A DNA stretch of 64,000 bases, taken from the IMG/VR virus record IMGVR_UViG_3300034024_000020, positions 51,704-115,703 of that record. The stretch is one strand, 5' to 3'. This document shows positions 1 to 64,000 of this stretch, piece after piece. The stretch is from a virus. Below the pieces are notes generated by a model. The model worked only from the letters and a program-made list of their open reading frames with translations, was not told where the DNA came from and ran no database searches. The position numbers were made by a program, and so were the translations under genes. Each line of letters begins with the position of its first letter. The first letter of the stretch is position 1.

Positions 1-35
1 AGAACGGTCAAGTTAAACATTTTGGAGAAAAATAA

Positions 36-335
36 ATGCACGCAGTTTGGATAGCTTATATTATTTTTGTGTTATGTATGGCATTGTGGGGTTTCTATAA
101 GTGTAGTTCGACATTCTATAACTTTATCCATACTCTAAAGGGCGGGAAAGTTATTCTATGTGAAGGAATTTCGTCTGCCATCAAAGGCGATGTGTGGAAA
201 TCGGCTCTACTTAGAGGTCCTATGACGGGCAAGATCACCGCCTATCGTTACTCTGCTAGTAAGATAGGTGCTCTCGATCTCAAGAGTGATGGTACTGGAG
301 ATTATTGTGGAAAGTTTGTCTGGAAGGTCATTTAA
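36..335 (+). CDS. hypothetical membrane protein
   Basis: GGAG RBS; N-terminal hydrophobic helix. Confidence 0.6.
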   Translation: MHAVWIAYIIFVLCMALWGFYKCSSTFYNFIHTLKGGKVILCEGISSAIKGDVWKSALLRGPMTGKITAYRYSASKIGALDLKSDGTGDYCGKFVWKVI

Positions 336-541
336 TGGCAGACAAATTCACATGGTCGGATGTAGACGTAATCTTAAGAAAATGCGCGGAAGTCGTCTTA
401 GAGGGTCACAGATGGGTTAAATCCGGCTGTAGAGATAAAGGTCTAAGCGGTCCGTCCAATTTTAAGATTGCTTGCATTCAATTGAGGGAGCGTCTCGATA
501 AAGTTATCGAAGGCGAACCTAGCAACATAGGAATGACATGA
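335..541 (+). CDS. hypothetical protein
   Basis: TAATG overlap with the upstream gene (start MADKF), ATGA overlap downstream. Confidence 0.6.
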   Translation: MADKFTWSDVDVILRKCAEVVLEGHRWVKSGCRDKGLSGPSNFKIACIQLRERLDKVIEGEPSNIGMT

Positions 542-1383
542 AAGTAATTAAATCTGCTATAGACGAATCTGTTAACTTCGTTCAAGAGCGTGACGGGATT
601 TTGGAATCCCGTTACGTTCATAGACCTGGAGCAGACTATTTCGTCTGCTATCTTAGTTCACACACCGGATGTAACAAAGCCTGTCGCTTCTGTCATTTGA
701 CAGCGACGGGTCAAACTTATATGCGCGATGCTACCATCCAAGAGCTTGTCGCTCAAATGGTACCTGTTTTTGAACATAATGCTAAAACAGACAATATTAG
801 TGCAGTGAACATCAATTTCATGGCTAGAGGAGAGCCTTTAGCTAATATGACTTTGTTGAAGAATTGGCACGAATTTACTCTAGTTCTTCATGGTCTTTGT
901 AAAGCTTATGGTCTAGAGTATAATATCAATATATCAACAATTATGCCAGAGGAAATGGAAGATGTCGATCTTGCTGATGTGTTTGGGTCAGAAGTCACGT
1001 TATATTATAGCTTATACTCCCTCAAACCGAGATTTCGACGCAGATATATTCCTAAATCAATGGATCCTTACGCTGCCCTTCTTAAACTCAGAGATTGGCA
1101 GCAACGAACAGGCGGGCGAGTAGTAATTCACTTCGCTATGATCCAGGACGGTAATGATTGCTACGGTGATCATCACAACATGCTGGATTATCTACTAAAA
1201 ATCGGACTGGATACTAGACTTAATCTTGTTCGGTACAACCCACCTGATCCTAAGAAAAGTAGAGAAGCTCCTAACTGGCTATCTTTATTCGAACTCTGGA
1301 AATTCGAATTTCCAGAATCTAAAATTGTATCACGCGTAGGCGAAGACGTTTATGCAAGTTGTGGGATGTTTGTAAATGGCTAA
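538..1383 (+). CDS. RlmN/Cfr-like radical SAM enzyme (putative methyltransferase)
   Basis: CxxxCxxC (CNKACRFC), FMARGEP resembling MGMGEP, NLVRYNP, C-terminal ASCG. Confidence 0.85.
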   Translation: MKVIKSAIDESVNFVQERDGILESRYVHRPGADYFVCYLSSHTGCNKACRFCHLTATGQTYMRDATIQELVAQMVPVFEHNAKTDNISAVNINFMARGEPLANMTLLKNWHEFTLVLHGLCKAYGLEYNINISTIMPEEMEDVDLADVFGSEVTLYYSLYSLKPRFRRRYIPKSMDPYAALLKLRDWQQRTGGRVVIHFAMIQDGNDCYGDHHNMLDYLLKIGLDTRLNLVRYNPPDPKKSREAPNWLSLFELWKFEFPESKIVSRVGEDVYASCGMFVNG

Positions 1384-1786
1384 AGGTGCATTAGGACATG
1401 AAATTCTAAACGGGCTAGAGGGAGCTATAGCTCATGCTAAAAGACTACAAACTGAAGAGGAAGACGGCAAAAAGCCTGAAGCCACTGTAGGTGGTCCTGT
1501 TATTACCTATAAAATGAATTGTCCCGTGTGGCCGGGTTTAGGTAAGCTTTCCGAAGAAATGGGAGAGCTAGGAGTAGAATTTGGAAAGTTGATTGTCAAC
1601 GGTGGAAACCCAAATTATTGGGATGACAGAGACTTATTGGACGGAATCCATAATGAAACCGCCGATGTTCTAGCTGCTGTAGCTTTTTTCATTGAACAGA
1701 ATCAGCTACTAGATGAAAATCGCATTACGGAACGAGCACAGAGAAAGCTAGAAAAATTCCGACACTGGCGAGACACCAAACAGTAA
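1376..1786 (+). CDS. MazG-like nucleotide pyrophosphohydrolase
   Basis: KLSEEMGEL ... ETADV acidic metal-binding motifs. Confidence 0.75.
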   Translation: MAKGALGHEILNGLEGAIAHAKRLQTEEEDGKKPEATVGGPVITYKMNCPVWPGLGKLSEEMGELGVEFGKLIVNGGNPNYWDDRDLLDGIHNETADVLAAVAFFIEQNQLLDENRITERAQRKLEKFRHWRDTKQ

Positions 1787-1818
1787 AGCTATTTTCACCG
1801 ATAACGGAAAAATAGTTC

Positions 1819-1847
1819 TTGACATGTGCCCCCATTATGTGTATAAT
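1819..1847 (+). promoter_or_regulatory. sigma70-type promoter
   Basis: TTGACA-17-TATAAT preceded by AAAAATAGTTC. Confidence 0.9.
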
Positions 1848-1877
1848 GGGTGTTCAATCAGCAAGGAGAATATAAAA

Positions 1878-2249
1878 TTGGCTTGGGACGATAACAAGAA
1901 GGCTTTGGCAGTAAAACTCTATCAGGAGAAAGAGCCTACGCCGGAGAACTCAATAGAAATCGTTAAAGAGATTGCCGACGAGATCGGTGAATCTGTTAAC
2001 GGTGTTCGAATGATTCTCACGAAAGCAAATGTTTACATTAAGAAGGCGGATGCACCTAAGGCTGCTTCCGGCGCAAAGAGTAGTGGCTCGGGTGGAACTC
2101 GAGTTAGTAAGGACGCTGCACATCAACAGCTAACCGCAGCAATCGAGGCTCACGGCCAGACTGCTGATAGCGAAATCATCTCTAAGATGACAGGTAAGGC
2201 AGCGTTGCACTTTGCAGCGATTCTTACTGCAATTCCCACAGCGGAATAA
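1878..2249 (+). CDS. D3: T5 D3-like DNA-binding protein
   Basis: MAWDD..K...EPTPENSIEIVKEIADEIGESVNGVRMILTKA; TTG start after GGAG. Confidence 0.75.
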   Translation: MAWDDNKKALAVKLYQEKEPTPENSIEIVKEIADEIGESVNGVRMILTKANVYIKKADAPKAASGAKSSGSGGTRVSKDAAHQQLTAAIEAHGQTADSEIISKMTGKAALHFAAILTAIPTAE

Positions 2250-2254
2250 AAATA

Positions 2255-2287
2255 AGGCGGCCCGACTAGTTTCGGGTCGCCTATTCC
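2255..2287 (+). terminator. hairpin, putative intrinsic terminator
   Basis: AGGCGGCCCGA/TCGGGTCGCCT stem; weak U tail. Confidence 0.6.
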
Positions 2288-2321
2288 TGTTTAAGGTAAG
2301 CCAACCTGCTCAGGAGTAAAA

Positions 2322-2597
2322 GTGACTAAAGATGAGTTTATTAGTCGAGTAAGAGAGTTCGGTGATGCAATTATCACCTATAGAAGCCCGGAGTCTAAGA
2401 AGCTGAAGTACAATGTTTGTACTTTAGATTTTAACACTCCATATATCAAAAGCAAGCAGAATAGAGCTAAAGAGAGTGACGAAACTACTCTTCTTTTCTG
2501 CTGGGACGTAGATTCCTTTAGACTTCTGAGACATAGCAATGTAACTCGTGTTGAGCCACTTGCTAGTGCCTTGAAGGAAGGGTCTAATGTCAGATGA
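2322..2597 (+). CDS. conserved T5-like SH3/WYL_2-fold protein
   Basis: GDAIITYRS..YNVCTLDF..FCWDVDSFR pattern; position in the T5 replication block. Confidence 0.65.
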   Translation: MTKDEFISRVREFGDAIITYRSPESKKLKYNVCTLDFNTPYIKSKQNRAKESDETTLLFCWDVDSFRLLRHSNVTRVEPLASALKEGSNVR

Positions 2598-2907
2598 AGT
2601 ATTTAGTAGAATAGTTCATCAGACTGATGATAAGCAAATAAGATTAACAATCAATGAATTCAGGGGTGTGGAATATATGCACCTCAGAGAATATTATCAA
2701 GATTTTGAGGAAAATTGGTGCCCTTCTAAAAAGGGAGTAGCTATGCCTCTTGATCTGAATAACAGCAGAGAACTGTTTGCGGGATTAGTAGAAATTCTAT
2801 CCCTAGCAGAGAGTAAAGACGTCATTTTAGAGCACTTTGAAGAGCTCATTAGGAACACTTATCCAGATGAAGAACTTTCTAGATTACGCGAGCAAAAAGT
2901 ATCATGA
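2587..2907 (+). CDS. PC4/p15-like ssDNA-binding protein
   Basis: IRLTINEFRGVEYMHLREYY..W.PSKKGV is the PC4 signature. Confidence 0.85.
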   Translation: MSDEVFSRIVHQTDDKQIRLTINEFRGVEYMHLREYYQDFEENWCPSKKGVAMPLDLNNSRELFAGLVEILSLAESKDVILEHFEELIRNTYPDEELSRLREQKVS

Positions 2908-3802
2908 GGGTAACCCCATCATACCTGATGACGTGTTTGATCGTCTAGCAGAGACACATGGATATGAAGATGTGGGTCACAGCGTTCAACACGGTGTGGC
3001 TCACTACTTTCCGATGTGGTCACTCAAGAAGTGCTATGTTGGTGAGAAACCAATCGTCCTAGTTGGCGATACTATCGAAACCCCCAAACTCGACGGAGCT
3101 GCTATCTCTTTACTTTACGTAGAGGGACAATTAGTCATGGCCTTAACACGTGGAAACGGTAAACGCGGTGAGGACATAACAGATAAAATCAAATTACTAG
3201 TAGAGTCTTTTATACCGACATACGAGCCTATAATTCAAATTATAGGTGAAATAGCTGCTAAAAAGACTATTCCTAATGCTAGGAATTATGCAGCTGGAGC
3301 TTTAAACCTCAAAGATATAGAAGAATTCAAAACCAGAGAAGTTACCTTTATTGCTTACGGTTTGCAAGTTTCTGAAAATAAATCTGGTTGTTCAGAAACT
3401 TATGTACAAGATATGCAATCCCTTAGCAATATGGGTTTTAACACAGTTTTAGATGGAGAATGGAATGAATACCCGCAAGATGGCCGCGTTTATCGGCTCA
3501 ATTCAAATCAAGCCTACGATAGGGCTGGTTATACTAGTTCTCACCCTCGCGGAGCCTTTGCTCTCAAAGTACGGCCACAAGGAGTTAGCACAACTCTCAA
3601 AGGAGTTGAATGGCAAGTTGGAAGGACTGGCACTGTTAATCCGGTAGCCATCTTAGAGCCTGTTAAAGTAGGGGACGCCATGGTAAGTCGTGCAACCCTA
3701 CACAATATGAAGTATATTGAAGAGCTAGGCCTGGAGATAGGATGCGAAGTAGAGATTATTCGCTCGGGGGAAATCATACCTCGAGTTGTAAGGAGATTAT
3801 AA
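2867..3802 (+). CDS. ligA: NAD-dependent DNA ligase subunit A (adenylation + OB domains)
   Basis: KLDG, TRGNG, WQVGRTG, RATLHN, RSGEIIP. Confidence 0.95.
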   Translation: MKNFLDYASKKYHEGNPIIPDDVFDRLAETHGYEDVGHSVQHGVAHYFPMWSLKKCYVGEKPIVLVGDTIETPKLDGAAISLLYVEGQLVMALTRGNGKRGEDITDKIKLLVESFIPTYEPIIQIIGEIAAKKTIPNARNYAAGALNLKDIEEFKTREVTFIAYGLQVSENKSGCSETYVQDMQSLSNMGFNTVLDGEWNEYPQDGRVYRLNSNQAYDRAGYTSSHPRGAFALKVRPQGVSTTLKGVEWQVGRTGTVNPVAILEPVKVGDAMVSRATLHNMKYIEELGLEIGCEVEIIRSGEIIPRVVRRL

Positions 3803-3996
3803 TGAGAGCAATTAGAGACAGATTTGTAGGCTTCTTCGGACCTAGAGAAACTGATATGCCGCTGAAGGTTCGTCAAGCAATGGACCGTTTAGATGTATTA
3901 GCCACATGGCAAGAGCCAGATGCGGTTATAACTGTCAGAGCGGGAGATATTAACACCGTATTATCTTTCCTGAAGAAGATTGAAAGAAGCATATAA
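3802..3996 (+). CDS. hypothetical protein
   Basis: AGGAG RBS and TAATG coupling (start MRAIR). Confidence 0.6.
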   Translation: MRAIRDRFVGFFGPRETDMPLKVRQAMDRLDVLATWQEPDAVITVRAGDINTVLSFLKKIERSI

Positions 3997-4253
3997 TGTA
4001 TACCCATTTGCGAGAAATTTCAGGAAAAGCAGCTGATATTTATATCAATTTAGCTGGCATAAGCGATGATGAAGTAGCCATTGGACGAGACGATCTAATG
4101 GAGCTTCTAGAATTAATTGCTGACGGAGCAGAGCAATCTGTAGAAATCGAGGAATTGAAATCTAAGATGGAAACCAGCGACGAAGAATTGAAGTCTCTGT
4201 ATGAAGAGAACGAGGCTTTAAGACGTAAAGCTGACACGTTAAAGAGGGTATAA
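3996..4253 (+). CDS. hypothetical coiled-coil protein
   Basis: TAATG coupling; heptad-rich C-terminus. Confidence 0.6.
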   Translation: MYTHLREISGKAADIYINLAGISDDEVAIGRDDLMELLELIADGAEQSVEIEELKSKMETSDEELKSLYEENEALRRKADTLKRV

Positions 4254-4633
4254 TGCACTTAACTATTTGGACTGCGACCGGATGCTCCTTTTGCGAACCT
4301 ATGAAGCGTATAGCAGAGGATGTAGCACGCACTATTGGTTGGGAATATAATTCGGTAAATCTAGATCAAAGTAATAGAGATCTTTTCAGAGAGTGGGGTA
4401 TTACTGGAGTTCCCACTATAACTATTGTTGAAAATAGAGAAGAAGTTGCTCGTGTAACGGGTTCTATGACTCGACGTCAGTTGGAGACAGAAATTGAGCG
4501 GCATCTACAACGAGACGTATTTTCTGAACAACCCGGAGAAGAGCCAACTTCCAGCAGTTCTGTACTGCGTAATTCTGGTGAACAAGAAAACCCAGAACAG
4601 GGAGTGCATCAAGATAGGGATTGCGCAGGGTAA
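4253..4633 (+). CDS. thioredoxin
   Basis: CSFC (CxxC) motif and GVPT cis-Pro loop. Confidence 0.85.
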   Translation: MHLTIWTATGCSFCEPMKRIAEDVARTIGWEYNSVNLDQSNRDLFREWGITGVPTITIVENREEVARVTGSMTRRQLETEIERHLQRDVFSEQPGEEPTSSSSVLRNSGEQENPEQGVHQDRDCAG

Positions 4634-4859
4634 AAATTGGAAAGATGTAATTAAGAGGTCAGCAGGATTCAAAGGATACGAAATACGTATCCAGAAAGTT
4701 GTACCAGGACCTCTTGAGGAAATATATCATCTAGAACAATATCTGCACGAATTGTGGGCACATAAAAAATACAAATCTGCCTGGAAGTTTGGTGGTCATA
4801 CTGAGCTATTTGAGATTGACGCCGAAATCATTCGTAGCGTCCCAGAAAAAAGTTCTTGA
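4494..4859 (+). CDS. GIY-YIG/T5orf172-like protein
   Basis: LYCVIL..IKIGIA..LEQYLH..GHTELF; TTG start after GGAG. Confidence 0.6.
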   Translation: MSGIYNETYFLNNPEKSQLPAVLYCVILVNKKTQNRECIKIGIAQGKNWKDVIKRSAGFKGYEIRIQKVVPGPLEEIYHLEQYLHELWAHKKYKSAWKFGGHTELFEIDAEIIRSVPEKSS

Positions 4860-4884
4860 CAATGACCCCAAAACCCGATATAAT
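4856..4884 (+). promoter_or_regulatory. sigma70-type promoter
   Basis: AAAAAAGTTC-TTGACA-17-TATAAT. Confidence 0.9.
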
Positions 4885-4908
4885 GGTTTCATCAAGACGA
4901 GAGAAGCA

Positions 4909-5658
4909 ATGATCATCACACCTCCTACGAACTGTCCGAGTTGTGACTCAAATCTTATCTGGTCCAACGATACCCTCTATTGTGTAAATTCTGATTGCCC
5001 TGCTCAAGCGTCGAAGCAAGTTCAACACTTTGCCCAGACTCTTAAGATTAAGGGTTTAGGACCTTCCACAATTGAGAAACTCTTACTTCAGAACATAGAA
5101 GAAATCTATGAGATGGAACTAGAGTATATGACCTCTATGCTAGGGTCAGAAAAGCTGGCAATTAAGCTGTTTAATGAAATTGAAAGATCTAAACAAGAGC
5201 CGCTTAATACAGTCTTACCTGCATTTGGCATTTCGTTGATTGGAAAATCAGCGACTGACAAGCTTTCATCGGTAGTTTCGTCAATATTCGATATTGACGA
5301 GAATGCTTGTAAGAAAGCGGGTCTGGGTCCTAAAGCTACTGAGAACTTAATGGATTGGATGGAAACTCAATTCGAAAGATATTGTGATCTTCCATTTAGC
5401 TATGAGTTTATCAGAAATTCCCCTTCTATGAAAAGCGTAGGCATAATCTGCATTACGGGCAAACTAAATAGTTTCAAAACTAAAGCAGAAGCTGCTGAAG
5501 CTTTGAAAAAGAAGGGTTTTACAGTAAAGGATAGTCTAACTAAAGATGTGACTATACTTGTAAATGAGAGCGGAAAAGAAACCGCTAAAACCATCAAGGC
5601 CGCCGAGAACGGCGTTCTTATCATCAACAACCTAAAAGAATATTTGGAGACTATATAA
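4909..5658 (+). CDS. ligB: NAD-dependent DNA ligase subunit B (Zn finger, HhH, BRCT)
   Basis: PTNCPSC..LYCVN..C, IKGLGP HhH, ICITGKL BRCT. Confidence 0.95.
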   Translation: MIITPPTNCPSCDSNLIWSNDTLYCVNSDCPAQASKQVQHFAQTLKIKGLGPSTIEKLLLQNIEEIYEMELEYMTSMLGSEKLAIKLFNEIERSKQEPLNTVLPAFGISLIGKSATDKLSSVVSSIFDIDENACKKAGLGPKATENLMDWMETQFERYCDLPFSYEFIRNSPSMKSVGIICITGKLNSFKTKAEAAEALKKKGFTVKDSLTKDVTILVNESGKETAKTIKAAENGVLIINNLKEYLETI

Positions 5659-6398
5659 TGACACTTCCTAAGTGGACTGATGAGCGCACCGCTCAGCTTC
5701 GTGATCTCGTTGGCAGCGAGGAGCCCGTAACTAAGGCTACCGTAGACCGTGTAGCAGAGGAAATGGAGACTTCTAGCCGTTCCGTCGCTTCTAAGCTTCG
5801 TAAGCTTGGTGTCGAGGTAGAACTAGCATCGCAGGCGCCACGTGCGTTCAGCGACGAGCAGGCTGAAGAGCTAGCTCAGTTCGTCCGTGAAAATGAGGGT
5901 GAGCTTACTTATGCTCAGATCGCAGAGCAGTTTAACGGTGGTAGCTTCACCGCTAAGCAGATTCAGGGTAAGATCCTAAGCATGGAGCTTACTGATGCGG
6001 TTGCCCCAACTCCTAAGCCGGAGAGCACCAAGACCTACACCGATGAAGAGGAGGCTGAGGTCGTCCGTCTAATCGGTGAGAACGCTTTCGTCGAGGATAT
6101 CGCTAGTGCGCTAGATCGTACCGTTCCTTCTATCCGTGGTAAGGCTCTTAGCCTTCTTCGTGGTGGTCAGATCGCAGCGATGCCAAAGCAGCGTGACGTT
6201 AAGGGTCAGGCACCTGACCAGTTCGAGGAGCTCGGAGATGTTTCAACTCTTACCGTTGAGCAGATCGCAGAGCGTCTTGGAAAGACCGAGCGCGGTGTAA
6301 AGACCATGCTAACCCGTCGCGGTGTAACCGCAGCGGACTACGACGGGGCAGCTCGTCGTGAGAAGGCTCAGGCAGCAGCCGCAGCAACCACTGCGTAA
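5658..6398 (+). CDS. D5: T5 D5-like DNA-binding transcription regulator
   Basis: KWTDER..RSVASKLRK..QIQGKILSMELT..RGVKTMLTRRG repeated HTH units. Confidence 0.9.
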   Translation: MTLPKWTDERTAQLRDLVGSEEPVTKATVDRVAEEMETSSRSVASKLRKLGVEVELASQAPRAFSDEQAEELAQFVRENEGELTYAQIAEQFNGGSFTAKQIQGKILSMELTDAVAPTPKPESTKTYTDEEEAEVVRLIGENAFVEDIASALDRTVPSIRGKALSLLRGGQIAAMPKQRDVKGQAPDQFEELGDVSTLTVEQIAERLGKTERGVKTMLTRRGVTAADYDGAARREKAQAAAAATTA

Positions 6399-6422
6399 AC
6401 GCCTCCTTCTTGGAAAATGTAA

Positions 6423-6459
6423 GGGCGGGGAAACGGTAAACGTTTCCCTGCCCAATTTT
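6423..6459 (+). terminator. intrinsic terminator
   Basis: GGGCGGGGAAACG/CGTTTCCCTGCCC 13-bp stem followed by AATTTT. Confidence 0.75.
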
Positions 6460-6473
6460 GCTGGAGAAAGCAA

Positions 6474-6611
6474 ATGATTAATTTATGGCGTGAGTTATTC
6501 CGCATAGAAAACAATAATCTCGGTCTTCGTATAGAAGTGAAGATTACTCCTGAAATAACAGAGAGCTGGGAAGAGCTCGTAGAAGCCTGGAACGAGCTAT
6601 TTAAGAAATAA
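6474..6611 (+). CDS. small hypothetical protein (45 aa, not in ORF track)
   Basis: GGAG RBS; MINLWRELFRI...NELFKK; fills the gap between genes. Confidence 0.6.
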   Translation: MINLWRELFRIENNNLGLRIEVKITPEITESWEELVEAWNELFKK

Positions 6612-6624
6612 TATGGAGTAAATA

Positions 6625-8037
6625 GTGAACCTAGCTAGCGCACTTATAAAACAAGTATTGGAGCAAGAAGACTTTGATACTTGGTCAAATGTGCGTAAGC
6701 ATTATCTGCCTAGTGAGTATCATCAACTATTTGACATAATCAGCAAACACACTGATTCCTATCACAAGCTACCAACGCTAGAGGAATTGAAGTTTGAAAT
6801 ACGTGATAACGCTACGCTCGAAAAGGTTTATGCACTAGAAACAGGTGAGGAGATAGAGGCTGAGCCCTTTCTTCTCTTAGACTACTTAAAAAATGAGTAC
6901 ACTCAAAAGGAGTTCTTATTTCAAGTAGATAGACTTATTGATAGGTCTTTAGCTTTTGAAACAGCCGAAGAGACCATCAAGTCTATTCAAGAGATTGCTA
7001 TCGACCTTGAGAATAAGGTTGATATTACTGATCCTGCTGAAAACATGCAGAAGATCAGCTTATTTGAAAGTGACGAAGACCTAGGAGCTCGGGTAACTCT
7101 AGGTCTTAATTCCGATTTCGATAGTCAGTATCCTATTGCGGTTACTGACTACATCATGCTTGGTGGGCCTAAGGGTGCTGGTAAGTCTATTACATGTAAC
7201 AATGTAGGTAGGCACATAATCGAAGTCAAGCAGAAAGTAGCACTTTACTTCTCTATTGAGATGGAGGCGATTGAGGTATTGCAGCGTGATGCTGCTCTAG
7301 CCACAAAGATTCCTTTCAACAAGATTAGAAATAAGAACCTATCAGTAGTAGAATGGGAAAAGATCGTCGAGTACTGGGGTACTCGATTTAAGAATTCAGA
7401 AGGTCACGTAGCTGCTTACAAGCAGCATCATGATTTCAACAGATTCCACACAGCTATTTCCAAAGAAGAGCTGTCTGGTGCCTATCTTGATATCATCTAT
7501 GATCCTAATCTAACCTTGACTCGTATTAGAAACGAGGTCCAGAAAAGATTGGCTCAAGGTGTCGAAATTGGCATCATTATTGTAGACTATATCAACCAGG
7601 TGAAACTGAATGACAACAGTAAAGTTGGTGATAAACAGTATGAGTGGAAAGAGCAGATCAACATCAGTACTGGTTTAAGACGTTTGGCACAGGAGCTAAG
7701 AATTCCTGTATTCAGTCCTTACCAAATGGATGCCGATGGAAAAGCAAGATTTGCTCGGGGTATCCTTGATGCGCCGACCGTCGTAATTAAGCTCATAAAG
7801 TTTCCGCAAGCGGACGCAATCATGGGCTTTGAAATTGAAAAGATGCGACACGCTCCTGATGAACTCGTAGTTATCTCTAGAATGGACTGGAATTGCTTAC
7901 AGATCGGACCAGAGAATGGGGAATTACCCGAGCCTGAAGTAGAAGAGGATGAACATCCTAAAGCTACTTTTGGAAGGAAGAAGCAAAGTAGTAGCAAACC
8001 AACTGGTGAAAGCATCTATGACGATCCACCCTTCTAG
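6625..8037 (+). CDS. D6: DnaB-like replicative helicase (T5 D6)
   Basis: GGPKGAGKS Walker A, FSIEM, IIVDYINQ. Confidence 0.92.
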   Translation: MNLASALIKQVLEQEDFDTWSNVRKHYLPSEYHQLFDIISKHTDSYHKLPTLEELKFEIRDNATLEKVYALETGEEIEAEPFLLLDYLKNEYTQKEFLFQVDRLIDRSLAFETAEETIKSIQEIAIDLENKVDITDPAENMQKISLFESDEDLGARVTLGLNSDFDSQYPIAVTDYIMLGGPKGAGKSITCNNVGRHIIEVKQKVALYFSIEMEAIEVLQRDAALATKIPFNKIRNKNLSVVEWEKIVEYWGTRFKNSEGHVAAYKQHHDFNRFHTAISKEELSGAYLDIIYDPNLTLTRIRNEVQKRLAQGVEIGIIIVDYINQVKLNDNSKVGDKQYEWKEQINISTGLRRLAQELRIPVFSPYQMDADGKARFARGILDAPTVVIKLIKFPQADAIMGFEIEKMRHAPDELVVISRMDWNCLQIGPENGELPEPEVEEDEHPKATFGRKKQSSSKPTGESIYDDPPF

Positions 8038-8221
8038 TTTTGATAGGGGATACTACGCTGCGGGTGACGAAATAATGAACTGGCTCAATTCTTTGGATAG
8101 TGGGGGCATGACAACTAAAGAATTGAGATCGGTTCTAAACGTGAAAATTTTGGAGATGACACCATATGCAAGTAGAAGATCTATTGAGTCGTCACAAGAT
8201 TTCCTACACGCTGAGTGGTAA
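8018..8221 (+). CDS. hypothetical protein
   Basis: Fills the helicase-primase gap; likely start MTIHP. Confidence 0.45.
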   Translation: MTIHPSSFDRGYYAAGDEIMNWLNSLDSGGMTTKELRSVLNVKILEMTPYASRRSIESSQDFLHAEW

Positions 8222-8999
8222 AGACTTAGTTACTTTATGCTTTAATCCAGATCATGATGATACTACTGCTGGTAGTTTCAGAATTGATAAAATCACAGGA
8301 GCAATGAACTGCTTCGCATGTGGATTTAAAGGCAGTGTATTTGCACACTTTGGCACGAAGGGCAACCCCCTTATGATAGCCAGGGAAAAGCTAAAAAGAA
8401 AGATTTCGGAGAAATTAGCAGAAAATGTCGGACTTGAAATCCCTAGAAACGCTGTTCCTTTCGCCAGAGAGTGGCGAGGAATATCGGCAGATACTTATAG
8501 AAAGTTCGAAGCTTTTGAGCATAATGACTCGGACTTTATTGGCCGCGTCGTATTTCCCATCCGTTCGTTCTCCGGAAGAATTGCGGGGTTTAACGCAAGA
8601 CATCTCACGCTTAATCAGCACCCTAAGTATCTTATATCCCCACCTAATGCGAAACTTCCGCTATTTCCAAAAGTAAAACCTGTAGAAGGTTCTATCGTGC
8701 TCGTAGAGGGCATGTTCGATATGCTCAACTTGCACGACAAAGGGCTAGACAACGCCGTATGTGCATTTGGAACTAGAAAAGTTACGAAAGACAAACTAAA
8801 CCTATTAAAGGTACAAGGCGTTAGCAAGTTAGACATTGCGTTTGACCCTGACGAAGCTGGTACCGAAGCAGCCGCCGAAGTAAAAGAACTAGCAGAACGT
8901 ATGGAAATGTATGCTAGAGTTGTTACTTTAAAAGACCAAGATCCAGGTGACCTGACAGCCTCACAAGTGCTCAGATTAAAGGAGAAGTTATATGGCTAA
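8166..8999 (+). CDS. DNA primase
   Basis: CFNPDH..CFAC zinc finger; TOPRIM VEGMFD and FDPDEAG. Confidence 0.93.
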   Translation: MQVEDLLSRHKISYTLSGKDLVTLCFNPDHDDTTAGSFRIDKITGAMNCFACGFKGSVFAHFGTKGNPLMIAREKLKRKISEKLAENVGLEIPRNAVPFAREWRGISADTYRKFEAFEHNDSDFIGRVVFPIRSFSGRIAGFNARHLTLNQHPKYLISPPNAKLPLFPKVKPVEGSIVLVEGMFDMLNLHDKGLDNAVCAFGTRKVTKDKLNLLKVQGVSKLDIAFDPDEAGTEAAAEVKELAERMEMYARVVTLKDQDPGDLTASQVLRLKEKLYG

Positions 9000-11349
9000 A
9001 GTAGCCTTAGTAGAGACCAAGCCGTCTCGTACTAACTTCAATGACGCGTTTGAAAGCGCATTTGAATTCGATAGATATCAATTATGCTCTAATCCGGCTA
9101 TTAAGAAGCCGCTTAAAAAAGATGTTGATATTGACATCAATGTAGATGACTATGACTGGATCATCCTAGTAGGTGCTGATTCTTTCAAATATTTCACGGG
9201 AAAGACATCTATATCTGATTTCTCTGGCAAGCCTGTCAACGAGAAATATATACCTATTATCAATCCTGCCATGCTAACTTTCAAGCCAGAAGCTGAGAGA
9301 TTATGGCAGGAATCCAAGACTTCCCTAATTAGATACATAACCGGTAATGCAAAGGTAGTAAGTTATAACAGTGACAAAATCTACGGTATCACTGAGGAGC
9401 AGCAAGCCCTTGAATATATTCAAGCTGCGATACTCGCGCCCTCAAAATATGTCGCCCTCGACTCCGAAGCTTCCGCTCTATATGCGCGCGACGGTCACGT
9501 TCTTGGGATTAGTCTTTGCTATGAGCGGGATCATGGCGTATACATTAGCGCCGACTGCATCACGCCAGAAGTAGAAGAGAAACTACAAGAGCTATTTAAC
9601 AAGAAGATTGTAATCTTCCACAATGCTAAATTCGATATCGGATTCTTCTGGTATCATTTTGGGTGGCAGTTCCCTAGATTTGAAGATACTATGCTTCTGC
9701 ATTATTGCATCGAAGAGAATCCAGGCAACCACGGATTGAAGCAGCTTGCTCTAAAGTACACAGTCTACGGGGACTACGAAGCTGGTTTAGAAGAGTTCAA
9801 GGCAGAATATTGCAAGAAGAATGGGGTTAAAAAGGATGACTTTACGTACGATCTTATTCCTTTTGATATCATGTTCCCTTATGCAGCAATCGACTCTATT
9901 GTCACGTTCCTGCTCTTCTTAAAGCTGAAAGCAGCTGTTACGAAGAATCCAAAACTACATTGGGTATATGAGAATATTCTAATTCCAGGTAGTGATCTTC
10001 TTACTGAAATTCAAGATAACGGAGTACCATTTGATCGTAATCGCCTAGAAAAGGCGTCGATTATGATGCAGACCGATATTGATAATGCTGTAGCTCAGTT
10101 GTATGAGCACCCAGTAATTCGTGAATTTGAAGAAGCTCAAGGAAAGACTTTCAACCCGGGTAGCACGCAACAGCTGCGTAAGTTGCTATTTGATTTCGTT
10201 GGATTAACTCCAACAGGTAAAAAGACAGGCACAGGAGCAGCGTCAACGGACGCGGAAGTGCTAGAGGAATTGAGTGAATATAGTGAAATTCCTAAACTCA
10301 TCCTTAATATCCGAAAAAAGTCAAAAATTAAGAATACGTACCTTGACAAAATCATACCTCAGCTTGACGCTGACGGTCGTCTCCGTACTGGTTTTAATCT
10401 TCATAGCACTACTAGCGGAAGGCTTTCATCCTCTGGCAAGCTCAACATGCAGCAGTTGCCAAGAGACAATCCTGCCGTAAAGGGTTGTATTAAAGCTCGT
10501 CCAGGATACAAGATTGTATCTATGGATTTGACCACCGCGGAGGTTTATGTAGCCGCGGTTCTCTCAGGCGATAAAAAGCTGCAAGAGGTTTTCAAGTCGG
10601 GACAGGATTTCCACTCTACTATTGCTAAAATGGTCTTTAAGCTAGATTGTAGGGTAGAGGATGTTAAGAAACTTTATCCTCATCTAAGACAAGGGGCTAA
10701 ATCTACTACCTTCGGTATTCTTTATCAGGCTGGAGCTATTACAGTAGCTAATCAGATTAGGAAAGAATCTGGTGTTTATTGTAGTGTGTCTCAAGCACAG
10801 AGATATATCGACGATTACTTCAAGGAATTCAAGCAGCTTCACAAGTGGATCGAAGCACAAAAGGACTTTATTGCAACCAACGGTTTCATTTATAGTCATT
10901 TTGGTAGAAAGCGCAGACTTCCAAATGTTAAATCATCTGATAAGGGTATTAAGGCTCACACCATTCGATCTGGTGTTAACTTCCTAGTTCAGTCTCCTGC
11001 ATCGGACATTAACTTGTTCGCAGCTATTGAAATGAGACACTTCATCAACAAGAATAAGATGAAAAGTCTCATATTCGCACTGGTTCACGACTCTATTCTA
11101 GCAGAGGTTCCGGAAGATGAAATTGATTTCTATACCGAAACTCTCCGAGGTTTCGTGCAGGCAGACCGCGGACTTTCAATCCCAGGTTATCCGATTGGAT
11201 GTGACTTCGAAGTGGGAGATGACTACAGCTTTAATGCCAAACATGATGATTATCCAAATGAAACCAAATATCAGGTCTACGAACGAGGATGGGATTCTAA
11301 GCTGCCACAGCTAATGGATAGTTTAGTAAAGCTATGCAAGACGAATTAA
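8992..11349 (+). CDS. pol: family A DNA polymerase with 3'-5' exonuclease (T5 type)
   Basis: Exo motifs DSE, HNAKFD, YAAID; motifs A DLTTAEV, B RQGAKSTTFGILY, C VHDS. Confidence 0.97.
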   Translation: MAKVALVETKPSRTNFNDAFESAFEFDRYQLCSNPAIKKPLKKDVDIDINVDDYDWIILVGADSFKYFTGKTSISDFSGKPVNEKYIPIINPAMLTFKPEAERLWQESKTSLIRYITGNAKVVSYNSDKIYGITEEQQALEYIQAAILAPSKYVALDSEASALYARDGHVLGISLCYERDHGVYISADCITPEVEEKLQELFNKKIVIFHNAKFDIGFFWYHFGWQFPRFEDTMLLHYCIEENPGNHGLKQLALKYTVYGDYEAGLEEFKAEYCKKNGVKKDDFTYDLIPFDIMFPYAAIDSIVTFLLFLKLKAAVTKNPKLHWVYENILIPGSDLLTEIQDNGVPFDRNRLEKASIMMQTDIDNAVAQLYEHPVIREFEEAQGKTFNPGSTQQLRKLLFDFVGLTPTGKKTGTGAASTDAEVLEELSEYSEIPKLILNIRKKSKIKNTYLDKIIPQLDADGRLRTGFNLHSTTSGRLSSSGKLNMQQLPRDNPAVKGCIKARPGYKIVSMDLTTAEVYVAAVLSGDKKLQEVFKSGQDFHSTIAKMVFKLDCRVEDVKKLYPHLRQGAKSTTFGILYQAGAITVANQIRKESGVYCSVSQAQRYIDDYFKEFKQLHKWIEAQKDFIATNGFIYSHFGRKRRLPNVKSSDKGIKAHTIRSGVNFLVQSPASDINLFAAIEMRHFINKNKMKSLIFALVHDSILAEVPEDEIDFYTETLRGFVQADRGLSIPGYPIGCDFEVGDDYSFNAKHDDYPNETKYQVYERGWDSKLPQLMDSLVKLCKTN

Positions 11350-11861
11350 GATGGCGGGAATATCGTAAAGAGTTCCCAATCAACACTGTTAAATCATGGG
11401 GTCAGTCTCTTATGGAGGCTGCCCCATGGACATACACAGGGTGGTCAGGGGCAGCCAAAGAACCTCTTAGACATTGGACAGCATTTCTAGGACATCACGA
11501 GCCTCTCGTAAATGAGATATGGACTGCCATTAATGAAACACTTAAGCATGATGGATTTTCTCTTTCACCATCTCGCATTATTGCTAATCTCTTTGCTCAT
11601 GGGGATAGTTCTTGGCTTCATACTGATTCGCTACTTGGGTCTGATTGGACCGTTATTATATACTTGAACGATTTTTGGGATTTGAATTGGGGTGGCGAAA
11701 CTGTTATTGTAGAGGATAACGAAATTGCACATTGTTGTGCTCCTACACCTGGTAAAGTATTTCTTTTCAAAAGTAATCTTCTGCATGGTCCTAGACCTGT
11801 ATCCAGAGAGGCGCCTTATTCTAGATTGGGCTTGACATTTCAATGTGCTAGTAACTCGTAA
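11334..11861 (+). CDS. 2OG-Fe(II) oxygenase (prolyl-4-hydroxylase-like)
   Basis: HTD, IYLN..W..WGGET, LHG, R.GLTF. Confidence 0.9.
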   Translation: MQDELRWREYRKEFPINTVKSWGQSLMEAAPWTYTGWSGAAKEPLRHWTAFLGHHEPLVNEIWTAINETLKHDGFSLSPSRIIANLFAHGDSSWLHTDSLLGSDWTVIIYLNDFWDLNWGGETVIVEDNEIAHCCAPTPGKVFLFKSNLLHGPRPVSREAPYSRLGLTFQCASNS

Positions 11862-12339
11862 AGACCTTCATAAGATCAATTTTCCTATCTATGTACTACC
11901 CTCTGATGATTGGTACATAACCGATGGAGTTTTGTTCGTCAACGAGAAGGTCCTAGATGAGAAGAACATGCCTGGAAAAACTCTAGGTGTAAGAAGAATG
12001 CAATGTGGTCGCAAAGATTTGCTTCCACTTAATAAAGCTATTTTAAGCATTCCTGATATGATTCAGTGTAAGACGAAAGTCTTTGTGGATTATAAAGGAA
12101 AGCCTTTCATCTACGAAAAAACCTATCGTAGTAAATTAAAGTGCTATAGGATTAAAAAAGTAGAAGGAAAGGATTCTGCTTCTTTATTGTGGGTACATGG
12201 GATATCTCATCCCTTTACATTAAAGAGGCCACCCTTTGGTGACCCAGAATATGTGCGGATTCTCCATTATGAGGGCGAGCCCTGGCTCATCTATGACTAT
12301 GTACGTATCTATACAAAGGATACTTACAGAAGAGTATAA
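11845..12339 (+). CDS. conserved T5-like hypothetical protein
   Basis: FPIYVLP..DG..LDEKNMPGKTLGVRR pattern, downstream of pol as in T5. Confidence 0.7.
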   Translation: MLVTRKDLHKINFPIYVLPSDDWYITDGVLFVNEKVLDEKNMPGKTLGVRRMQCGRKDLLPLNKAILSIPDMIQCKTKVFVDYKGKPFIYEKTYRSKLKCYRIKKVEGKDSASLLWVHGISHPFTLKRPPFGDPEYVRILHYEGEPWLIYDYVRIYTKDTYRRV

Positions 12340-12345
12340 GGATTA

Positions 12346-13050
12346 ATGAGCAACAAAAACAATAATAAATCTCCAAGAACAAACAATAAGGGTTCTGGTC
12401 TTGAACTTAGAAGAGACATTGTGCCTCTAACTAAAAATCAGGCTCGTATGTTTGATTCTAGCTCCGATCTCGTGGCAGATGGCTGCGCCGGAACAGGTAA
12501 AACTTTTGGTGCATCTTACATGGCCCTTAGGGACATCATGTATAACAAGCTTTATGATAAGCTTATCTATATCAGAAGTATAGTACCTACCAGAGATATT
12601 GGATTCCTAAAGGGCGACGATAAACAAAAGACAGAAGTATATCAAGATGCTTATGTTGATATTGCTCAGAAGCTTTTTGGTAGAGGAGATGCCTACGAAG
12701 TAGCAACTCGCAGAGACCTTATTCATTTTATGCCTACTTCGTTCTTAAGAGGTACAACCATTGATGACGCGGCTATCATCGTAGATGAGTGCCAGAATAT
12801 GAGTTATCATGAACTAGATACAGTTATTACTAGAATAGGTCAGAATTGCAGAGTATTCTTCTGTGGAGACGGCTTATATCAGTCTGATCTAGGAGGAAAA
12901 AGTGGAGTACAGCAGTTCTGGAAAGTACTCAAAACTATGGACGATTTTGATTATGTAACGTTTACTACAGACGACATTGTTCGTAGTGATAGAGTAAAAA
13001 GGTATATTATAGCAAGACATGCAGTACATGGTGATAAACAACTTTCTTAA
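12346..13050 (+). CDS. phoH: PhoH-like ATPase
   Basis: GCAGTGKT, IGFL.G, FLRG.T, DECQN, DIVRS. Confidence 0.95.
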   Translation: MSNKNNNKSPRTNNKGSGLELRRDIVPLTKNQARMFDSSSDLVADGCAGTGKTFGASYMALRDIMYNKLYDKLIYIRSIVPTRDIGFLKGDDKQKTEVYQDAYVDIAQKLFGRGDAYEVATRRDLIHFMPTSFLRGTTIDDAAIIVDECQNMSYHELDTVITRIGQNCRVFFCGDGLYQSDLGGKSGVQQFWKVLKTMDDFDYVTFTTDDIVRSDRVKRYIIARHAVHGDKQLS

Positions 13051-13624
13051 TGGAAGTTGGCTTGAAGCGGTCAGGTCCCACATACGTAAGTACGAGGGTA
13101 ACCTCTCACGTGAGGGTTACGACAATCATAAGACACTAAGGGATTCTTTAGATCCGCGGAATGCAGAAACGGCGCAGGTTCATGGCCGTAATGTACTGAC
13201 TACACTTTGGCAAAAATTCCTCTGGAATACAGAGGTAGAAGAAAGGATGTTAGAAACACAAGATGGGGCCTTCGTACACTCGTGTCACACCCGTTTTGGT
13301 AGAACTTTGTTGTCTAGCTATGGCAATAACGATGGCTACGGTCATCATATTGACATTGATCTCGATTGCATCGTTACTGCTGTCCTAATGCTAAAGTTGA
13401 CGGATTTCCCCACTTTCACCGGTGGGGATTTTCTTCTAGAAGATAAGGTAATACCTTTTGAAAACAACAAACTAATTATGTTCCCTTCATGTACTATGCA
13501 CGGTGTATCACCTGTAGAAATGACGGAACGCGACGTCTTTGAGAATAGAAGATTTAGTCTACAGTACTTCATCTCGTCTCTGACGCCGAGAACGAGATTT
13601 CCTGATGAAAGCAATGCTCAGTAA
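13019..13624 (+). CDS. second 2OG-Fe(II) oxygenase
   Basis: HID, FTGGDF, FPS..MHGVSPV, RFS. Confidence 0.88.
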   Translation: MQYMVINNFLNGSWLEAVRSHIRKYEGNLSREGYDNHKTLRDSLDPRNAETAQVHGRNVLTTLWQKFLWNTEVEERMLETQDGAFVHSCHTRFGRTLLSSYGNNDGYGHHIDIDLDCIVTAVLMLKLTDFPTFTGGDFLLEDKVIPFENNKLIMFPSCTMHGVSPVEMTERDVFENRRFSLQYFISSLTPRTRFPDESNAQ

Positions 13625-14879
13625 CAGGATTTATCTTGACGTTACGCCTGATCTAGCAAAACTTTTGAAGGCTGAACTAACGTATAAGATACCTAATCCT
13701 GGTAACCCCGACGAACCTATTATAATGCGGACGTACGGCGTTATTAGTGATAACGTAATGTCCTTACCTATCGGAAGAACGGATTTAATTCCTGATGATT
13801 ACCGAATTGTTGACAAGCGAATCCTTGCTCCCGCAGATTTCCCCGACTTTGATGGCACTTTACGAGACTCGCAGCAAGAGATTTGGGACCACATCGAAGA
13901 TAATTGTATTATCAACGCCAAAGTATCGTGGGGAAAAACTTTTGCAGCTTTGGCTATCGCAGGAAAACTAGGGCAAAAGACGCTTATTATAACTCACACT
14001 GTTCCTCTTAGAAACCAATGGGCGAAACAAATTGAAAAAGTTTACGGAATCTCTCCAGGAGTTATTGGCTCGTCTCGTTTTAATGTGGATGGCCCTATTG
14101 TTGTTGGGAATGTACAGTCTCTTTATGGCTGTATGGATCGTGTGGGCAAGCTTTTCGGGACAATCATTCTTGACGAAATGCATCACGTATCTGCTCCAAC
14201 TTTCTCAAAAGTTGTCGACAGAAGTTATGCTCGCTATAAAATTGGACTCAGCGGCACTATCAGAAGAAAAGACGGAAAACATGTCGTTTTCACCGATTAT
14301 TTCGGAACCAAAATTTATCAACCCCCAACAGAGAACTCTATGAAACCAAAAGTACACGTTATTAATACAGGAATTAGTCTTCCTGACGGTCAATCCTTGG
14401 GCTGGGCAGCTAAGATTACCATGCTACAAGAATCGATCATATATCGTGAATTAGTACGAAATCTAGCACAAAGATACGCTATAGTAGGCCATAAGGTCCT
14501 AGTAGTATCTGACAGAGTAGAATTTCTACAGACTTGCGCTAAGGCTAACGGTGGTGCTTGCATTACTGGGAAAAATCCTGACGAAAGAGAAAGACTCTTT
14601 AAGGAAATTGAAGAAGGCAAATACAGTGAAATTTGGGCTACTCAGTCCATTTTCTCAGAAGGAATGTCTTATGATCCTCTAAGTTGTCTAATCCTAGGTA
14701 CACCTGTCAACAACGAGCCTCTTTTAGAACAGCTAATTGGCCGTATTCAAAGAATCGTTAAAGACAAAGTACAACCTATTGTAGTCGATCTAAGACTTCG
14801 TGGGAACACTGCCGAAAAGCAATTCCAAGCTAGACTAGGTCACTATATCCGTCAAGGATACGAAGTAGAGTACATATAA
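13605..14879 (+). CDS. D10: SF2 helicase (T5 D10, UvsW-like)
   Basis: WGKT, DEMHH, GLSGT, QLIGRIQR. Confidence 0.93.
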   Translation: MKAMLSNRIYLDVTPDLAKLLKAELTYKIPNPGNPDEPIIMRTYGVISDNVMSLPIGRTDLIPDDYRIVDKRILAPADFPDFDGTLRDSQQEIWDHIEDNCIINAKVSWGKTFAALAIAGKLGQKTLIITHTVPLRNQWAKQIEKVYGISPGVIGSSRFNVDGPIVVGNVQSLYGCMDRVGKLFGTIILDEMHHVSAPTFSKVVDRSYARYKIGLSGTIRRKDGKHVVFTDYFGTKIYQPPTENSMKPKVHVINTGISLPDGQSLGWAAKITMLQESIIYRELVRNLAQRYAIVGHKVLVVSDRVEFLQTCAKANGGACITGKNPDERERLFKEIEEGKYSEIWATQSIFSEGMSYDPLSCLILGTPVNNEPLLEQLIGRIQRIVKDKVQPIVVDLRLRGNTAEKQFQARLGHYIRQGYEVEYI

Positions 14880-14887
14880 AATAGTTC

Positions 14888-14916
14888 TTGACAAATGCCC
14901 TCAACGGTGGTATAAT
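14888..14916 (+). promoter_or_regulatory. sigma70-type promoter
   Basis: AAAATAGTTC-TTGACA-17-TATAAT. Confidence 0.9.
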
Positions 14917-15310
14917 GCTTAGATACAGTTGGAAGAAGATACATCGTTTTACTGGCGGAAGCTCCAAAAGGATCGTTCACGTCATGGAAGCGCTTGTTCT
15001 TGACAGACCACCAAATAATTGGTATGATGTTAGGTACGAAGCGTATTACAAAGATTTCAGCGGGCAAAGCTTTCTCATTAACCCTTATACACTGGTTGCA
15101 GAAAGAAACCGTTGGAAATATAAGGAAGTCGCTCAATACGTAGCGTTGGCGAGTTTCCGAAGTTATGCGTATTATGCTACAACACAAGACAAAAGTCTAG
15201 ACCTTCTACACAGCCCTGTGGCGGAGGACATTATCAACCAAAATAGACTACTTAGCATAAAGGATGGCAGAGTCCATTTCCGATATGAAGAAGTCACTAG
15301 GAGAACATAG
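14915..15310 (+). CDS. conserved T5-like hypothetical protein
   Basis: WKKI..FSGQSFLINP..QYVALASFRSY, between D10 and D11 as in T5. Confidence 0.75.
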   Translation: MLRYSWKKIHRFTGGSSKRIVHVMEALVLDRPPNNWYDVRYEAYYKDFSGQSFLINPYTLVAERNRWKYKEVAQYVALASFRSYAYYATTQDKSLDLLHSPVAEDIINQNRLLSIKDGRVHFRYEEVTRRT

Positions 15311-15313
15311 AAT

Positions 15314-15943
15314 ATGAAATTTGCAGACTCAACAGGTGAAGCCCAGAAGAACCGCGCAGACGGTTATGAATTCAAGATGGGTGAGAATCGCCTTAGAATG
15401 GTCGGAGACCTTCTAGCGCGTTATGTTTACTGGATCAAGGGCGAAAACAACAAGAACATTCCTTTCGAATGTCTTGCGTTCGACCGTGTAGAGGAAAAGT
15501 TCACCAACATTGAGACCGATCACGTCAAGACTTTCTACCCAGATCAGAAGTGCAGTTGGGCTTACGCAGTCCAGGCTATTGATCTTGACAGCGGCAAGCT
15601 TGTTATCTTCAACCTGAAGAAGAAGCTTATGGGTCAGATTCTTGACAACATTAAGGAACTTGGTGACCCGACAGATCCTGATACCGGTTGGGATATTGTC
15701 TTCGAGAAGAAGAAGACCGGACCGCTTCCTATCAACGTCGAGTACAAGCTCAAGGAGCGTGCTCTTAAGAATCGTCCTCTAACAGACGAAGAGCGTCAGC
15801 TTATCGCTGAGCTTAAGAGCATGGATGAGGTGCTTCCGCGCCCAACTCCAGAACAGCAAAAGAAACTCCTCGAGAAGATTAACTCTGGTTCAAGTGAGAA
15901 CGTGGACGAGTCGGTAGGAGACGAGTTCAATGTAGAAGGATAA
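15314..15943 (+). CDS. D11: ssDNA-binding protein (T5 D11)
   Basis: RYVYW..PFECLAFDR..LKKKL..GDPTD..GWD; acidic tail. Confidence 0.88.
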   Translation: MKFADSTGEAQKNRADGYEFKMGENRLRMVGDLLARYVYWIKGENNKNIPFECLAFDRVEEKFTNIETDHVKTFYPDQKCSWAYAVQAIDLDSGKLVIFNLKKKLMGQILDNIKELGDPTDPDTGWDIVFEKKKTGPLPINVEYKLKERALKNRPLTDEERQLIAELKSMDEVLPRPTPEQQKKLLEKINSGSSENVDESVGDEFNVEG

Positions 15944-16512
15944 TGATTCACTACCTCTATTTAATCACAAGATTAGATGGTGAACGCTATGTGGGGGTCA
16001 CAAAAGACCCCCACAGACGCGGTTGGCAGCATAGGAATGGTTACGGAAGTTCGGAGCTAAAAGGCCAAGATTTTACTTTAGAAATCTTGGAAGAGGGAGA
16101 AGAATCCTTTATTTACTTACTAGAAGATGCTGCGATTAAAGCTTATAAATGTAGTTTGAACAAGGTAGTCGGAGGCAAGTTCGGCCATGGCTTACAAGGT
16201 ATTGCTAATGGTAGGGCTAAGCTTACAGAAGCCGATGTATACTTGATCAAATGTTTAGCTGCAAAAAAGATTCCTCAAAAAGAAATAGCCGAAAGATTCG
16301 GAGTAAGTAGACAAACTATAGGAGGTATAGCTACAGGTGCTAATTGGAAGCACGTGAAGGGCCCTATTACCTATGGTCGTTCTTGTGTGCCTGAAGAATT
16401 AAGGTGCCAATTAAAATACCTAAAAGAAAAAGGTATGAATGCCGCTGAAATAGCGAGACATACTGGATTAAAGTACACTACTGTTTACAGTCACGTACGG
16501 GAGATAGAATGA
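15943..16512 (+). CDS. free-standing GIY-YIG homing endonuclease with HTH domains
   Basis: YLYLIT..YVGVT..R..QH; two C-terminal HTH motifs. Confidence 0.85.
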   Translation: MIHYLYLITRLDGERYVGVTKDPHRRGWQHRNGYGSSELKGQDFTLEILEEGEESFIYLLEDAAIKAYKCSLNKVVGGKFGHGLQGIANGRAKLTEADVYLIKCLAAKKIPQKEIAERFGVSRQTIGGIATGANWKHVKGPITYGRSCVPEELRCQLKYLKEKGMNAAEIARHTGLKYTTVYSHVREIE

Positions 16513-17456
16513 TATTATTTACGGCGGATTTACATTTAAAACTAGGGCAAAAAAATGTACCTGTAGACTGGGCATTAAACCGTTATAGAATGTTTTTCAA
16601 ACAAATCTATAACATTGAAAAAGAATGTGACCTTCATATTATGGGAGGCGATATTTTTGACAAGCTTCCTAGTATGGAAGAATTGGAGTTATTCTTTGAA
16701 TTTGTTAGCGGAATGCAAATACGTACCTTAATGTACGCAGGAAACCATGAGGCAACAAAAAAAGGTAAAACCTTTCTTTCTAATCTTAAAACTGCTGTTA
16801 ATAAAATCAACCCCCTAGTTCATATCATTGATGAGATTTATGAGGAAGACAAGTTTAGTGTCGTGCCTTATGAGTTCATTAAGGTACCGGGGGTTTGGGA
16901 TAAGTTAGATAAGACTAAGCCTGTTTTCACCCATATTAGAGGAGAAATTCCTCCTCACGTAGTACCGGAGATAAACCTTGACCTTGTTGCTGATTTTCCT
17001 GTCGTTTACCTCGGCGATCTCCACAGCCATTCTAATTGCCAACGGAATCTCGTGTACCCAGGGTCACCTATGGTTACCTCGTTTCACAGATCACGTGTGG
17101 AAACTGGCTATATTATTATTGACGGAGATGATCTCACTAATTGGAGTTGGTATACTTTTGAGTTACCACAGTTAATTCGTAAGACCGTAAAAAATCCTGA
17201 AGAAATGGTTCCAGGTAACTATGATCACGTTATCTACGAATTAGAGGGAAATATCTCTGATTTGAGCAAAGTTGAGTCGTCCGACCTTCTGGACAAAAAG
17301 ATTACGCGACGAAAAACAGATACTGCGCTGTATTTAGACAGTAGTATGTCAATTTCTGATGAATTAGCCGAATATTTGACTTATATTCTAGAGCTTGAAG
17401 ATGCCCAAGTAAAAAAGGCAGTAGGAGTATTTAATGATTACGCCACTTCTGCTTGA
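16509..17456 (+). CDS. D12: SbcD/Mre11-like nuclease (T5 D12)
   Basis: DLH, GDIFD, GNHE, GDLH, YPGSP. Confidence 0.95.
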   Translation: MILFTADLHLKLGQKNVPVDWALNRYRMFFKQIYNIEKECDLHIMGGDIFDKLPSMEELELFFEFVSGMQIRTLMYAGNHEATKKGKTFLSNLKTAVNKINPLVHIIDEIYEEDKFSVVPYEFIKVPGVWDKLDKTKPVFTHIRGEIPPHVVPEINLDLVADFPVVYLGDLHSHSNCQRNLVYPGSPMVTSFHRSRVETGYIIIDGDDLTNWSWYTFELPQLIRKTVKNPEEMVPGNYDHVIYELEGNISDLSKVESSDLLDKKITRRKTDTALYLDSSMSISDELAEYLTYILELEDAQVKKAVGVFNDYATSA

Positions 17457-19233
17457 ATGGGATAACATGTTCAGCTATGGCGAGAGAAATCGCTTAGTAT
17501 TGAACGAAAACAGGGTTACACAGATTCTCGGAGTGAATGGCAATGGAAAATCCTCCATTCCACTCATTCTAGAAGAGGTGGTCTTCAATAAGAACTCAAA
17601 AGGCATTAAAAAGGGCTCAATTCCTAACCGATATATAGGGAAAGGGTATTGGGTTAGACTTACTTTCGACAAGGATGGCGACCGTTATGTCATTGAAGTT
17701 GATAGAAAGACCAATATCAAGGTAAAATTCAGCAAAAACGACGTAGATTTGTCTAGCCACACGGCTACAGAGACCTTTAAGAGCATTGAGCGGGTATGGG
17801 GTCTCGACCAGAAGACGTCATCACAGTTAATTTACCAAAATCCACATAACAGTCTCCAATTCCTCACAGCTACGGACACTAACAGGAAGAAGTTCTTAAT
17901 TGAGTTACTTCAATTAGAGGAATATGTGCAGCTTTTTGAGCTTTTCAAAGAGGCTGTAAAGGATCATGGAGCCGTAGTTAGTTCTATTGAAGCCCAAATT
18001 GGCACTGTTGAACGCTGGTTAAGTCAGAACAGGCTAGAAGATACGGAGCCTCTGGTTGCAAAAGCAGTAGATGTTGATGTTTACGCGGAAGAAAAACGTC
18101 ATGCCGAATTAAGCAGTGAACTTGGAAATATCAAAAAGAATAACAGTAAGATTTCCAAGAACAATCACTATAGAAATCTTCTAAAGCAGGTAGATATAGA
18201 AGCCATTCAATCTATAGAAGTCGAAGAACCTCGCTCTTATGACGAAGAGCAAAGTGAATTAGGCGGACTTCGTGCTCAACTTAAAGCACATGAAGCTCAT
18301 TACAATAAACTAGCTAAATTGGGGGATGTTTGTCCTACTTGTGAGCAAAGTATTGATCCTCACTCTAAGAAAAAGATGCTTGGTGAAGAAGAACGTACTG
18401 TTAAAAGTCTAAGTTTTAAGGTTCTAGAAATAGAGCAATTGATTGAAAAGATCAAGAAAAACAATCATGAGCATAAAGAAAAAGAAGATGCCATAAAGAA
18501 TTGGGAAGAATTACTAAGATCAGTAGATTCTAGCCTTCCAAGTGAACCTATTCACAAAGAAGATTTAGAGGCAGAACTTAGTAACCTATCAATTAGGATT
18601 TCTAATGCTAGGCAGAAACTGAAAGAGATTACTGAACATAACGAAAAGGTGGCAAGTCACAATTCTCGTATTCAAGTAATTTTAGAACAATCAGCTAAGT
18701 TTGAAAAAGAGCTAAAAGAGAGAAATGAGGAACTAGAAATTGAGAGAGATCATCTCTCTACTCTAGACCTTCTTAAGAAATCTTTCAGCACTAATGGTCT
18801 TGTTGCTTATAAGATCGAGAATCTAGTAAAAGATTTGGAAGATTTGACCAATGACTACCTCGCGGAACTCAGTGATGGAAGGTTTACGATTGATTTTAGC
18901 GTTGTTAGCGATAAGCTTAACGTCAATATTACTGATAACGGCTACACTATTGATATCGGTGAGCTTAGTACTGGGGAGCTTGGGCGGGTTAATACTGCTA
19001 CCCTTCTTGCTCTCAGAAAACTTATGTCCAGCATTTCTAAAAGCAAAATTAGCATCCTCTTCCTAGATGAGGTAATGAGCGTGCTAGACGATTCTGGTAA
19101 AGAAAAGTTAGTAGAGATTCTTCTAGAGGAAGATCTGTACACTTACGTTGTAAGTCATGGGTGGACTCATCCCTTACTTAATAAGCTAGAAATCGTCAAA
19201 GAGAATAATATCTCAAGGATTGAACCATCATGA
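17434..19233 (+). CDS. D13: SbcC/Rad50-like ATPase (T5 D13)
   Basis: GVNGNGKS, CPTC zinc hook, LSTGE, LFLDE. Confidence 0.95.
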   Translation: MITPLLLEWDNMFSYGERNRLVLNENRVTQILGVNGNGKSSIPLILEEVVFNKNSKGIKKGSIPNRYIGKGYWVRLTFDKDGDRYVIEVDRKTNIKVKFSKNDVDLSSHTATETFKSIERVWGLDQKTSSQLIYQNPHNSLQFLTATDTNRKKFLIELLQLEEYVQLFELFKEAVKDHGAVVSSIEAQIGTVERWLSQNRLEDTEPLVAKAVDVDVYAEEKRHAELSSELGNIKKNNSKISKNNHYRNLLKQVDIEAIQSIEVEEPRSYDEEQSELGGLRAQLKAHEAHYNKLAKLGDVCPTCEQSIDPHSKKKMLGEEERTVKSLSFKVLEIEQLIEKIKKNNHEHKEKEDAIKNWEELLRSVDSSLPSEPIHKEDLEAELSNLSIRISNARQKLKEITEHNEKVASHNSRIQVILEQSAKFEKELKERNEELEIERDHLSTLDLLKKSFSTNGLVAYKIENLVKDLEDLTNDYLAELSDGRFTIDFSVVSDKLNVNITDNGYTIDIGELSTGELGRVNTATLLALRKLMSSISKSKISILFLDEVMSVLDDSGKEKLVEILLEEDLYTYVVSHGWTHPLLNKLEIVKENNISRIEPS

Positions 19234-19406
19234 TTATGGATAGAGGAATAGACTATAACAAGCATTGCTTTGTGTACTGCGGGGATGACATGTGTAATTG
19301 CCAAGCCGGACCTAGAGGCCGACAATTATACTACGAAAGAGAACTTCGTAGACGGGGCCATAATCTAGAAATTTGGAACAAAGAATGGATACCGCCAGGT
19401 GGTTGA
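19230..19406 (+). CDS. small Cys-rich protein (58 aa, not in ORF track)
   Basis: ATGA coupling; HCFVYCGDDMCNC. Confidence 0.55.
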   Translation: MIMDRGIDYNKHCFVYCGDDMCNCQAGPRGRQLYYERELRRRGHNLEIWNKEWIPPGG

Positions 19407-19836
19407 TTCTAGAGCTAAAGGTCAGCGTGGTGAATACGCTGTTAGAGATTTACTGAGAAAGTACTCGGGGCTGGCATTCGAAAGAGTGCCAGCCTCTGGT
19501 GCCTTGAGCTACCTTAAAGGAGATCTTTATGTTCCTCAAGTCCAAAATCAACATTGTATTGAGGTAAAGAATTACAAAGACTCACACATTAACGACAAGA
19601 TTCTTACTAGTAAGACTAACAAAATCGTCGAATGGTGGAGTAAAATCGAACAACAAGCGTTCGATAACGACATGGAACCTCTCCTATTTGTAAAGTACGA
19701 CCGATCTAAGATCTTTGTCGTGTACGGAGAAAAACCAGCTAAGGTCAAAAATTATCTTTACATTTCCTCTCTAAACTGCTATATTATGTTAGCAGAAGAG
19801 TGGCTAAGCAAAGAGAAGATTAAATGGCTGAAATAA
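19399..19836 (+). CDS. D14: Holliday junction resolvase-like PD-(D/E)xK nuclease (T5 D14)
   Basis: SRAKG..GE..RVP.SGA..GD..IEVK. Confidence 0.9.
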   Translation: MVDSRAKGQRGEYAVRDLLRKYSGLAFERVPASGALSYLKGDLYVPQVQNQHCIEVKNYKDSHINDKILTSKTNKIVEWWSKIEQQAFDNDMEPLLFVKYDRSKIFVVYGEKPAKVKNYLYISSLNCYIMLAEEWLSKEKIKWLK

Positions 19837-20348
19837 CTTATTCTATCTACTGTTTGTATACTGATGCTAATGAAATTTATATTGGTATGAGTAAAAACCC
19901 TCGGCTACGTGTACACCAGCACAGATATAAAAGTTGTAATTACAGATTAAGAAAGTTAATGGAAAATCCGAATGTCGTGATCCATTCACAAATTTTACAT
20001 ACTGATCTAAGCCGAGATGAAGCTGATAAATTAGAGAAAAGCTTAATACGAATATACAAAGCAGACCCAGAATACACGATTTTGAACATCCAATCTGGTG
20101 GGATTAGAGGAAACGCAAAAACCACAAAGTCCCAAGAAATTTCAAAAATCAAGAATTCAAAACATCACACTGATGATGACGTATTGAAAATGCGTCGTAA
20201 GTATTCTCAGTACAAATCAAAAATTGATCCTAAATGGGAGTGCTTGAAATACAATATGGGTTGGAAGTATTTTATGAACATATTAAAAGGTACCGCCAGA
20301 CAGAAAGTGGCCGGACCAATATTAGGAAAGGACTACTTTAATGGTTAA
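19824..20348 (+). CDS. free-standing GIY-YIG homing endonuclease
   Basis: SIYCL..IYIGMS..R..QH..LE..I..LN..GG. Confidence 0.85.
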   Translation: MAEITYSIYCLYTDANEIYIGMSKNPRLRVHQHRYKSCNYRLRKLMENPNVVIHSQILHTDLSRDEADKLEKSLIRIYKADPEYTILNIQSGGIRGNAKTTKSQEISKIKNSKHHTDDDVLKMRRKYSQYKSKIDPKWECLKYNMGWKYFMNILKGTARQKVAGPILGKDYFNG

Positions 20349-21177
20349 AATGAGTGACTATTTGACAGAACTACCAAGTGAGAACTTGATGGTCGTCGAC
20401 GCTCTTAACTTAGCGTTTAGATGGAAGCATCAAGGTTCACTAGTGTTTGCTCAAGAGTATGCTAGGACCGTGGAGAGTTTGGCGCGCTCTTACAAATGTG
20501 GCAAGATAGTTATTGCTGCAGATTGGGGTGGCAGTATGTACCGTCGGGAAATTTATCCCGAGTACAAGGCTAATAGAAAAGAACTGTATAAGGACGATAC
20601 CCCAGAACAGAAGGAATTCACAGAGAAATTCTTCAATGAGTATGAAGTAACTCTAGAGTTACTTGATAGTATGGGTTATGATGTTTTCCGTTATAAAGGA
20701 GTAGAGGCCGATGATATCGCAGCCTATCTTGTCAATCAACGGATTAACTTTGGATTCGATCAAATCTGGCTCATCTCTTCAGATAGGGACTGGGATTTGC
20801 TCATTGAGCCTAATGTCAGCAGATTTTCGTACGTCACTCGAAAAGAGCAGACCATTGATACGTGGGATAATCCTGTGCCTCCAGAACAATACCTATGCTA
20901 CAAATGTATTATTGGTGACCCCGGAGATAATGTACCAGGTGTCTCCCTTATCGGCCCTAAGCGTGCCACTGCATTGCTGGAACAATATGGTTCAGCTTTC
21001 GATATATGTGATGCCATCCCACTGCCAGGAAAGCAGCAGTTCATACAAAATTTAAATGCAAGTAAAGATCAAATCCTGATGAATCACGAACTGATGGATT
21101 TAAGAACTTACTGCGAGGAGGCCATTGGGCCACAAAATGTGCTAGATATTGCTCGTCGAATAACTGGTACAATTTAA
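20341..21177 (+). CDS. D15: flap endonuclease / 5'-3' exonuclease (T5 D15)
   Basis: VDALNLAFR, YKANR, EADD, SSDRD, GDPGDNVPGV..IGPK. Confidence 0.96.
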   Translation: MVKMSDYLTELPSENLMVVDALNLAFRWKHQGSLVFAQEYARTVESLARSYKCGKIVIAADWGGSMYRREIYPEYKANRKELYKDDTPEQKEFTEKFFNEYEVTLELLDSMGYDVFRYKGVEADDIAAYLVNQRINFGFDQIWLISSDRDWDLLIEPNVSRFSYVTRKEQTIDTWDNPVPPEQYLCYKCIIGDPGDNVPGVSLIGPKRATALLEQYGSAFDICDAIPLPGKQQFIQNLNASKDQILMNHELMDLRTYCEEAIGPQNVLDIARRITGTI

Positions 21178-21186
21178 GGAGAATTA

Positions 21187-23076
21187 ATGAATCCATTTCC
21201 ATCATATTATGAAGAGTTTATTTTTAAGAGCAGATATGCTCGATGGCTAGAAAGCGAGAAGAGAAGAGAGAACTGGGACGAAACTGTTAGCAGGCTAGTG
21301 GATTACTACCAACAGGCGGTTCACTTAGATGATGAGACAGCGGAGGAGATTTACGATGCGATTTATAACCTCGAAGTTATGCCATCCATGCGTGCCCTCA
21401 TGTCAGCCGGTGCTGCCCTTGACCGTTGTCATGTCGCTGCTTATAATTGCGCTTATCTTCCTGTAGATAATAAGCGTAGTTTTGATGAAGCCATGTACAT
21501 CCTAATGTGCGGTACAGGTGTAGGCTTCAGCGTAGAAGAAAAGTACACACATCAACTGCCTATTGTAGCCGAAGAGCTAAAGCCAGTTGATACAACAATT
21601 ATAGTAGGTGACAGCAAGGAGGGCTGGGCTAATGCGTTTCGACAACTCATCTCCCTGTTATATGATGGTGACATACCAAAATGGGATGTTTCTGGTGTTA
21701 GGCCCGCTGGAGCCAGACTTAAAACATTTGGTGGCAGAGCTTCTGGACCAGAACCCCTGGTTGACCTCTTCAAGTTCACAATCGACCTCTTCAAGAAGGC
21801 CGCAGGTCGTCGTCTAACCACATTAGAGTGTCATGATCTTATGTGCAATATCGCGACAACAATTGTTGTCGGAGGTGTGCGCCGATCAGCACTTATTTCT
21901 TTGTCGGATGTTACGGATGACCGTATGCGTTCAGCTAAATCAGGCGAGTGGTGGAACTACCATAAGTACAGAAACGTAGCTAATATTAGCGCGGTTTACA
22001 ACAATAGACGTCCTGATATGGACCTCTTTACGAAAGAGTGGTTCTCACTCTATGCGAGTAAGTCTGGTGAAAGAGGAATCTTTAGTAGAGGAGCCGCTAA
22101 ACGTATCGCCGCAAGAAATGGTCGACGTGATACCAATCATGATTTCGGCACAAACCCTTGCTCTGAGATTATTCTTAGACCATATCAATTCTGTAATCTT
22201 ACTGAGATCGTTGTACGACCCGATGATACTATCGAAACGTTAACACATAAGGCTAGAATAGCTTCCATTATTGGTACTATTCAGTCTATGTTCTCTAATT
22301 TTACGTATCTACGTAAGATTTGGAAGCAGAATACCGAGGAAGAGAGATTACTCGGTGTGTCATTAACTGGCATTTGCGATAATGTCAATCTAGTAGGGAA
22401 TGAACATGCACTTGAAGAAGTTCGCCGGGTGGTTGTTTCCACCAACAAGGAATGGGCTGAGATATTCGGTATTCCTCAGTCTGCTGCTACTACTTGTGTC
22501 AAGCCTAGTGGGACAGTCTCCCAGCTCGTTAATAGTAGTTCCGGCATGCATACTCGTTTCGCTGCTTACTATATCAGAACAGTTAGGGCAGATAATAAGG
22601 ATCCTCTCACAGACTTCCTTAAGCAAGCAGGTATCTATAACGAACCAGACGTCATGAACCATGCTAATACCGTGTTCTTCTTCCCGATCAAGAGTCCAGA
22701 TGCTTCAGTCACTAGAAATGATATGACAGCTATTCAGACGCTAGAAATGTGGAAGAAGTTGCAGGATCACTGGTGTGAACATAAGCCTAGTGTTACTATC
22801 AACGTTCGAGAAGAAGAATGGATGGCAGTTGGCGCATGGGTTTATGAAAACTTCGATTCAATGTCGGGAGTTAGCTTCTTGCCATATGACGGTGGAAGTT
22901 ATAGACAGGCTCCATATACCGAATGTACAAAGGAGGAATATGAAGAGTTTATGAAGAAGATGCCGGAGAGCATTGACTGGGAGGCTCTATCCAACTTTGA
23001 ATTCGAAGATAATACAGTAGGTTCTCAATCAGCAGCATGTTCTGCTGGATCATGTGAAATCGTAGATCTTACATAA
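21187..23076 (+). CDS. nrdJ: class II (adenosylcobalamin-dependent) ribonucleotide reductase
   Basis: YNC, GGVRRSA, TNPCSEI, KPSGTVS, C-terminal CSAGSC; no beta subunit gene nearby. Confidence 0.93.
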   Translation: MNPFPSYYEEFIFKSRYARWLESEKRRENWDETVSRLVDYYQQAVHLDDETAEEIYDAIYNLEVMPSMRALMSAGAALDRCHVAAYNCAYLPVDNKRSFDEAMYILMCGTGVGFSVEEKYTHQLPIVAEELKPVDTTIIVGDSKEGWANAFRQLISLLYDGDIPKWDVSGVRPAGARLKTFGGRASGPEPLVDLFKFTIDLFKKAAGRRLTTLECHDLMCNIATTIVVGGVRRSALISLSDVTDDRMRSAKSGEWWNYHKYRNVANISAVYNNRRPDMDLFTKEWFSLYASKSGERGIFSRGAAKRIAARNGRRDTNHDFGTNPCSEIILRPYQFCNLTEIVVRPDDTIETLTHKARIASIIGTIQSMFSNFTYLRKIWKQNTEEERLLGVSLTGICDNVNLVGNEHALEEVRRVVVSTNKEWAEIFGIPQSAATTCVKPSGTVSQLVNSSSGMHTRFAAYYIRTVRADNKDPLTDFLKQAGIYNEPDVMNHANTVFFFPIKSPDASVTRNDMTAIQTLEMWKKLQDHWCEHKPSVTINVREEEWMAVGAWVYENFDSMSGVSFLPYDGGSYRQAPYTECTKEEYEEFMKKMPESIDWEALSNFEFEDNTVGSQSAACSAGSCEIVDLT

Positions 23077-23111
23077 AAAGAAAGGGCGGCCCGGAAGGAC
23101 CGCCCTTTTTT
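23077..23111. terminator. bidirectional terminator between the convergent arms
   Basis: A-run, GGGCGG/CCGCCC stem, T-run. Confidence 0.88.
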
Positions 23112-23796
23112 ATTTCCACTTTCCCAGACTTAGTGCCTGTTGGAAGTTAACAGCATATTCTGCTATTAATCTAGCCTTATCCTGTCCATTAATGATACGT
23201 CTAGCATCAGTGAATTGCTTCAAATCTGCCGTACCACTAGTAGGGAGATAGGTCTTACAACTTTTCCCTGTAAACCAACCCTCACCCATACCTGAAATCA
23301 TAATATCGCTAGCAATGCTGCAATCCATAGCAAGATCAGGATTGGATATGAGAGGCTTACCTAGTTTCTTTTCTGCTTTTGCATAATTGTTCTTCCAGGT
23401 AAGTTGAACATATCCACGTCCGCAATACTTAGCGCCATCTCCCGGACTAGTATTACCATTATCTTTCGCTAATTGAGGACGTGATCCCTGAATATCATAC
23501 ATTTTAGTATAATAAGCAGTGCCACCATATTCTTTAACAGGTTGCATTGTATGAGCAGTTTCATGGTATGCTGTAGCTAAAGCATAAGCAGTCCAAGCTA
23601 GTGGCCATTTAGCTTTTGCACAAGCGCCTAATACAGCTTCACAACCATCAAACTCCTTAGGATCAAAGCTGGGGCCAAACATCTTTGATTTGCGAAGATA
23701 ATCATAGAATTTAGCTCCATCTTGTAATCCATTACTAAAGAGGGCCTGAGCCTCCTTAATAGGGTTTACTATTGTTTCTTCCCAAAATTTTGCCAT
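23110..23796 (-). CDS. GH19-family endolysin
   Basis: AYALATAYHET, GRGYVQLTWKNNY, ARRIING. Confidence 0.92.
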   Translation of the reverse strand: MAKFWEETIVNPIKEAQALFSNGLQDGAKFYDYLRKSKMFGPSFDPKEFDGCEAVLGACAKAKWPLAWTAYALATAYHETAHTMQPVKEYGGTAYYTKMYDIQGSRPQLAKDNGNTSPGDGAKYCGRGYVQLTWKNNYAKAEKKLGKPLISNPDLAMDCSIASDIMISGMGEGWFTGKSCKTYLPTSGTADLKQFTDARRIINGQDKARLIAEYAVNFQQALSLGKWK

Positions 23797-24116
23797 TATT
23801 TTTCCTTGAGGGCCTGAATCTCAACTTGTGTGAGTCCTTCTTGTACTACCTCATCTCGTGCTCCTGGGATAGCTTTCACCAGCTCCGCCATTTGCAACTT
23901 ATTCGTTTCGGTTTCTAGTTTTTGAGCTCTAAGAACCATTTGTGTTAATGAAATGGCCAGAACTGAGAGAATAAGTGTTAGTCTTCCCTCAGCTCCGCCG
24001 GTATGTAGGTAGAAGATACATCCTAATGGGAATAAGATGATTGCCGCAGGATGAGACGACCAATCAGCTACACTAACGCATATATCGCACATCCATTGGT
24101 AAATCTTAGACCACAT
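23796..24116 (-). CDS. membrane protein resembling the low-affinity iron permease (PF04120) repeat; possible holin
   Basis: Two TM helices then AQKLE..KLQMAELVKAIPGARDEVV..L..EI, resembling QNRD..KLDELIRA..ARN. Confidence 0.6.
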   Translation of the reverse strand: MWSKIYQWMCDICVSVADWSSHPAAIILFPLGCIFYLHTGGAEGRLTLILSVLAISLTQMVLRAQKLETETNKLQMAELVKAIPGARDEVVQEGLTQVEIQALKEK

Positions 24117-24459
24117 TACCTCCCCTCCCTTTGATGAATCTCATCATATTAAGAAGGCCATCCGTATTAACCACTATCGCTTCAGTGCACTCTTGTGTAG
24201 CTTCGCGTACATCTTGATTTGAACGAAGAGTCTTCTTATTCTCTCTAGCGAATTCCTCGCTGTGTTCTCTCAGAGCGTCGATAAGCTCTTTTAATAACCT
24301 TGAGTCCACGAAAGAGGCAGCCACTACGGTCCCCACCCCAGGGGCTGTCTTTTCCTCTTTAGTTCCCTCAGTCTTAATATATTTGAATGCCGCAACTATG
24401 GCAGCTATAATACCAGTTGCTAAAAGCACAGCGGTATTAACAAAATCGCCTTCTACCAT
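24106..24459 (-). CDS. single-TM coiled-coil protein (holin/antiholin candidate)
   Basis: N-terminal TM helix plus coiled coil, in the lysis cassette. Confidence 0.55.
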   Translation of the reverse strand: MVEGDFVNTAVLLATGIIAAIVAAFKYIKTEGTKEEKTAPGVGTVVAASFVDSRLLKELIDALREHSEEFARENKKTLRSNQDVREATQECTEAIVVNTDGLLNMMRFIKGRGGNVV

Positions 24460-24460
24460 T

Positions 24461-24892
24461 TTACTTTAACTCTCTGGCCCTTACATCGGCCAACTTGGCA
24501 TCACCAGCCGCAAACCAAAGAGCAAACAAATCGGTAAGCAGAACTCCCGCAATAAGAGCTATTGTAGGTGGATTCCACGTTAAGGCAACGAAACTAATAA
24601 GAAGGGTTGCCCAAATCATAATGCTTGAGAAAGCTCCTATAGCTCTGAAATGAGCTGTAGGCCTCCATGCACCATTGACTGTTAGAGATAGAAGCTTAAC
24701 TATTGCAACTGTAGTTGCAACTAGCCCCCAAATTGTTTGAGAAGCAATAGTAGCCATCGCTTCAAAGAAATCTCTATGCCATAATGTTGCAGGCTCAAAC
24801 AGTACCATCAAACCCCACATAAGCAAAGTTATAGAGGAGATCCATTCAGGAAGTCTCTCCCTGAATGTATCTTTAAATCGTACCATTATCAT
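24461..24892 (-). CDS. 4-TM membrane protein (holin candidate)
   Basis: Four hydrophobic helices; R..EW, WG, NG.W motifs. Confidence 0.6.
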   Translation of the reverse strand: MIMVRFKDTFRERLPEWISSITLLMWGLMVLFEPATLWHRDFFEAMATIASQTIWGLVATTVAIVKLLSLTVNGAWRPTAHFRAIGAFSSIMIWATLLISFVALTWNPPTIALIAGVLLTDLFALWFAAGDAKLADVRARELK

Positions 24893-24895
24893 AAT

Positions 24896-25102
24896 TTACT
24901 CCACTGAGTTAATAACTAACTCATAGACTTGTCCTGGCACGTATCTATCCGCAGAATCAAAAGCAATTTGAATAGCTGTAGAGGTATACATTGGCGCACC
25001 GTTTTGTGCTGCAACAGGCATAAACGTATAAATAAACGTTGCCGGAGCATTAGTTCCCATAGGGGTTTCTTGGAATGTAATTGAACTTAGTCTTACTTGC
25101 AT
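24896..25102 (-). CDS. hypothetical protein
   Basis: AGGAG RBS; within the late operon. Confidence 0.6.
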   Translation of the reverse strand: MQVRLSSITFQETPMGTNAPATFIYTFMPVAAQNGAPMYTSTAIQIAFDSADRYVPGQVYELVINSVE

Positions 25103-25111
25103 GTTATCTCC

Positions 25112-25579
25112 TTAAAGTGTTAATCCCCACGTATTAACCAAGCTGTGGGCTACTTGTCTGCGGTTTTCCGCAATTGTTTCCGATCTTCTTACTTGACTTT
25201 CTATGGCATTAAGAATTGCCATATCTACATTAAAGTCTGGATTTGATAGTTGCTCATGAGAGATCAGAATCTCATGAGGTTCATAGATTATGTATTTATC
25301 CTCAACAGTAGATACACTATTATCATCGTCTAGTTCTGAAATAGTAAGTGTAAGTGTGAAAGACGTATCTAAGATATCATTAGTAATAAATATGTTAGGA
25401 GACTTTTCCACTCTATTATCTGTTCTTTGTAGACGAATTCTGAACTTGTTTCCCTCTTGAGTTACAAATCCTTTATCATTACCCTCATTTGCAAGCTCGA
25501 AAGCTTGCAAATAAGGTGGCAGAACTTCTACTCCTATATCATCCAATTCAGATGGGCTTAAAATATTGTCTTCTGGCAT
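25112..25579 (-). CDS. hypothetical acidic protein (possible fibre chaperone)
   Basis: AGGAG RBS; directly after the fibre gene. Confidence 0.6.
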   Translation of the reverse strand: MPEDNILSPSELDDIGVEVLPPYLQAFELANEGNDKGFVTQEGNKFRIRLQRTDNRVEKSPNIFITNDILDTSFTLTLTISELDDDNSVSTVEDKYIIYEPHEILISHEQLSNPDFNVDMAILNAIESQVRRSETIAENRRQVAHSLVNTWGLTL

Positions 25580-25588
25580 TTTTGCTCC

Positions 25589-28500
25589 TTATGGCTTTCT
25601 GTAATATAGGGGGTTATGTGTTAGAATATAACGATCTTTTTCGTTTCCTGCTGCATATACGGATTGATAGCAACGGATTCTAGAAACTGATCTTGTTCCT
25701 ACTCCGATTACAGATTCAACTTTTTCCCATCTAAACTGATTATGGTCTAGTACGGGCACATTGTACCCTAAACAATTAGCGGCTAATATCATATCACCAT
25801 TTTTTAACGTCATAGGGGTGTTATGAGATAGGGTTAATTCAATTCCAGTTTCTGTTCTAATTTTAACGCATCTGTTAAATCCTATTTCATTGCTTTCTAC
25901 TTCAATAGTAGTTGTGCCTTCCATAGTATTCTCATCAAGAATAATTAAAGTATCATCTTCTGTTACAAAATACGCCAATTTAACTTGTTCTGTAGTTGGA
26001 ACAAAAGCTTCACATACTACACAATAACCAGGATCATCATAATTAGGAGTTGGTGGTGGCGGCGGCGGCGGAGCACCAGCAGCACTTCTAGTAAGTATAT
26101 TTCCTACATAAACTTTACCAGTTCCTAGTGCATTTACGAGATCTGTACTTACACCCCAACTTTCTCCAATAGTAGATGGATCGGCTTGATTTCTATACAC
26201 AAAGTAGCGTGTGTTATATGCGCCTCCTGCAATACTTCCTGCAGGAAATGTAATAGATCCACCCCAATCAGGATAGAAAGTCATAGCTGGAACATTAAGA
26301 GTTACGGATGAACCGTTATCTGTGTCTGTTATAACAGGGGCATCGTTTAAAGATCTCAATCCAAAATTATTGCTTGAATTTAAGAATCTTCCGTCAGCGC
26401 CTCTACCTGCTTGTGTCAGCTTTTGCGTACGATTACGTTCAGCTAATACACTAGAACCGTCGTCACCAAAGAAAGCTCCGTAAGCTACGGTGTAACCAGC
26501 GGGAGTACCTACTGTAGCATAATCCTGCGGTTTACCTGTACCATTAACATCAACCCAAGACTGATCTTTATTTTGAACAGCCGAAGGAAGCTCGATTACA
26601 CTATTATAAGTAGGACCTCGCTTAAGGTTAACTCTAGCTCTACCAGCGGTTCCACCTAAATCTGTTTCAATAGAAAGAGTAGAATTCTTTAATTCATTAC
26701 CTCCCAGTACAGTAACTCCATCTACATCATAAGAATTAGTCCCAACACGAGAACCTACTGTAGCAAAGTCCTGTGGTCTACCCGTACCCGATGTATTAGC
26801 CCAAAGATTATCTGTTCCCTGTCCAAATAGTACACTTTCAATACCATCCGAATAAATAGCTCCACCAACTCTCCATGTTCTATTTTGAAGACTGGCTGGA
26901 AGAGTAAAGGTATAACGCAAAGCTCCATTTTGTAAAAAACGAGCTATAACATTGTCGCATTCTACGCTCCAAATATCGCCTGGAGCAATAGTACCAATAC
27001 TATAGACATAGTCAGTGGCTGAAGAATAGAGCCCCATTACACCATTCTGAGCATATAAGCTTAATGCGTAGTGAGCCTCACTTCGTTCAGAAGGAGCGAC
27101 AATTGGACTTAACCCAAAAATGAAAAGGCCTGTACCTGAAGCAAGGCGTGCAGACATAAAAGCTGCATTTTGAACTGTTTCTAAAGCCCAATAAGAATGC
27201 CAAACTCCATAGGATATATGTTTGATTGAATTACCTACACGAATCAAATCTGGACTAAAAGCATTAAAAGTTATACTTGTTCCAGCATTTGGTGATGGTA
27301 CTCCTTCGCCTGTTAAATCAAGAAAAGCAGACTTATTACTAGGAGTAAGATTAACATCACTAATATCACCACTATGGATAGCTACTAAAGCTCGGTAAGT
27401 GAATCCTCTTGTAACGTCTACAGTAACTTCTTTTACCACAACACCGTTACGGCTCCAACGCATAGTTACGCCGTCATACTCAAGTACAACCCAATCTCCT
27501 GCATTAAGAACTGGCCCACCACCTACATAAGATCCATTTACTAGAAAAGTGGCGGATACGCCTAATCCATTGCAGTACCACCCCCATTGTAGCGATCCAC
27601 CATAATTAGCTGGAGGAATGTCTGGGTGTAAAGCTAAAATGAACAGGTTACTATTAGCTGTCACTTTTCCGCTAAGAATGCATGATCCTTTATAAGATTC
27701 ATTGATGTACGCGGATTGACCCCAAGCGTACCCTACTTTAGTTGCTTTATTACCCTGTACAACAATACTAGAATCAGTTCCTACTAATGTTACAGTAGTA
27801 CCCGCATTATCTGCTGGCTTACTTGAACCTGTGACTCCCACCCATGTGGAGGTTTGAGCAGATGCATTATTTGCTGCTGCTACAAGAGCTGCTTCTTCTT
27901 TAAAGTAATTTGCTACATAGTTATTGAAATCGTTAGTAGCATAAGTAGCTTTGTTAGGATTCAACATAGTTGAATAGCTGGCGATATAAACGTTTAGAGC
28001 GTTATAAGCTGAATCAAAAGCTACAACACTTACGCCTCTAGTTACGCCTTCGGCTCTGTACTTAACATAGTTAGACTGAATAGTAGCCCACGTAGGAATA
28101 ACATATTGAGTCTTGTCTTTCTTAGAGATGGTTCCGTCTAATGAAATATTCAGTAGAGCATTATTAATGTCACGTGCATTATCCGCATTATACGCGATAG
28201 TGTTTTGTGCGTCTGTAGAAAGAGTGAACTTCTTAGTAAGCGTTACTGTAGCAACGGTAGTAGCGTTATAAACAGCTTCTACAATGATGCTATCATTAGC
28301 GCCAATATCAGCACCACTTACGTTAATGAAGCTTTGTCCATTAGCTTCTGAACGAATGAGAGCGTATGTAGGTGTACGAAGATTCCATGTTAGAGCAACG
28401 TCGACACCATTTAAGGTACCGGTCACTTGTAGGTATTGGACGGCAGGAGTTAGTACATTATCAACATATACGAACTCACTGTTTCTAGCAGTAATATTGA

Positions 28501-29320
28501 GCGTTGGTCCTGCTGGTCCTTGAGCTCCAGTTGCACCGGGACTTCCTGTGTTACCAGTGGTGCCTGTTGCACCTTGAGCTACTCTAAGAATGTTTAGAGT
28601 ATCAAAGAAAGTTGTTCCATCAGTAATAGTAGCTTTAACAATTACACCCGTAGTGCCGTTTCTTGCTAGAGCGAAATTAGCTTGAGTTAGCTGGCAAGTA
28701 GTTGCAGTTTGCGAGGTCAAATAAGTTGACGACTGTGCAATACCATTAATATCAGTTATAGACCAAGTAACAGCATTTGTTGTATTTTGTCTGTTAGCAG
28801 TAAATGCTACTGTTTGAACAGTAGGTGTAGGGGCACCTGCAGAGTCATAATAAATACTCTGCACGTTTGATACTAAGACCAAAGTTTTAGCATCTGACCC
28901 TGTAACTTTTTGCCAAGAATATACAGCAGGATTAGTACTTTCTGTAGGGGTAGTACCATAAGCTACACCAATGTAAGTTCTATTACCTGGTGCTCCGGTA
29001 GTAAAGTTAGTACTTCCAGTAGCATCATCAGCGTAAACGAACCAAGGGTATTGAGGTGTACCATCTGTACCAGCTTCGACGAAAACCTGATAATTAGCAG
29101 GAGTTACGTCTGGAGTGGCAGAAGTTGATTTGTTGTGTGTAGCTAATACAGTGAATGCACTACCAAAATAAGTGACGATATCACCTACATTTAACTGAGT
29201 ACCATTAGGTAAACTTGTCCAATCACCTCTAGGATTATTTCGCGTTGCAGGCAAAGTTGTACCTGCAACGCCTGAAGCGCTTGGAAGAGGATAGAATTCA
29301 CTGTAATAAGCTTTTGACAT
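25589..29320 (-). CDS. tail fibre / receptor-binding protein with collagen stretch, two SPRY/lectin-like domains and C-terminal Hint domain
   Basis: GxxGxxG run, repeated W..V.G.GKP.D.A motifs, poly-Pro linker, CVV...THN. Confidence 0.85.
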   Translation of the reverse strand: MSKAYYSEFYPLPSASGVAGTTLPATRNNPRGDWTSLPNGTQLNVGDIVTYFGSAFTVLATHNKSTSATPDVTPANYQVFVEAGTDGTPQYPWFVYADDATGSTNFTTGAPGNRTYIGVAYGTTPTESTNPAVYSWQKVTGSDAKTLVLVSNVQSIYYDSAGAPTPTVQTVAFTANRQNTTNAVTWSITDINGIAQSSTYLTSQTATTCQLTQANFALARNGTTGVIVKATITDGTTFFDTLNILRVAQGATGTTGNTGSPGATGAQGPAGPTLNITARNSEFVYVDNVLTPAVQYLQVTGTLNGVDVALTWNLRTPTYALIRSEANGQSFINVSGADIGANDSIIVEAVYNATTVATVTLTKKFTLSTDAQNTIAYNADNARDINNALLNISLDGTISKKDKTQYVIPTWATIQSNYVKYRAEGVTRGVSVVAFDSAYNALNVYIASYSTMLNPNKATYATNDFNNYVANYFKEEAALVAAANNASAQTSTWVGVTGSSKPADNAGTTVTLVGTDSSIVVQGNKATKVGYAWGQSAYINESYKGSCILSGKVTANSNLFILALHPDIPPANYGGSLQWGWYCNGLGVSATFLVNGSYVGGGPVLNAGDWVVLEYDGVTMRWSRNGVVVKEVTVDVTRGFTYRALVAIHSGDISDVNLTPSNKSAFLDLTGEGVPSPNAGTSITFNAFSPDLIRVGNSIKHISYGVWHSYWALETVQNAAFMSARLASGTGLFIFGLSPIVAPSERSEAHYALSLYAQNGVMGLYSSATDYVYSIGTIAPGDIWSVECDNVIARFLQNGALRYTFTLPASLQNRTWRVGGAIYSDGIESVLFGQGTDNLWANTSGTGRPQDFATVGSRVGTNSYDVDGVTVLGGNELKNSTLSIETDLGGTAGRARVNLKRGPTYNSVIELPSAVQNKDQSWVDVNGTGKPQDYATVGTPAGYTVAYGAFFGDDGSSVLAERNRTQKLTQAGRGADGRFLNSSNNFGLRSLNDAPVITDTDNGSSVTLNVPAMTFYPDWGGSITFPAGSIAGGAYNTRYFVYRNQADPSTIGESWGVSTDLVNALGTGKVYVGNILTRSAAGAPPPPPPPTPNYDDPGYCVVCEAFVPTTEQVKLAYFVTEDDTLIILDENTMEGTTTIEVESNEIGFNRCVKIRTETGIELTLSHNTPMTLKNGDMILAANCLGYNVPVLDHNQFRWEKVESVIGVGTRSVSRIRCYQSVYAAGNEKDRYILTHNPLYYRKP

Positions 29321-31338
29321 TAATCTTGCACTACTTTATGTCTGATCCAATAATACTTAGTTACTCGATCTAGAGCATTTCCTGTATATACGTCGATATA
29401 CGAATTTTCTGGAGGCGTGACAGTACCTATCATAGTAGCTGTTAAGAACGTAGCTCCTAAGCCGCTTCCACTTGTGAACGTAAGAGGCGCACCACCTCTT
29501 GTTTCTGAAAGTTTAAAGGTTGTCGCTGTGGGTACAGAGACTACAAAGTATGTTTTGCTGTGCTCTAGTCTATTGTAGGCCCATTCACTCGTAACCGTAT
29601 CATTGAGAGCCAAACCATGAGCAACAGTACTAGTTAAAGTGTCACCTGCAATAGTATTGACTGTAATACGTAAAAGATTGTTAGTAGAAGAGAAAACCTC
29701 TGTAGTTACTAGGGTGGCATTAGCGTGCGTACTATTTGTCCAACTTAATTCTATACCAGAAATATTTTCATTGTTACTGCTGATGTTAGACGCAACTAAT
29801 CCATAAGGGCTGTTAGGCGTAGTATTGTTTGCATCTCCAGAAGTACTAGTAGCAGGAGGTCGACTTATGTTACTGATAACATAAAAGCTATCATCATATT
29901 CTTTTGCTACAATATCTACTGTGCAATCTTCGTTATGCTGAAGATTTTCGATACGGAATTTCTTATTGCTCCAACCGTATCTGGAATATTGAAGTTGAAT
30001 AACCTTACCTGCTTGCAACAACACTCCTCTAGGAATGAGATTCATACTTACAGTGAGCCCATATCTAGAACGATTTAGATATCTGTCTGCTAAAATTCTG
30101 GCATTATAATAGTTAGTGATTCCCGGAATAGAAACATTCCCCTTCTTGGGCACATTTCTATCAGCTTTGAGATAATCTGAATTAAAGAAACTAATGTTTC
30201 TAGCTTCAAACTTATTTGCAGGATCAGCAAAACTTACTGTTAGTGAATTATAGGCCCCTCTAACACCTTCATCATTAAGTCGAATCTTACCGATAATATG
30301 ATCGGCAGTAATATTGCGAGGTTCACTCTTAGAATTAGCTATTTCTCCCTCAGCTTGCTCAATTTCTAATACGTACTTATCACCACTATAACGAAGAATT
30401 CCGCTGCAATGATCTAATATGCTGTTCATATTATCGAACAATGGAAGTGATGTATCAATAGTAATATTAGTCTGGTGTCGGGTTACATATCTCTGTTCTT
30501 GCGCGTCCCAACCAAGATGTCTCCAATAATCTACACCGTCGGAGTCATATAGGGTGTACCCTGATACATAATTTCCATTCTTTTCGTATCTGATAGGATT
30601 ACCGTCAACTACTAAGGTTAGAGTCGCCGCTCCATCAATTCTAGTTATAAATACTGTACTAGTACCTCTATAACTAAGACTTCCTACTGTTCCTGAAGAG
30701 TGGATAGGTTTAGTAGTTACTACTCCACCTGTAGATATGTATAGACGGTTATCTTCATAAACTAACTCTCCGGAAACGAAATTTCTCCAGTTGTTCCATT
30801 TACGAGTAAGTTTTCCAATGTTATTGGTCATTCTTACGAATGAGCCATCAACCTCAGCTACGGTACCCTGCCATATCAAAGTACCAGAAGCGGGCCATCT
30901 AAATACCTGGCCTACTGAGGCAATCCCTGATGTAACTTTAATCCAAATATCTGATGGAGTATCGCAAATTCTTCCTGCTTCTAACCAAGTATCCAGCTTA
31001 AGGTCTTTGGTGGGACTCAACCCTCTTCCATACCTGTCTGAAGTGATGTAATCCATAGCTTGCATAGCTGTGTTAATACTAACACGACTATCAGGGTACA
31101 TAGGTACAATTTCATACGTATCTCCAGTACCTGGAATGAAATCTTCATCCCAGATACTGTCGATAGTAATTACTTTGTTGGTTGCGTCATAAGCAATAAT
31201 TTCCCTATCCTGTACAAACTCTCGGCCTGTAACAGTGTCTAGTCTTTTGACGACTATTCTGTAACCAGTGTAATACTCATTAACACCGCTAGCTGTTGCT
31301 GCGAGTTTCATAGTATTACGGGAAACTAGGGTACTCAT
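29320..31338 (-). CDS. baseplate hub / central fibre (pb3- or J-like), C-terminal half
   Basis: MDYITSDRYGRGL, YNSLTVSFADP, C-terminal FNIII-like domain. Confidence 0.8.
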   Translation of the reverse strand: MSTLVSRNTMKLAATASGVNEYYTGYRIVVKRLDTVTGREFVQDREIIAYDATNKVITIDSIWDEDFIPGTGDTYEIVPMYPDSRVSINTAMQAMDYITSDRYGRGLSPTKDLKLDTWLEAGRICDTPSDIWIKVTSGIASVGQVFRWPASGTLIWQGTVAEVDGSFVRMTNNIGKLTRKWNNWRNFVSGELVYEDNRLYISTGGVVTTKPIHSSGTVGSLSYRGTSTVFITRIDGAATLTLVVDGNPIRYEKNGNYVSGYTLYDSDGVDYWRHLGWDAQEQRYVTRHQTNITIDTSLPLFDNMNSILDHCSGILRYSGDKYVLEIEQAEGEIANSKSEPRNITADHIIGKIRLNDEGVRGAYNSLTVSFADPANKFEARNISFFNSDYLKADRNVPKKGNVSIPGITNYYNARILADRYLNRSRYGLTVSMNLIPRGVLLQAGKVIQLQYSRYGWSNKKFRIENLQHNEDCTVDIVAKEYDDSFYVISNISRPPATSTSGDANNTTPNSPYGLVASNISSNNENISGIELSWTNSTHANATLVTTEVFSSTNNLLRITVNTIAGDTLTSTVAHGLALNDTVTSEWAYNRLEHSKTYFVVSVPTATTFKLSETRGGAPLTFTSGSGLGATFLTATMIGTVTPPENSYIDVYTGNALDRVTKYYWIRHKVVQD

Positions 31339-33713
31339 GGTAGGTTTTCTCCAAAGGAAATATGTCTATAGTTGTATCCAGTCGCTAAACCAGTTCCAGA
31401 AACAGTACCAGAAAGTAGAGCTCCTCCATAAGCAATAGTTCCATCTGGCTTGTAAGCTGAATATAGAGGGGATGATTGTGAAGGATCTTTACCAACTGCG
31501 ACAATAGGAGTTGAGGCGTAACTAATAGATAGAAGACCAGCGTTATCAGTAGTTGAACTGATAGTGGTTTGAATAGTTGATGGGACCACACCACTATGTT
31601 CTACATAATTGAACGTAGTCATAGTCCACGTAGAGGCACCCTTAACCATTCTAAATCTAGTTATAGAAGGTACACCATCCACATAACTCAATGCAGGTGG
31701 TACACTAAATCTAAACCTAGTTTCTGTCTGGCCGTTAGCGTCTATAAAGCTCCACTTATCAACAATTTGTACGCCTGTGTTTAATACGGCACTATTAGCT
31801 GTATTAACTAGATTAACAGTGTCCCCTAATAAGAAGTTATCTGCGTTTTCTGAAACCTTAGGATCATGTGCATAGCTATAATCATAGTTATAGCAATCAA
31901 TAATCTTACAACGAAGAATGAACTCCAGCTCAGGAATGGTTGTCTCACCTTCCTTAATCTTATATTTAGCTACAATGTAAGCTGTGTCAAGCAGCCTATG
32001 ATTAGGACCCCAATATTCAGAGCTATCGCTGCCCATCCAGAAATCATTCTGGACCTTAAATCCGTTATTTTTAGCTATAGATACTAACTGGGAAGCCGCC
32101 TTTTGACCTTCTTTACCAGAAAAGAAGTCGATAGTCATTTCTTGCGGATCTTGCATGGAAATGCTTTCACCGTTAATAATACCTTTACCGATGCTACTGT
32201 AACTAGCATTCTCTATAGAAGGAGCTATATAAGGCTGATATTTGGTAAGACTATTTTTATTGAATACTAGAGAAAAGACTTCTTTAGCTGTTGGTGTATC
32301 GTAATAATCTACCGAAGCTGTAGGGATAGCGACAGATGTATTGCCCCCTAGAACGTCTCCTCTATCGGCTCTTCCTCGACAAACTACATCAATAGTATTG
32401 TCAGGAGTTTGTTTACTTCTAGCATCAAAATCTGTCTTATCATTGCAGATTAAGGATTTTCCATTGATGTACATATCATATATGCCACCAATTTCTCCCT
32501 CACAGAGTGCATAAGCAACGTAGACTTCGCTGCTGTCATTCTTCAAAGTATCGGCAAAAACAGGAATACCTACTGTTGTACGTACTCCATACATAACTGG
32601 AATAGATTTGGCGCTAAGCTGAAAATCTAAATCTGTATGTCTATCTTCTGGTTCAAGATACTTCTTAACCTTGACTTTTGCGCCGATACCAAAGAATCCC
32701 TTCTTTGCTTTGATTCGTTGCTTTTCAACTTGCACAACATATGTTGAAAGCAAGTTGATTGAAGTCTCTGAGTGAATAAAGCCTTTGTCATATGCGTAAA
32801 TAGGTTTAATAGCAGAAGCAGGCTGAGGGATGCCATTCTCATCTAGGGCTCTGTGGAAATCATCAGATGTGATTCTTCCTCGCACCTGTGAGAAATCACC
32901 CCAGTGACTAGTAAGACCCCAGGTAACAACGATACCGTTATCATCGTCCTCGAATCCTACATTGCTAATAATGCCCTTAAATAGGAGAATAGGTGCACCT
33001 ATTGTAAGTCCATCCTTTTGATAAACTCTGTAAATAAATACTTCTCGATTGATGAAGGAAGCATAATCATTCTCACTCTTATTCATGAGAATGGATTTAA
33101 CTTCTTCCGAAGCTAAACGGAATCCAATAGTACCAGAATTAATAGGTAGATCAACATCAATCTTTCTGATACGAATTGTATTATTCGCTCTGAAATTTAC
33201 GATATTAAAATCACCTGATCTGGAACCCGTAAAAGTGATCTTGTCACCTTCTCTAAAACCTAGAGCTACAGGATCGACATTTGAATCACTGATAGATATA
33301 TCATATTCTGTGGCTGATACAGCTACAATGTCCATAAGCTGAGGACCGATTTCAGCGCCCAGACCATTTCCATCTACCGTTATAGTAAAGTTACTGGCCT
33401 TAGCTTCGGTAGATTCAGATACGCCTGAAATCTTTAGAATTTTGTTAGCAAGATACTTCTGTGTACCATTAGCGGCCCCCTGCAAATTCTTGCTTCCATC
33501 GTCGTAATCTATATCTCTACTTGCGTCTGTTAGATACGTATATCTAACAGCGGAAGTAGAAACTTTACCAGAAACTTTATCTGGACGGGATGGACGCTCA
33601 AACTTAATAAGATGTGCAAACTCTAAAGGTTCGTTGGTGTCGCCTTCGAACCCTGGTGAGCCCCCCATAAGGAGACTTCTTAAATCTGAATGTACATATC
33701 TTTCTTGAGTCAT
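31335..33713 (-). CDS. baseplate hub (pb3-like), N-terminal half
   Basis: FINREVFIYR, SHWGDF, IPVMYG..G..VF..YALCEGEI; follows Dit. Confidence 0.8.
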   Translation of the reverse strand: MTQERYVHSDLRSLLMGGSPGFEGDTNEPLEFAHLIKFERPSRPDKVSGKVSTSAVRYTYLTDASRDIDYDDGSKNLQGAANGTQKYLANKILKISGVSESTEAKASNFTITVDGNGLGAEIGPQLMDIVAVSATEYDISISDSNVDPVALGFREGDKITFTGSRSGDFNIVNFRANNTIRIRKIDVDLPINSGTIGFRLASEEVKSILMNKSENDYASFINREVFIYRVYQKDGLTIGAPILLFKGIISNVGFEDDDNGIVVTWGLTSHWGDFSQVRGRITSDDFHRALDENGIPQPASAIKPIYAYDKGFIHSETSINLLSTYVVQVEKQRIKAKKGFFGIGAKVKVKKYLEPEDRHTDLDFQLSAKSIPVMYGVRTTVGIPVFADTLKNDSSEVYVAYALCEGEIGGIYDMYINGKSLICNDKTDFDARSKQTPDNTIDVVCRGRADRGDVLGGNTSVAIPTASVDYYDTPTAKEVFSLVFNKNSLTKYQPYIAPSIENASYSSIGKGIINGESISMQDPQEMTIDFFSGKEGQKAASQLVSIAKNNGFKVQNDFWMGSDSSEYWGPNHRLLDTAYIVAKYKIKEGETTIPELEFILRCKIIDCYNYDYSYAHDPKVSENADNFLLGDTVNLVNTANSAVLNTGVQIVDKWSFIDANGQTETRFRFSVPPALSYVDGVPSITRFRMVKGASTWTMTTFNYVEHSGVVPSTIQTTISSTTDNAGLLSISYASTPIVAVGKDPSQSSPLYSAYKPDGTIAYGGALLSGTVSGTGLATGYNYRHISFGENLP

Positions 33714-34447
33714 TATGGGAGAATTTCCTCTAATTGTAATCCGAACTGAAATAGGTTATCAGTATTAAGGTCGTGTTCTATAACATCGCCTTTCTGTATT
33801 ACTCTAAACTTGGGGTCAACGAAATTGATTACTGCACCCGCATTTACAAATCTAGTAAGTTGAGGGTTAAGATGCAATCTAACTTGATTAGTGGCTGGTT
33901 GCGTTTTACCGGCCTGATATAACGCATTAGTCTCTACAAACAGAATCTTATACGCTTTAAGGTGATTGATATCGGCAGCATCCGTAATGGTGATGAAATC
34001 ACCTGGACGGGGATAGGAAGAGAATGCTACGCTAGTTCCTACCATTAAAGTAGGAGAACCCGCAGCAGTTGCACTTGACGCCGTAAAAGTCTTTCCAGTA
34101 ACAAAAGTTGAAAACAAACTAGATTTAGGTCTAGAGTATTGTGGCAATACCACAAAAAACGGGTATCTACGACCTTTTCTAGATTGCAGGAAAGTATCTA
34201 CAACGTCAAATTCATCTCTGAGCATAGGGTTATAAGTAATTGATATTTCCCAGTTATGAGCACCGTCAGTTACATGTACACCCCTATTGCTTTTGGTACG
34301 AGATACTTGATTGTCCTCTTTAGAGGTTAACTTAACGCTAGCGAAGCCGGGGCCGCGGGTACCTGTAGTGGCATCTACGACCCCTGCATCGTTTACTATA
34401 AACGTAGGGTCCGGAAGACGGTTGTTAAAAGTTGTAAATGTTGCCAT
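33713..34447 (-). CDS. distal tail protein (Dit, T5 pb9-like)
   Basis: Follows the tape measure gene; GPGFASV, W.I.I.YNPM, F.VVLPQY. Confidence 0.8.
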   Translation of the reverse strand: MATFTTFNNRLPDPTFIVNDAGVVDATTGTRGPGFASVKLTSKEDNQVSRTKSNRGVHVTDGAHNWEISITYNPMLRDEFDVVDTFLQSRKGRRYPFFVVLPQYSRPKSSLFSTFVTGKTFTASSATAAGSPTLMVGTSVAFSSYPRPGDFITITDAADINHLKAYKILFVETNALYQAGKTQPATNQVRLHLNPQLTRFVNAGAVINFVDPKFRVIQKGDVIEHDLNTDNLFQFGLQLEEILP

Positions 34448-37400
34448 TATATTCTTCTCGCTCCAGTCTTCTTATTCGGACTGTTATAAACATTTACGTT
34501 TACGTCCTCTAGGAATGTTTTTCCGTTTGCATTTGCTGCTTCTCGGAACATTCCAATTAGATTTCCTCTCTGCTCGTAAAGCAAGTCTTCGACACCCCTT
34601 GCATCCAACGCATGAATGTTGAAATTGACTGGGGGTAGTGCCCCACCCTTTTCATTATCATTCATAGGTCGAACGGACATTGGAATACCGGGCTCAATGA
34701 TCTCAGGTCCCTTCTCACCCACTGCGAAGCCAACGTTTCCATAGCCTCGTGGGAGTGATCCGCCATAGGCCGAACCTACGACAGAAAAGTTACCAGAATT
34801 TGAACCCTGACCACGGGCGCCACGAAGATAACCAAGCTCACCGCCGACATTTTTATTATGACGTGCAACATCTACGCTGTCACCTCTCTTACCAATAGTA
34901 AGAGTTGACGGAGTAGCCGCAGCAGCAGCATTAGGAGCACTAGTGCTTTGATAGCTTGTTCCTGCGATAATTGCAAGTTGAGCCGCACCCATTGCACCTG
35001 AAATACCAGCCATAATATAGCTAAGTGGTGGTGGAAGATTAGCTAGAGCCTGAGTGACAGCAGCCGCTGTATTGATGATGGCATTACCCATCTGGAGCTT
35101 CTTGTTAAGGTTGAATGCCTTGCGGGCAATCTGATCCTTTCTCTTTTCAAGAGATTCTAGCTTTGCCTGACTTTCGGCAGACTTACCATCCCTTCTTTGC
35201 TCCGCATTAATCTCACGATCAATGGCTTCAATTCTAGCATCGGCATTAGCACTGACGATAGAAGATATCATAGAGATTACAGAACTAACCACAGACAGTC
35301 CAGCCATGATTTTATCGCTCATAGCTACATTGTCATCACTAATCTTCTTGAATGCGGTTTCACCGACGCTAGCGATGGTTCCCATTCCTTCGGAGAAGGC
35401 GGCAACTACTTCGCCCTGTGGTCCAAGTTTTCTGAGCTCTTCTACAGTACTGGCAATACCTATTCTTACAATATCAATGCTTTCACGAACATTTGGCTTA
35501 ACTGGCTGAATAAGACCAAGATCCGGAAGACTATTAAGTAGTCCACCAACATCTGATTTAGCACCAGACAATGCCGCGCCCTTCAGTACTACTTCGGGTG
35601 CTGGAGGAATTTCATTATCATTAGCAGCAGCTCGTATAGCTGAAACAACTACTTCAGTTTGCTGCTCCGTAGCTGCCACAACAGTAGCTGCTTGTGCAAC
35701 ACCCGCAGTAACCAACTTGTTGGCTTCTGCAATTCGTCGGTCAGTATGCAATCCGGCGGATTGCTCATATTTACGATCAATAACGGTAGCTGCGTCACCT
35801 ACGTTTCTAGTGCCCTTTAGAGCTGTTAGTGCACCCCCATATCCATCCTTAAGTTCCTTAACGATGAATCTAAGCTGCTCTTCGAAAGTTGATCCGATAA
35901 TGCTCTTACCATAAGCAGCCATAAACTTAGCTTGTCTCTCTGGGTGCCACTGTGCAAGACCGTAAGCCTTACCTCCGTCACCTCGAGGACCATTTTCCTG
36001 AAGTCTGCTTTCAACCTGTAAGTTACCTACAATACCTGCAGCTTGTTCTGCCGTTAGACCAAGTTGGGCCATGAAGTAATCCATAGCCTGTTTTGCACGA
36101 CCTGAAGCATTTACTGCTCCCGATCCTTGTGCAGAATTATTTACTAGGGTTCTTACGTCTGCTGCGATTTGACTAATGTTACTTTGAACACTTACCATTA
36201 CAGGTAGAATCTGCTTTAACTTGTCGTCAACAGCGGGTACTTCTATTGATACCTTGTTGTCATTAAATTCAGCAGTTACCTTAGGTGATGCATCAGAACT
36301 TAACGCACCTGGTTGTGATATAGCTCTACCGGCACGCTGTGCTTGCTGGTTTCTAAGAGCGCCGCTGTATTCTGAAGCTAGTTTCTGGAATCCAGTAAGA
36401 ACTTCATTTTGAGTGGTTGATGCAGATTGAATTTCAAGTCTCATAGTTTCAAGGTTTTCTCTAAGAATACCTTTAGCCATATCTCGAAGACTGTTAATGT
36501 TGGACGCATCATCCAAAGCTGTAATAGCTGAGGTTAATTGTCTGATCTGAACACTATCTTCACCTAGTTTAGTAGTGGCCATGAGCCAGTATTTTCTAGC
36601 GTCTAATTCTTCTCGTAGAGCTATTCTCTGTGCATCTAGAAGGGCATATTCGAGGTCAATCATTGACTCTCGCAATGCTACCTCTTTAACAGCCATATTA
36701 TAAGCTTGCATCTGGTTCTCAAGCTGATGTGCAGCGTTGAGCGATTCTGATGAAGCTATATCTCTGCGCTGGAGGCTGTTCTTTTCACGAATCTGTGCGT
36801 TCTTTAACTGCACAATTTGCAATTCGCGTACTAGATCAACTTCCTTTTCTCTATACGCTAGAGCTTCTTTCTGCCAGTCTAGTCCCTCTCTTCTAGTATC
36901 AAATACTACCTTCTCAAGAGTAGATAGTAATTGAGTACGATCTAGGAGAAGTTCCTGAAGCTCAAGAATACGTCCTCTTGATACAATTTCAGCATCAAGA
37001 TTTCTTAACTCTATCTTAGCTCCTTCTGCGGATTCACCAATACTTTCTGCTCGATTCTTATCTGATTCATGAACAGCGCGTCTAAACTTAATTTCTTCTA
37101 GACGGTTTGTGTGTTCTACACGTAATTTGTCCTTTTGCTCCTGAGTTCCTCTCTGAAGCAATTCAATTTCAGTACTTAGGTCTTCAACACTACCCTCAGA
37201 AATCTTTCTAAGCTTTATCTGAATGTTGGAAATAGCGTTAAGGGCTTCTGCTTGCTCACGTAGAAGGTCTACGTACTTCTGAGTTACCTCATAGTCTTTT
37301 TGCATAGCGCGTGCTTCTTTTTGTGCACGATCCAAATTAGCTGCAAGAATAGCGCTAACCTCATTTCTAAGATTAGTGATAGAAGCTCTACCAGCATCTG

Positions 37401-40400
37401 AAGCCATCTTAATCTCGTCGAGATTAAGTTGAATTTGCTCCATACCTAGTTTGTAGCTAGGATCTTCTAGTACTTCTGTGAAGCTGATTAGACTGCTTTG
37501 TAGCTGATCCAATCTCTCCTTATTCTTCTCTTCTCTTGCTTTTTCAATTTGATAAGCTCTACGATCGGCTGCTGCCTGCATAGTCTTCAAGAATAGAGTT
37601 GCTTTTTCAATCTCTACTTGCTTTAGCTTAGACTCATTTTGAGCAATGATGTTCTCATGCAGCGTAATTTCTAGGTTTAGACGCTGTACCTGTAGGTCGC
37701 GCGCCTTCTCCTCCTGAGCATATTGCTCAAGAAGCCCCTTTCCATTAAGAGCATAAATACCCTGAATAGTTGATAGCTGTGCCTGACGCAGTTTTAGTTG
37801 ACCCTCAAGAACACGTGACTGCTCCTGAAGTTGCTGAGTCATTTTTGCGCCATCAATTAGGCCTCGACGTACTGCTACTTCCATTTGAGAGGCAGCTGTT
37901 CGTCTTTCCTCATATGCACTTTTTAGTCTGTTGTTATCACCGGCGTCTCTTCTAGGACCTTTAATTTCTAGAGCTTTGATCTCTGTGTCAATCTTTCTGA
38001 ACTCGTTTACAGTTTCTCTAACATTCGGATTAAGAATGTTCTGAAGCTGTGAACCAATTCCTGAAAGTTGTCCTAGATAATCACGAGCATCGATGACTCC
38101 GTTACGGAAGTCTATATTTAGCTGACGTACGGCAAAGTTAGCTTGCTGAGTACCCTCAGCAAGTTGATCGAATGGAGTGCTCATAACGGATGATCTAATA
38201 AAATCAGCCGCTGCTCTATCAGCATTAACAAATGCTTCTTCAAGTCTAACTACACTCTTTTGAGCCTTGTCATGCTTTTCATCCATCTTGTCAATGACGT
38301 TGTTAGCATATTCAAGTCTCTTGGCATAATTAGCCGCCTTAATTTGTGCAGGACCCCCCATTTCGTCGACAAAGGTTTTGAAGCCTTTAGGGTCAAGTCT
38401 AGATAGAGCACTCAATTGTTGAATGAGTGCCTTACCTTCTTTGTCATCAGACTTTTGCATCATAGTGCCGAAGCTACCTAGTGCTAAGTCATCCGCTGGT
38501 AGTCCGGTTCTCTTACTAGCAGTGTAGTCACTGATATCATCTGGGTCCCTCTGAACTAGACGTGTCTTACCATTTACTTTCTTTTCGACCATATTACTGC
38601 GGAGATACTTTTCTCTAAAGCTAGTCTTATTTTCCAATTTCTCTGCATTAGCATCGGCCTCTAGCATAGCTTTACGGGCTTCTGCTAGAGTTCTGTACGC
38701 CCCTACAGTCTCCATGATAGCGTTACTTTGAACTTTAATAGCCGCAGAGGATCGTTGAGACGCAGAAGCCATAGAGTTTTGCACTCTATTATATTCTTCT
38801 ACGTACTCTCCGGTCTTCTGTAGAAGAGTGTTATACTCTTCTAGCTTCTTATTATATTCCTCTTGCGCGGGAGTTACCTTGTTGAACCAATTATATACCA
38901 GTCCACCCAAAGTAATGAAGATACCAATATACGGTAGGAAACGAAGGAAAGCTGCTGCGGCAAATTGTACAGAATTACCTACGGCGAAGATAGCCTTAGA
39001 CATGAAGCCTGTTGGTTTACCAGCCTTATCTGTAGTCTCGCCGAAGTCACTGATGCTGTCCTTGAGCTCTAGAAGACCTCCAAGTACACTTCCGCTACTT
39101 GCTTCTGCGATAGCGTTAGCAGCGCCCTCTTTAGCGGCTGCTCTACCAGATGCGCTTTGAAGTTCGTTTAGAGATGACTTAGCCTTAACAACTCGAGCGT
39201 AATCCTTATCGTAAAGCTTTTGGTCTCTACGAGAGTTACTAGGATCACTTCTGAGGAAGTCTGCGTCTTCTAGCTCCTGGTTAAGAGCAGCCTGAGCCTT
39301 AGCAAAGTCACGCATAGTGGCCTTACCCTTCTCAAACTTCTTAAATACAGTATTGTATGCAGGACCCAAATCGGTTCCTGCTTTAGCAGCTTTAGCGGAG
39401 GCAAGTGCCATTGCATGCATGCCTTCGGCAGCTTTCAACGCCTTACCGGAGATGTTACTCAATCCTGGAATAAGCTGACTAGAAATTGTGCTAGCTAGCA
39501 GAAGCATAAGGCCGACGAGACCAGTCTTAGATTCCGCAAAGAGTGCTGCTAGTGGCTTAGCAATTACATTAACCGCTCCGAAGATATCTTTTACAAGATC
39601 GGCAAAGGTAGCTGCTAGCTTATCGAAGGCGGTACTGTCTCCAGCAGCCTTTGATAGACCACCAAACTTAAGCTCACCTTCAGCAAGAACCGCATTCATG
39701 AAACCTTGACGCTTCTCGAATGAAGTAAGCTGACTCTCGCTCTTACCAATAGAACGAGCATAGTTTACGTTAGATTCTGTAAGCTTGGTCATAATACCAA
39801 GTTCGTCGAGAAGTTCGGGTTCAAGCTTAACGATACCACGAGTCAAACGATCCATGGAGTCTTGCATGTTACGACCTAGAGCGAAGGATACGTCCTTAGC
39901 TACTAGAGTCATTCTTTCTAGTTCTTTTGTCTTAAATCCGCCAGCCATGAACTGAGCAGTAGAACGCATTGCTTGCTCAGCACTAAGCATGTCGCCGCTC
40001 AATGCTTTAACTCGCATAGCAGTCATGTCTAATGCTCTACCGGTACGAGTACCAGCAGCTGTAAGTCCGTTAAGTACCTGCTCGACCTGAGCAGCACTTC
40101 TTAAAGCATTAAAAGCAGCAGTAACAGCGAAGATGTTAGCGGCTAGTGTAGCGTACGCACCAACGAGGCCACCGCCCCCACTACCAATAGTTTCTGCTAA
40201 CTTAGAGAAACTTTTGGTAGAGTTGGCGGTGCCAATTACACCCTTTGATTGTGTGCTGTGCAAGTCTCGCGCAGCTCTAGTAGCGTCACGATTAGCTGCT
40301 GCGTTATCTCGTAGACTGCGGCCGATGCCTTGGAGACCATCTTTGACCCCCTTAAGACCTCGACTACTAATATCTACGACATATTTGACTATACTGCCTG

Positions 40401-40404
40401 CCAT
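34447..40404 (-). CDS. tape measure protein (pb2-like) with phage tail lysozyme domain
   Basis: 1985 aa; GLVGAYATLAAN, KLEPELLDELGI; QAAGIVGNLQVES..GLAQW. Confidence 0.95.
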   Translation of the reverse strand: MAGSIVKYVVDISSRGLKGVKDGLQGIGRSLRDNAAANRDATRAARDLHSTQSKGVIGTANSTKSFSKLAETIGSGGGGLVGAYATLAANIFAVTAAFNALRSAAQVEQVLNGLTAAGTRTGRALDMTAMRVKALSGDMLSAEQAMRSTAQFMAGGFKTKELERMTLVAKDVSFALGRNMQDSMDRLTRGIVKLEPELLDELGIMTKLTESNVNYARSIGKSESQLTSFEKRQGFMNAVLAEGELKFGGLSKAAGDSTAFDKLAATFADLVKDIFGAVNVIAKPLAALFAESKTGLVGLMLLLASTISSQLIPGLSNISGKALKAAEGMHAMALASAKAAKAGTDLGPAYNTVFKKFEKGKATMRDFAKAQAALNQELEDADFLRSDPSNSRRDQKLYDKDYARVVKAKSSLNELQSASGRAAAKEGAANAIAEASSGSVLGGLLELKDSISDFGETTDKAGKPTGFMSKAIFAVGNSVQFAAAAFLRFLPYIGIFITLGGLVYNWFNKVTPAQEEYNKKLEEYNTLLQKTGEYVEEYNRVQNSMASASQRSSAAIKVQSNAIMETVGAYRTLAEARKAMLEADANAEKLENKTSFREKYLRSNMVEKKVNGKTRLVQRDPDDISDYTASKRTGLPADDLALGSFGTMMQKSDDKEGKALIQQLSALSRLDPKGFKTFVDEMGGPAQIKAANYAKRLEYANNVIDKMDEKHDKAQKSVVRLEEAFVNADRAAADFIRSSVMSTPFDQLAEGTQQANFAVRQLNIDFRNGVIDARDYLGQLSGIGSQLQNILNPNVRETVNEFRKIDTEIKALEIKGPRRDAGDNNRLKSAYEERRTAASQMEVAVRRGLIDGAKMTQQLQEQSRVLEGQLKLRQAQLSTIQGIYALNGKGLLEQYAQEEKARDLQVQRLNLEITLHENIIAQNESKLKQVEIEKATLFLKTMQAAADRRAYQIEKAREEKNKERLDQLQSSLISFTEVLEDPSYKLGMEQIQLNLDEIKMASDAGRASITNLRNEVSAILAANLDRAQKEARAMQKDYEVTQKYVDLLREQAEALNAISNIQIKLRKISEGSVEDLSTEIELLQRGTQEQKDKLRVEHTNRLEEIKFRRAVHESDKNRAESIGESAEGAKIELRNLDAEIVSRGRILELQELLLDRTQLLSTLEKVVFDTRREGLDWQKEALAYREKEVDLVRELQIVQLKNAQIREKNSLQRRDIASSESLNAAHQLENQMQAYNMAVKEVALRESMIDLEYALLDAQRIALREELDARKYWLMATTKLGEDSVQIRQLTSAITALDDASNINSLRDMAKGILRENLETMRLEIQSASTTQNEVLTGFQKLASEYSGALRNQQAQRAGRAISQPGALSSDASPKVTAEFNDNKVSIEVPAVDDKLKQILPVMVSVQSNISQIAADVRTLVNNSAQGSGAVNASGRAKQAMDYFMAQLGLTAEQAAGIVGNLQVESRLQENGPRGDGGKAYGLAQWHPERQAKFMAAYGKSIIGSTFEEQLRFIVKELKDGYGGALTALKGTRNVGDAATVIDRKYEQSAGLHTDRRIAEANKLVTAGVAQAATVVAATEQQTEVVVSAIRAAANDNEIPPAPEVVLKGAALSGAKSDVGGLLNSLPDLGLIQPVKPNVRESIDIVRIGIASTVEELRKLGPQGEVVAAFSEGMGTIASVGETAFKKISDDNVAMSDKIMAGLSVVSSVISMISSIVSANADARIEAIDREINAEQRRDGKSAESQAKLESLEKRKDQIARKAFNLNKKLQMGNAIINTAAAVTQALANLPPPLSYIMAGISGAMGAAQLAIIAGTSYQSTSAPNAAAAATPSTLTIGKRGDSVDVARHNKNVGGELGYLRGARGQGSNSGNFSVVGSAYGGSLPRGYGNVGFAVGEKGPEIIEPGIPMSVRPMNDNEKGGALPPVNFNIHALDARGVEDLLYEQRGNLIGMFREAANANGKTFLEDVNVNVYNSPNKKTGARRI

Positions 40405-40799
40405 TATTTCCTATTTTTCAGCTTTTCGCGCTCCCGCTTCATTGCTTGTGCGGATTTTTCTATAACAGTTTGATCTAACCGGATTAGAGTTTCCAGAAAG
40501 ACCTCTTTATTCTCAATATTTGATACCTCTATATGAAACGGTAAAGCCGTATAGTCCTTACCTAAATAACCCACATCAGCTACTATTCTATCGGAGAGCT
40601 TACCAAAGATCACTATGGCCATTTGAACATCGTGGGGGAAGTCGTCTAAATCGGGCGGCATACGCCTAGGATCAGGTTCTTCCTCCATTTGCTCACATAG
40701 TAATAAATAGCGCTCTTTGGTTTCTCCGTTTTCAATATTACGCTGCCACTTCTCCAGCCGGTTCCACAGTTCTTCCTTCTGGCTGTGTACGAAAGTTAT
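40404..40799 (-). CDS. tail assembly chaperone C-terminal extension (p138-like), probably reached by frameshift
   Basis: Frame open from 40799; YLLLCEQMEEEPDP..DFP..VQ. Confidence 0.75.
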   Translation of the reverse strand: MTFVHSQKEELWNRLEKWQRNIENGETKERYLLLCEQMEEEPDPRRMPPDLDDFPHDVQMAIVIFGKLSDRIVADVGYLGKDYTALPFHIEVSNIENKEVFLETLIRLDQTVIEKSAQAMKREREKLKNRK

Positions 40800-41184
40800 C
40801 TAGATCAAAGACTACCTCGTTGAGCCATGTATCGAAGTCAGATGAATTAGCTACTAGTAGCTCTGCATCTTCCGTTGAGAATGGGACTTCCTCTTCTGGA
40901 TCAATTCCTGAAATTTCTACAGGCATCAATCTTTCTAGATACTTGTACTTGAGACCCTTCCAGTTTTTAACTGTAGCTCTAGTGAAGAGACTGATGAACT
41001 TATCATCATCAAGGACCTGCTCGGCACCTTCTCCTCTCTTGAACTTAGTGGTCATGCAACGCTTACGTAGAGCAATTAGCTCTGGACGTGCTAGAGTGGC
41101 TACTTCTACTTTGAATCCGGTGAAACCCGGAAAATCGACCCAAGCTGACTTTGTGTCAACCATTAACTTACTTAAAACGCTCAT
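40738..41184 (-). CDS. tail assembly chaperone (p139-like)
   Basis: WVDFPG..RKRC..VKNWKGLK..DLDNFR; upstream of the tape measure gene. Confidence 0.85.
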   Translation of the reverse strand: MSVLSKLMVDTKSAWVDFPGFTGFKVEVATLARPELIALRKRCMTTKFKRGEGAEQVLDDDKFISLFTRATVKNWKGLKYKYLERLMPVEISGIDPEEEVPFSTEDAELLVANSSDFDTWLNEVVFDLDNFRTQPEGRTVEPAGEVAA

Positions 41185-41193
41185 TTTTACTCC

Positions 41194-42108
41194 TTAAAGA
41201 TAGGTAGTGATTAGATTTCGAAGATTGGCAGGTGTTGCATTGACTCTTAAGTCATAAAACTGTAAAAATGCATCCTGTGTATCCAATCTGTTAGTAAACA
41301 CTACAGATGGTAGATTACAATCGAATGAATAGGTATTCAAACTATTTCCAACTCTTACTCTAAAAGAGGCAGTTGTAGACCATGTTTGTAGGTTTGCCCT
41401 GTTTTCGTCTGTAACATATTGCTGAACTGTGCCTGATAAGGTTTTACTAGACACGACAAAAGCCTCCGGATACGTAGTATCGGAAGCCCCAGTAACATAT
41501 AGCGATGAGTGGATGGTATTGTTTTCAATCCATTGAACCTCATTTTTAAGTTCAATAGTTACAGAAGTAATATTCTTCAATTCAACACCGTTTAACTGCA
41601 CTAGCATGTAATTTGGTAGGATAATACTAGAGTTAGGAACGGTGTCTAATGTCTGCAATACACCGGGAATGGCTGTTCCGCTAGCTCCGAACCTTGTAAG
41701 CCTACTTAATGTTCCTGAGATGGACATTGTTGGGATTTGATTCTTTACTAACTGAATGATGCCACTTTCGGCTACAGACTTTTTAAGTAGAAATATTTCT
41801 GTTCCTGTATCAACATACACATCAACAGCATATAAGCTATTGGCTGGGTTTGATAGAAGCCAATCAAGTAACGTACTTGTATTTGGACCTCTATTTAGAG
41901 GCGCTGACAAATTAAAATTACCTGGATTAGCTTTGTTGATTACTGCTCTCTCGAAATAGTCGAGCGGTCCATGAAGCGTTTTTACGTTACTAGACTTCTC
42001 TTCGAATGTTTGGGAGAATGAGATATCAGAATTGATTTCTATCTTAAACTTGAGATTGTCAAAGACTAGGTAAACTTTTGCGTCTTTTTTAAAGTTATAC
42101 GAAGCCAT
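41194..42108 (-). CDS. baseplate tube / minor tail protein (p140-like)
   Basis: SFSQTF..KTLH; paralog of the tail tube protein, in T5 order. Confidence 0.8.
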   Translation of the reverse strand: MASYNFKKDAKVYLVFDNLKFKIEINSDISFSQTFEEKSSNVKTLHGPLDYFERAVINKANPGNFNLSAPLNRGPNTSTLLDWLLSNPANSLYAVDVYVDTGTEIFLLKKSVAESGIIQLVKNQIPTMSISGTLSRLTRFGASGTAIPGVLQTLDTVPNSSIILPNYMLVQLNGVELKNITSVTIELKNEVQWIENNTIHSSLYVTGASDTTYPEAFVVSSKTLSGTVQQYVTDENRANLQTWSTTASFRVRVGNSLNTYSFDCNLPSVVFTNRLDTQDAFLQFYDLRVNATPANLRNLITTYL

Positions 42109-42166
42109 TGCAATTCCTCAGATACAGAAGAGGGGACAAATTTTGCCCCCTCTCCCATGTTCTTAC

Positions 42167-42195
42167 ATTATAGATAATGTGATGCTAAAAGTCAA
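42167..42195 (-). promoter_or_regulatory. late-arm promoter
   Basis: AATTTAGTTC-TTGACT-17-TATAAT. Confidence 0.85.
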
Positions 42196-42204
42196 GAACT
42201 AAAT

Positions 42205-43407
42205 TTACGCTGGTGCAACACCGACGTAACGAATAGCATCAACCTCATTAGCAGAACTAATGCTGGTTGGAAGTGCTGAGAAGTCCACGGACAGAGAGAT
42301 AACATCAGCGTTATCGTGTGTTGGGACTGTCAAGTGCACATTCGGGAAGCTAAACTCAATACCAGGTCCTCGCGGTCTGTCTCCCGCAGGGTCTTTACCA
42401 CCTACGTAGAACTTGACTGAGAAGCTGTTACGAACAGCATTTGTAGCAGCTGCAACATCCTCGAATAGGTCCATACTTCCGTTTGTCTTGTTATCTAGAT
42501 AAGCGGTCATTGAACCTCCGATTGTTCTAGCACCAGTGATGTGACCAAGTGGAGAGTTAACTCTACCTAGAACTTCTGGAGTTAGATAATCGAGGTTGTT
42601 GGTGAAGGTAATGGTACCACCGGTTAGAGTAATAGCATATGCCTTCGCGTCACTGTTACGAACAAGAGCCACCTGAGTGAGCTTGTTACGAATGAATGTG
42701 TTGGTTGAGTCAACAGCAGTACGAATAGCAGCACTTGCATCGAACGCAGCAAGTTCTTCTCGTACGCGTGAACCCATACCTGACCAGCTAAGAGTTGCAA
42801 TACCATCAATATCGAAGGTAATGCTGACCTCATTAATTGAGCATGAATTCAAACGGTAGATGGCGGTATCGCCGTCTAGTTCGTAGTTAGCGTCTGGAGC
42901 GTTGTTCGCACCTAATACAAAGACCAGATCGAAGGTTCCGAGAGTCAGAGTGTTAGAGTTATCGAAAGTTACATCCATATTGGTTGTACCGGTACGTACA
43001 ATCGGTGAACGACTACCTGCGAATGCTGCGTTAGCAGCTGGTGTATAGGTTGGCAGTGCAGGAGCAACACCTGGTGTTACTGTTGCATCGGCCACGAAGT
43101 TGGCCCAGAGGACCTCTTCAATTGCACCATGTGTAAGTGCACCCGCTGTACCTGAAGTAAACGGACGAACATAAGTGTCAAAGCTCCATTCCGCGGGTGC
43201 CACAGAATCTGTGAACATAGCGCGACCACGACGGCTCGCATTAGTTGAGTCCGCCATTTCTGAAAGTGTAATTTCAGAAGTATTTGTAGTCTGACTGAAT
43301 GCATAACCACCGAGAATTGGAATTTCCCACATGTTAGCCCCGTCCACCATGTATACTTTAGTATCTCTATTAAAGTATAGGTTCGGGTCGGTGTTTGCTA
43401 CTACCAT
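42205..43407 (-). CDS. major tail tube protein (pb6-like)
   Basis: RDTKVY, FSQ.T, PAEWSF.TY.RP, FDIDGIA..WSG. Confidence 0.9.
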   Translation of the reverse strand: MVVANTDPNLYFNRDTKVYMVDGANMWEIPILGGYAFSQTTNTSEITLSEMADSTNASRRGRAMFTDSVAPAEWSFDTYVRPFTSGTAGALTHGAIEEVLWANFVADATVTPGVAPALPTYTPAANAAFAGSRSPIVRTGTTNMDVTFDNSNTLTLGTFDLVFVLGANNAPDANYELDGDTAIYRLNSCSINEVSITFDIDGIATLSWSGMGSRVREELAAFDASAAIRTAVDSTNTFIRNKLTQVALVRNSDAKAYAITLTGGTITFTNNLDYLTPEVLGRVNSPLGHITGARTIGGSMTAYLDNKTNGSMDLFEDVAAATNAVRNSFSVKFYVGGKDPAGDRPRGPGIEFSFPNVHLTVPTHDNADVISLSVDFSALPTSISSANEVDAIRYVGVAPA

Positions 43408-43471
43408 TAATTTCTCCTACTATCCTTGAAAAGACCGTAGCTGTGAACATTTGTTCTTGCTTGATATTTTC

Positions 43472-43918
43472 TTAGTAATGTACTTGGAGTAGGATTTCGC
43501 CTACGCCGAGAGGGTCTAAAACCCCCTCATCTGTATCTATGCTCACGATAGTAATATCGTGTGTGAATTGTACGGCTCCTCGAGAATCTTGGTAAGCCAA
43601 CCTGCCGTTTTCTTCAATTACGGTTTCAATATCCTCGAGGAGCCTTTCTAGCGCAGCTACAGGGTCTTCGTCTTTAACGTAGACCCGGACAGTTACCGAA
43701 AGGTAACGATCCTTATATCCGCCCGCTTGATATTGTCTTCTCTCCATTCCTGTGGCGATATGAACAGCTGGAAACTGCTCTACCTCATCCCAGAACTGAA
43801 GCTTAGGAAGAATGTTATTATCTAAATCAGTAAGGTAATCCCCACTTCCATCAATTTCTTTTAACTTTTCGGACAGTGCGTTAACAATAGCCGAACGTCT
43901 AGTTGTATATTGCCGCAC
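43472..43918 (-). CDS. tail terminator (p142-like)
   Basis: FWDEV.QFP..LLEDIETVI..TDEGVL.P.GVGE. Confidence 0.85.
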   Translation of the reverse strand: MRQYTTRRSAIVNALSEKLKEIDGSGDYLTDLDNNILPKLQFWDEVEQFPAVHIATGMERRQYQAGGYKDRYLSVTVRVYVKDEDPVAALERLLEDIETVIEENGRLAYQDSRGAVQFTHDITIVSIDTDEGVLDPLGVGEILLQVHY

Positions 43919-45334
43919 TTAAACTCTCCTTGTGTAGAATCTAGAAATACCCGCTTGTGTAGCTAATTGTCTAACAGACAAATCGACTAAAGCTTTTGGG
44001 TCCCTACCTGGCTTATTCCAGGGCTGTCTACCTTTTTGTCTATCAAAAATATCATAAGGAGCTTTTTGATAAGTATATCCAATACTAGGGAATCCTTGAG
44101 CCGTTGGTGTTACATCTACAACTCTTGTACTTTCTGCAAATCTACCTGTTCTATTTCTAAGCCTAGGAGCGACCATGTTTGATCGCACTTGTTCAGGCAA
44201 TCTCTTATTAATGAAATTCATAAGAGATATGTAGCTTACATCAGCTGTTGGAGGCTTACGCTTTAAAGCTGGTGAAGGCTTTAATTTAACCCTCATAGCC
44301 TGCGTGGGCACCTTAATCTTACGCTTTCTGATTATCTTCTTACTACTTTTGGATGGAGTAGTATTGATAGGTTGTAGTAAAGCACGATCCGAGACACTAG
44401 CCCCCGTTTTTAGGGCTTCTTGCATAACAGTCTTGGATATTGCTCTTACTATAGAATCAGAAGCCTCTTGATTAACCCATTCTTCAGCAGGTCTAGTTCG
44501 TACAAACTTACCTAATTCTTTAATAAGTTCTTCTCTAACGCCTCTATCTTCTTCTTTTTTAGCGTTAGCAAGCTTTGATTCGATACCTATAGTGATAATT
44601 TTCTTTAGATCACTGACATTCTTGTTATGGAACTTAGCATCAGCGTCTAGAATTATAGACCTTGTCTGTTCCGCAGTTGCTACGTGTCTTGTGTTGCTTA
44701 ACGCAGCATCAATATCCTGTAATACTTGCTCTCTGAGAGCTTCATCTCCTCCAACTGTACCCTGAAGGGATCGCTGCAGTCTATCTGCAATAAAATATTG
44801 AACGTTTGAACCTTCTTCGTGTCCTAGTTCGAAGTTAGAAGTGAAACTTTCGTTCAACTTACCTCTTTTTAACTTAACTAGAAGCTCATTTAGCTCTTTC
44901 ATGAAGGGCTGGAGCACTTCATTACGTAATTTAGCCTTAGTACCCGTAGTTTGCTGCGTTAAAGCGTCAAAACTACTTAAATCTCGTCTAACCCAAGAGA
45001 CTAAAGTCACTCCATCGGGTTCCAAATGAACTTCGAACTTGTCACTTTTGCTACCACGGTCGTAAATCATGGCTATAATCATATCTGCATACTTGTTGCA
45101 GACGGATTTTACACGAACTACGTCCAATGGACCTAATTGAATTCTAGATTCCTTTAGCTGAACGAGTACCTGAGAAGCAAATTCGCTCTTTCTGAACCTG
45201 AAAGCATTAGCATATCGATTAGTATCACTTCTACGGAAGACTTTAATGTCTTGTTCATCACCTTTCTTACCTCTGTCCGTCATTATAGAGGTTTCTAATT
45301 GATTAATTAGATCGGAAAGGGCTGCTTTTGACAC
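43919..45334 (-). CDS. tail completion protein (p143-like) with long N-terminal extension
   Basis: C-terminal NM..P.L.NRTGRFA.S..YTY...PY. Confidence 0.75.
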   Translation of the reverse strand: MSKAALSDLINQLETSIMTDRGKKGDEQDIKVFRRSDTNRYANAFRFRKSEFASQVLVQLKESRIQLGPLDVVRVKSVCNKYADMIIAMIYDRGSKSDKFEVHLEPDGVTLVSWVRRDLSSFDALTQQTTGTKAKLRNEVLQPFMKELNELLVKLKRGKLNESFTSNFELGHEEGSNVQYFIADRLQRSLQGTVGGDEALREQVLQDIDAALSNTRHVATAEQTRSIILDADAKFHNKNVSDLKKIITIGIESKLANAKKEEDRGVREELIKELGKFVRTRPAEEWVNQEASDSIVRAISKTVMQEALKTGASVSDRALLQPINTTPSKSSKKIIRKRKIKVPTQAMRVKLKPSPALKRKPPTADVSYISLMNFINKRLPEQVRSNMVAPRLRNRTGRFAESTRVVDVTPTAQGFPSIGYTYQKAPYDIFDRQKGRQPWNKPGRDPKALVDLSVRQLATQAGISRFYTRRV

Positions 45335-45910
45335 TTAGTTCACCTTATATAGGTCCAAAATAGCTCTAATATACTTAGGTATACCTGTAGTTTCTGGTGG
45401 TGGACCTACCATAGTACTACCCATAGTAGTTCTAGTTGGCTTCCAGTCCTCATTAAAGTAGTGCGAGACCAACTCAATGGCCGCTAACTTAAGATCAGTA
45501 GGTGTTTCCTCATAACCAGTGGTATATGTTACCCGCACCGACCTTGACCAATTGCGTCCAAGTCTTACGAGCCCCCCTGTGCCTGTGCTAATGTTATAAG
45601 CATCGGCCGGTACTACGTAGTGAATTGTGCTATCTAGACCCTGCACATAATAATTAGCGCTAGGGCCAAACTCTTCCACTGAAATGATCTCTCTAACAGG
45701 ATAACCTGATAGATAAATACGGTCTTGCTCGAATGGGGTACTAATTTCTTCGACATAGGGCTCATCCCAATTGTCGATAATGTTGTGCCCACAATAAGTT
45801 TTAATTAAACTACTAACAGCTGAAATCAGAAAGGATAGTTTACTATCATTCTTAGTAGAAGTAATTTCCTTAAAGTTCTTATATTCTTCTAATGTGATTA
45901 AATCTGCCAT
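45335..45910 (-). CDS. head completion / head-tail connector (p144-like)
   Basis: LITLEEYK..VS.LIKTYC..YT.GY..P.DLKLA. Confidence 0.88.
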   Translation of the reverse strand: MADLITLEEYKNFKEITSTKNDSKLSFLISAVSSLIKTYCGHNIIDNWDEPYVEEISTPFEQDRIYLSGYPVREIISVEEFGPSANYYVQGLDSTIHYVVPADAYNISTGTGGLVRLGRNWSRSVRVTYTTGYEETPTDLKLAAIELVSHYFNEDWKPTRTTMGSTMVGPPPETTGIPKYIRAILDLYKVN

Positions 45911-45918
45911 AATTTAAC

Positions 45919-45948
45919 AAAAACCTTGGGGGACCCGAAGGTCCCCCA
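45919..45948 (-). terminator. intrinsic terminator after the capsid gene
   Basis: 9-bp GC stem with cUUCGg loop and downstream U-run on the minus strand. Confidence 0.85.
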
Positions 45949-45959
45949 TCGGCCTGTGA

Positions 45960-47945
45960 TTACGCCCCGTAACGAAGCGCAACGACGGAAGTTGCATCCG
46001 GGATGATCTCTGCGAAACCAAGACGCTGGCTACTAACCAGAACCTGGCGCTGCTGCTCAACCTGATACTCGCTTTCTACGGTCATACCACGAAGACGTGG
46101 AACAACGAAGTTACGACGGTTAAGAGCAAGTGCGAAGACCTTACCTGCTGCTGGGGCTGCGAACTCGTCGCAGATCATAACGCGTGATCCGTAAAGAAGA
46201 CCAACCTGACCGGTTAGCTTAGTTGCCTGGTTACCAACAAGGTCGGCATCCTGGAACTCAGCGTCCTCCATAAGATCGAAATAAGCGTGCTGTGATACAA
46301 TGTATACAACATCATCTGGTCGTAGACCATACTTACCCATTGTACGACGTAGAGATAGCAATCCTGCTGCGGTCAGAGTGGTGTCTGAAGCATCAGAAGT
46401 TACTAGTCTTCCACCAGTACGAGCGATCTTGATAAGACCATTAGCTGCACCTGAGGTGTAGTTACCGTCAACGTCGTTACCTGCTAGAAGCATGTTCTCA
46501 ACACCACGCTGGTGGGAGCGAGCCATTGCCTCACGGATAAGTGGAAGGATCGGAATGATCGCGTCCTCTTCAGTTTCGTTACCAAGATATGACTTTGCAA
46601 TCATCTTGACAGTACGAAGCTCGACGTCGCTGAGAGTGATACCCTCGTACGGAGCACCGTAAGGCGCACCACGACGGTCCATGTTACCGTTTGGCTGAGT
46701 ACCGCTAGCAGTAGTGTTAGCAGTGATCTCGGCGTAACCGGCATCAGGCATGATCTGGAAAGTCTGAGTTGCAGAGTTCATACGAACCTCTCTGAATAGA
46801 GGGGCTAGAATGAGGTCGTTCCAAATTTCACGCTCGATGTTGGTACCAACGGTTGTTTCAAGTGCGTCTGAACCAACAGTAACGGTTGAGTGAGCGTTAA
46901 CCTTTTCCATGACTGACTTACCGAACTCGGTCTCGTCAATCTTCTTCTTAAGCACTCGTGCTAGGATGAAAGCATCCTCTGCCTCTGCCATATTCGCCTT
47001 GATTGCGCTTCCTGCGTCACCCTTACGGTCGCCGAACTCAATCTTACGCTGACGCATAGACTTAATTTCCTCAGAACGCTCCTCAAGAGCCTCTCTGAGT
47101 TCCTTTAGCTCTGCTTCATGCTTGTCGCTGCTTTCCTTGACAGCCTTGTTGACTGTTTCGCCTACTTGCTCAAGAAGCTTTTCCTCAGTTGACTTAGAAG
47201 CGGCTTCAGCTGCCTTAGTAGCTGCCTCCTCCATGCGCTTTTCCTGAGCTTCTCTTTCAGCTTTCGCCTTAGCCTCGTCTTCTAGACGCTTACGCTCAGT
47301 CTCGAGTGCCTTCTTAGTTGCCGCATCGACCAGAGCTTGAATTTCTACTTCGTCCATTTTTTTCTTTCCTGACGGCTCTAGGCCGTCTTTCGGTGAGGGT
47401 TCAGTAGCAATTACTTCATCGACCTGACCGGGGGTTATTTCTAATTCTTCTTGAACGAACTTCTTGTACTCTTCTGCATTCTTAAAGGACTTAGCCAAAG
47501 AGAATGTAGCGTCTTGGTTGCAAGGCACAGTTACGACTGATACCTCAAGTAGTTCCGCATCTTTAATAATATAACCATCATTGGTTTTATTATAGTCGGC
47601 GTCCTTAATCATAAACCCAACGGAGAATGTGGTAAGAACGCCATCCTTAATTAATCCGTGGGTATTTCCTGCGGACTTAGAGATAACCGAAGAAATCTTA
47701 AGTCCACGCTCGTCAACTTCCAAATCAGTAGTACGTCCGATAGGATTACTATAATTGTGATTGAAGAGAATAATTGGGTTTTTCTTATAGTTTTCTAGAC
47801 CACCCTTTGTCCATGCTTCGGGTAGGATTATATCTCCTACCCGATCTGTATCGACTGTACTAGCGTAACCGCTGATCTTTACGTGATCATCATCTACATC
47901 TTGTACCTTTTGAATGGCTGAGTACAGTTTAAATACTTTGTGCAT
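45960..47945 (-). CDS. HK97 prohead protease fused to major capsid protein
   Basis: GYAST..DR.GD, LFNH, FSVGF, LLEVSVV; then coiled-coil delta domain and HK97 capsid fold. Confidence 0.92.
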   Translation of the reverse strand: MHKVFKLYSAIQKVQDVDDDHVKISGYASTVDTDRVGDIILPEAWTKGGLENYKKNPIILFNHNYSNPIGRTTDLEVDERGLKISSVISKSAGNTHGLIKDGVLTTFSVGFMIKDADYNKTNDGYIIKDAELLEVSVVTVPCNQDATFSLAKSFKNAEEYKKFVQEELEITPGQVDEVIATEPSPKDGLEPSGKKKMDEVEIQALVDAATKKALETERKRLEDEAKAKAEREAQEKRMEEAATKAAEAASKSTEEKLLEQVGETVNKAVKESSDKHEAELKELREALEERSEEIKSMRQRKIEFGDRKGDAGSAIKANMAEAEDAFILARVLKKKIDETEFGKSVMEKVNAHSTVTVGSDALETTVGTNIEREIWNDLILAPLFREVRMNSATQTFQIMPDAGYAEITANTTASGTQPNGNMDRRGAPYGAPYEGITLSDVELRTVKMIAKSYLGNETEEDAIIPILPLIREAMARSHQRGVENMLLAGNDVDGNYTSGAANGLIKIARTGGRLVTSDASDTTLTAAGLLSLRRTMGKYGLRPDDVVYIVSQHAYFDLMEDAEFQDADLVGNQATKLTGQVGLLYGSRVMICDEFAAPAAGKVFALALNRRNFVVPRLRGMTVESEYQVEQQRQVLVSSQRLGFAEIIPDATSVVALRYGA

Positions 47946-47948
47946 GAA

Positions 47949-49244
47949 TTACTTCTTTGCAGCTGGCTTTGCTCCTGCTGTCTTAGCCGCTGGCTTGGTA
48001 GCTACGGGCTTTGGAGTTTCTTCAGGCTTCGGAGCCTCTTCCTCACTTTCGCTCTCTGTTTCCGCTGTTCCTGCGAACTTTGGATCAGGGTTACGATCGG
48101 CTGGAGGAGCTTCTGGATTGTCCTTGTTTTGTTCAAAGTTTACAGTCTCGTCGACTTCCTTAGCGTGCTTTCCACCCATTCCCATGCTTGAAGCTAGTGG
48201 TTTTGCACCATCAGTTTCAGGCTTTTCAGCTTCCGGTGCTGTTTCAACTTTCGCGAAACCTACCTTCTTCATGCGCTCATCGCTGACACCGACTAGGTCT
48301 TCAGCTGGAGCACGATCTGCTGGTGGAGCATTTTCTGGTGCTTCGTCAATTAGAATATCACTTGCACCAACTGCGTCACGTGCGCGCTCACCACGTAGGG
48401 CTGCACTCATTGACATGTCGATCTCAGTATCTTCTAGACGTGCAATAGCTTCCTTAGTTTCTGGGCGAAGCTTCTTTCCTTCTGCTGCCACAAACTCACC
48501 AATTCTTTCATCGGTAGCTGGGTCAACATAAGGACGTAGCTCATTACGAGCACGTGCTTCTGCCTCACGAGTTAGGTGTCCGTCAGAGTCATCCTCTTCA
48601 AGCATTGCTAGAGCGGAACCCTCTGGGGTTGCTGCTAGAAGCGCTGAACGCTCAGTACGCTCGTTTGCACGTACCTGAGTTGCATGCTTGAGATCCTGAT
48701 CTTCAACGCCACCAAGTAGTTCCTTACCTAGTGCTGAACCTTCTGCTGTCTTAGCTAGCATTGCGTGCTCTTCAGCAACTGCTCTAGCTAGAGATTCCTT
48801 AAGAACCTTGGCATCGACGCTTTCAGTTCCGCCTTTACGGACCTTATTTTCGCGCGCACCTTCAGGTGTCTTTGCATTAAGGGCATCTGCTTCAATCTGC
48901 GCACGAGCGGCCTCTTCACGAGCTGTCTTCTGCTCTACATCTTCACCGACTGAACGGAGAAGAGCTTCGCGCTGTGCAGCCTCGTTATTTGCCGCAAAAA
49001 TAAGCTTACGAGAGTCGTTATCTGGACCCGGCTTATTATCGTTGCGGATATTAAATCCTCTTTTTGCCACTATTTTCTCCATTCTAGACCAGTTGCCGAA
49101 GACTTTCTTCACACTCTCTAGTCTAATTGGGGTGTCCTTTTCCTTTCTATATTCTTTCTGGGTAAGGACGCCTCCTTTTGATTCGAAATACTCGCCTAAA
49201 ATCTGAGCAGTTCTACTTCTTTGTCCGCGTACTATTGTATTCAT
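47949..49244 (-). CDS. Ala/Glu-rich repetitive head-region protein
   Basis: Between portal and protease; internal A.TPEG and APPADR repeats. Confidence 0.7.
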   Translation of the reverse strand: MNTIVRGQRSRTAQILGEYFESKGGVLTQKEYRKEKDTPIRLESVKKVFGNWSRMEKIVAKRGFNIRNDNKPGPDNDSRKLIFAANNEAAQREALLRSVGEDVEQKTAREEAARAQIEADALNAKTPEGARENKVRKGGTESVDAKVLKESLARAVAEEHAMLAKTAEGSALGKELLGGVEDQDLKHATQVRANERTERSALLAATPEGSALAMLEEDDSDGHLTREAEARARNELRPYVDPATDERIGEFVAAEGKKLRPETKEAIARLEDTEIDMSMSAALRGERARDAVGASDILIDEAPENAPPADRAPAEDLVGVSDERMKKVGFAKVETAPEAEKPETDGAKPLASSMGMGGKHAKEVDETVNFEQNKDNPEAPPADRNPDPKFAGTAETESESEEEAPKPEETPKPVATKPAAKTAGAKPAAKK

Positions 49245-50452
49245 TTGTTGGGGTCCTTAGCAGGAGGTCTGCCACCTTGGTTAGGATCTACTGCACTACC
49301 TGCAATGTTAGCTGGGATAACGAGATCATCGTGACCCTCTTTCGGTTCTCTTCCAAGTTCGGCTCTCGCCTCATTTCTTGAAATAATTCCTGTACTAACT
49401 AGAGACTGGTAGTACGCGGCCTGATCAGCTAGTTCTGGTCTTAGGGCCTCAATATATGTAGTGTCTTCATAGACTTCGAAACCGAAGAATCGCTCAATCG
49501 CCGCATTAATCTTTTCAACAATGGGCATGATTGTTTCTAGGTAGTACATTCTGTGATTAGGTCTAAGGTTCGCGTTATTACCAGCATCAATTAGTACTGG
49601 CGGAACACCTAGAGCTTTGAGAATGACCTTTTCACTTTCTATGATGGCATTCTGGAAGTCCAATTCCTTGAAATTCATATTAGATATGGCATCGACAGTA
49701 AGTCCGCCATCAAGAATAATAGGACGCTTTCCTCCAGTACCAGGTCTATATCTTGCCGACCACTCTTCAATCAAACGATTTTTCATTCGCTCATTAAGAG
49801 TGTTTTCAGTCTTAAGAACAAGTCCTGGAACAGCTCCGTTCTTAAAGAAGTTATCCTGAAATTCTCGCATGCTCATGATAAGAGACATAGTTCTTAAAGC
49901 AGGCTGAAGTCTGGAACTTCCTCTGTAGATAGTCTTGTAACTATTATCTTTGACGTGGATTATTTCGTCCACTTCGTATCGGATGGAACCTCTGAAATCA
50001 TAGTGACTAACAAAGGTTTCTTTATCGGCTACAACCTTCATGTCCACCGCTGGAAGATGGAATAAATGCATTCCATCATAGTACATGAAGATATTACCAT
50101 CTAAAACTAAATCCATTATAAGAGCGCGCTTAAAGCTACTAATATCCTGGAATGGGTTAGGCTCTTTATTAAGTAGACGATCCAGTGTTACCTTTCTTAC
50201 CCCTCGCACTAGAGGGGTCATTCCAGTAATTGGATCGCCTATTTTGTTCTTAATGGCTGCGGTGTCATCTACAATCATGTTGACTGCACGATTAACTACC
50301 TCTAACTTTTCATAGCACATTTGGAAGGATAGAACCTTCTCTTGGCTGCTATATTCTGCTGTACCTCCGCCACTAATAAGACTTTGGGCGGGATTCAGTT
50401 TCTCCTCGGAAGGAGTAGCAATCTTATCAAGTGTCCACTTAACAAAGCCCAT
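49241..50452 (-). CDS. portal protein
   Basis: PNPFQ, DGNIF, EIIH.K, FFKNGAVPG, GVPP. Confidence 0.95.
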   Translation of the reverse strand: MGFVKWTLDKIATPSEEKLNPAQSLISGGGTAEYSSQEKVLSFQMCYEKLEVVNRAVNMIVDDTAAIKNKIGDPITGMTPLVRGVRKVTLDRLLNKEPNPFQDISSFKRALIMDLVLDGNIFMYYDGMHLFHLPAVDMKVVADKETFVSHYDFRGSIRYEVDEIIHVKDNSYKTIYRGSSRLQPALRTMSLIMSMREFQDNFFKNGAVPGLVLKTENTLNERMKNRLIEEWSARYRPGTGGKRPIILDGGLTVDAISNMNFKELDFQNAIIESEKVILKALGVPPVLIDAGNNANLRPNHRMYYLETIMPIVEKINAAIERFFGFEVYEDTTYIEALRPELADQAAYYQSLVSTGIISRNEARAELGREPKEGHDDLVIPANIAGSAVDPNQGGRPPAKDPNK

Positions 50453-50819
50453 TTTTCTCTCTCTGAATTTCCACCCATCTCTTCTGCTTTTGAGCAGTCG
50501 CTAATGGTGGGTCCTTACCGTAAAGAGAATGAAGCTTAAGATGGTGGTCATGGCATAAAGTTACCGTGTCCTCATACAACTCAGTCATATGTTCCGCGAT
50601 AAATCTATCTCGCACTTCTAAAACATCTTCGTCGGTCTTAATTGAAATTTTGTTGTCTCTAAGCCACTTATTGAAAAGGGGCGTTAAAGTGGAAAAATGA
50701 TGGAAATCGAGCTTCTCAGTGGCCCCGCAGATTCTACACTCCGTGCCTTTCTTATACCTTCCTTTAGCTCGGTCTCTAACGAATTTAATTGGGTCTCTCT
50801 TGAGCTTCGTAGCCACCAT
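50439..50819 (-). CDS. HNH nicking endonuclease (T5 SciB-like)
   Basis: CRICG..LDFHH..TLCHDHH..LH; adjacent to portal as in T5. Confidence 0.85.
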   Translation of the reverse strand: MVATKLKRDPIKFVRDRAKGRYKKGTECRICGATEKLDFHHFSTLTPLFNKWLRDNKISIKTDEDVLEVRDRFIAEHMTELYEDTVTLCHDHHLKLHSLYGKDPPLATAQKQKRWVEIQREKNGLC

Positions 50820-50838
50820 TTCTCCTTTAATTGTTCCA

Positions 50839-50867
50839 AGTATAACACTCCCGAGCACATATGTCAA
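50839..50867 (-). promoter_or_regulatory. late promoter
   Basis: AATTTACTCC-TTGACA-17-TATACT. Confidence 0.88.
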
Positions 50868-50908
50868 GGAGTAAATTTTCGGATGAGTTGTGCTCTGATT
50901 GTATCGTA

Positions 50909-52444
50909 TTAATCTGATTCACAATACATTTGAACTATAGCTAGTGTTTGTACAGCGGCTGCTACATTCACACCGAAGATGTGTGGGCAGAATAGAGTAT
51001 CTATGGCTGGCATTGCACCCGAAGATACGTAGCCCTGATCAACTACGCTAGCGCCTGTAGAAGAAGTAAATCTAACTACTCTCCAACCAAATCCAGCATC
51101 ACCTGTAGCACAGTACAACTCTAACTGGAACATAGTTCCTGCCACGTTCCAACCTGCTGCACCTGTATTAGGCAATGATACTGTTTGAACTGTACCAGCT
51201 GCTGCTGATAACATTAGTTGTAAAGCAGTATCTGCTGTATTCTTATAGATACCTACAGATTGTGCAAACCCTGTTGAGGGGTCGACGTTTGTTAAAGCAG
51301 CTGTAGATCCGGTTAATCCTGCAAACAATCTACCAGTAGCTTGGACAGCGGTTTCAAGACCAAATCTGGTTATGAAATGGAATCCACCGCCAACAGAACG
51401 TCTAGAGCACCAGAAAGTAGCAGCTTTAATTTCTTGCAAGGATGCTGCTGTAGCTGCTGTAGCTACAGTCTTACGATTTTGCATAGTAAGATAATTAGTA
51501 GTAGTCATTCCGGGTAATCCGAAAGTGGTTCCTACATCAGCGGCCATATTAGTACCTATAGTGTTATAACCTGTTGTGGCTGAAGCAGCTACACCAGGAC
51601 CACTGATATCTACATATACAATATCGTTAGCTCCTAGAAAGGGCTGCAATCTTTCTGTTTTACCTGTAGGATCTCCAAATGCTGGCATTCTTCTATTCGA
51701 TCTGTTGGCCGCGAATATTTTGATACCAGTTGCAGAAGTCCCCCCAGGAGCAGCATCTGTAGTAGTTTCTGTACTTAAAGTAACTGCATTAGTTGGTGCA
51801 CTTAATACGCCTCCAGGGCTAAGTATTAATCCGGCGCCTACAAAAATCTCCTCTCCAGAGCCTCCACCAGGCGAATATCTACCATAAAGTCTAGTAGTAC
51901 CTGAAAAAGTTATGCCATACGGTATAGCATACCAATTTCCGTCTGCAGAAAGATACCAACTGCTTGGAACAGCTAATAATTCATTACTTAGATCAATAGG
52001 TGGAACTAGACCCTTAGTTCCTATATTGTTTGAATTATTATAAGAATAAGTGGGTAAGATTGAGCTAACTTGTCCACCTGTCAATTCTTGACCGGCACCA
52101 GCTGTTGTCAATCTTCCGTAAATACGATCACCAGCAGAGAAACTATAGCTACCTGTAGGAGGCGCCGCCCAAGTTCCGTCTGCACGAAGGAAATTTGCAG
52201 TACCTCCACCATTGCCATTTAGTACCTTGGACTTCACATCTGCGACAGTATAAGCACTAGAATCTAATTTAGAAGATACCTCACTCAAAGTGGGTACTTC
52301 AAAGGACGTATTTGTACTAAGAGCAGCGATTAAACGCTGCTCATCAGTAAGAATATAGACTTGTCCGGGAACAAGTGAACTTGCGCCGACCTTAGAAGTA
52401 AAGCCGGTGCGTGTTCCGCGTGGGTGCTTATAAGGTACTGCCAT
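50909..52444 (-). CDS. fibre-like virion protein with beta-rich C-terminal domain
   Basis: Gly/Thr/Ser-rich; FLRADGTWAAP, KGLVP fibre motifs. Confidence 0.7.
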   Translation of the reverse strand: MAVPYKHPRGTRTGFTSKVGASSLVPGQVYILTDEQRLIAALSTNTSFEVPTLSEVSSKLDSSAYTVADVKSKVLNGNGGGTANFLRADGTWAAPPTGSYSFSAGDRIYGRLTTAGAGQELTGGQVSSILPTYSYNNSNNIGTKGLVPPIDLSNELLAVPSSWYLSADGNWYAIPYGITFSGTTRLYGRYSPGGGSGEEIFVGAGLILSPGGVLSAPTNAVTLSTETTTDAAPGGTSATGIKIFAANRSNRRMPAFGDPTGKTERLQPFLGANDIVYVDISGPGVAASATTGYNTIGTNMAADVGTTFGLPGMTTTNYLTMQNRKTVATAATAASLQEIKAATFWCSRRSVGGGFHFITRFGLETAVQATGRLFAGLTGSTAALTNVDPSTGFAQSVGIYKNTADTALQLMLSAAAGTVQTVSLPNTGAAGWNVAGTMFQLELYCATGDAGFGWRVVRFTSSTGASVVDQGYVSSGAMPAIDTLFCPHIFGVNVAAAVQTLAIVQMYCESD

Positions 52445-52445
52445 A

Positions 52446-53360
52446 TTAGAAGGTTCCGCCGTCTAAAACAACTCCGTCGATAGTACCACCTGTGATAGCT
52501 ACCGCATTGGCATTTTGAGATGCCATTGTGCCAAGAGTTGGCTTGTTTGTTAGATCGTTATATGATCCTGAAGTTGCAACAGTTGCTAGAGTTGGTCTAC
52601 CTGTAAGATCCGCATATGCACCCGAAGTTGCAACAGTAGCAAATGTAGGCTTACCTGAAATTACTGCCCAATCTGGTGTAATGTCTGCAAGTTCTACATA
52701 TGAAGCTTCAGCTGTCTTTGACCCAGAACCGCTATAAACCCAACGACGTCCGTCAGTGGTAGTAACAATACTACCCTCGTCAATCTCTGCTTGCTGTGGT
52801 GCTGAAAGGTTAGCAATAGAACCACTAGATACGATTACCTGACTTCCTGGTAGGAAGGGTAGACGTGCAATATCAATGGTACCACTGACAAGCTTAGACG
52901 CATCCAATCCAGGAATACGAGCCGCATCAAAGGTATCAGATGTAATCTTAGCTGCACTAAGGTCAGGAATACGTGCAATATTGAACGTACCACTTCCGAT
53001 CTTTCCTGCATCTAATGAAGGAATTGTAGCTGCATCTACACTGATTACAGTACCAGTAATATCAATACCGTTACCTTCTGTGTAAATAGAACCAGCATCG
53101 CCCCAACCAATATCATAGTCGGAGCCACTGTTCTTTTTAAGAACCTGACCTGTTGCACCTCCAGCTGGTAGCAACTTGCTAGTGCTGAAAGCGTCGTGAG
53201 AGAAAGCTACAACTGAGGTAGCTACACCTGATCCGTTATCACCCTTACCAATGTAAAGATAACCGTCTACGTTGTTGTGGGCTATCTGCCCTGATCTTAG
53301 TGTAGCTGGGGCACCAGCGGCACCAGTAAGTCTACGTGTTACTTGAAAAATTGTTGCCAT
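52446..53360 (-). CDS. fibre shaft protein with 18-aa repeats
   Basis: IP.LDA.KI.SGT repeats; TVATSG.Y.DL..KP repeats; ends LDGGTF. Confidence 0.75.
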   Translation of the reverse strand: MATIFQVTRRLTGAAGAPATLRSGQIAHNNVDGYLYIGKGDNGSGVATSVVAFSHDAFSTSKLLPAGGATGQVLKKNSGSDYDIGWGDAGSIYTEGNGIDITGTVISVDAATIPSLDAGKIGSGTFNIARIPDLSAAKITSDTFDAARIPGLDASKLVSGTIDIARLPFLPGSQVIVSSGSIANLSAPQQAEIDEGSIVTTTDGRRWVYSGSGSKTAEASYVELADITPDWAVISGKPTFATVATSGAYADLTGRPTLATVATSGSYNDLTNKPTLGTMASQNANAVAITGGTIDGVVLDGGTF

Positions 53361-53597
53361 TTAAAAGCTTCCGCCATCCAGTATTTCTGGAACACCTTCG
53401 TAAACTACGTTGGTAACCCCTGGATTTCCTTGAGGGCCGGGTTCACCGGGCTCACCGTCGTCCCCTTTAGGGCCAACTAATACTGAGACGCTTTGCAGCT
53501 TCTCCTGAAATTGTTCGTAGGCTACAGACAGAGATGAATGGACTCGCCATTGCAGCACTATAGGTGCCCTTATTTGTCTCCAGCCTACTGCTATCAT
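53361..53597 (-). CDS. short collagen-like protein
   Basis: GPKGDDGEPGEPGPQGNPG; ends LDGGSF. Confidence 0.7.
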   Translation of the reverse strand: MIAVGWRQIRAPIVLQWRVHSSLSVAYEQFQEKLQSVSVLVGPKGDDGEPGEPGPQGNPGVTNVVYEGVPEILDGGSF

Positions 53598-53926
53598 GCC
53601 ACTGTTCCTTTGATCTCGATAATGAGTGGGTCAGTTTTGACTACTCCAAATCCCGGGACTGACAAGGCCGCGTTCATAACATATAAACCCGGAACTAACT
53701 CCGCTGTTTGTGCTTCAGTTAACCACATCATCCAGCCCGGAGGATCAAAGGATTCCAATATGGTAAACGTTTCAAGTACGGGTGTACTCGCTGATGGAAT
53801 AGAACCATTAGGACCCGCCTTCTTTAGTGCGGCAGTAATTGAAGTTACGTTATCCATCTCTCCCTCGACCAAGTCGAGGAACAATGTAAAACGCTCTCCA
53901 TTTCTAGCCCTATAGGTTCTTTCCAT
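53594..53926 (-). CDS. BppU-like beta-sandwich adaptor protein
   Basis: GE.F.L..LTEAQTA.L..G.Y pattern. Confidence 0.55.
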   Translation of the reverse strand: MERTYRARNGERFTLFLDLVEGEMDNVTSITAALKKAGPNGSIPSASTPVLETFTILESFDPPGWMMWLTEAQTAELVPGLYVMNAALSVPGFGVVKTDPLIIEIKGTVA

Positions 53927-55234
53927 TTACATACTTCCAACTGAATTCGTGTGACTATAGATAGCGTAACGAATAGCATCGGCCATGTGAGAAGCTTCAT
54001 TATGAACTGGCTTCTCTTTGACCAGATTAGGGTTAGGATCCCACCTGTACCCGTCTAGAGCTCTCAATACGTGCTCCATACGTTTAGGAACAATTAAGCG
54101 ATCCTGTTCGATGATGCTTCCCACGAATCCAATAGAGTCCGTGACGCTCTTCTTGTTTGCATTGATGGTGGCGATATCGTAGTCTCGCGCCAAGTCATAG
54201 CGTGTCTGCTGAGCTGCCGAGTCCAGATAGATAAAGTCAATATCCCACTTATCAATGAGCTTTTGAATCTCTTCAGCATGGGTCTTCGTTGACTTTGCGA
54301 CTTCATAGTATTCGTCGAGCACATAATATTTCTCTTCCTCATAGTGATAACCAATAACAACTAGAGCGGTAGGGTCCTTGAAACCAAGGTCAAGTCCCGC
54401 AATAACATCAACTTTATGACGTTCGCTATTGGGAGTAATATTATGATCTCTTATACAACCTTCATCAATAGTCCAAATCTGACCTTCATAAGCCTCGAAT
54501 GACGCCTCATACTCCTGCCTAAACTCGGCTATAGACATTGACGCTCGTGCGTCGTCAACGTCATTTTGAGACATTCTAGGGTTATCGTGATAGGTCGCGT
54601 GAATGGAGCACCACTCGGGGTATTTAGGACTTGATCCGCGATCATAAAGCTGAGCGAACCAGTTAGTCTTTCCTCGTGGTGTTGAGATGAAGATAGCTTT
54701 TGAATTTTCCTTATCTAGGGTTGGTCTCAAAGCTACGTTAAAGGCGTCCATTCCCTCAGAAAGGGCGGCCTCGTCGAAGATGATAAGGTCATAAGAACGT
54801 CCAACGACGCTGTCGACTTGGCTGACGGAACCCATTCTAATGGTGGAACCGTTTGCCAACTCAATGACCTTGTCCTTCATGTTATCCTTTGTGATCTCAA
54901 TCTTCAGATCATTCTTAATGAACCGCCGTTGAAGTTCGAATGAAATCTGAGAGAGAGAATAGTTTGGTGACATAATCAAAATGTTTGAGCCTGGCACCAA
55001 AGATACACAAAGCCCAATAATATTTGAAATGTATGTCTTTCCCTGACGTCGCGAAATTGCTGCAACAACAAATCTGTATTTGTTGATTGCATTAATAATC
55101 GCGATCTGGGAAGGTAGAGGATCTACTCCAAGCTCTTCTAAAACTCCTGTAATAGGTAGCTTCAAGAAAGGATTAGGTAGATCCTCTATGATATAATCTT
55201 GAATTACATCAGCTCTGCTGATTGTTACTGTCAT
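53927..55234 (-). CDS. terL: terminase large subunit
   Basis: SRRQGKT, IIFDEAA, ISTPRG, GLDLGFKDP, SHMADAIRY. Confidence 0.96.
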   Translation of the reverse strand: MTVTISRADVIQDYIIEDLPNPFLKLPITGVLEELGVDPLPSQIAIINAINKYRFVVAAISRRQGKTYISNIIGLCVSLVPGSNILIMSPNYSLSQISFELQRRFIKNDLKIEITKDNMKDKVIELANGSTIRMGSVSQVDSVVGRSYDLIIFDEAALSEGMDAFNVALRPTLDKENSKAIFISTPRGKTNWFAQLYDRGSSPKYPEWCSIHATYHDNPRMSQNDVDDARASMSIAEFRQEYEASFEAYEGQIWTIDEGCIRDHNITPNSERHKVDVIAGLDLGFKDPTALVVIGYHYEEEKYYVLDEYYEVAKSTKTHAEEIQKLIDKWDIDFIYLDSAAQQTRYDLARDYDIATINANKKSVTDSIGFVGSIIEQDRLIVPKRMEHVLRALDGYRWDPNPNLVKEKPVHNEASHMADAIRYAIYSHTNSVGSM

Positions 55235-55598
55235 GGTCTGTAATCTCAATTCCTGTTCTAGAGACAACTAGGCTTCTCTTAACAAGTAGACCAAGTAGTC
55301 CGGTAATAACTACCATTAAGTTAACCATTGCGGCTAGACCAAGGTAGAATGTGTAATTCGCATGGGATTTAACGAAGAATAAAGCAAGAGTGGCAAACAC
55401 TATCATTAGTGCGCCACTGGCAACTACTGTATAAAGTGCCCAGTCTCTACGGTCATCTACTCTATCGGAGTTCTCCGATGGAATGACCGGAGACATCATG
55501 ACCGCACTTCTAACTTGCGTACCCCCCGTTGCCGGTGGTACAACGACGTTCTCGGCGGAAACCGTAGCAGTTTCCGCCGAGATGTTTGCATTGTCCAT
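55209..55598 (-). CDS. two-TM membrane protein
   Basis: Two hydrophobic helices. Confidence 0.6.
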   Translation of the reverse strand: MDNANISAETATVSAENVVVPPATGGTQVRSAVMMSPVIPSENSDRVDDRRDWALYTVVASGALMIVFATLALFFVKSHANYTFYLGLAAMVNLMVVITGLLGLLVKRSLVVSRTGIEITDHDSNNQQS

Positions 55599-55813
55599 TA
55601 AAGCTGAATGGTACCCTCGCCGCCAGCTGGATCAACTACTGGATCAGGACTATCACCTGGAACAGTCAAAGGAGGCTGAACCTCTGGAGTTGGCTGTACC
55701 GGTGAAGGTGCTGGTGGAGTTGGGGTAGGCTCAATTGGAGCCGGTGCTACAGGAGCTGGAGCAGGCTGGGACACAGCAGGCTCAGTTACTTCAGTTTTCT
55801 TCTTTGGAGGCAT
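55598..55813 (-). CDS. Pro-rich small protein
   Basis: TAATG coupling; low-complexity sequence. Confidence 0.55.
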   Translation of the reverse strand: MPPKKKTEVTEPAVSQPAPAPVAPAPIEPTPTPPAPSPVQPTPEVQPPLTVPGDSPDPVVDPAGGEGTIQL

Positions 55814-55815
55814 AT

Positions 55816-56274
55816 TTATTTCTTCCCTGGGGTGCCAATCTTTGGTTCCGGACTAAAATCATCCGGTCCTTCCACGGGCCCCTCTTTTGGTTCCTCAGAC
55901 GGAACCGGGTCACTCTCAGACGCTAGGCGCTGGTTGACTTCATCATTTCGAACTTCCTGGTCCTTTAAAATCCCTAGCGCTTCATTTGCTTTAGCATTGT
56001 CGCGACGTGGGGTCTTAAGAGCTAGTGTCTGATCGACATTATCTCGGTCTTCAATAGTTAGTTCGTGCTGCTCATGAGCAGGCTGACGAACCGCGTTAGT
56101 TCCATCAAGGGGAACCTTGTGGAAACGACCATTATTATCAGTCCACTTCGCATATTCGCGAACTACGACTGCGTAGTCCGGAACTTCAGCATTTGGGCGT
56201 GGCTGTTCAGCCTTTAGATTGCTAGTCTGACGCTCGCTATCTGCGACCTTATCAACCTTTACTTCTTCTGCCAT
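55816..56274 (-). CDS. acidic/Pro-rich hypothetical protein
   Basis: GGAG RBS; co-oriented with the late genes. Confidence 0.65.
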   Translation of the reverse strand: MAEEVKVDKVADSERQTSNLKAEQPRPNAEVPDYAVVVREYAKWTDNNGRFHKVPLDGTNAVRQPAHEQHELTIEDRDNVDQTLALKTPRRDNAKANEALGILKDQEVRNDEVNQRLASESDPVPSEEPKEGPVEGPDDFSPEPKIGTPGKK

Positions 56275-56276
56275 TC

Positions 56277-56699
56277 TTATTTACTCCTATTGGCAAGCAG
56301 CTTTTCCATCAGCCTGCCATAATTGCCTTCGCCAAAGTTGGCGATCTGTGTTACCTGAGCTGGTCCTTGCTCTTTCTGCAATTTCAACTCGTCCATACGC
56401 ATTTTATGCTGAAGGGCAAGAATTTCTAGAAGGTCTTTGGAGGTATATACACCAGTCTCTTCAGCCTCAGCTATCTTTGCATCAATTATTTTATCGAGAA
56501 GGGCTCCCATCTTATCCCTATTTCGATATCCCATATCAAGATAAATACCATCAAGATAGTCTTTTACGTCCTTGCGTCGAAGGGTTGCTACGACCTCATG
56601 AAGGGGTAGTTGCAACTGTTGTGCGACTTCTTCTGCGGTTCCAAGCTCTAAATAGGCATTAGCTATGTCGAAACCTTCTGGACTTATCTTGGTTAACAT
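56277..56699 (-). CDS. terS: terminase small subunit (T5 type)
   Basis: ISPEG..IAN.YL..GYRNR..KI.EAEETG..SKDL..NYG.LM.KL. Confidence 0.88.
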   Translation of the reverse strand: MLTKISPEGFDIANAYLELGTAEEVAQQLQLPLHEVVATLRRKDVKDYLDGIYLDMGYRNRDKMGALLDKIIDAKIAEAEETGVYTSKDLLEILALQHKMRMDELKLQKEQGPAQVTQIANFGEGNYGRLMEKLLANRSK

Positions 56700-56705
56700 A
56701 AACAC

Positions 56706-56734
56706 ATTATAGTCGAAATATTGGAATGTGTCAA
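56706..56734 (-). promoter_or_regulatory. late promoter, probably giving a leaderless terS mRNA
   Basis: AATTTACTCC-TTGACA-17-TATAAT-6 nt-ATG. Confidence 0.85.
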
Positions 56735-56842
56735 GGAGTAAATTATTTGGGGTAGTGGGGTGTTTGTGTAATTTGTTTGCGCCTTCTAGCTGTTTTTTGA
56801 CCTAATGTTGTACGTGAGGAGGGGAGGCCTCGGAGAGGCCAA

Positions 56843-56935
56843 AGTATAGTCTAATAACCGCCCCCTGTCAAGGATTATCTCACTAACATATGTTATGATC
56901 TTTTTTGTTGACGCTCCCTCAATAAAGACTAAGGT
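56843..56935. promoter_or_regulatory. divergent promoter pair A
   Basis: Minus TTGACA-17-TATACT; plus TTGACG-16-TAAGGT. Confidence 0.75.
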
Positions 56936-56990
56936 GATTGAACTACCCGGATGAGGCGGGCCGAAATTTCCAAGGTGCTAGGATTAAGAC

Positions 56991-57221
56991 ATGCGCGCTG
57001 CTACTGCCACCAATGTCTCCCCTCTTATTGTAATGGCAAAGACGGGAGGCTTCACGGCCGTCATCTCCTGCCGCTTTCGCTCGGCCCCTCGGGCCTATAG
57101 CGTTCCCGACATTCGGACGGCTCGCGCTATCGCGTCCTCCCTTATGTCTAGCGAAACGGGATACGTCTATAACGACGAAAGCCCGAACGCTATCGAAACC
57201 TATTATGGCGAGGCGAACTAA
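56991..57221 (+). CDS. hypothetical pre-early protein
   Basis: AGGA RBS, downstream of promoter. Confidence 0.55.
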   Translation: MRAATATNVSPLIVMAKTGGFTAVISCRFRSAPRAYSVPDIRTARAIASSLMSSETGYVYNDESPNAIETYYGEAN

Positions 57222-57417
57222 GATGGAAGCGCGCTTCTCAGACTTCCCCGCCGTCATCGCCTTCATTACCCTTGTCGTTTGCATGGGGGCGTTGCTAATG
57301 GCAATGGCGGGCTTCGGCAATTCGGAGGATATGCGAAACGTGTTCCTCTATAGCGCGGGGGCTTGCATCCCCTCCGCTTTGATCGCTTCCGCAATTTCTT
57401 TTAGCAGGAGGGGTTGA
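57205..57417 (+). CDS. two-TM small membrane protein
   Basis: Hydrophobic helices; start may be MEARF. Confidence 0.6.
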   Translation: MARRTKMEARFSDFPAVIAFITLVVCMGALLMAMAGFGNSEDMRNVFLYSAGACIPSALIASAISFSRRG

Positions 57418-57582
57418 CAGATGCACCCGCTAATGGCACTGTTCCTGCTCGGGATCGCGGTCCTATGGTTTGTTTGCAGGGGAAACTAAAATGGCACAAT
57501 TTGCAGGATGGGCTTGCGGGGTTACTTTTTTTTGTGGTAATCCCCTATATCAGCTTCAAGGCAGAACAGGGAAGGCTCCGTC

Positions 57583-57732
57583 ATGGGGAACAAATCAGCG
57601 AGGAAATTTGAGACGCCGCCTGACATAAGGCGCGCTTCAAACGAGCGGGAATGGCAACGTCCCCGTGATGGCATCGACATAGACCAATGGTTAGGCTCAG
57701 GCATTACCATTGGTAGCAGGAGGGGCATATGA
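57583..57732 (+). CDS. small hypothetical protein (49 aa)
   Basis: MGNKSARKFE..; ATGA coupling to the next ORF. Confidence 0.45.
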   Translation: MGNKSARKFETPPDIRRASNEREWQRPRDGIDIDQWLGSGITIGSRRGI

Positions 57733-57881
57733 GGCTATCGAGCGGAGAGCATATCATAGCACTTGGGAAGGTATATGCTGAGGCATACGCTTCCCATATC
57801 AGAGCCGGTGTTGCTCATGCTGCTGCCCTGTCTATGGCTAAGCAGGCTATGATCCACTTTCATTCCGGGTTAAGCGAGTAG
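57729..57881 (+). CDS. small hypothetical protein (50 aa)
   Basis: AGGAGG RBS; MRLSSGEHII.. Confidence 0.6.
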   Translation: MRLSSGEHIIALGKVYAEAYASHIRAGVAHAAALSMAKQAMIHFHSGLSE

Positions 57882-57890
57882 ACGAAGGCT

Positions 57891-57930
57891 CCCGATGATA
57901 TAACGTATCATCGGGGGTCGGACTCCGACC
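57891..57930. repeat. tandem inverted repeats
   Basis: CCCGATGATA/TATCATCGGG followed by GGTCGGACTCCGACC. Confidence 0.8.
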
Positions 57931-57959
57931 GCGCCGACGCAGCACAGGGCACACCTACA

Positions 57960-58055
57960 TATAACATGGCCACATATGCGCCGTCAAGGACTATTTCAGC
58001 AACCTATGTTAAGAACTTTTTTATTGACTGCTCCACTCTAGGCGCGCATAAGGGG
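57960..58055. promoter_or_regulatory. divergent promoter pair B (paralog of A)
   Basis: 46-nt GTCAA...TTGAC core is 38/46 identical to pair A. Confidence 0.7.
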
Positions 58056-58074
58056 TGGGTAAGGAGATAGGGCC

Positions 58075-58278
58075 ATGTTGCAGGGTGAAATTCGGTACTT
58101 CTACAAAGGCGCTTATCGGCAGGGCTGGATCATTTGCCGCCAAGGTTGCGGCTATAACATCGACGTGAACGGCCTCGGGATGCAGGAATGGTTCGTCGCG
58201 GGGCAGGTTCATTCCGTTGTTGACTTCCTTTCGACGGACTGCGATAACGAGGAAACTTTCGAGAGGATCGAGGCGTGA
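58075..58278 (+). CDS. hypothetical protein
   Basis: AAGGAG RBS. Confidence 0.6.
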   Translation: MLQGEIRYFYKGAYRQGWIICRQGCGYNIDVNGLGMQEWFVAGQVHSVVDFLSTDCDNEETFERIEA

Positions 58279-58433
58279 ACGGTTTCAGCGACCCGGATTA
58301 TAGCGACGGCTTCGATGACGGTTGGAATGACCGGGATGACGGTCGGACTTATCGGATCAAGAATGGCGCTTCGGACAATTATAAACGCGGTTACATGGCG
58401 GGATTTACCGCCGCCGCCGAGAGGGACCAATAA
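58275..58433 (+). CDS. small acidic protein with Y..GF..G motifs (52 aa, not in ORF track)
   Basis: GTGA coupling, GAGG RBS; YSDGFDDGW..YKRGYMAGF. Confidence 0.6.
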   Translation: MNGFSDPDYSDGFDDGWNDRDDGRTYRIKNGASDNYKRGYMAGFTAAAERDQ

Positions 58434-58434
58434 A

Positions 58435-58845
58435 ATGAGCGCTCAGGATGGAATGATTGCAATAGGCGGCCTAGCCGGTTTCATTTGCACGGGAACCGGC
58501 TTTGTAGTCATCGTCAAGGCGATGATACCGAAGCGTAAAAAGCCGGAACTTTCCACTTTCTGGGTTCAGGCTTTGGACCTTTTGACCTTGGATAAGGATA
58601 ATTGGGTTATCCCCAAGGATGACGTCAAAATGCTTTTCCACCCGCCTACGGGGCTTAGGCTCTGTTATGAGGGTTCGTATTATCGCCAAGAATGCAAGGC
58701 GATTGTTCCCGGCGGTGGCGAGGTGGAAATACCTCACGAGCACAGACAGGATTATATTAAGCTGTGCGAAAAACTACAGCAAATAATCGCCGTCCGGAAA
58801 TTGACCACGGAGGCGAAGCCTTACGAGGTGGAATTTAGTTCTTGA
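58435..58845 (+). CDS. membrane-anchored hypothetical protein
   Basis: Start MSAQD; N-terminal TM helix. Confidence 0.6.
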   Translation: MSAQDGMIAIGGLAGFICTGTGFVVIVKAMIPKRKKPELSTFWVQALDLLTLDKDNWVIPKDDVKMLFHPPTGLRLCYEGSYYRQECKAIVPGGGEVEIPHEHRQDYIKLCEKLQQIIAVRKLTTEAKPYEVEFSS

Positions 58846-58870
58846 CTTCGCTACTAAACCCGGCTATAAT
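58842..58870 (+). promoter_or_regulatory. sigma70-type promoter
   Basis: AATTTAGTTC-TTGACT-17-TATAAT. Confidence 0.85.
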
Positions 58871-58895
58871 GGTCGGACCAACAAAGGGAGATTTT

Positions 58896-59147
58896 ATGCA
58901 ACGGCTTCAGCTTATCGACGCGGACGGAACTTCGAATATCCTCGAAGTTCAGGACGACCGGGCCATCAACATCGTCGTGGACGATGGCACGATCTACACT
59001 TTTGCAAGCGTCACCACGGTCGACGGCGAAAAGACGGCGGTTTACCGGCGCGGAACAACCCTCGACTTGATCGACGGCTTCCTGTTCACGCCCGGCTCCA
59101 ACGACACAGCGACGGAAGTCGACTGGCACTTTCTCGGGGAGGACTAA
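58896..59147 (+). CDS. hypothetical acidic protein
   Basis: GGGAG RBS; start MQRLQ. Confidence 0.65.
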   Translation: MQRLQLIDADGTSNILEVQDDRAINIVVDDGTIYTFASVTTVDGEKTAVYRRGTTLDLIDGFLFTPGSNDTATEVDWHFLGED

Positions 59148-59149
59148 AA

Positions 59150-59293
59150 ATGGGCGCGTGGGAAAAGGGGCTTGAAGCCCACCTGAAAGGGAAGCGTAAA
59201 AATCCCTTTTCCCACGGCTCTGCCGACTGGCACGAATGGAGGCGAGGCTGGAAAGACAGGGACAGGATTGCTACGTTCCGCTTTTGTTCCTGA
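59150..59293 (+). CDS. Rmf/CrpP-fold miniprotein (47 aa, not in ORF track)
   Basis: AWEKGLEAHLKG..NPF..W.EWRRGW; GGAGG RBS. Confidence 0.65.
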   Translation: MGAWEKGLEAHLKGKRKNPFSHGSADWHEWRRGWKDRDRIATFRFCS

Positions 59294-59406
59294 GCGGGCG
59301 GAAGTCCGCCCCCGCCGCAGCGAGCCGCTACTCAGAGCATAGCAAATTTCAGGAACCGCTGTCAAGCAATCTTTTCTCTTGACTAAAACTATTTTGACCC
59401 TAGAAG
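59275..59406. promoter_or_regulatory. repeat cassette 1: LexA-type box + palindrome + divergent promoters
   Basis: GTTCCGCTTTTGTTC, GGGCGGAAGTCCGCCC, TGTCAA...TTGACT. Confidence 0.8.
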
Positions 59407-59412
59407 GGTAAT

Positions 59413-59646
59413 ATGACCGACGCAGAAAAGATCGCCGCTTTCCTCGCCTCCAAAGGCGCGACGAAGCTTCCCACGGGCGCTAGCAACAATGTCACTAGCG
59501 GGCAATGGTATAAAGCCAGCCAAGGGGTTGTTGACTTGCGCTCGAAATTGGCGCAAGGTCCCTTACCGGAGCCGAAGAAAAAGGCTTCGAAACCTGCCCG
59601 CAAGGGTGAGACTTTCTTTCATGACGCCTATAGGAGGGCAAACTAA
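59413..59646 (+). CDS. basic hypothetical protein, probably leaderless
   Basis: IAAFLASKG.TK; ATG 6 nt after the -10 box. Confidence 0.65.
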   Translation: MTDAEKIAAFLASKGATKLPTGASNNVTSGQWYKASQGVVDLRSKLAQGPLPEPKKKASKPARKGETFFHDAYRRAN

Positions 59647-59985
59647 ATGTTCGATGATTATTTCCCCTATATCGTAGCGGCCGCCCTTTTCATCATGGCG
59701 CTTGCGCTCTGGTACGGCTGGCGCGCTTGCAATCGCGTTCCGCGTGATCCGACGGTTTCGGAAAACGACGAGATTTACGCCGATGGCTTCGACGCGGGCT
59801 ATCAGGACGGCCATTCGGACGGCTATTTCGACGAGCCGCGCCGCCCCGATTATGCGGTCGGGGACGACGACAAGCCGACGCGCTATGCTCTCGGCTATCG
59901 CGAAGGCTATGCGGAAGGCTATGAGGCTGGACAAGCCGAAGGCGACCGCGACGAGGAAGCGGGAGGGCTCGATGAAAGAGTGTGA
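59647..59985 (+). CDS. membrane-anchored protein with GY..GY repeats
   Basis: TM helix; YADGFDAGYQDG and GYREGYAEGYEAG. Confidence 0.7.
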   Translation: MFDDYFPYIVAAALFIMALALWYGWRACNRVPRDPTVSENDEIYADGFDAGYQDGHSDGYFDEPRRPDYAVGDDDKPTRYALGYREGYAEGYEAGQAEGDRDEEAGGLDERV

Positions 59986-60082
59986 GCCGAGCGACGATTT
60001 CTTCTATGAACCCACCTGTCATTGGTGTGGCGAGCCAGAAGACGATTGTGCTTGCGACAATGAGGAAGAGCCATTCCTCTAG
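59972..60082 (+). CDS. acidic Cys-rich miniprotein (36 aa)
   Basis: GGGAGG RBS; CHWCGEPEDDCAC. Confidence 0.55.
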   Translation: MKECEPSDDFFYEPTCHWCGEPEDDCACDNEEEPFL

Positions 60083-60093
60083 GAAACCCGGCC

Positions 60094-60234
60094 GTTCTGG
60101 ATTTGTTCCAGGGCGGTCGGAATTCCGACCCCGAATTTTTGGCCCCACTCCTCTAAGAACATAATAGCAGATGCCACCACCCTGTCAAGCAATCTTTTCT
60201 CTTGCGTTGCAAATAATTTTGCCCTACCTAGAAC
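60094..60234. promoter_or_regulatory. repeat cassette 2
   Basis: GTTCTGGATTTGTTC, GGTCGGAATTCCGACC, minus TTGACA-16-TATTAT, plus TTGCAA-16-TAGAAC. Confidence 0.82.
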
Positions 60235-60254
60235 GGGAAGCTAGAGGAGATTTT

Positions 60255-60791
60255 ATGACCTACGTTGTTTTCGATCTCGACGGAACCGTGATCGACAGTT
60301 CCCACCGCCACCTTGCGAAGCCTGACGGCTCCGTAGACTTGGAACACTGGTTCGACAACGCCACGCCGGAAAAAATCGCCCTCGACGGATTGCTTCCGCT
60401 TGCGGACTCCATGCGCGCAATCCACCGGGCCGGTCATCGGGTCATTATCTGCACGTCCCGCTCGTTTCAGCCCGCCGACCTGAAATTTTTGGAGGATAAT
60501 GACCTCCCCTATCACCACCTTTTCAGCCGTCCCGGCTTTTTCGTCGGGCGCGACGATCCGCGCTATGCCGATAGCTATTTCGGCTTCATCGGGGATGCGC
60601 GTTCCGACGAACTAATCAAGGCGGAACAGCTTGCCGAATTTTTCCGTTCGGAAGGCTTCGAAAGCATTGCGGATGCTCCTGCTATCATGTATGATGACAA
60701 TCTGAAGGTCATTCGCAAGATGAACGAAATCGGCCTTCCCTGTCTCAATGCGGTCAACGTGAACGCGCAAATTTTAAGGAACGCGGCATAA
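60255..60791 (+). CDS. HAD-family phosphatase (PNKP-like; possible analogue of T5 Dmp)
   Basis: FDLDGT, ICTSR, K, MYDD. Confidence 0.88.
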   Translation: MTYVVFDLDGTVIDSSHRHLAKPDGSVDLEHWFDNATPEKIALDGLLPLADSMRAIHRAGHRVIICTSRSFQPADLKFLEDNDLPYHHLFSRPGFFVGRDDPRYADSYFGFIGDARSDELIKAEQLAEFFRSEGFESIADAPAIMYDDNLKVIRKMNEIGLPCLNAVNVNAQILRNAA

Positions 60792-60910
60792 TGGCGAATA
60801 TCGACAAAATCCCGAACCCGGAGCATACGGCTCTAGCAGTCGCGGCAATTCGTCTTCGAAAGGTTCGGGAGGAAGCGGATTTCATCGACAGACAATTCGA
60901 AAGGAAATAG
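60791..60910 (+). CDS. small hypothetical protein (39 aa)
   Basis: TAATG coupling; AGGA RBS. Confidence 0.5.
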   Translation: MANIDKIPNPEHTALAVAAIRLRKVREEADFIDRQFERK

Positions 60911-60911
60911 A

Positions 60912-61184
60912 ATGAGAAAAATCAGATACAAACTCGATATCGGCTATGCCGGTTGTGGCGACGAGGGAACGGAAACGGTCCCCGACGATATGACCGATGC
61001 CGATATTGACGCTATGGTTCAGGACATGGCGCAAGAACACGCCGCAAGCTGGGAAGGCGATAATCGTCTCTGCTGGGATGAGGATATGTCCGAGGAGGAC
61101 TATCAAGACGCCACGGAACATTTTTACGAAGGCGTTTGCGGCTCGTGGTCTTTTGTCCTTGACGGCGACGAAGACGAGGACTAG
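60912..61184 (+). CDS. highly acidic protein
   Basis: AAGGA RBS; D/E-dominated sequence. Confidence 0.7.
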   Translation: MRKIRYKLDIGYAGCGDEGTETVPDDMTDADIDAMVQDMAQEHAASWEGDNRLCWDEDMSEEDYQDATEHFYEGVCGSWSFVLDGDEDED

Positions 61185-61196
61185 GATAAACCGACC

Positions 61197-61331
61197 GTTC
61201 TGGATTTGTTCCCGGGCGGTCGGAATTCCGACCGCGTTTTCTCAAAACGCACCCCTGCTAAATATAACAGGTGAAAAATCTTTGTCAAGCCCATCTTTTC
61301 TGTTGCAAACATTTTTTACCTAGCCTAGAAC
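61197..61331. promoter_or_regulatory. repeat cassette 3
   Basis: GTTCTGGATTTGTTC, 20-bp palindrome GCGGTCGGAATTCCGACCGC, divergent promoters. Confidence 0.82.
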
Positions 61332-61386
61332 AATCTCACGGCGGCGGGACGGTCCCAAAGCTGACAACCGACAAGGATGATTTCAG

Positions 61387-61638
61387 ATGCGACGTTCAAT
61401 TTTGGGGCTGTGTGCCCTTGCCCTTCCGCTCGCAGCCCTCGGCGCGTGCAACATTCCCGATCCGCGACCGGCGCAGCAAGCCGAATGCGACAATCTCGGC
61501 GGCACCTACCGGGCCGATCCGGAGGGCGCTCGCGAGGACGAGTGCACGGTGACGGCGCGCAATGGCGTTCCCTTCACCATCGAATACGACGACGTTCATA
61601 CCGCTTCGGGCGCTCCGGCGACCGGCGGCGACGACTAA
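61387..61638 (+). CDS. lipoprotein (superinfection-exclusion candidate)
   Basis: MRR + hydrophobic core + LGA-C lipobox. Confidence 0.8.
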   Translation: MRRSILGLCALALPLAALGACNIPDPRPAQQAECDNLGGTYRADPEGAREDECTVTARNGVPFTIEYDDVHTASGAPATGGDD

Positions 61639-61639
61639 G

Positions 61640-61955
61640 ATTTTAGGGCCGACCGTTCCCAAGTCGGCTAAAACGCGAGTGATCGCTACCGGCCCTAAAT
61701 CGCTTCCGATGCTATCTCAATTTAGCAAGTCGAGACTAAAATAACCTGCCTAGCAAGCGGCTCTCGCAGGGGACCTCGAAAAATGTCCTGCCGCAAAGGG
61801 ACAAGGGAGACTTGGAAACTCCCCGGAAGCAAAATGAAAAGGTGACGGTACAAGCCCGTTAATCCGCGACCGTGCGGAGCCACCTTTTCCCTATTGACTG
61901 TCAAGCCGATAATGGGTAGCCTAGGGAGGCAGTCACGGTTCCGGTCGTCCTAGGT
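61640..61955 (+). ncRNA. candidate structured non-coding RNA
   Basis: No credible ORF; multiple perfect helices, a 3-way junction and a GNRA loop. Confidence 0.5.
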
Positions 61956-61961
61956 TGGGGC

Positions 61962-62078
61962 GGCCGGAATTCCGGCCCCGCCCGCAACGGTCGGTTTCCT
62001 CTAAGACCATAATAGCAGGTTCGGCAAGCCTGTCAAGCAAACATTTCGCTTGCAAGCAAATTATTTTTCCTCTAACAA
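61962..62078. promoter_or_regulatory. repeat cassette 4 (no intact LexA-type box)
   Basis: GGCCGGAATTCCGGCC, minus TTGACA-16-TATTAT, plus TTGCAA. Confidence 0.78.
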
Positions 62079-62128
62079 GGTTCTACCGGGATGGCCCGGC
62101 GACCGTAAACGAAAGGATGAAGGTCAAG

Positions 62129-62284
62129 ATGGCGATTAACAAAAGACGAGCGGAGCGCATGGCGCGACGCAGCGACGCGGAATTGGTCCGCTTCGTTCAT
62201 GCCAAAACGCTTTCCAGCGCGGCGGCCTATTACGCACTCGAAAAGCGGGGCAAGCTGTCCCTGCTCGCGAAGGAGGTGCGCTAG
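62129..62284 (+). CDS. small basic protein (51 aa)
   Basis: AAGGA RBS; start MAINK. Confidence 0.6.
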   Translation: MAINKRRAERMARRSDAELVRFVHAKTLSSAAAYYALEKRGKLSLLAKEVR

Positions 62285-62460
62285 TGAACGCTCGCGCCAC
62301 CCGTCGCCGCGAAGGGGCGCTTGCTCGCCTTCGCACTCAGCTTCAATCGGGCACTCGCCCCTCTCAGGTTCCCGGCCTGAAAGGTTGCCGGGTAGACTTG
62401 ACGGAAGCCGATGTTTCCCGTATCAAGGCGGAAATCGCCACCCTCGAACGGAGGATTTAA
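62284..62460 (+). CDS. small basic protein (58 aa, not in ORF track)
   Basis: AGGAGG RBS; GTG overlapping TAG; MNARATRRREG.. Confidence 0.65.
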   Translation: MNARATRRREGALARLRTQLQSGTRPSQVPGLKGCRVDLTEADVSRIKAEIATLERRI

Positions 62461-62461
62461 T

Positions 62462-62596
62462 ATGCGTATCGTAGTCGGACGCGGTAACAACCGCCACGTT
62501 TTCGACGTTCCTCCCCGCAAGGATAAGGTGGCGCTGGAACGCGTTGCCGAGGACGTCAAGGCTTTTCTTTTTCGCCCCGCCCTGCTAGGGCGCTAG
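62462..62596 (+). CDS. small hypothetical protein (44 aa)
   Basis: GGAGG RBS; start MRIVV. Confidence 0.6.
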   Translation: MRIVVGRGNNRHVFDVPPRKDKVALERVAEDVKAFLFRPALLGR

Positions 62597-62682
62597 GGTT
62601 CGGCGGACGGAAAATCCTCTTTCCCAATTCCCCTTTAACCTTAGTAAGAACGACGGGGATACGCTGGAATTGCAGGATTTTG

Positions 62683-62719
62683 GAGCGGGTGGGGCTGGCA
62701 AGTCTCACCCGCTCTTTTT
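62683..62719 (+). terminator. intrinsic terminator
   Basis: GAGCGGGTG/CACCCGCTC stem followed by TTTTT. Confidence 0.8.
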
Positions 62720-62732
62720 ATTAGGAGGATTT

Positions 62733-62903
62733 ATGGAACCGAAATTCAAATATGCCTATAAGACGCAGGGTTCCGAAGGCTGGGAACAAATTGCGTTTGA
62801 AATGAGCGATGGAAGCACGATTTTCATTGACTTATGGCAGGGACGCTTTAGAGATAGCTTTTGGATGGACACAGAAGGAAAAATCCATGCTTCGACAAGT
62901 TGA
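62733..62903 (+). CDS. hypothetical protein
   Basis: AGGAGG RBS; start MEPKF. Confidence 0.65.
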   Translation: MEPKFKYAYKTQGSEGWEQIAFEMSDGSTIFIDLWQGRFRDSFWMDTEGKIHASTS

Positions 62904-63177
62904 AATTTCAGACCGGACCCGCAAGGCGGGCGAAGTCGGGGGTTATCTAGGGATGGTCCTAATTCATGGCGCTACGCTTCCGGTTACGGTCGGAAATATC
63001 ATGGGCTGGACTGACAAACTCCCGCCGCTTTCGATGGTCCTGCTAGTCTGGCTTGGCCTCATTCTCTTTTTCATCCGGGCGCTTGTGCGCTTCGATTGGC
63101 TTTATCTGATTAGCAACGGAATTGGTTTCACGTTCAATTCCATCCTGCTAATCATTATCGTGCTTTACGGGAGTTAA
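62887..63177 (+). CDS. 3-TM SemiSWEET/PQ-loop-like membrane protein
   Basis: Three TM helices; ATLP in TM1 and LISN in TM3. Confidence 0.6.
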   Translation: MLRQVEISDRTRKAGEVGGYLGMVLIHGATLPVTVGNIMGWTDKLPPLSMVLLVWLGLILFFIRALVRFDWLYLISNGIGFTFNSILLIIIVLYGS

Positions 63178-63181
63178 GGCG

Positions 63182-63424
63182 ATGGAGGATGACCGCTATG
63201 AAATCACCTATGAAGGCGGCTTTATGGCCGCCTTCAATAATAACGGCGAAACCCGTTATTATATCGAAAAGAAACTAAACGAGGGCGGTTTCTTTCCCGA
63301 AGATTTTGCCGTAACGAAAAACGGCGACCCTCTCACCGTAGAAGCGCGCTACAGCGTAAGCATCGGGGGGGCAGTAAATGAGAACGCTTTATCACGCTTA
63401 CACGGAGGAACATGGCGAATGTGA
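63182..63424 (+). CDS. hypothetical protein
   Basis: GGAG RBS. Confidence 0.55.
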   Translation: MEDDRYEITYEGGFMAAFNNNGETRYYIEKKLNEGGFFPEDFAVTKNGDPLTVEARYSVSIGGAVNENALSRLHGGTWRM

Positions 63425-63596
63425 AGCCATGTTCTCCGAAACCGGCGAATTGCTAGGCATTTGGTCCTGCAATGACGCCACTTGGCGGAACGAATACTTT
63501 TCAGACTTTATGGAGGCTCTAGGCTTCAAGGTCGAAAACGCTTCGCCGGAATTGGTTGACAAACTCATTGCAACCGCTAAAGAATACTGGGGCTAG
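63378..63596 (+). CDS. hypothetical acidic protein
   Basis: G-rich RBS; within operon. Confidence 0.6.
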   Translation: MRTLYHAYTEEHGECEAMFSETGELLGIWSCNDATWRNEYFSDFMEALGFKVENASPELVDKLIATAKEYWG

Positions 63597-63610
63597 GAAA
63601 GGAACCCAAA

Positions 63611-63832
63611 ATGCAACTTGCTAATTTCACCCCGGAAGAGCAGAAGCTGGCACTTTCGGAAATTCGCCGGAACCTCGACGAAGCCGAACGGATTTTCGAG
63701 GGGAACGATTATCACGCCACGGATGCAGAGCGGATGACGCGGCTTCACTTTCACTTGAACGAGGGGAGCCGTCAGCTTTCGCGGATCAAGGTCGCGGCTC
63801 GCCGTCAGCTTTGGTACGCGCAGCAACGCTAA
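63611..63832 (+). CDS. hypothetical helical protein
   Basis: AAAGGA RBS. Confidence 0.6.
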   Translation: MQLANFTPEEQKLALSEIRRNLDEAERIFEGNDYHATDAERMTRLHFHLNEGSRQLSRIKVAARRQLWYAQQR

Positions 63833-63843
63833 GGTTTCTGGCC

Positions 63844-63990
63844 GTTCCGGTTTTGTTCCGGGGCGGCCGGAAGTCCGGCCCCGCCGCCGCAGGCCGGGCC
63901 TCCCTAGAACTTAAATAGCACCACCTAATAACGCTGTCAAGCGAAAAGATTGCTTGACATAACTTTTTTCACCTAAGCAGAATATAGCAC
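63844..63990. promoter_or_regulatory. repeat cassette 5
   Basis: GTTCCGGTTTTGTTC, GGCCGGAAGTCCGGCC, TGTCAA...TTGACA. Confidence 0.8.
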
Positions 63991-64000
63991 CTAGCGCCCG

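Follow-up and report, generated by a model that had tools for sequence, protein, structure and literature searches.

Candidate host-type LexA operators beside hairpins in repeated cassettes of the probable pre-early DNA of a T5-like phage

The temperate phages CTXphi and coliphage 186 (tum) use the LexA protein of their hosts. In T4-type phages, promoter-plus-stem-loop cassettes (PeSL), reportedly described by Arbiol et al. in 2010, lie between small early genes. Phage GIL01 uses host LexA together with the phage co-repressor gp7 (PMC4551915). Phages of Alphaproteobacteria have co-opted CtrA boxes of the form 4 nt-N7-4 nt (PMC9437464), and GTTC-N7-GTTC is the SOS box, or LexA operator, of these bacteria (da Rocha et al. 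2008, as cited in PMC9578287 and 10.1101/2025.01.26.634973). The left terminal repeat of T5 contains untranslated IRC-spacer-IRD and IRD'-spacer-IRC' elements, an injection stop signal and host DnaA boxes (Davison, bioRxiv 10.1101/866236). Here, we describe candidate alphaproteobacterial-type LexA boxes in what is probably the corresponding DNA of a T5-like phage.

LexA-type boxes in the probable pre-early block

The window, the whole stretch of 64,000 nucleotides analyzed, covers positions 51704-115703 of a 115.7-kb phage genome, the contig ends of which share a 173-bp overlap. PolA of this phage is approximately 45% identical to that of Demerecviridae, and dmp, the pre-early marker gene for a T5-type deoxynucleoside-5'-monophosphatase (60255-60791, + strand), lies inside a block of high GC content (50-58%). 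The block occupies window positions 56760-64000, extends into genome 1-2440/2880, and is presumed to be terminal-repeat or first-step-transfer DNA. It is positioned between late and early genes, and contains two GANTC sites versus 24.5-38.9 expected, a depletion limited to this part of the genome. Because it holds dmp, is 9.5-10 kb long and is alone in its scarcity of GANTC, the block is probably first-injected, terminal-repeat-type pre-early DNA, and the T5-like, pre-early identity proposed in the preliminary description is supported. The block lacks a gene of A1 or A2 size, its largest ORF comprising 240 aa, and a scan of ten block ORFs, the largest among them, revealed neither A1 nor A2, no clear DNA-binding match and no informative family. 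No lysogeny genes were seen in this phage, and searches found no cultured relative. Box type, CTA-type -10 elements, GANTC avoidance and the lack of gamma-type boxes indirectly suggest an alphaproteobacterial host.

GTTC-N7-GTTC was present on the + strand at all four places previously reported: 59275-59289 (16.5 bits with the LexA matrix described below; overlapping the last codons of ORF 59150-59293), 60094-60108 (13.2 bits; 11 nt after stop codon 60080-60082), 61197-61211 (16.7 bits; 12 nt after stop codon 61182-61184) and 63844-63858 (14.9 bits; 11 nt after stop codon 63830-63832; identical to genome 17-31). The pattern search gave five matches in the window versus 1.67 expected; of the exact copies, four lie in the window and three overlap one another in an array, and the contig start repeats one of the window copies. 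Owing to the 173-bp overlap of the contig ends, the composite of box and palindrome at 63844 is found again at genome 17-53. Outside the window, an 11-bp-phased array of GAAC words extends over genome 2342-2427, and an inverted copy places the palindrome (genome 2325-2340) 1 nt from this array.

Among 34 alphaproteobacterial lexA genes, 32 carry GTTC-N7-GTTC within 200 nt upstream. The LexA matrix was built from 34 alphaproteobacterial lexA upstream sites (training range 11.6-28.1 bits, median 25.4), and its nine best matches in the 115.7-kb genome, at 13.2-22.6 bits, all fell inside the block. Scored by the spacer only, most phage boxes ranked in the top 2-9% of random spacers. At the level of sequence, the matrix match supports the earlier reading of the box as an alphaproteobacterial LexA operator, and the box appears to behave as a real operator of this host type.

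Fourteen related viral contigs also have the extended box GTTCnCGTTTTGTTCC in their non-coding pre-early DNA: it occurred in 14 of 24 loci with a Dmp at least 33% identical and in none of 56 more distant loci. LexA matrix matches in these relatives were five-fold enriched (22 versus 4.1 in shuffles). In one relative (L030) the box starts 4 nt after a -10 element, and in two others (L032, L041) a -35 element is found immediately upstream of it; these three thus show the promoter adjacency of LexA operators, unlike the cassettes of the window.

A parallel exists in T5-like phages of Gammaproteobacteria. CTGTAT-N4-ATACAG was found in seven of seven such genomes, only within ~7 kb of dmp or in terminal repeats, whereas a reversed control pattern gave no match. 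One copy, TACTGTATAAATATACAGTA, lies inside the annotated injection stop signal of T5. These phages have E. coli, Vibrio or Aeromonas as hosts, and each carries the LexA site of its own hosts. Alpha- and gamma-type boxes are mutually exclusive between the two clades; gamma-type boxes are absent from the phage studied here. Taken together, the comparative evidence favors host LexA as the ligand of the box.

Cassette architecture and hairpins

The composite forms one end of a larger intergenic cassette, eight of which are present in the block. Alignment gave the order stop codon, short arm, box, GC hairpin, leftward promoter, back-to-back -35 elements, rightward promoter and next gene; the box is missing from four of the eight. 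The leftward promoters are sigma-70-like and match at about 10-12 of 12 positions, with 15 promoter-like sites versus 4.6 expected. On the - strand, TTGACA-18-TATGCT (59336-59365; 10/12) reads into hairpin and box, followed by TTGACA-16-TATTAT at 60161-60188 and 62009-62036 and TTGACA-16-TATATT at 61261-61288 (11/12 each). The leftward promoter of the first cassette (56843-56871, - strand; 11/12) adjoins the hairpin GGCCTCGGAGAGGCC without a box, and that of the last, TTGACA-16-CTATTT (63913-63940, - strand), was read by eye from the alignment. Two back-to-back -35 elements form the inverted repeat GTCAAG-N11-CTTGAC at 59361-59383, which recurs at 60184-60204, 62032-62052 and, with a flipped spacer, 63936-63959. 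The rightward promoter of the last cassette is TTGACA-18-CAGAAT (63954-63983, + strand); those of the others read, by eye, CTTGAC-N16/17-CTAnnn. In the window cassettes ~40-60 nt separate the leftward start from the box downstream of it, and a further ~85-90 nt separate the box from the rightward -35 element that follows; the box overlaps no promoter, which is unusual for LexA repression. A related contig (G001) contains the same hairpin and divergent-promoter cassette, with ten leftward promoters at 10-11/12; its hairpin sequences are unrelated, and its cassettes, in an incomplete contig, are without exact boxes.

The palindrome GGNCGGAAKTCCGNCC (≤2 mismatches) occurs at 59296, 60115, 61218, 63865 and 61962, versus 0.25 copies expected. 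Palindrome search and consensus folding gave a GC hairpin at 59296-59311 (GGGCGGAAGTCCGCCC), and further GC palindromes are located at 60115-60130, 61218-61233 and 63865-63880, the last with a central AG (63872-63873) that is CT in the other contig-end copy. A U tract directly follows the hairpin at 60115-60130, terminator-like on the + strand, at 61218-61233, where the stem extends to 61216-61235, and, by eye, at genome 1575-1595; none follows at 59296, 61962, 63865 or 57916. Both palindrome-only copies noted before are present. The one at 61962-61977 retains a decayed box remnant upstream (~61944-61961), and the 15-mer GGTCGGACTCCGACC at 57916-57930 has an AT-rich hairpin, CCCGATGATATAACGTATCATCGGG (57891-57915), in the place of the box. 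The arms co-vary as originally stated (GGGC/GCCC once, GGTC/GACC and GGCC/GGCC twice each), and one arm pair covaries in the consensus fold.

A third arm precedes the box on the + strand: CCGGCC at 60088-60093, CCGACC at 61191-61196 and CTGGCC at 63838-63843. In the first of these copies, third arm and box pair with the left palindrome arm in a 14-bp stem (60088-60101/60107-60120). We favor a hairpin over a second operator as the reading of the palindrome, because its sequence is free in relatives, the length of its center varies, and its left arm can pair with the upstream third arm.

Interpretation of box, hairpin and gap

On balance, we lean toward the view that each of the four composites forms the upstream end of a repeated intergenic regulatory cassette in the pre-early block of a divergent T5-like phage with a probably alphaproteobacterial host. 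In this cassette the box would be a host-type LexA operator, the palindrome a hairpin, and bound LexA a roadblock.

The same elements might instead act in RNA only. Each pre-early operon would then carry at its 3' end a translation-sensitive attenuator that includes the box, and the likeness of the box to a LexA site would be coincidental. Either the first arm together with the box would pair with the second arm, or the second arm with the third to give a terminator-like hairpin. In the minimum-energy fold of three of the four copies, the left palindrome arm is indeed paired to the box and the arm upstream of it, and in three copies this upstream arm follows a stop codon at a distance of 5-6 nt. 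Of the cells of the 14-bp stem, 85.7% are paired, with two compensated pairs, versus 30-55% when the stem is slid, and its G-U pairs work only in + strand RNA. Moreover, the box has the orientation of local transcription in every case seen, and in relatives it is often enclosed by a GC-rich inverted repeat. However, the statistics of the stem are weak because only four paralogous copies are available, two of them near-identical, and 31-42 of 500 shuffles reached the observed values. RNA pairing also leaves unexplained the 11-bp-phased arrays, which keep the N7 spacing here and in one relative (L031), the GTTC words that stay invariant in different structural contexts among relatives, and the parallel occurrence of gamma-type SOS boxes in this compartment in other T5-like genomes. 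We therefore regard an element acting in RNA only as unlikely.

Equally doubtful is a different protein that binds the 11-bp direct repeats and organizes the first-injected DNA, for example at an injection stop or anchoring site. Candidates would be a DNA-binding protein made by the phage in the pre-early phase or a winged-helix response regulator of the host, a type of protein that typically reads direct repeats spaced by 10-11 bp. The repeat unit GAACAAAACnn is longer than a LexA half-site, the spacer nCGTTTT varies less among relatives than LexA binding by itself would demand, its T-tract being invariant in 15 aligned boxes, and the phased arrays lie at the block edge. A conserved 122-aa pre-early protein (L001:1069-1434) with a homologue in G001 matches a phage transcription-regulator family weakly (E = 0.005); G001, however, has this protein yet no exact box. 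The box agrees exactly with alphaproteobacterial LexA in half-site and spacing, and in Phreatobacter the same extended box is found ahead of an imuA-like gene and imuB; the gamma-type parallel, too, indicates LexA specifically.

The preliminary description had proposed a module of LexA and a second protein, or a hairpin, held at an exact distance. In such a composite operator, LexA on the box and a second sequence-specific protein on the palindrome would be kept in register by the gap, which is exactly 6 nt in four of four composites. T5 has its LexA-type box a few nucleotides from DnaA boxes, and GIL01 pairs LexA with a phage co-repressor (PMC4551915). Nevertheless, we consider a composite operator very improbable: the center between the conserved palindrome arms measures 9, 10 or 15 nt and is flipped between copies, the inverted copy has a gap of just 1 nt, and relatives show no hairpin beside the box, or unrelated ones at 0-4 nt. 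Nor was the box-palindrome composite found in the viral and metagenome collections searched. Host LexA, on comparative grounds, and the hairpin are retained from that proposal, while the operator for a second protein is not; likewise, the extended box recurs in the 14 related contigs and the 6-nt gap does not. Its constancy within this phage is attributable to duplication of one cassette together with the RNA stem. That the box is functionless, carried along in recent duplicates of one intergenic cassette, is hardly credible: the copies are 67-85% identical over 54 nt and the one at 61962 has lost its box, but the box is kept in distant relatives with unalignable flanks, is five-fold enriched over shuffles and was amplified into arrays.

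Under the LexA-operator reading, host LexA would bind the block upon its entry into the cell, ~40-60 nt downstream of each leftward (antisense) start. On the mRNA, the hairpin may serve as a terminator-like structure or 3' end, or else its sequence may pair with the arm that precedes the box. A phased multi-dimer LexA array between convergent promoters could form a damage-sensitive roadblock or insulator at the block's inner edge. Cleavage or titration of LexA would then release antisense and boundary transcription. Breakdown of host DNA is a hallmark of T5-type pre-early infection, and pre-early shut-off, or passage across the block boundary, might thereby be tied to the SOS state of the host. 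T5 is not known to need recA or LexA cleavage, and any role of LexA may therefore be modulatory rather than essential.

A bolder version, which we put forward as speculation with a low chance of being correct, makes LexA the missing host factor of two-step infection in T5-type phages. Every lineage would keep operators for the LexA of its own host, and phased arrays at the inner edge would restrain transcription or DNA passage until pre-early breakdown of host DNA led to RecA-dependent LexA cleavage, the release timing pre-early shut-off and/or second-step transfer. More generally, the distribution of the sites suggests that LexA may be a host factor so far overlooked in the early program of the T5-like family.

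Comparison with known systems

As in the repeat regions of T5, non-coding repeats, palindromes and sites for host factors are restricted here to the dmp-containing block, which is first-injected DNA in T5 and probably also in this phage. Each phage has a repeat copy inside the block, another in inverted orientation at the inner edge, and arrays of direct repeats close to that edge; near-consensus LexA-type boxes also occur in the terminal-repeat region of T5 itself. In contrast, the box is the alphaproteobacterial direct repeat and not the gamma palindrome of T5, and instead of occupying two large inverted repeats, the boxes are distributed among several gene-to-gene cassettes. No A1 or A2 gene was recognized in this block, the terminal repeat is presumed, and DnaA boxes (TTWTNCACA), paired in the inverted repeats of T5, are absent from the block.

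Temperate LexA users (GIL01, CTXphi, 186) likewise carry host LexA operators on phage DNA and couple transcription to SOS. There, the sites govern a lysogeny-to-lysis switch at promoters, whereas here their setting is the probable first-injected DNA of a T5-like phage. CtrA boxes resemble the present box as sites of a host global regulator with the format 4 nt-N7-4 nt; the regulator differs, and TTAA-N7-TTAA does not occur in the block. In layout, the cassette can be likened to PeSL, as a repeated intergenic stem-loop with an early promoter flanking small, fast-evolving early ORFs, but it has divergent promoters and bears a LexA-type box.

The alphaproteobacterial SOS box itself is matched in its half-sites, 7-nt spacer, T-rich 3' spacer half and flanking bases, as judged from the operators of 34 genomes. 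The phage copies differ in belonging to a virulent-type phage, in avoiding promoter overlap in the cassettes and in being multimerized into 11-bp arrays. Judged by motif and location, the box corresponds, on the alphaproteobacterial side, to the gamma-type SOS boxes that T5-like phages of Gammaproteobacteria carry in this genome compartment, and an alpha-type LexA box in a T5-like phage is new.

The high-GC block and its repeated cassettes

On sequence grounds, the phage under study is T5-like: its family-A DNA polymerase shared 45-47% identity with Demerecviridae enzymes, and the gene for the T5-type deoxynucleotidase Dmp, a hallmark pre-early gene, was located at window 60255-60791; the closest Dmp homologues retrieved were 88% and 73% identical. 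The relative searches retrieved no cultured close relative, the protein atlas gave the label 'Viruses' only, and megablast matched the region to no GenBank phage. The dmp gene lies in a block of 9.5-10 kb that extends from window ~56,760 across the contig junction to genome ~2,440-2,880, with a G+C content of 50-58% versus 41-46% in the remaining genome. It is flanked by minus-strand structural genes on one side and plus-strand small early genes on the other, and its final 1.4 kb are untranslated and repeat-rich. The block thus matches the appearance expected of a collapsed T5-type long terminal repeat (10,219 bp in T5 and 7,769 bp in phage phi3), and no A1- or A2-sized gene was found in it. 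The G+C content of the block is 8-14 points higher than in other parts of the genome; this composition may track host codon usage, provided that the tRNA genes lie outside the block and that pre-early genes precede the phage tRNAs.

Within the block (window 56,760-64,000 plus genome 1-2,900), the CcrM/HinfI-type site GANTC was observed twice versus 24.5 (Markov) to 38.9 (composition) expected copies, and the observed/expected ratio was 0.05 in the block versus 0.79 in the rest of the genome. No other short palindrome of the block came close to this level of depletion. The depletion looks like restriction-site avoidance restricted to the first-injected DNA, and such avoidance in a single compartment fits DNA that enters ahead of protective functions. 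Its use as a clade-wide host marker was dropped, since the avoidance is not general among relatives. One of the two surviving sites forms the centre of a 15-mer palindrome at 57916. No DnaA or CtrA boxes were found in the block. Rfam searches matched no family and were also empty for a stretch of ~310 nt without a credible ORF (window 61,640-61,955), which separates a lipoprotein-like ORF (61387-61638) from the cassette at 61962.

The LexA-type direct repeat GTTC-N7-GTTC, which the preliminary description had placed at four positions, was found on the plus strand at 59275, 60094, 61197, and 63844, in each case followed after exactly 6 nt by the 16-mer palindrome GGNCGGAAKTCCGNCC (59296, 60115, 61218, and 63865), as had been claimed. 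Both palindrome-only copies were likewise located, one of the GGNCGGAAKTCCGNCC type at 61962 and the 15-mer at 57916. The window corresponds to genome positions 51704-115703 of a single 115,703-bp virus record. The contig ends of this record overlap by 173 bp, so that the copies at 63844 and at genome 17-53 are one and the same.

Alignment of six intergenic regions revealed the order of elements in the repeated cassette. A stop codon is followed by a CCGNCC-like arm, the box, NGGGC, the palindrome, ~35 nt, and ATAGCA; after a further ~12 nt come CTGTCAAGC-N9-GCTTGAC, a T-rich tract, CTAnnn, a ribosome site, and the next gene. On the minus strand, ATAGCA...TGTCAA reads as a leftward promoter, TTGACA-N16-18-TATTAT, and the inverted repeat GTCAAG...CTTGAC represents two -35 elements back to back. 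In a consensus scan, minus-strand leftward promoters with 10-12 of 12 consensus matches were identified in the cassettes at 56871, 59365, 60188, 61288, and 62036, and 15 promoter-like sites were counted versus 4.6 ± 2.0 in shuffles. The copies at 56,830 and genome 1,575 bring the number of cassettes to eight; the box is present in four of them and decayed in one (61962).

The palindrome and the fixed 6-nt gap

The preliminary description had offered either a second protein or a hairpin as the function of the palindrome. The protein reading was weakened, and on sequence evidence the palindrome is better read as a hairpin. The reported co-variation of the arms was borne out, with one position varying as G:C once, T:A twice, and C:G twice, so that pairing alone is conserved there. 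The conserved arms are not equally far apart in all copies, the centre can flip, and unrelated hairpins occupy the equivalent place in G001, a related IMG/VR contig. A T run together with a terminator score was found for two window copies, and a T run was seen by eye also at genome 1575, but not at the other palindrome copies.

The two 173-bp end copies differ solely at the palindrome's central dinucleotide: AG at window 63872-63873 and the reverse complement, CT, at genome 45-46. Either both orientations occur in the population, or the two copies of the terminal repeat are unlike. The assembly break falls exactly at this flipped centre, 63872-63873. A second flipped centre within a palindromic element was observed in the last cassette (63936-63959), where the 9-11 nt spacer between the -35 elements is reverse-complemented relative to 59360-59383.

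Three of the four composites have a third arm (CCGGCC, CCGACC, or CTGGCC) immediately ahead of the box. This arm, the first GTTC, and the variable spacer bases can jointly pair with the post-box bases and the left palindrome arm; the resulting 14-bp stem contains two G-U pairs and so would be workable in plus-strand RNA alone. In this stem 85.7% of cells were paired versus 30-55% when it was slid, and two pairs were changed on both sides. The stop codon lies 5-6 nt ahead of the third arm, so that a terminating ribosome could choose which hairpin forms. Drawn from four paralogous copies, the alternative stem is suggestive only; it would account for the constant 6-nt gap seen in this phage with no second protein required.

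LexA-type boxes in the phage and its relatives

In Caulobacter and related bacteria, GTTC-N7-GTTC serves as the SOS box (PMC9578287; 10.1101/2025.01.26.634973). Among 34 alphaproteobacterial genomes, the motif was present within 200 nt upstream of 32 lexA genes, with the consensus TGTTC-TAGTTTG-GTTC(T/C); the upstream regions were from GTDB genomes, and the unpublished genome G049 was present in the class sample with none of its loci used. A LexA matrix derived from these sites was applied to both strands across the entire genome of the phage, and its nine best matches all fell inside the high-GC block, four in an array near its inner edge (22.6, 20.6, 16.0, and 13.6 bits) and five in cassettes (16.7, 16.5, 14.9 twice, and 13.2 bits). 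In the dmp-flanking loci of relatives, 22 matches of at least 13 bits were obtained in 246 kb versus 4.1 in shuffles. No lexA homologue was found in the phage genome itself.

The array is part of a boundary region at genome 2264-2440, in which a rightward promoter is followed by an inverted palindrome (2325-2340) and, 1 nt later, by GAAC-like words at 2342, 2353, 2364, 2376, 2386, 2397, 2408, 2413, and 2424; on the opposite side lies a leftward promoter directed towards the array. The dmp locus L030 of a viral relative has in common with this genome a TTGACG promoter, an AT-rich palindrome of the CATGATAT...ATATCATG type, a box, and a GC hairpin. A palindrome rich in A+T, of the GATGATATAAC(A/G)TATCATC type, recurs beside a box, array, or GC hairpin here (window 57891-57915 and genome 2431-2450) and in distant relatives (L030 ~13,840-13,865; L031, a further dmp locus, ~5,790-5,815). 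A 22-nt unit, AAAATAGTTGTTGACGTACTAC, is present in two tandem copies at genome 2465-2530 (locus L001 of this phage) and in one or two at L030 ~13,900-13,990; it includes the TTGACG -35 element of a promoter reading into a LexA-type box or array.

A profile search with Dmp yielded 80 viral loci. Of the 24 loci with a Dmp identity of 33% or more, 14 carried the extended box GTTC-N4-(A/T)TTGTTC; the other 56, which are more distant, all lacked it. The composite of box, 6 nt, and palindrome was not found elsewhere, its exact form being absent from the viral contigs scanned and matching metagenome contigs only five times, all by chance in high-GC coding DNA. When 15 boxes were aligned, the GTTC words and TTTGTTC proved invariant and the flanks unalignable. 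The compressed GTTC words of the L031 array retain their N7 partners, and a hairpin of non-conserved sequence often encloses the box or begins 0-6 nt after it. In bacterial genomes, 12 of the 80 extended-box matches listed were alphaproteobacterial, and one, in Phreatobacter, sits upstream of an imuA-like gene and imuB, an SOS mutagenesis cassette. A general SOS link of the bacterial matches was not upheld, as this was the one clear case and another match precedes the replicative dnaE.

G001 (98,999 bp; Dmp 50% identical) repeats the cassette logic, with a perfect hairpin of different sequence at each junction, a leftward TTGACA-17-TAAAAT promoter (ten copies, 10-11 of 12 matches), and then a rightward promoter. 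The exact box is absent from this contig, which stops within the block. Several G001 cassettes carry between their divergent promoters an operator-like, perfect 16-bp AT palindrome, ATTACAAATTTGTAAT (G001 locus L019:8040-8062, 8582-8600, 9845-9862, and 10472-10490), which is absent from the phage under study. Both phages keep a 122-aa pre-early protein (L001:1069-1437 and L019:9963-10281), a candidate phage DNA-binding protein with a weak match to the phage transcription-regulator family phrog_323 (E = 0.005); a by-eye reading of it as GcrA-like was not supported by Pfam.

Possible roles of the box and operator types in T5-like phages

The anatomy, conservation, and operator likeness of the cassettes are direct observations, from which we infer that host LexA binds the phage boxes. 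In the cassettes, the box is placed ~40-60 nt downstream of the leftward start and clear of the rightward promoter, so that classical promoter occlusion is inapplicable in these cassettes, although its geometry does apply in the relatives' dmp loci L030, L032, and L041. Most economically, LexA at the boxes would serve as a damage-sensitive roadblock or insulator, acting at the cassettes on the antisense transcription leaving each junction and at the array on convergent transcription crossing the block's inner edge. Injection by T5-like phages pauses once ~8% of the DNA has entered, and this pause and the pre-early shut-off have been open questions since the 1960s; to our knowledge, DnaA boxes are the only host-factor sites to have been proposed. 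Speculatively, the LexA-type boxes may be tied to host-DNA breakdown, pre-early shut-off, or second-step transfer.

In T5 (NC_005859), the 20-mer TACTGTATAAATATACAGTA at 9409-9428 lies within the annotated injection stop signal, adjoining DnaA-type boxes, and its 16-mer core recurs at 6213 between the divergent pre-early operons. The 20-mer is one base off the E. coli SOS-box consensus TACTG(TA)5CAGTA as tabulated in PMC9578287. Whole-record scans for CTGTAT-N4-ATACAG in T5, Vibrio phages phi3, VCPH, and 70E37-3, Aeromonas phages TS3 and AhSzq-1, and Enterobacter phage KKP_3711 revealed one to three distinct sites in each of the seven genomes (NC_005859 6213-6228 and 9411-9426; KP280063 7229; OP820700 5108 and 9030; AP014889 117340, 117462, and 119954; MG676224 108639; OZ196862 102982, 106079, and 106756; PP579741 32705 and 33176). 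All sites were in terminal repeats or at most ~7 kb from dmp, with none elsewhere in the seven genomes, and a reversed control pattern gave no matches in these scans. This gamma-type box was found neither in the phage under study nor in its relatives, and no exact alpha-type box was found in the T5, phi3, and TS3 repeats. A comparison of 25 T5-like injection-stop regions by Davison (bioRxiv 10.1101/866236) leaves gamma-type LexA boxes unmentioned, and no paper tying LexA to T5-like pre-early DNA was found in the literature searched, older subscription papers lying outside the search.

With the alphaproteobacterial matrix, the conservation in relatives, and this cross-family comparison, the LexA reading of the box is substantially strengthened. 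The gamma-type boxes make a role of LexA directly testable in T5 and E. coli, and the findings suggest that virulent phages, besides temperate ones, read the SOS repressor. T5-like phages of Gammaproteobacteria and the phage under study use the same compartment, with a palindromic operator in the former and a direct repeat in the latter. In the first-injected DNA, the type of box thus shifts with host class whereas confinement to the compartment is constant, which is the pattern that selection for binding of the own host's LexA would yield. With one compartment shared and an operator type that varies by clade, host LexA would be the selected ligand, and we regard this cross-family pattern as the strongest argument both for that reading and for a probable alphaproteobacterial host.

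Follow-up and report, generated by a model that had tools for sequence, protein, structure and literature searches.

A gene-free stretch behind a small early gene of a T5-like phage very probably encodes a folded RNA built in part from twister-like, probably non-catalytic modules

The gene-free stretch behind a small early gene of a T5-like phage very probably encodes a folded RNA. It occupies positions 61640-61955 of the window, the 64,000-nt stretch of DNA that was analysed. Its first and third domains, M1 (61642-61699) and M3 (61836-61889), are copies of one three-way-junction module of about 55 nt, and a third copy (M2) lies elsewhere in the same genome. The three copies share one fold with compensatory base changes, and the parts that would make a type-P3 twister ribozyme catalytic are absent from them. 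The reading we favour, held with somewhat less than even confidence, is a structured RNA of the plus strand in which the twister-like modules are non-catalytic and delimit, stabilise or dock the adjacent folded RNA.

The host record is a 115,703-bp IMG/VR virus record, of which the window is the right 64 kb, and the phage was placed as T5-like from its DNA polymerase, SbcC-like nuclease and tail protein. The record ends overlap by about 170 bp (window 63830-64000 against G000:C1:1-171); the two end copies differ solely in the 4-nt centre of a palindrome, which is inverted (ACTT versus AAGT), either as a flip-flop-like signature or as an assembly effect. The final 7 kb of the window is an early-type region of small plus-strand genes, with cassettes each framed by a repeated promoter module and by a repeated GTTC box followed by a GC-rich palindrome. 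One early gene (60243-60791, plus strand) has a polynucleotide-kinase-type HAD phosphatase domain (phrog_415; PF25109 just below cut-off), and this gene is kept in the relatives G001 and G002, in which the gene order differs and no counterpart of 61640-61955 was present.

The promoter architecture in front of the 83-aa ORF (Table 1) recurs before each small early gene in the repeat families and the module listing, and would probably act as the promoter of the unit. The ORF is an orphan: its sole match among 5.8 billion proteins was itself, and neither PHROG nor Pfam gave a match. The box-palindrome module downstream aligns to four sister modules, is also present at both record ends, and probably forms the 3' boundary, either as a terminator-like hairpin or as a protein operator. 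Its palindrome at 61957 is without a clear U-tract, so termination there is something that we infer. The gene downstream of the region has its own promoter. In the transcription unit that we propose, a promoter at about 61283-61330 would be followed by the lipoprotein ORF, by about 300 nt of RNA and by the palindrome at 61957-61983, and the stretch would be the non-coding tail of this short early unit.

Table 1. Features of the early-region stretch and of the second locus that carries the module (window positions unless a record is named)
Feature	Position	Strand	Remarks
Probable promoter of the transcription unit	61283-61330	+	repeated upstream-box / -35 / -10 module of the early region
83-aa ORF	61387-61638	+	lipoprotein-type signal peptide; stop codon 3 nt before M1
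M1 outer stem	61642-61651/61690-61699	+	
M1 P4-like stem	61653-61655/61665-61667	+	9-nt loop 61656-61664
M1 hairpin	61675-61678/61683-61686	+	GUGA tetraloop cap; preceded by A-rich junction
M1 junction UAC	61687-61689	+	its AC can pair with GU 61663-61664
D2, predicted five-way junction	61702-61831	+	7-bp closing stem 61702-61708/61825-61831
M3 outer stem	61836-61844/61881-61889	+	
M3 P4-like stem	61845-61848/61856-61859	+	7-nt loop 61849-61855; then junction UAA
M3 hairpin	61863-61867/61874-61878	+	6-nt loop cap
M3 junction GC	61879-61880	+	complementary to GC 61854-61855
Linker	61890-61936	+	predicted stem 61895-61900/61928-61933
Box-palindrome module copy	61937-61983		GTTC box then GC-rich palindrome (61957-61983); repeat families D1, D5; inverted repeat I14
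Strong sigma-70-like promoter	62009-62036	-	11/12 matches, extended -10; would transcribe antisense through the region
M2, third module copy	G000:16439-16493	strand of its tRNA	outside the window
1.55-kb ORF-poor RNA locus	G000:C1:15916-17516 (L090:979-2573)		from promoter (11/12 matches) to strong terminator; holds M2 and the CUA tRNA

The first-pass annotation had described the stretch as ORF-free and densely paired. Stop codons were indeed found in all six frames of 61640-61955, and only two ORFs touch it, of 60 aa each (61562-61744, plus; 61722-61904, minus), neither with a Pfam match. Every stem that had been quoted exists: the pairing of 61642 with 61690 and the alternative partner at 61663, the GNRA hairpin at 61675-61686, and the junction closed by 61836/61881 with its two arms. 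The segments at 61868 and 61934, put forward as a possible pseudoknot, are complementary, but comparative support for this pairing is absent. The same genome holds, outside the window, an ORF-poor stretch of about 1.55 kb, much larger than this gap.

On the plus strand the 316 nt folded better than most shuffled controls (z = -2.31; 2 of 100 shuffles folded as well), and the minus strand gave z = -0.72. Three sub-domains reached z of about -3.3 to -3.5 each, with boundaries picked after folding. Random 134-nt windows of this genome average z = -0.9, and 7.7% of them reach z <= -3.3. Against such an RNA-rich background, and with boundaries chosen post hoc, folding energy alone is not decisive.

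M1, in which the minimum free energy and centroid structures coincide (z = -3.38), scored 88 bits against model R1, and it was aligned end to end with M2: all 13 pairs of the three helices are kept, five of them by double compensatory changes, and the two copies do not differ in the 9-nt loop, in the GUGA tetraloop or in the short strands of the junction. M3 is a divergent copy (z = -3.47 on the plus and -3.38 on the minus strand; only 4.9 bits against R1), which nevertheless aligns in register with the other two, with the loop frame kept and its letters kept in part. Over the three copies 11 of 11 tested pairs are kept, 8 with compensatory changes. None of 500 shuffles reached the observed percentage paired or the observed covariation score, and alignments slid out of register were 19-59% paired. 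All three copies come from one genome, with no independent lineage among them.

A descriptor made from the shared features matched exactly M1, M2 and M3 in 342 kb, that is, on both strands of three complete phage genomes of 111-116 kb, and had no match in 20 block shuffles (13.7 Mb in all). When it was relaxed, 8 matches were obtained against 6.5 expected, giving no extra copies. A two-base-pair contact between loop and junction is GU/AC in M1 and M2 and GC/GC in M3, a U-A to C-G change; since M3 was partly selected by these features and then counted, this pseudoknot covariation is weak evidence (about 1 in 16 by chance). The earlier suggestion of a functional RNA is supported in part: for two of the three domains, the three paralogous copies with compensatory changes favour a selected, folded plus-strand RNA, while the central domain is without comparative support.

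Two other descriptions of the modules were tried and rejected. M1 as a compact H-type pseudoknot was given up because its loops have unsuitable lengths and M2 does not keep the register. A dispersed palindromic repeat of the REP- or MITE-like kind was set aside, with only three copies, M3 far diverged, and none further in the own genome.

Nothing across the whole window reached the gathering thresholds of Rfam 15. The statement that no known RNA family is present was correct at this level, but a permissive scan gave one sub-threshold match, to the type-P3 twister family (RF03154, clan CL00120), at 61645-61696 (23.3 bits, E = 0.057). Genome-wide a second match was found at G000:16438-16494, which is M2 (18.9 bits). 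Both lie below the curated gathering score of 39.9 bits, and scaled over all 4227 families the window-wide E-value of the M1 match would be about 3. Four related records contained no match, which leaves M1 and M2 as the only ones in five records; M3 was not matched by RF03154 at E <= 10. The family model aligns M1 and M2 end to end, and nearly all of its highly conserved consensus letters outside the catalytic block are matched.

The anatomy of the twister, including its conserved L4 features and pseudoknots, has been described (PMC5408937). The module has the helix order of the type-P3 form, with outer P3, P4 hairpin, A-rich junction, P2 and a 2-nt junction. Loop L4 is recognisable too: a G-C pair closes it, the U...A pair and the CCC run are present, and its bulged dinucleotide could pair with that of the junction (T2). 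The loops of M1 and M2 show these features with one extra U, M3 has AC instead of CCC, and the P4 hairpin of M2 equals the Rfam twister consensus except for one inserted C. In all three copies the two dinucleotides of the T2-like pairing are complementary, and one change between copies is compensatory; the pairing is only 2 bp long, and complementarity was itself a descriptor criterion for M3.

The module has neither loop L1 nor stem P1, and it lacks the scissile U-A site and the GGG strand of T1. Where the model has 25-26 positions for L1, P1 and the U-A site, M1 and M2 have 5 nt. P2 ends in a cap, a tetraloop in M1 and M2 and a 6-nt loop in M3, at the point where the twister has L1, P1 and the scissile bond. 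No AGGG strand for the CCCA of L4 was found inside the module, and no GGG in cis; distant AGGG-containing words common to both loci are at chance level for shared 9-mers. The GAG of the twister consensus is base-paired in the capped hairpin. Since the catalytic loop, P1 and the cleavage site are absent, the modules were not filed as ribozymes, and the ribozyme idea of the first-pass annotation was dropped. The module resembles the twister scaffold without belonging to the family, and it is probably without catalysis. We are aware of no non-catalytic relative of the twister fold in nature.

An active role would have the modules as reduced or split twisters that obtain the catalytic loop from elsewhere, M1 and M3 excising D2, and M2 trimming the leader of a tRNA-like unit. 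The twister-P3 similarity of M1 and M2, the position of two modules on either side of D2 and of M2 10 nt before a tRNA, the polynucleotide-kinase-type phosphatase gene 1 kb upstream, and the tendency of ribozymes to cluster near one another and to occur in phages (PMC10085705) would fit it. Besides the reduction to 5 nt, the loop CCC without a GGG partner in cis and the GAG held in the tetraloop hairpin, it has against it that natural twisters lose their activity when a conserved A or G is mutated (PMC11662667; PMC5408937), and that a published search aimed specifically at non-circular twister permutations came up empty (PMC10085705). We regard self-cleavage as having only a slight chance, and a non-catalytic module as the better account.

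M2 is followed, at a distance of 10 nt, by a tRNA whose anticodon is CUA (amber; tRNA at 16505-16575), and both are within the 1.55-kb locus of Table 1. For this locus no Rfam family and no match in GenBank phages were found, and comparison with the two relatives gave nothing beyond the promoter. The same module at the early-region stretch and at the 1.55-kb locus makes it a shared part of two otherwise unrelated non-coding loci. In the relative G001, a promoter-led, ORF-poor RNA locus with a UUA (ochre) tRNA was observed (G001:C1:39701-40540, L079), without a copy of the module.

The phage is rich in RNA genes. It encodes 35 tRNAs, a GOLLD RNA (RF02032; G000:C1:47251-47715, L095:9251-9715; 156.9 bits, cut-off 150) with a tRNA embedded at L095:9320-9390, and a permuted tmRNA (RF04321; G000:C1:25866-26271, L094:6897-7180; 69.7 bits) for which ARAGORN gave the tag ANDNEPMEEMELRLAA. 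The relative G002 also encodes a permuted tmRNA.

The RNA is probably of the plus strand, on three grounds: the GNRA tetraloop and the twister match occur on this strand only, M2 lies on the strand of its tRNA between promoter and terminator, and D2 folds better on the plus strand. The minus strand carries two near-consensus sigma-70 promoters (62036-62009 and 61288-61261), back to back with gene promoters and with no ORF ahead, which would yield antisense RNA through the cassettes. From the first of them (11/12 matches, extended -10), an antisense transcript of about 200-260 nt could end at the minus-strand terminator-like sites at 61805-61787 and 61758-61744. The minus-strand fold, however, does not beat its shuffled controls (z = -0.72 overall and -1.45 for D2), the module features are plus-strand specific, and the terminator stems are weak and rich in G-U pairs, which makes it highly unlikely that the antisense RNA is the functional product.

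All helices of the modules are pure Watson-Crick and would therefore form also on the minus strand or in single-stranded DNA. A DNA-level element could thus be imagined, as protein-binding sites, as single-strand hairpins for replication priming, or as a stop of the T5-type two-step injection. The perfect helices fold on either strand (M3 has z = -3.38 on the minus strand), other repeated palindromes of the region look operator-like, and the stretch lies in the early part of a T5-like genome; the counterpart of this part in T5 contains a non-coding injection-stop region with many repeats. On the other hand, only one strand has the tetraloop, the complementarity of loop and junction, and the twister match, M2 is within a promoter-to-terminator RNA locus beside a tRNA, and there are only three, highly diverged copies. 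We consider a DNA element very unlikely and keep to a plus-strand RNA.

The mutually exclusive pairing of the 5' segment, which the first-pass annotation had taken as a possible switch, is present in M1. It is absent from the paralogue M2 in the alignment, judged by eye, and a switch built on it is not supported, the alternative pairing not being kept. More generally, the modules might be regulatory aptamers for a ligand or a protein, tandem and riboswitch-like, and might govern read-through at the 61957 hairpin or the way in which the neighbouring RNA is processed. What recalls an aptamer is the compact junction, with its conserved loops and putative pseudoknot, and the tandem position of copies in what would be one transcript, where M3 precedes the palindrome by 68 nt; a second partner for the 5' strand of P4 is also available 15-20 nt downstream in each module. 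Yet no Rfam riboswitch family was found at E <= 10, M2 has not kept the alternative fold, the gene that follows is served by a promoter of its own, and M2 is inside a non-coding RNA and not in a leader. Regulation by aptamers is quite unlikely on this evidence, and modules with a structural role are still preferred.

On the plus strand the central domain D2 folded with z = -3.31, near the 8th percentile for random windows of the genome; the minus strand gave -1.45. No homologue of D2 was found, and comparative support for it is absent. It was tried as a tRNA and rejected, with no ARAGORN prediction in the window and no Rfam tRNA match at E <= 10; its closing stem has 7 bp, but there are 8-10-nt loops and an extra arm. 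Six adjacent nucleotides of the M1 loop are complementary to the loop of the last D2 hairpin (61811-61819); the estimated chance of this is about 3%, which makes it a kissing-loop lead that carries modest weight. Of the 9-mers common to the two loci, one could pair with the M1/M2 loop and one includes AGGG, where about 2 are expected by chance, and both serve as leads only. One of these words has four occurrences in the genome, and at the M2 locus the prediction shows it paired.

The linker region (61890-61990) gave z = -1.47, an energy ordinary for this genome, and is without comparative support. A decayed promoter at 61885-61954 was discarded, as the likeness to the promoter modules was not above shuffles. 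A pseudogene was discarded too: tblastx and blastn against the own genome and both relatives matched the palindrome only.

It could also be that the RNA is real, but that its modules are decayed ribozymes or tRNA-region modules without present function, with D2 and the linker as rearrangement filler of a hypervariable early region. The whole unit including its ORF is orphan, G001 and G002 differ in gene order and have no such stretch, and the energy of D2 is ordinary for this genome, all in accordance with decay. Neutral decay, however, would break pairs; the compensatory changes in every stem, and the loops, which M1 and M2 share unchanged and M3 keeps in part, therefore indicate continued selection on the fold. 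Decay was judged unlikely, and a module under present selection is retained.

No homologue outside this phage was found. The DNA of 61300-62130 and of the giant RNA locus had no blastn match in GenBank phages. Three motif patterns found no homologue in IMG/VR, where a loose pattern gave 59 chance-level matches of which none passed model R2; two patterns in the JGI metagenomes and one in the GTDB genomes found none either, and protein-anchored searches via two neighbouring genes found no copy. Two complete relatives and 42 further related records were searched with DNA, R1 and R2, with no accepted copy. A weak R2 match of 21.9 bits in one relative, at G002:C1:107573-107622 (L096:1501-1550, plus strand), has a near-identical capped hairpin, but was rejected as a module copy with P4 and the outer pairs broken, in antisense to the neighbouring genes and under a 138-aa ORF. 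The early region holds this match as well; the same two conserved genes flank it, and it is on the opposite strand.

In the explanation that we prefer, the plus-strand RNA would fold into three self-contained junction domains, the first (M1) and the last (M3) being paralogues. The module would be a non-catalytic, compact, pseudoknotted building block on a type-P3 twister scaffold, and its copies would most likely act as rigid boundary or docking units, without cutting RNA, that delimit and stabilise the folded RNA between or beside them, D2 in the early region and the tRNA-like unit at M2. We propose such a protective or architectural role from the shape of the module and its position.

A more specific idea has two forms, and we give it a small chance. 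In the first, the twister fold without its catalytic loop would be a reusable architectural or nuclease-blocking module. In the second, it would be one half of a split or trans-completed twister, whose CCCA docks a distant strand in D2 or in the tRNA-like unit, with partner-dependent cleavage or docking. Small self-cleaving ribozymes have been catalogued by the thousand, and we know of no role established for them in phages. If true, either form, the architectural or the split, would give the first natural example of an RNA that derives from the twister without being a self-contained ribozyme. A twister junction and loop, probably with the pseudoknot, kept with a tetraloop in place of the active site suggest use of the scaffold in folding, docking or nuclease blocking. 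The module is repeated three times in a phage that also has GOLLD, a giant RNA of 1.55 kb and an amber-suppressor-type tRNA, and its place beside the embedded tRNA is defined, so it offers a short, testable handle on the giant RNA. As far as can be read from one genome, this may be a phage RNA, ornate or small, built from a twister-like scaffold without an active site.

The small stable RNAs C and D of phage T4 (species 1 and 2) are likewise small and folded, are co-transcribed and processed with other RNAs, and are of unknown function. They sit in a tRNA cluster, whereas among the modules here only M2 has a tRNA neighbour. Neither the region nor the giant RNA locus was matched by the GOLLD and ROOL models, and the conserved 3' domain of GOLLD (RF02032) had no match in the window or in 61100-62300 at E <= 10, with a model that works on this genome, as the true GOLLD shows by its score. 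GOLLD and ROOL, both phage RNAs of unknown function, form RNA cages and are associated with tRNAs (PMC12286853). The region described here differs from them in being only about 300 nt long and in lying behind an ORF of the early region and not in a tRNA island. It resembles them in being phage-encoded, protein-free-looking and multi-junction; they stand beside or enclose tRNAs, and M2 adjoins the tRNA-like unit in the 1.55-kb locus.
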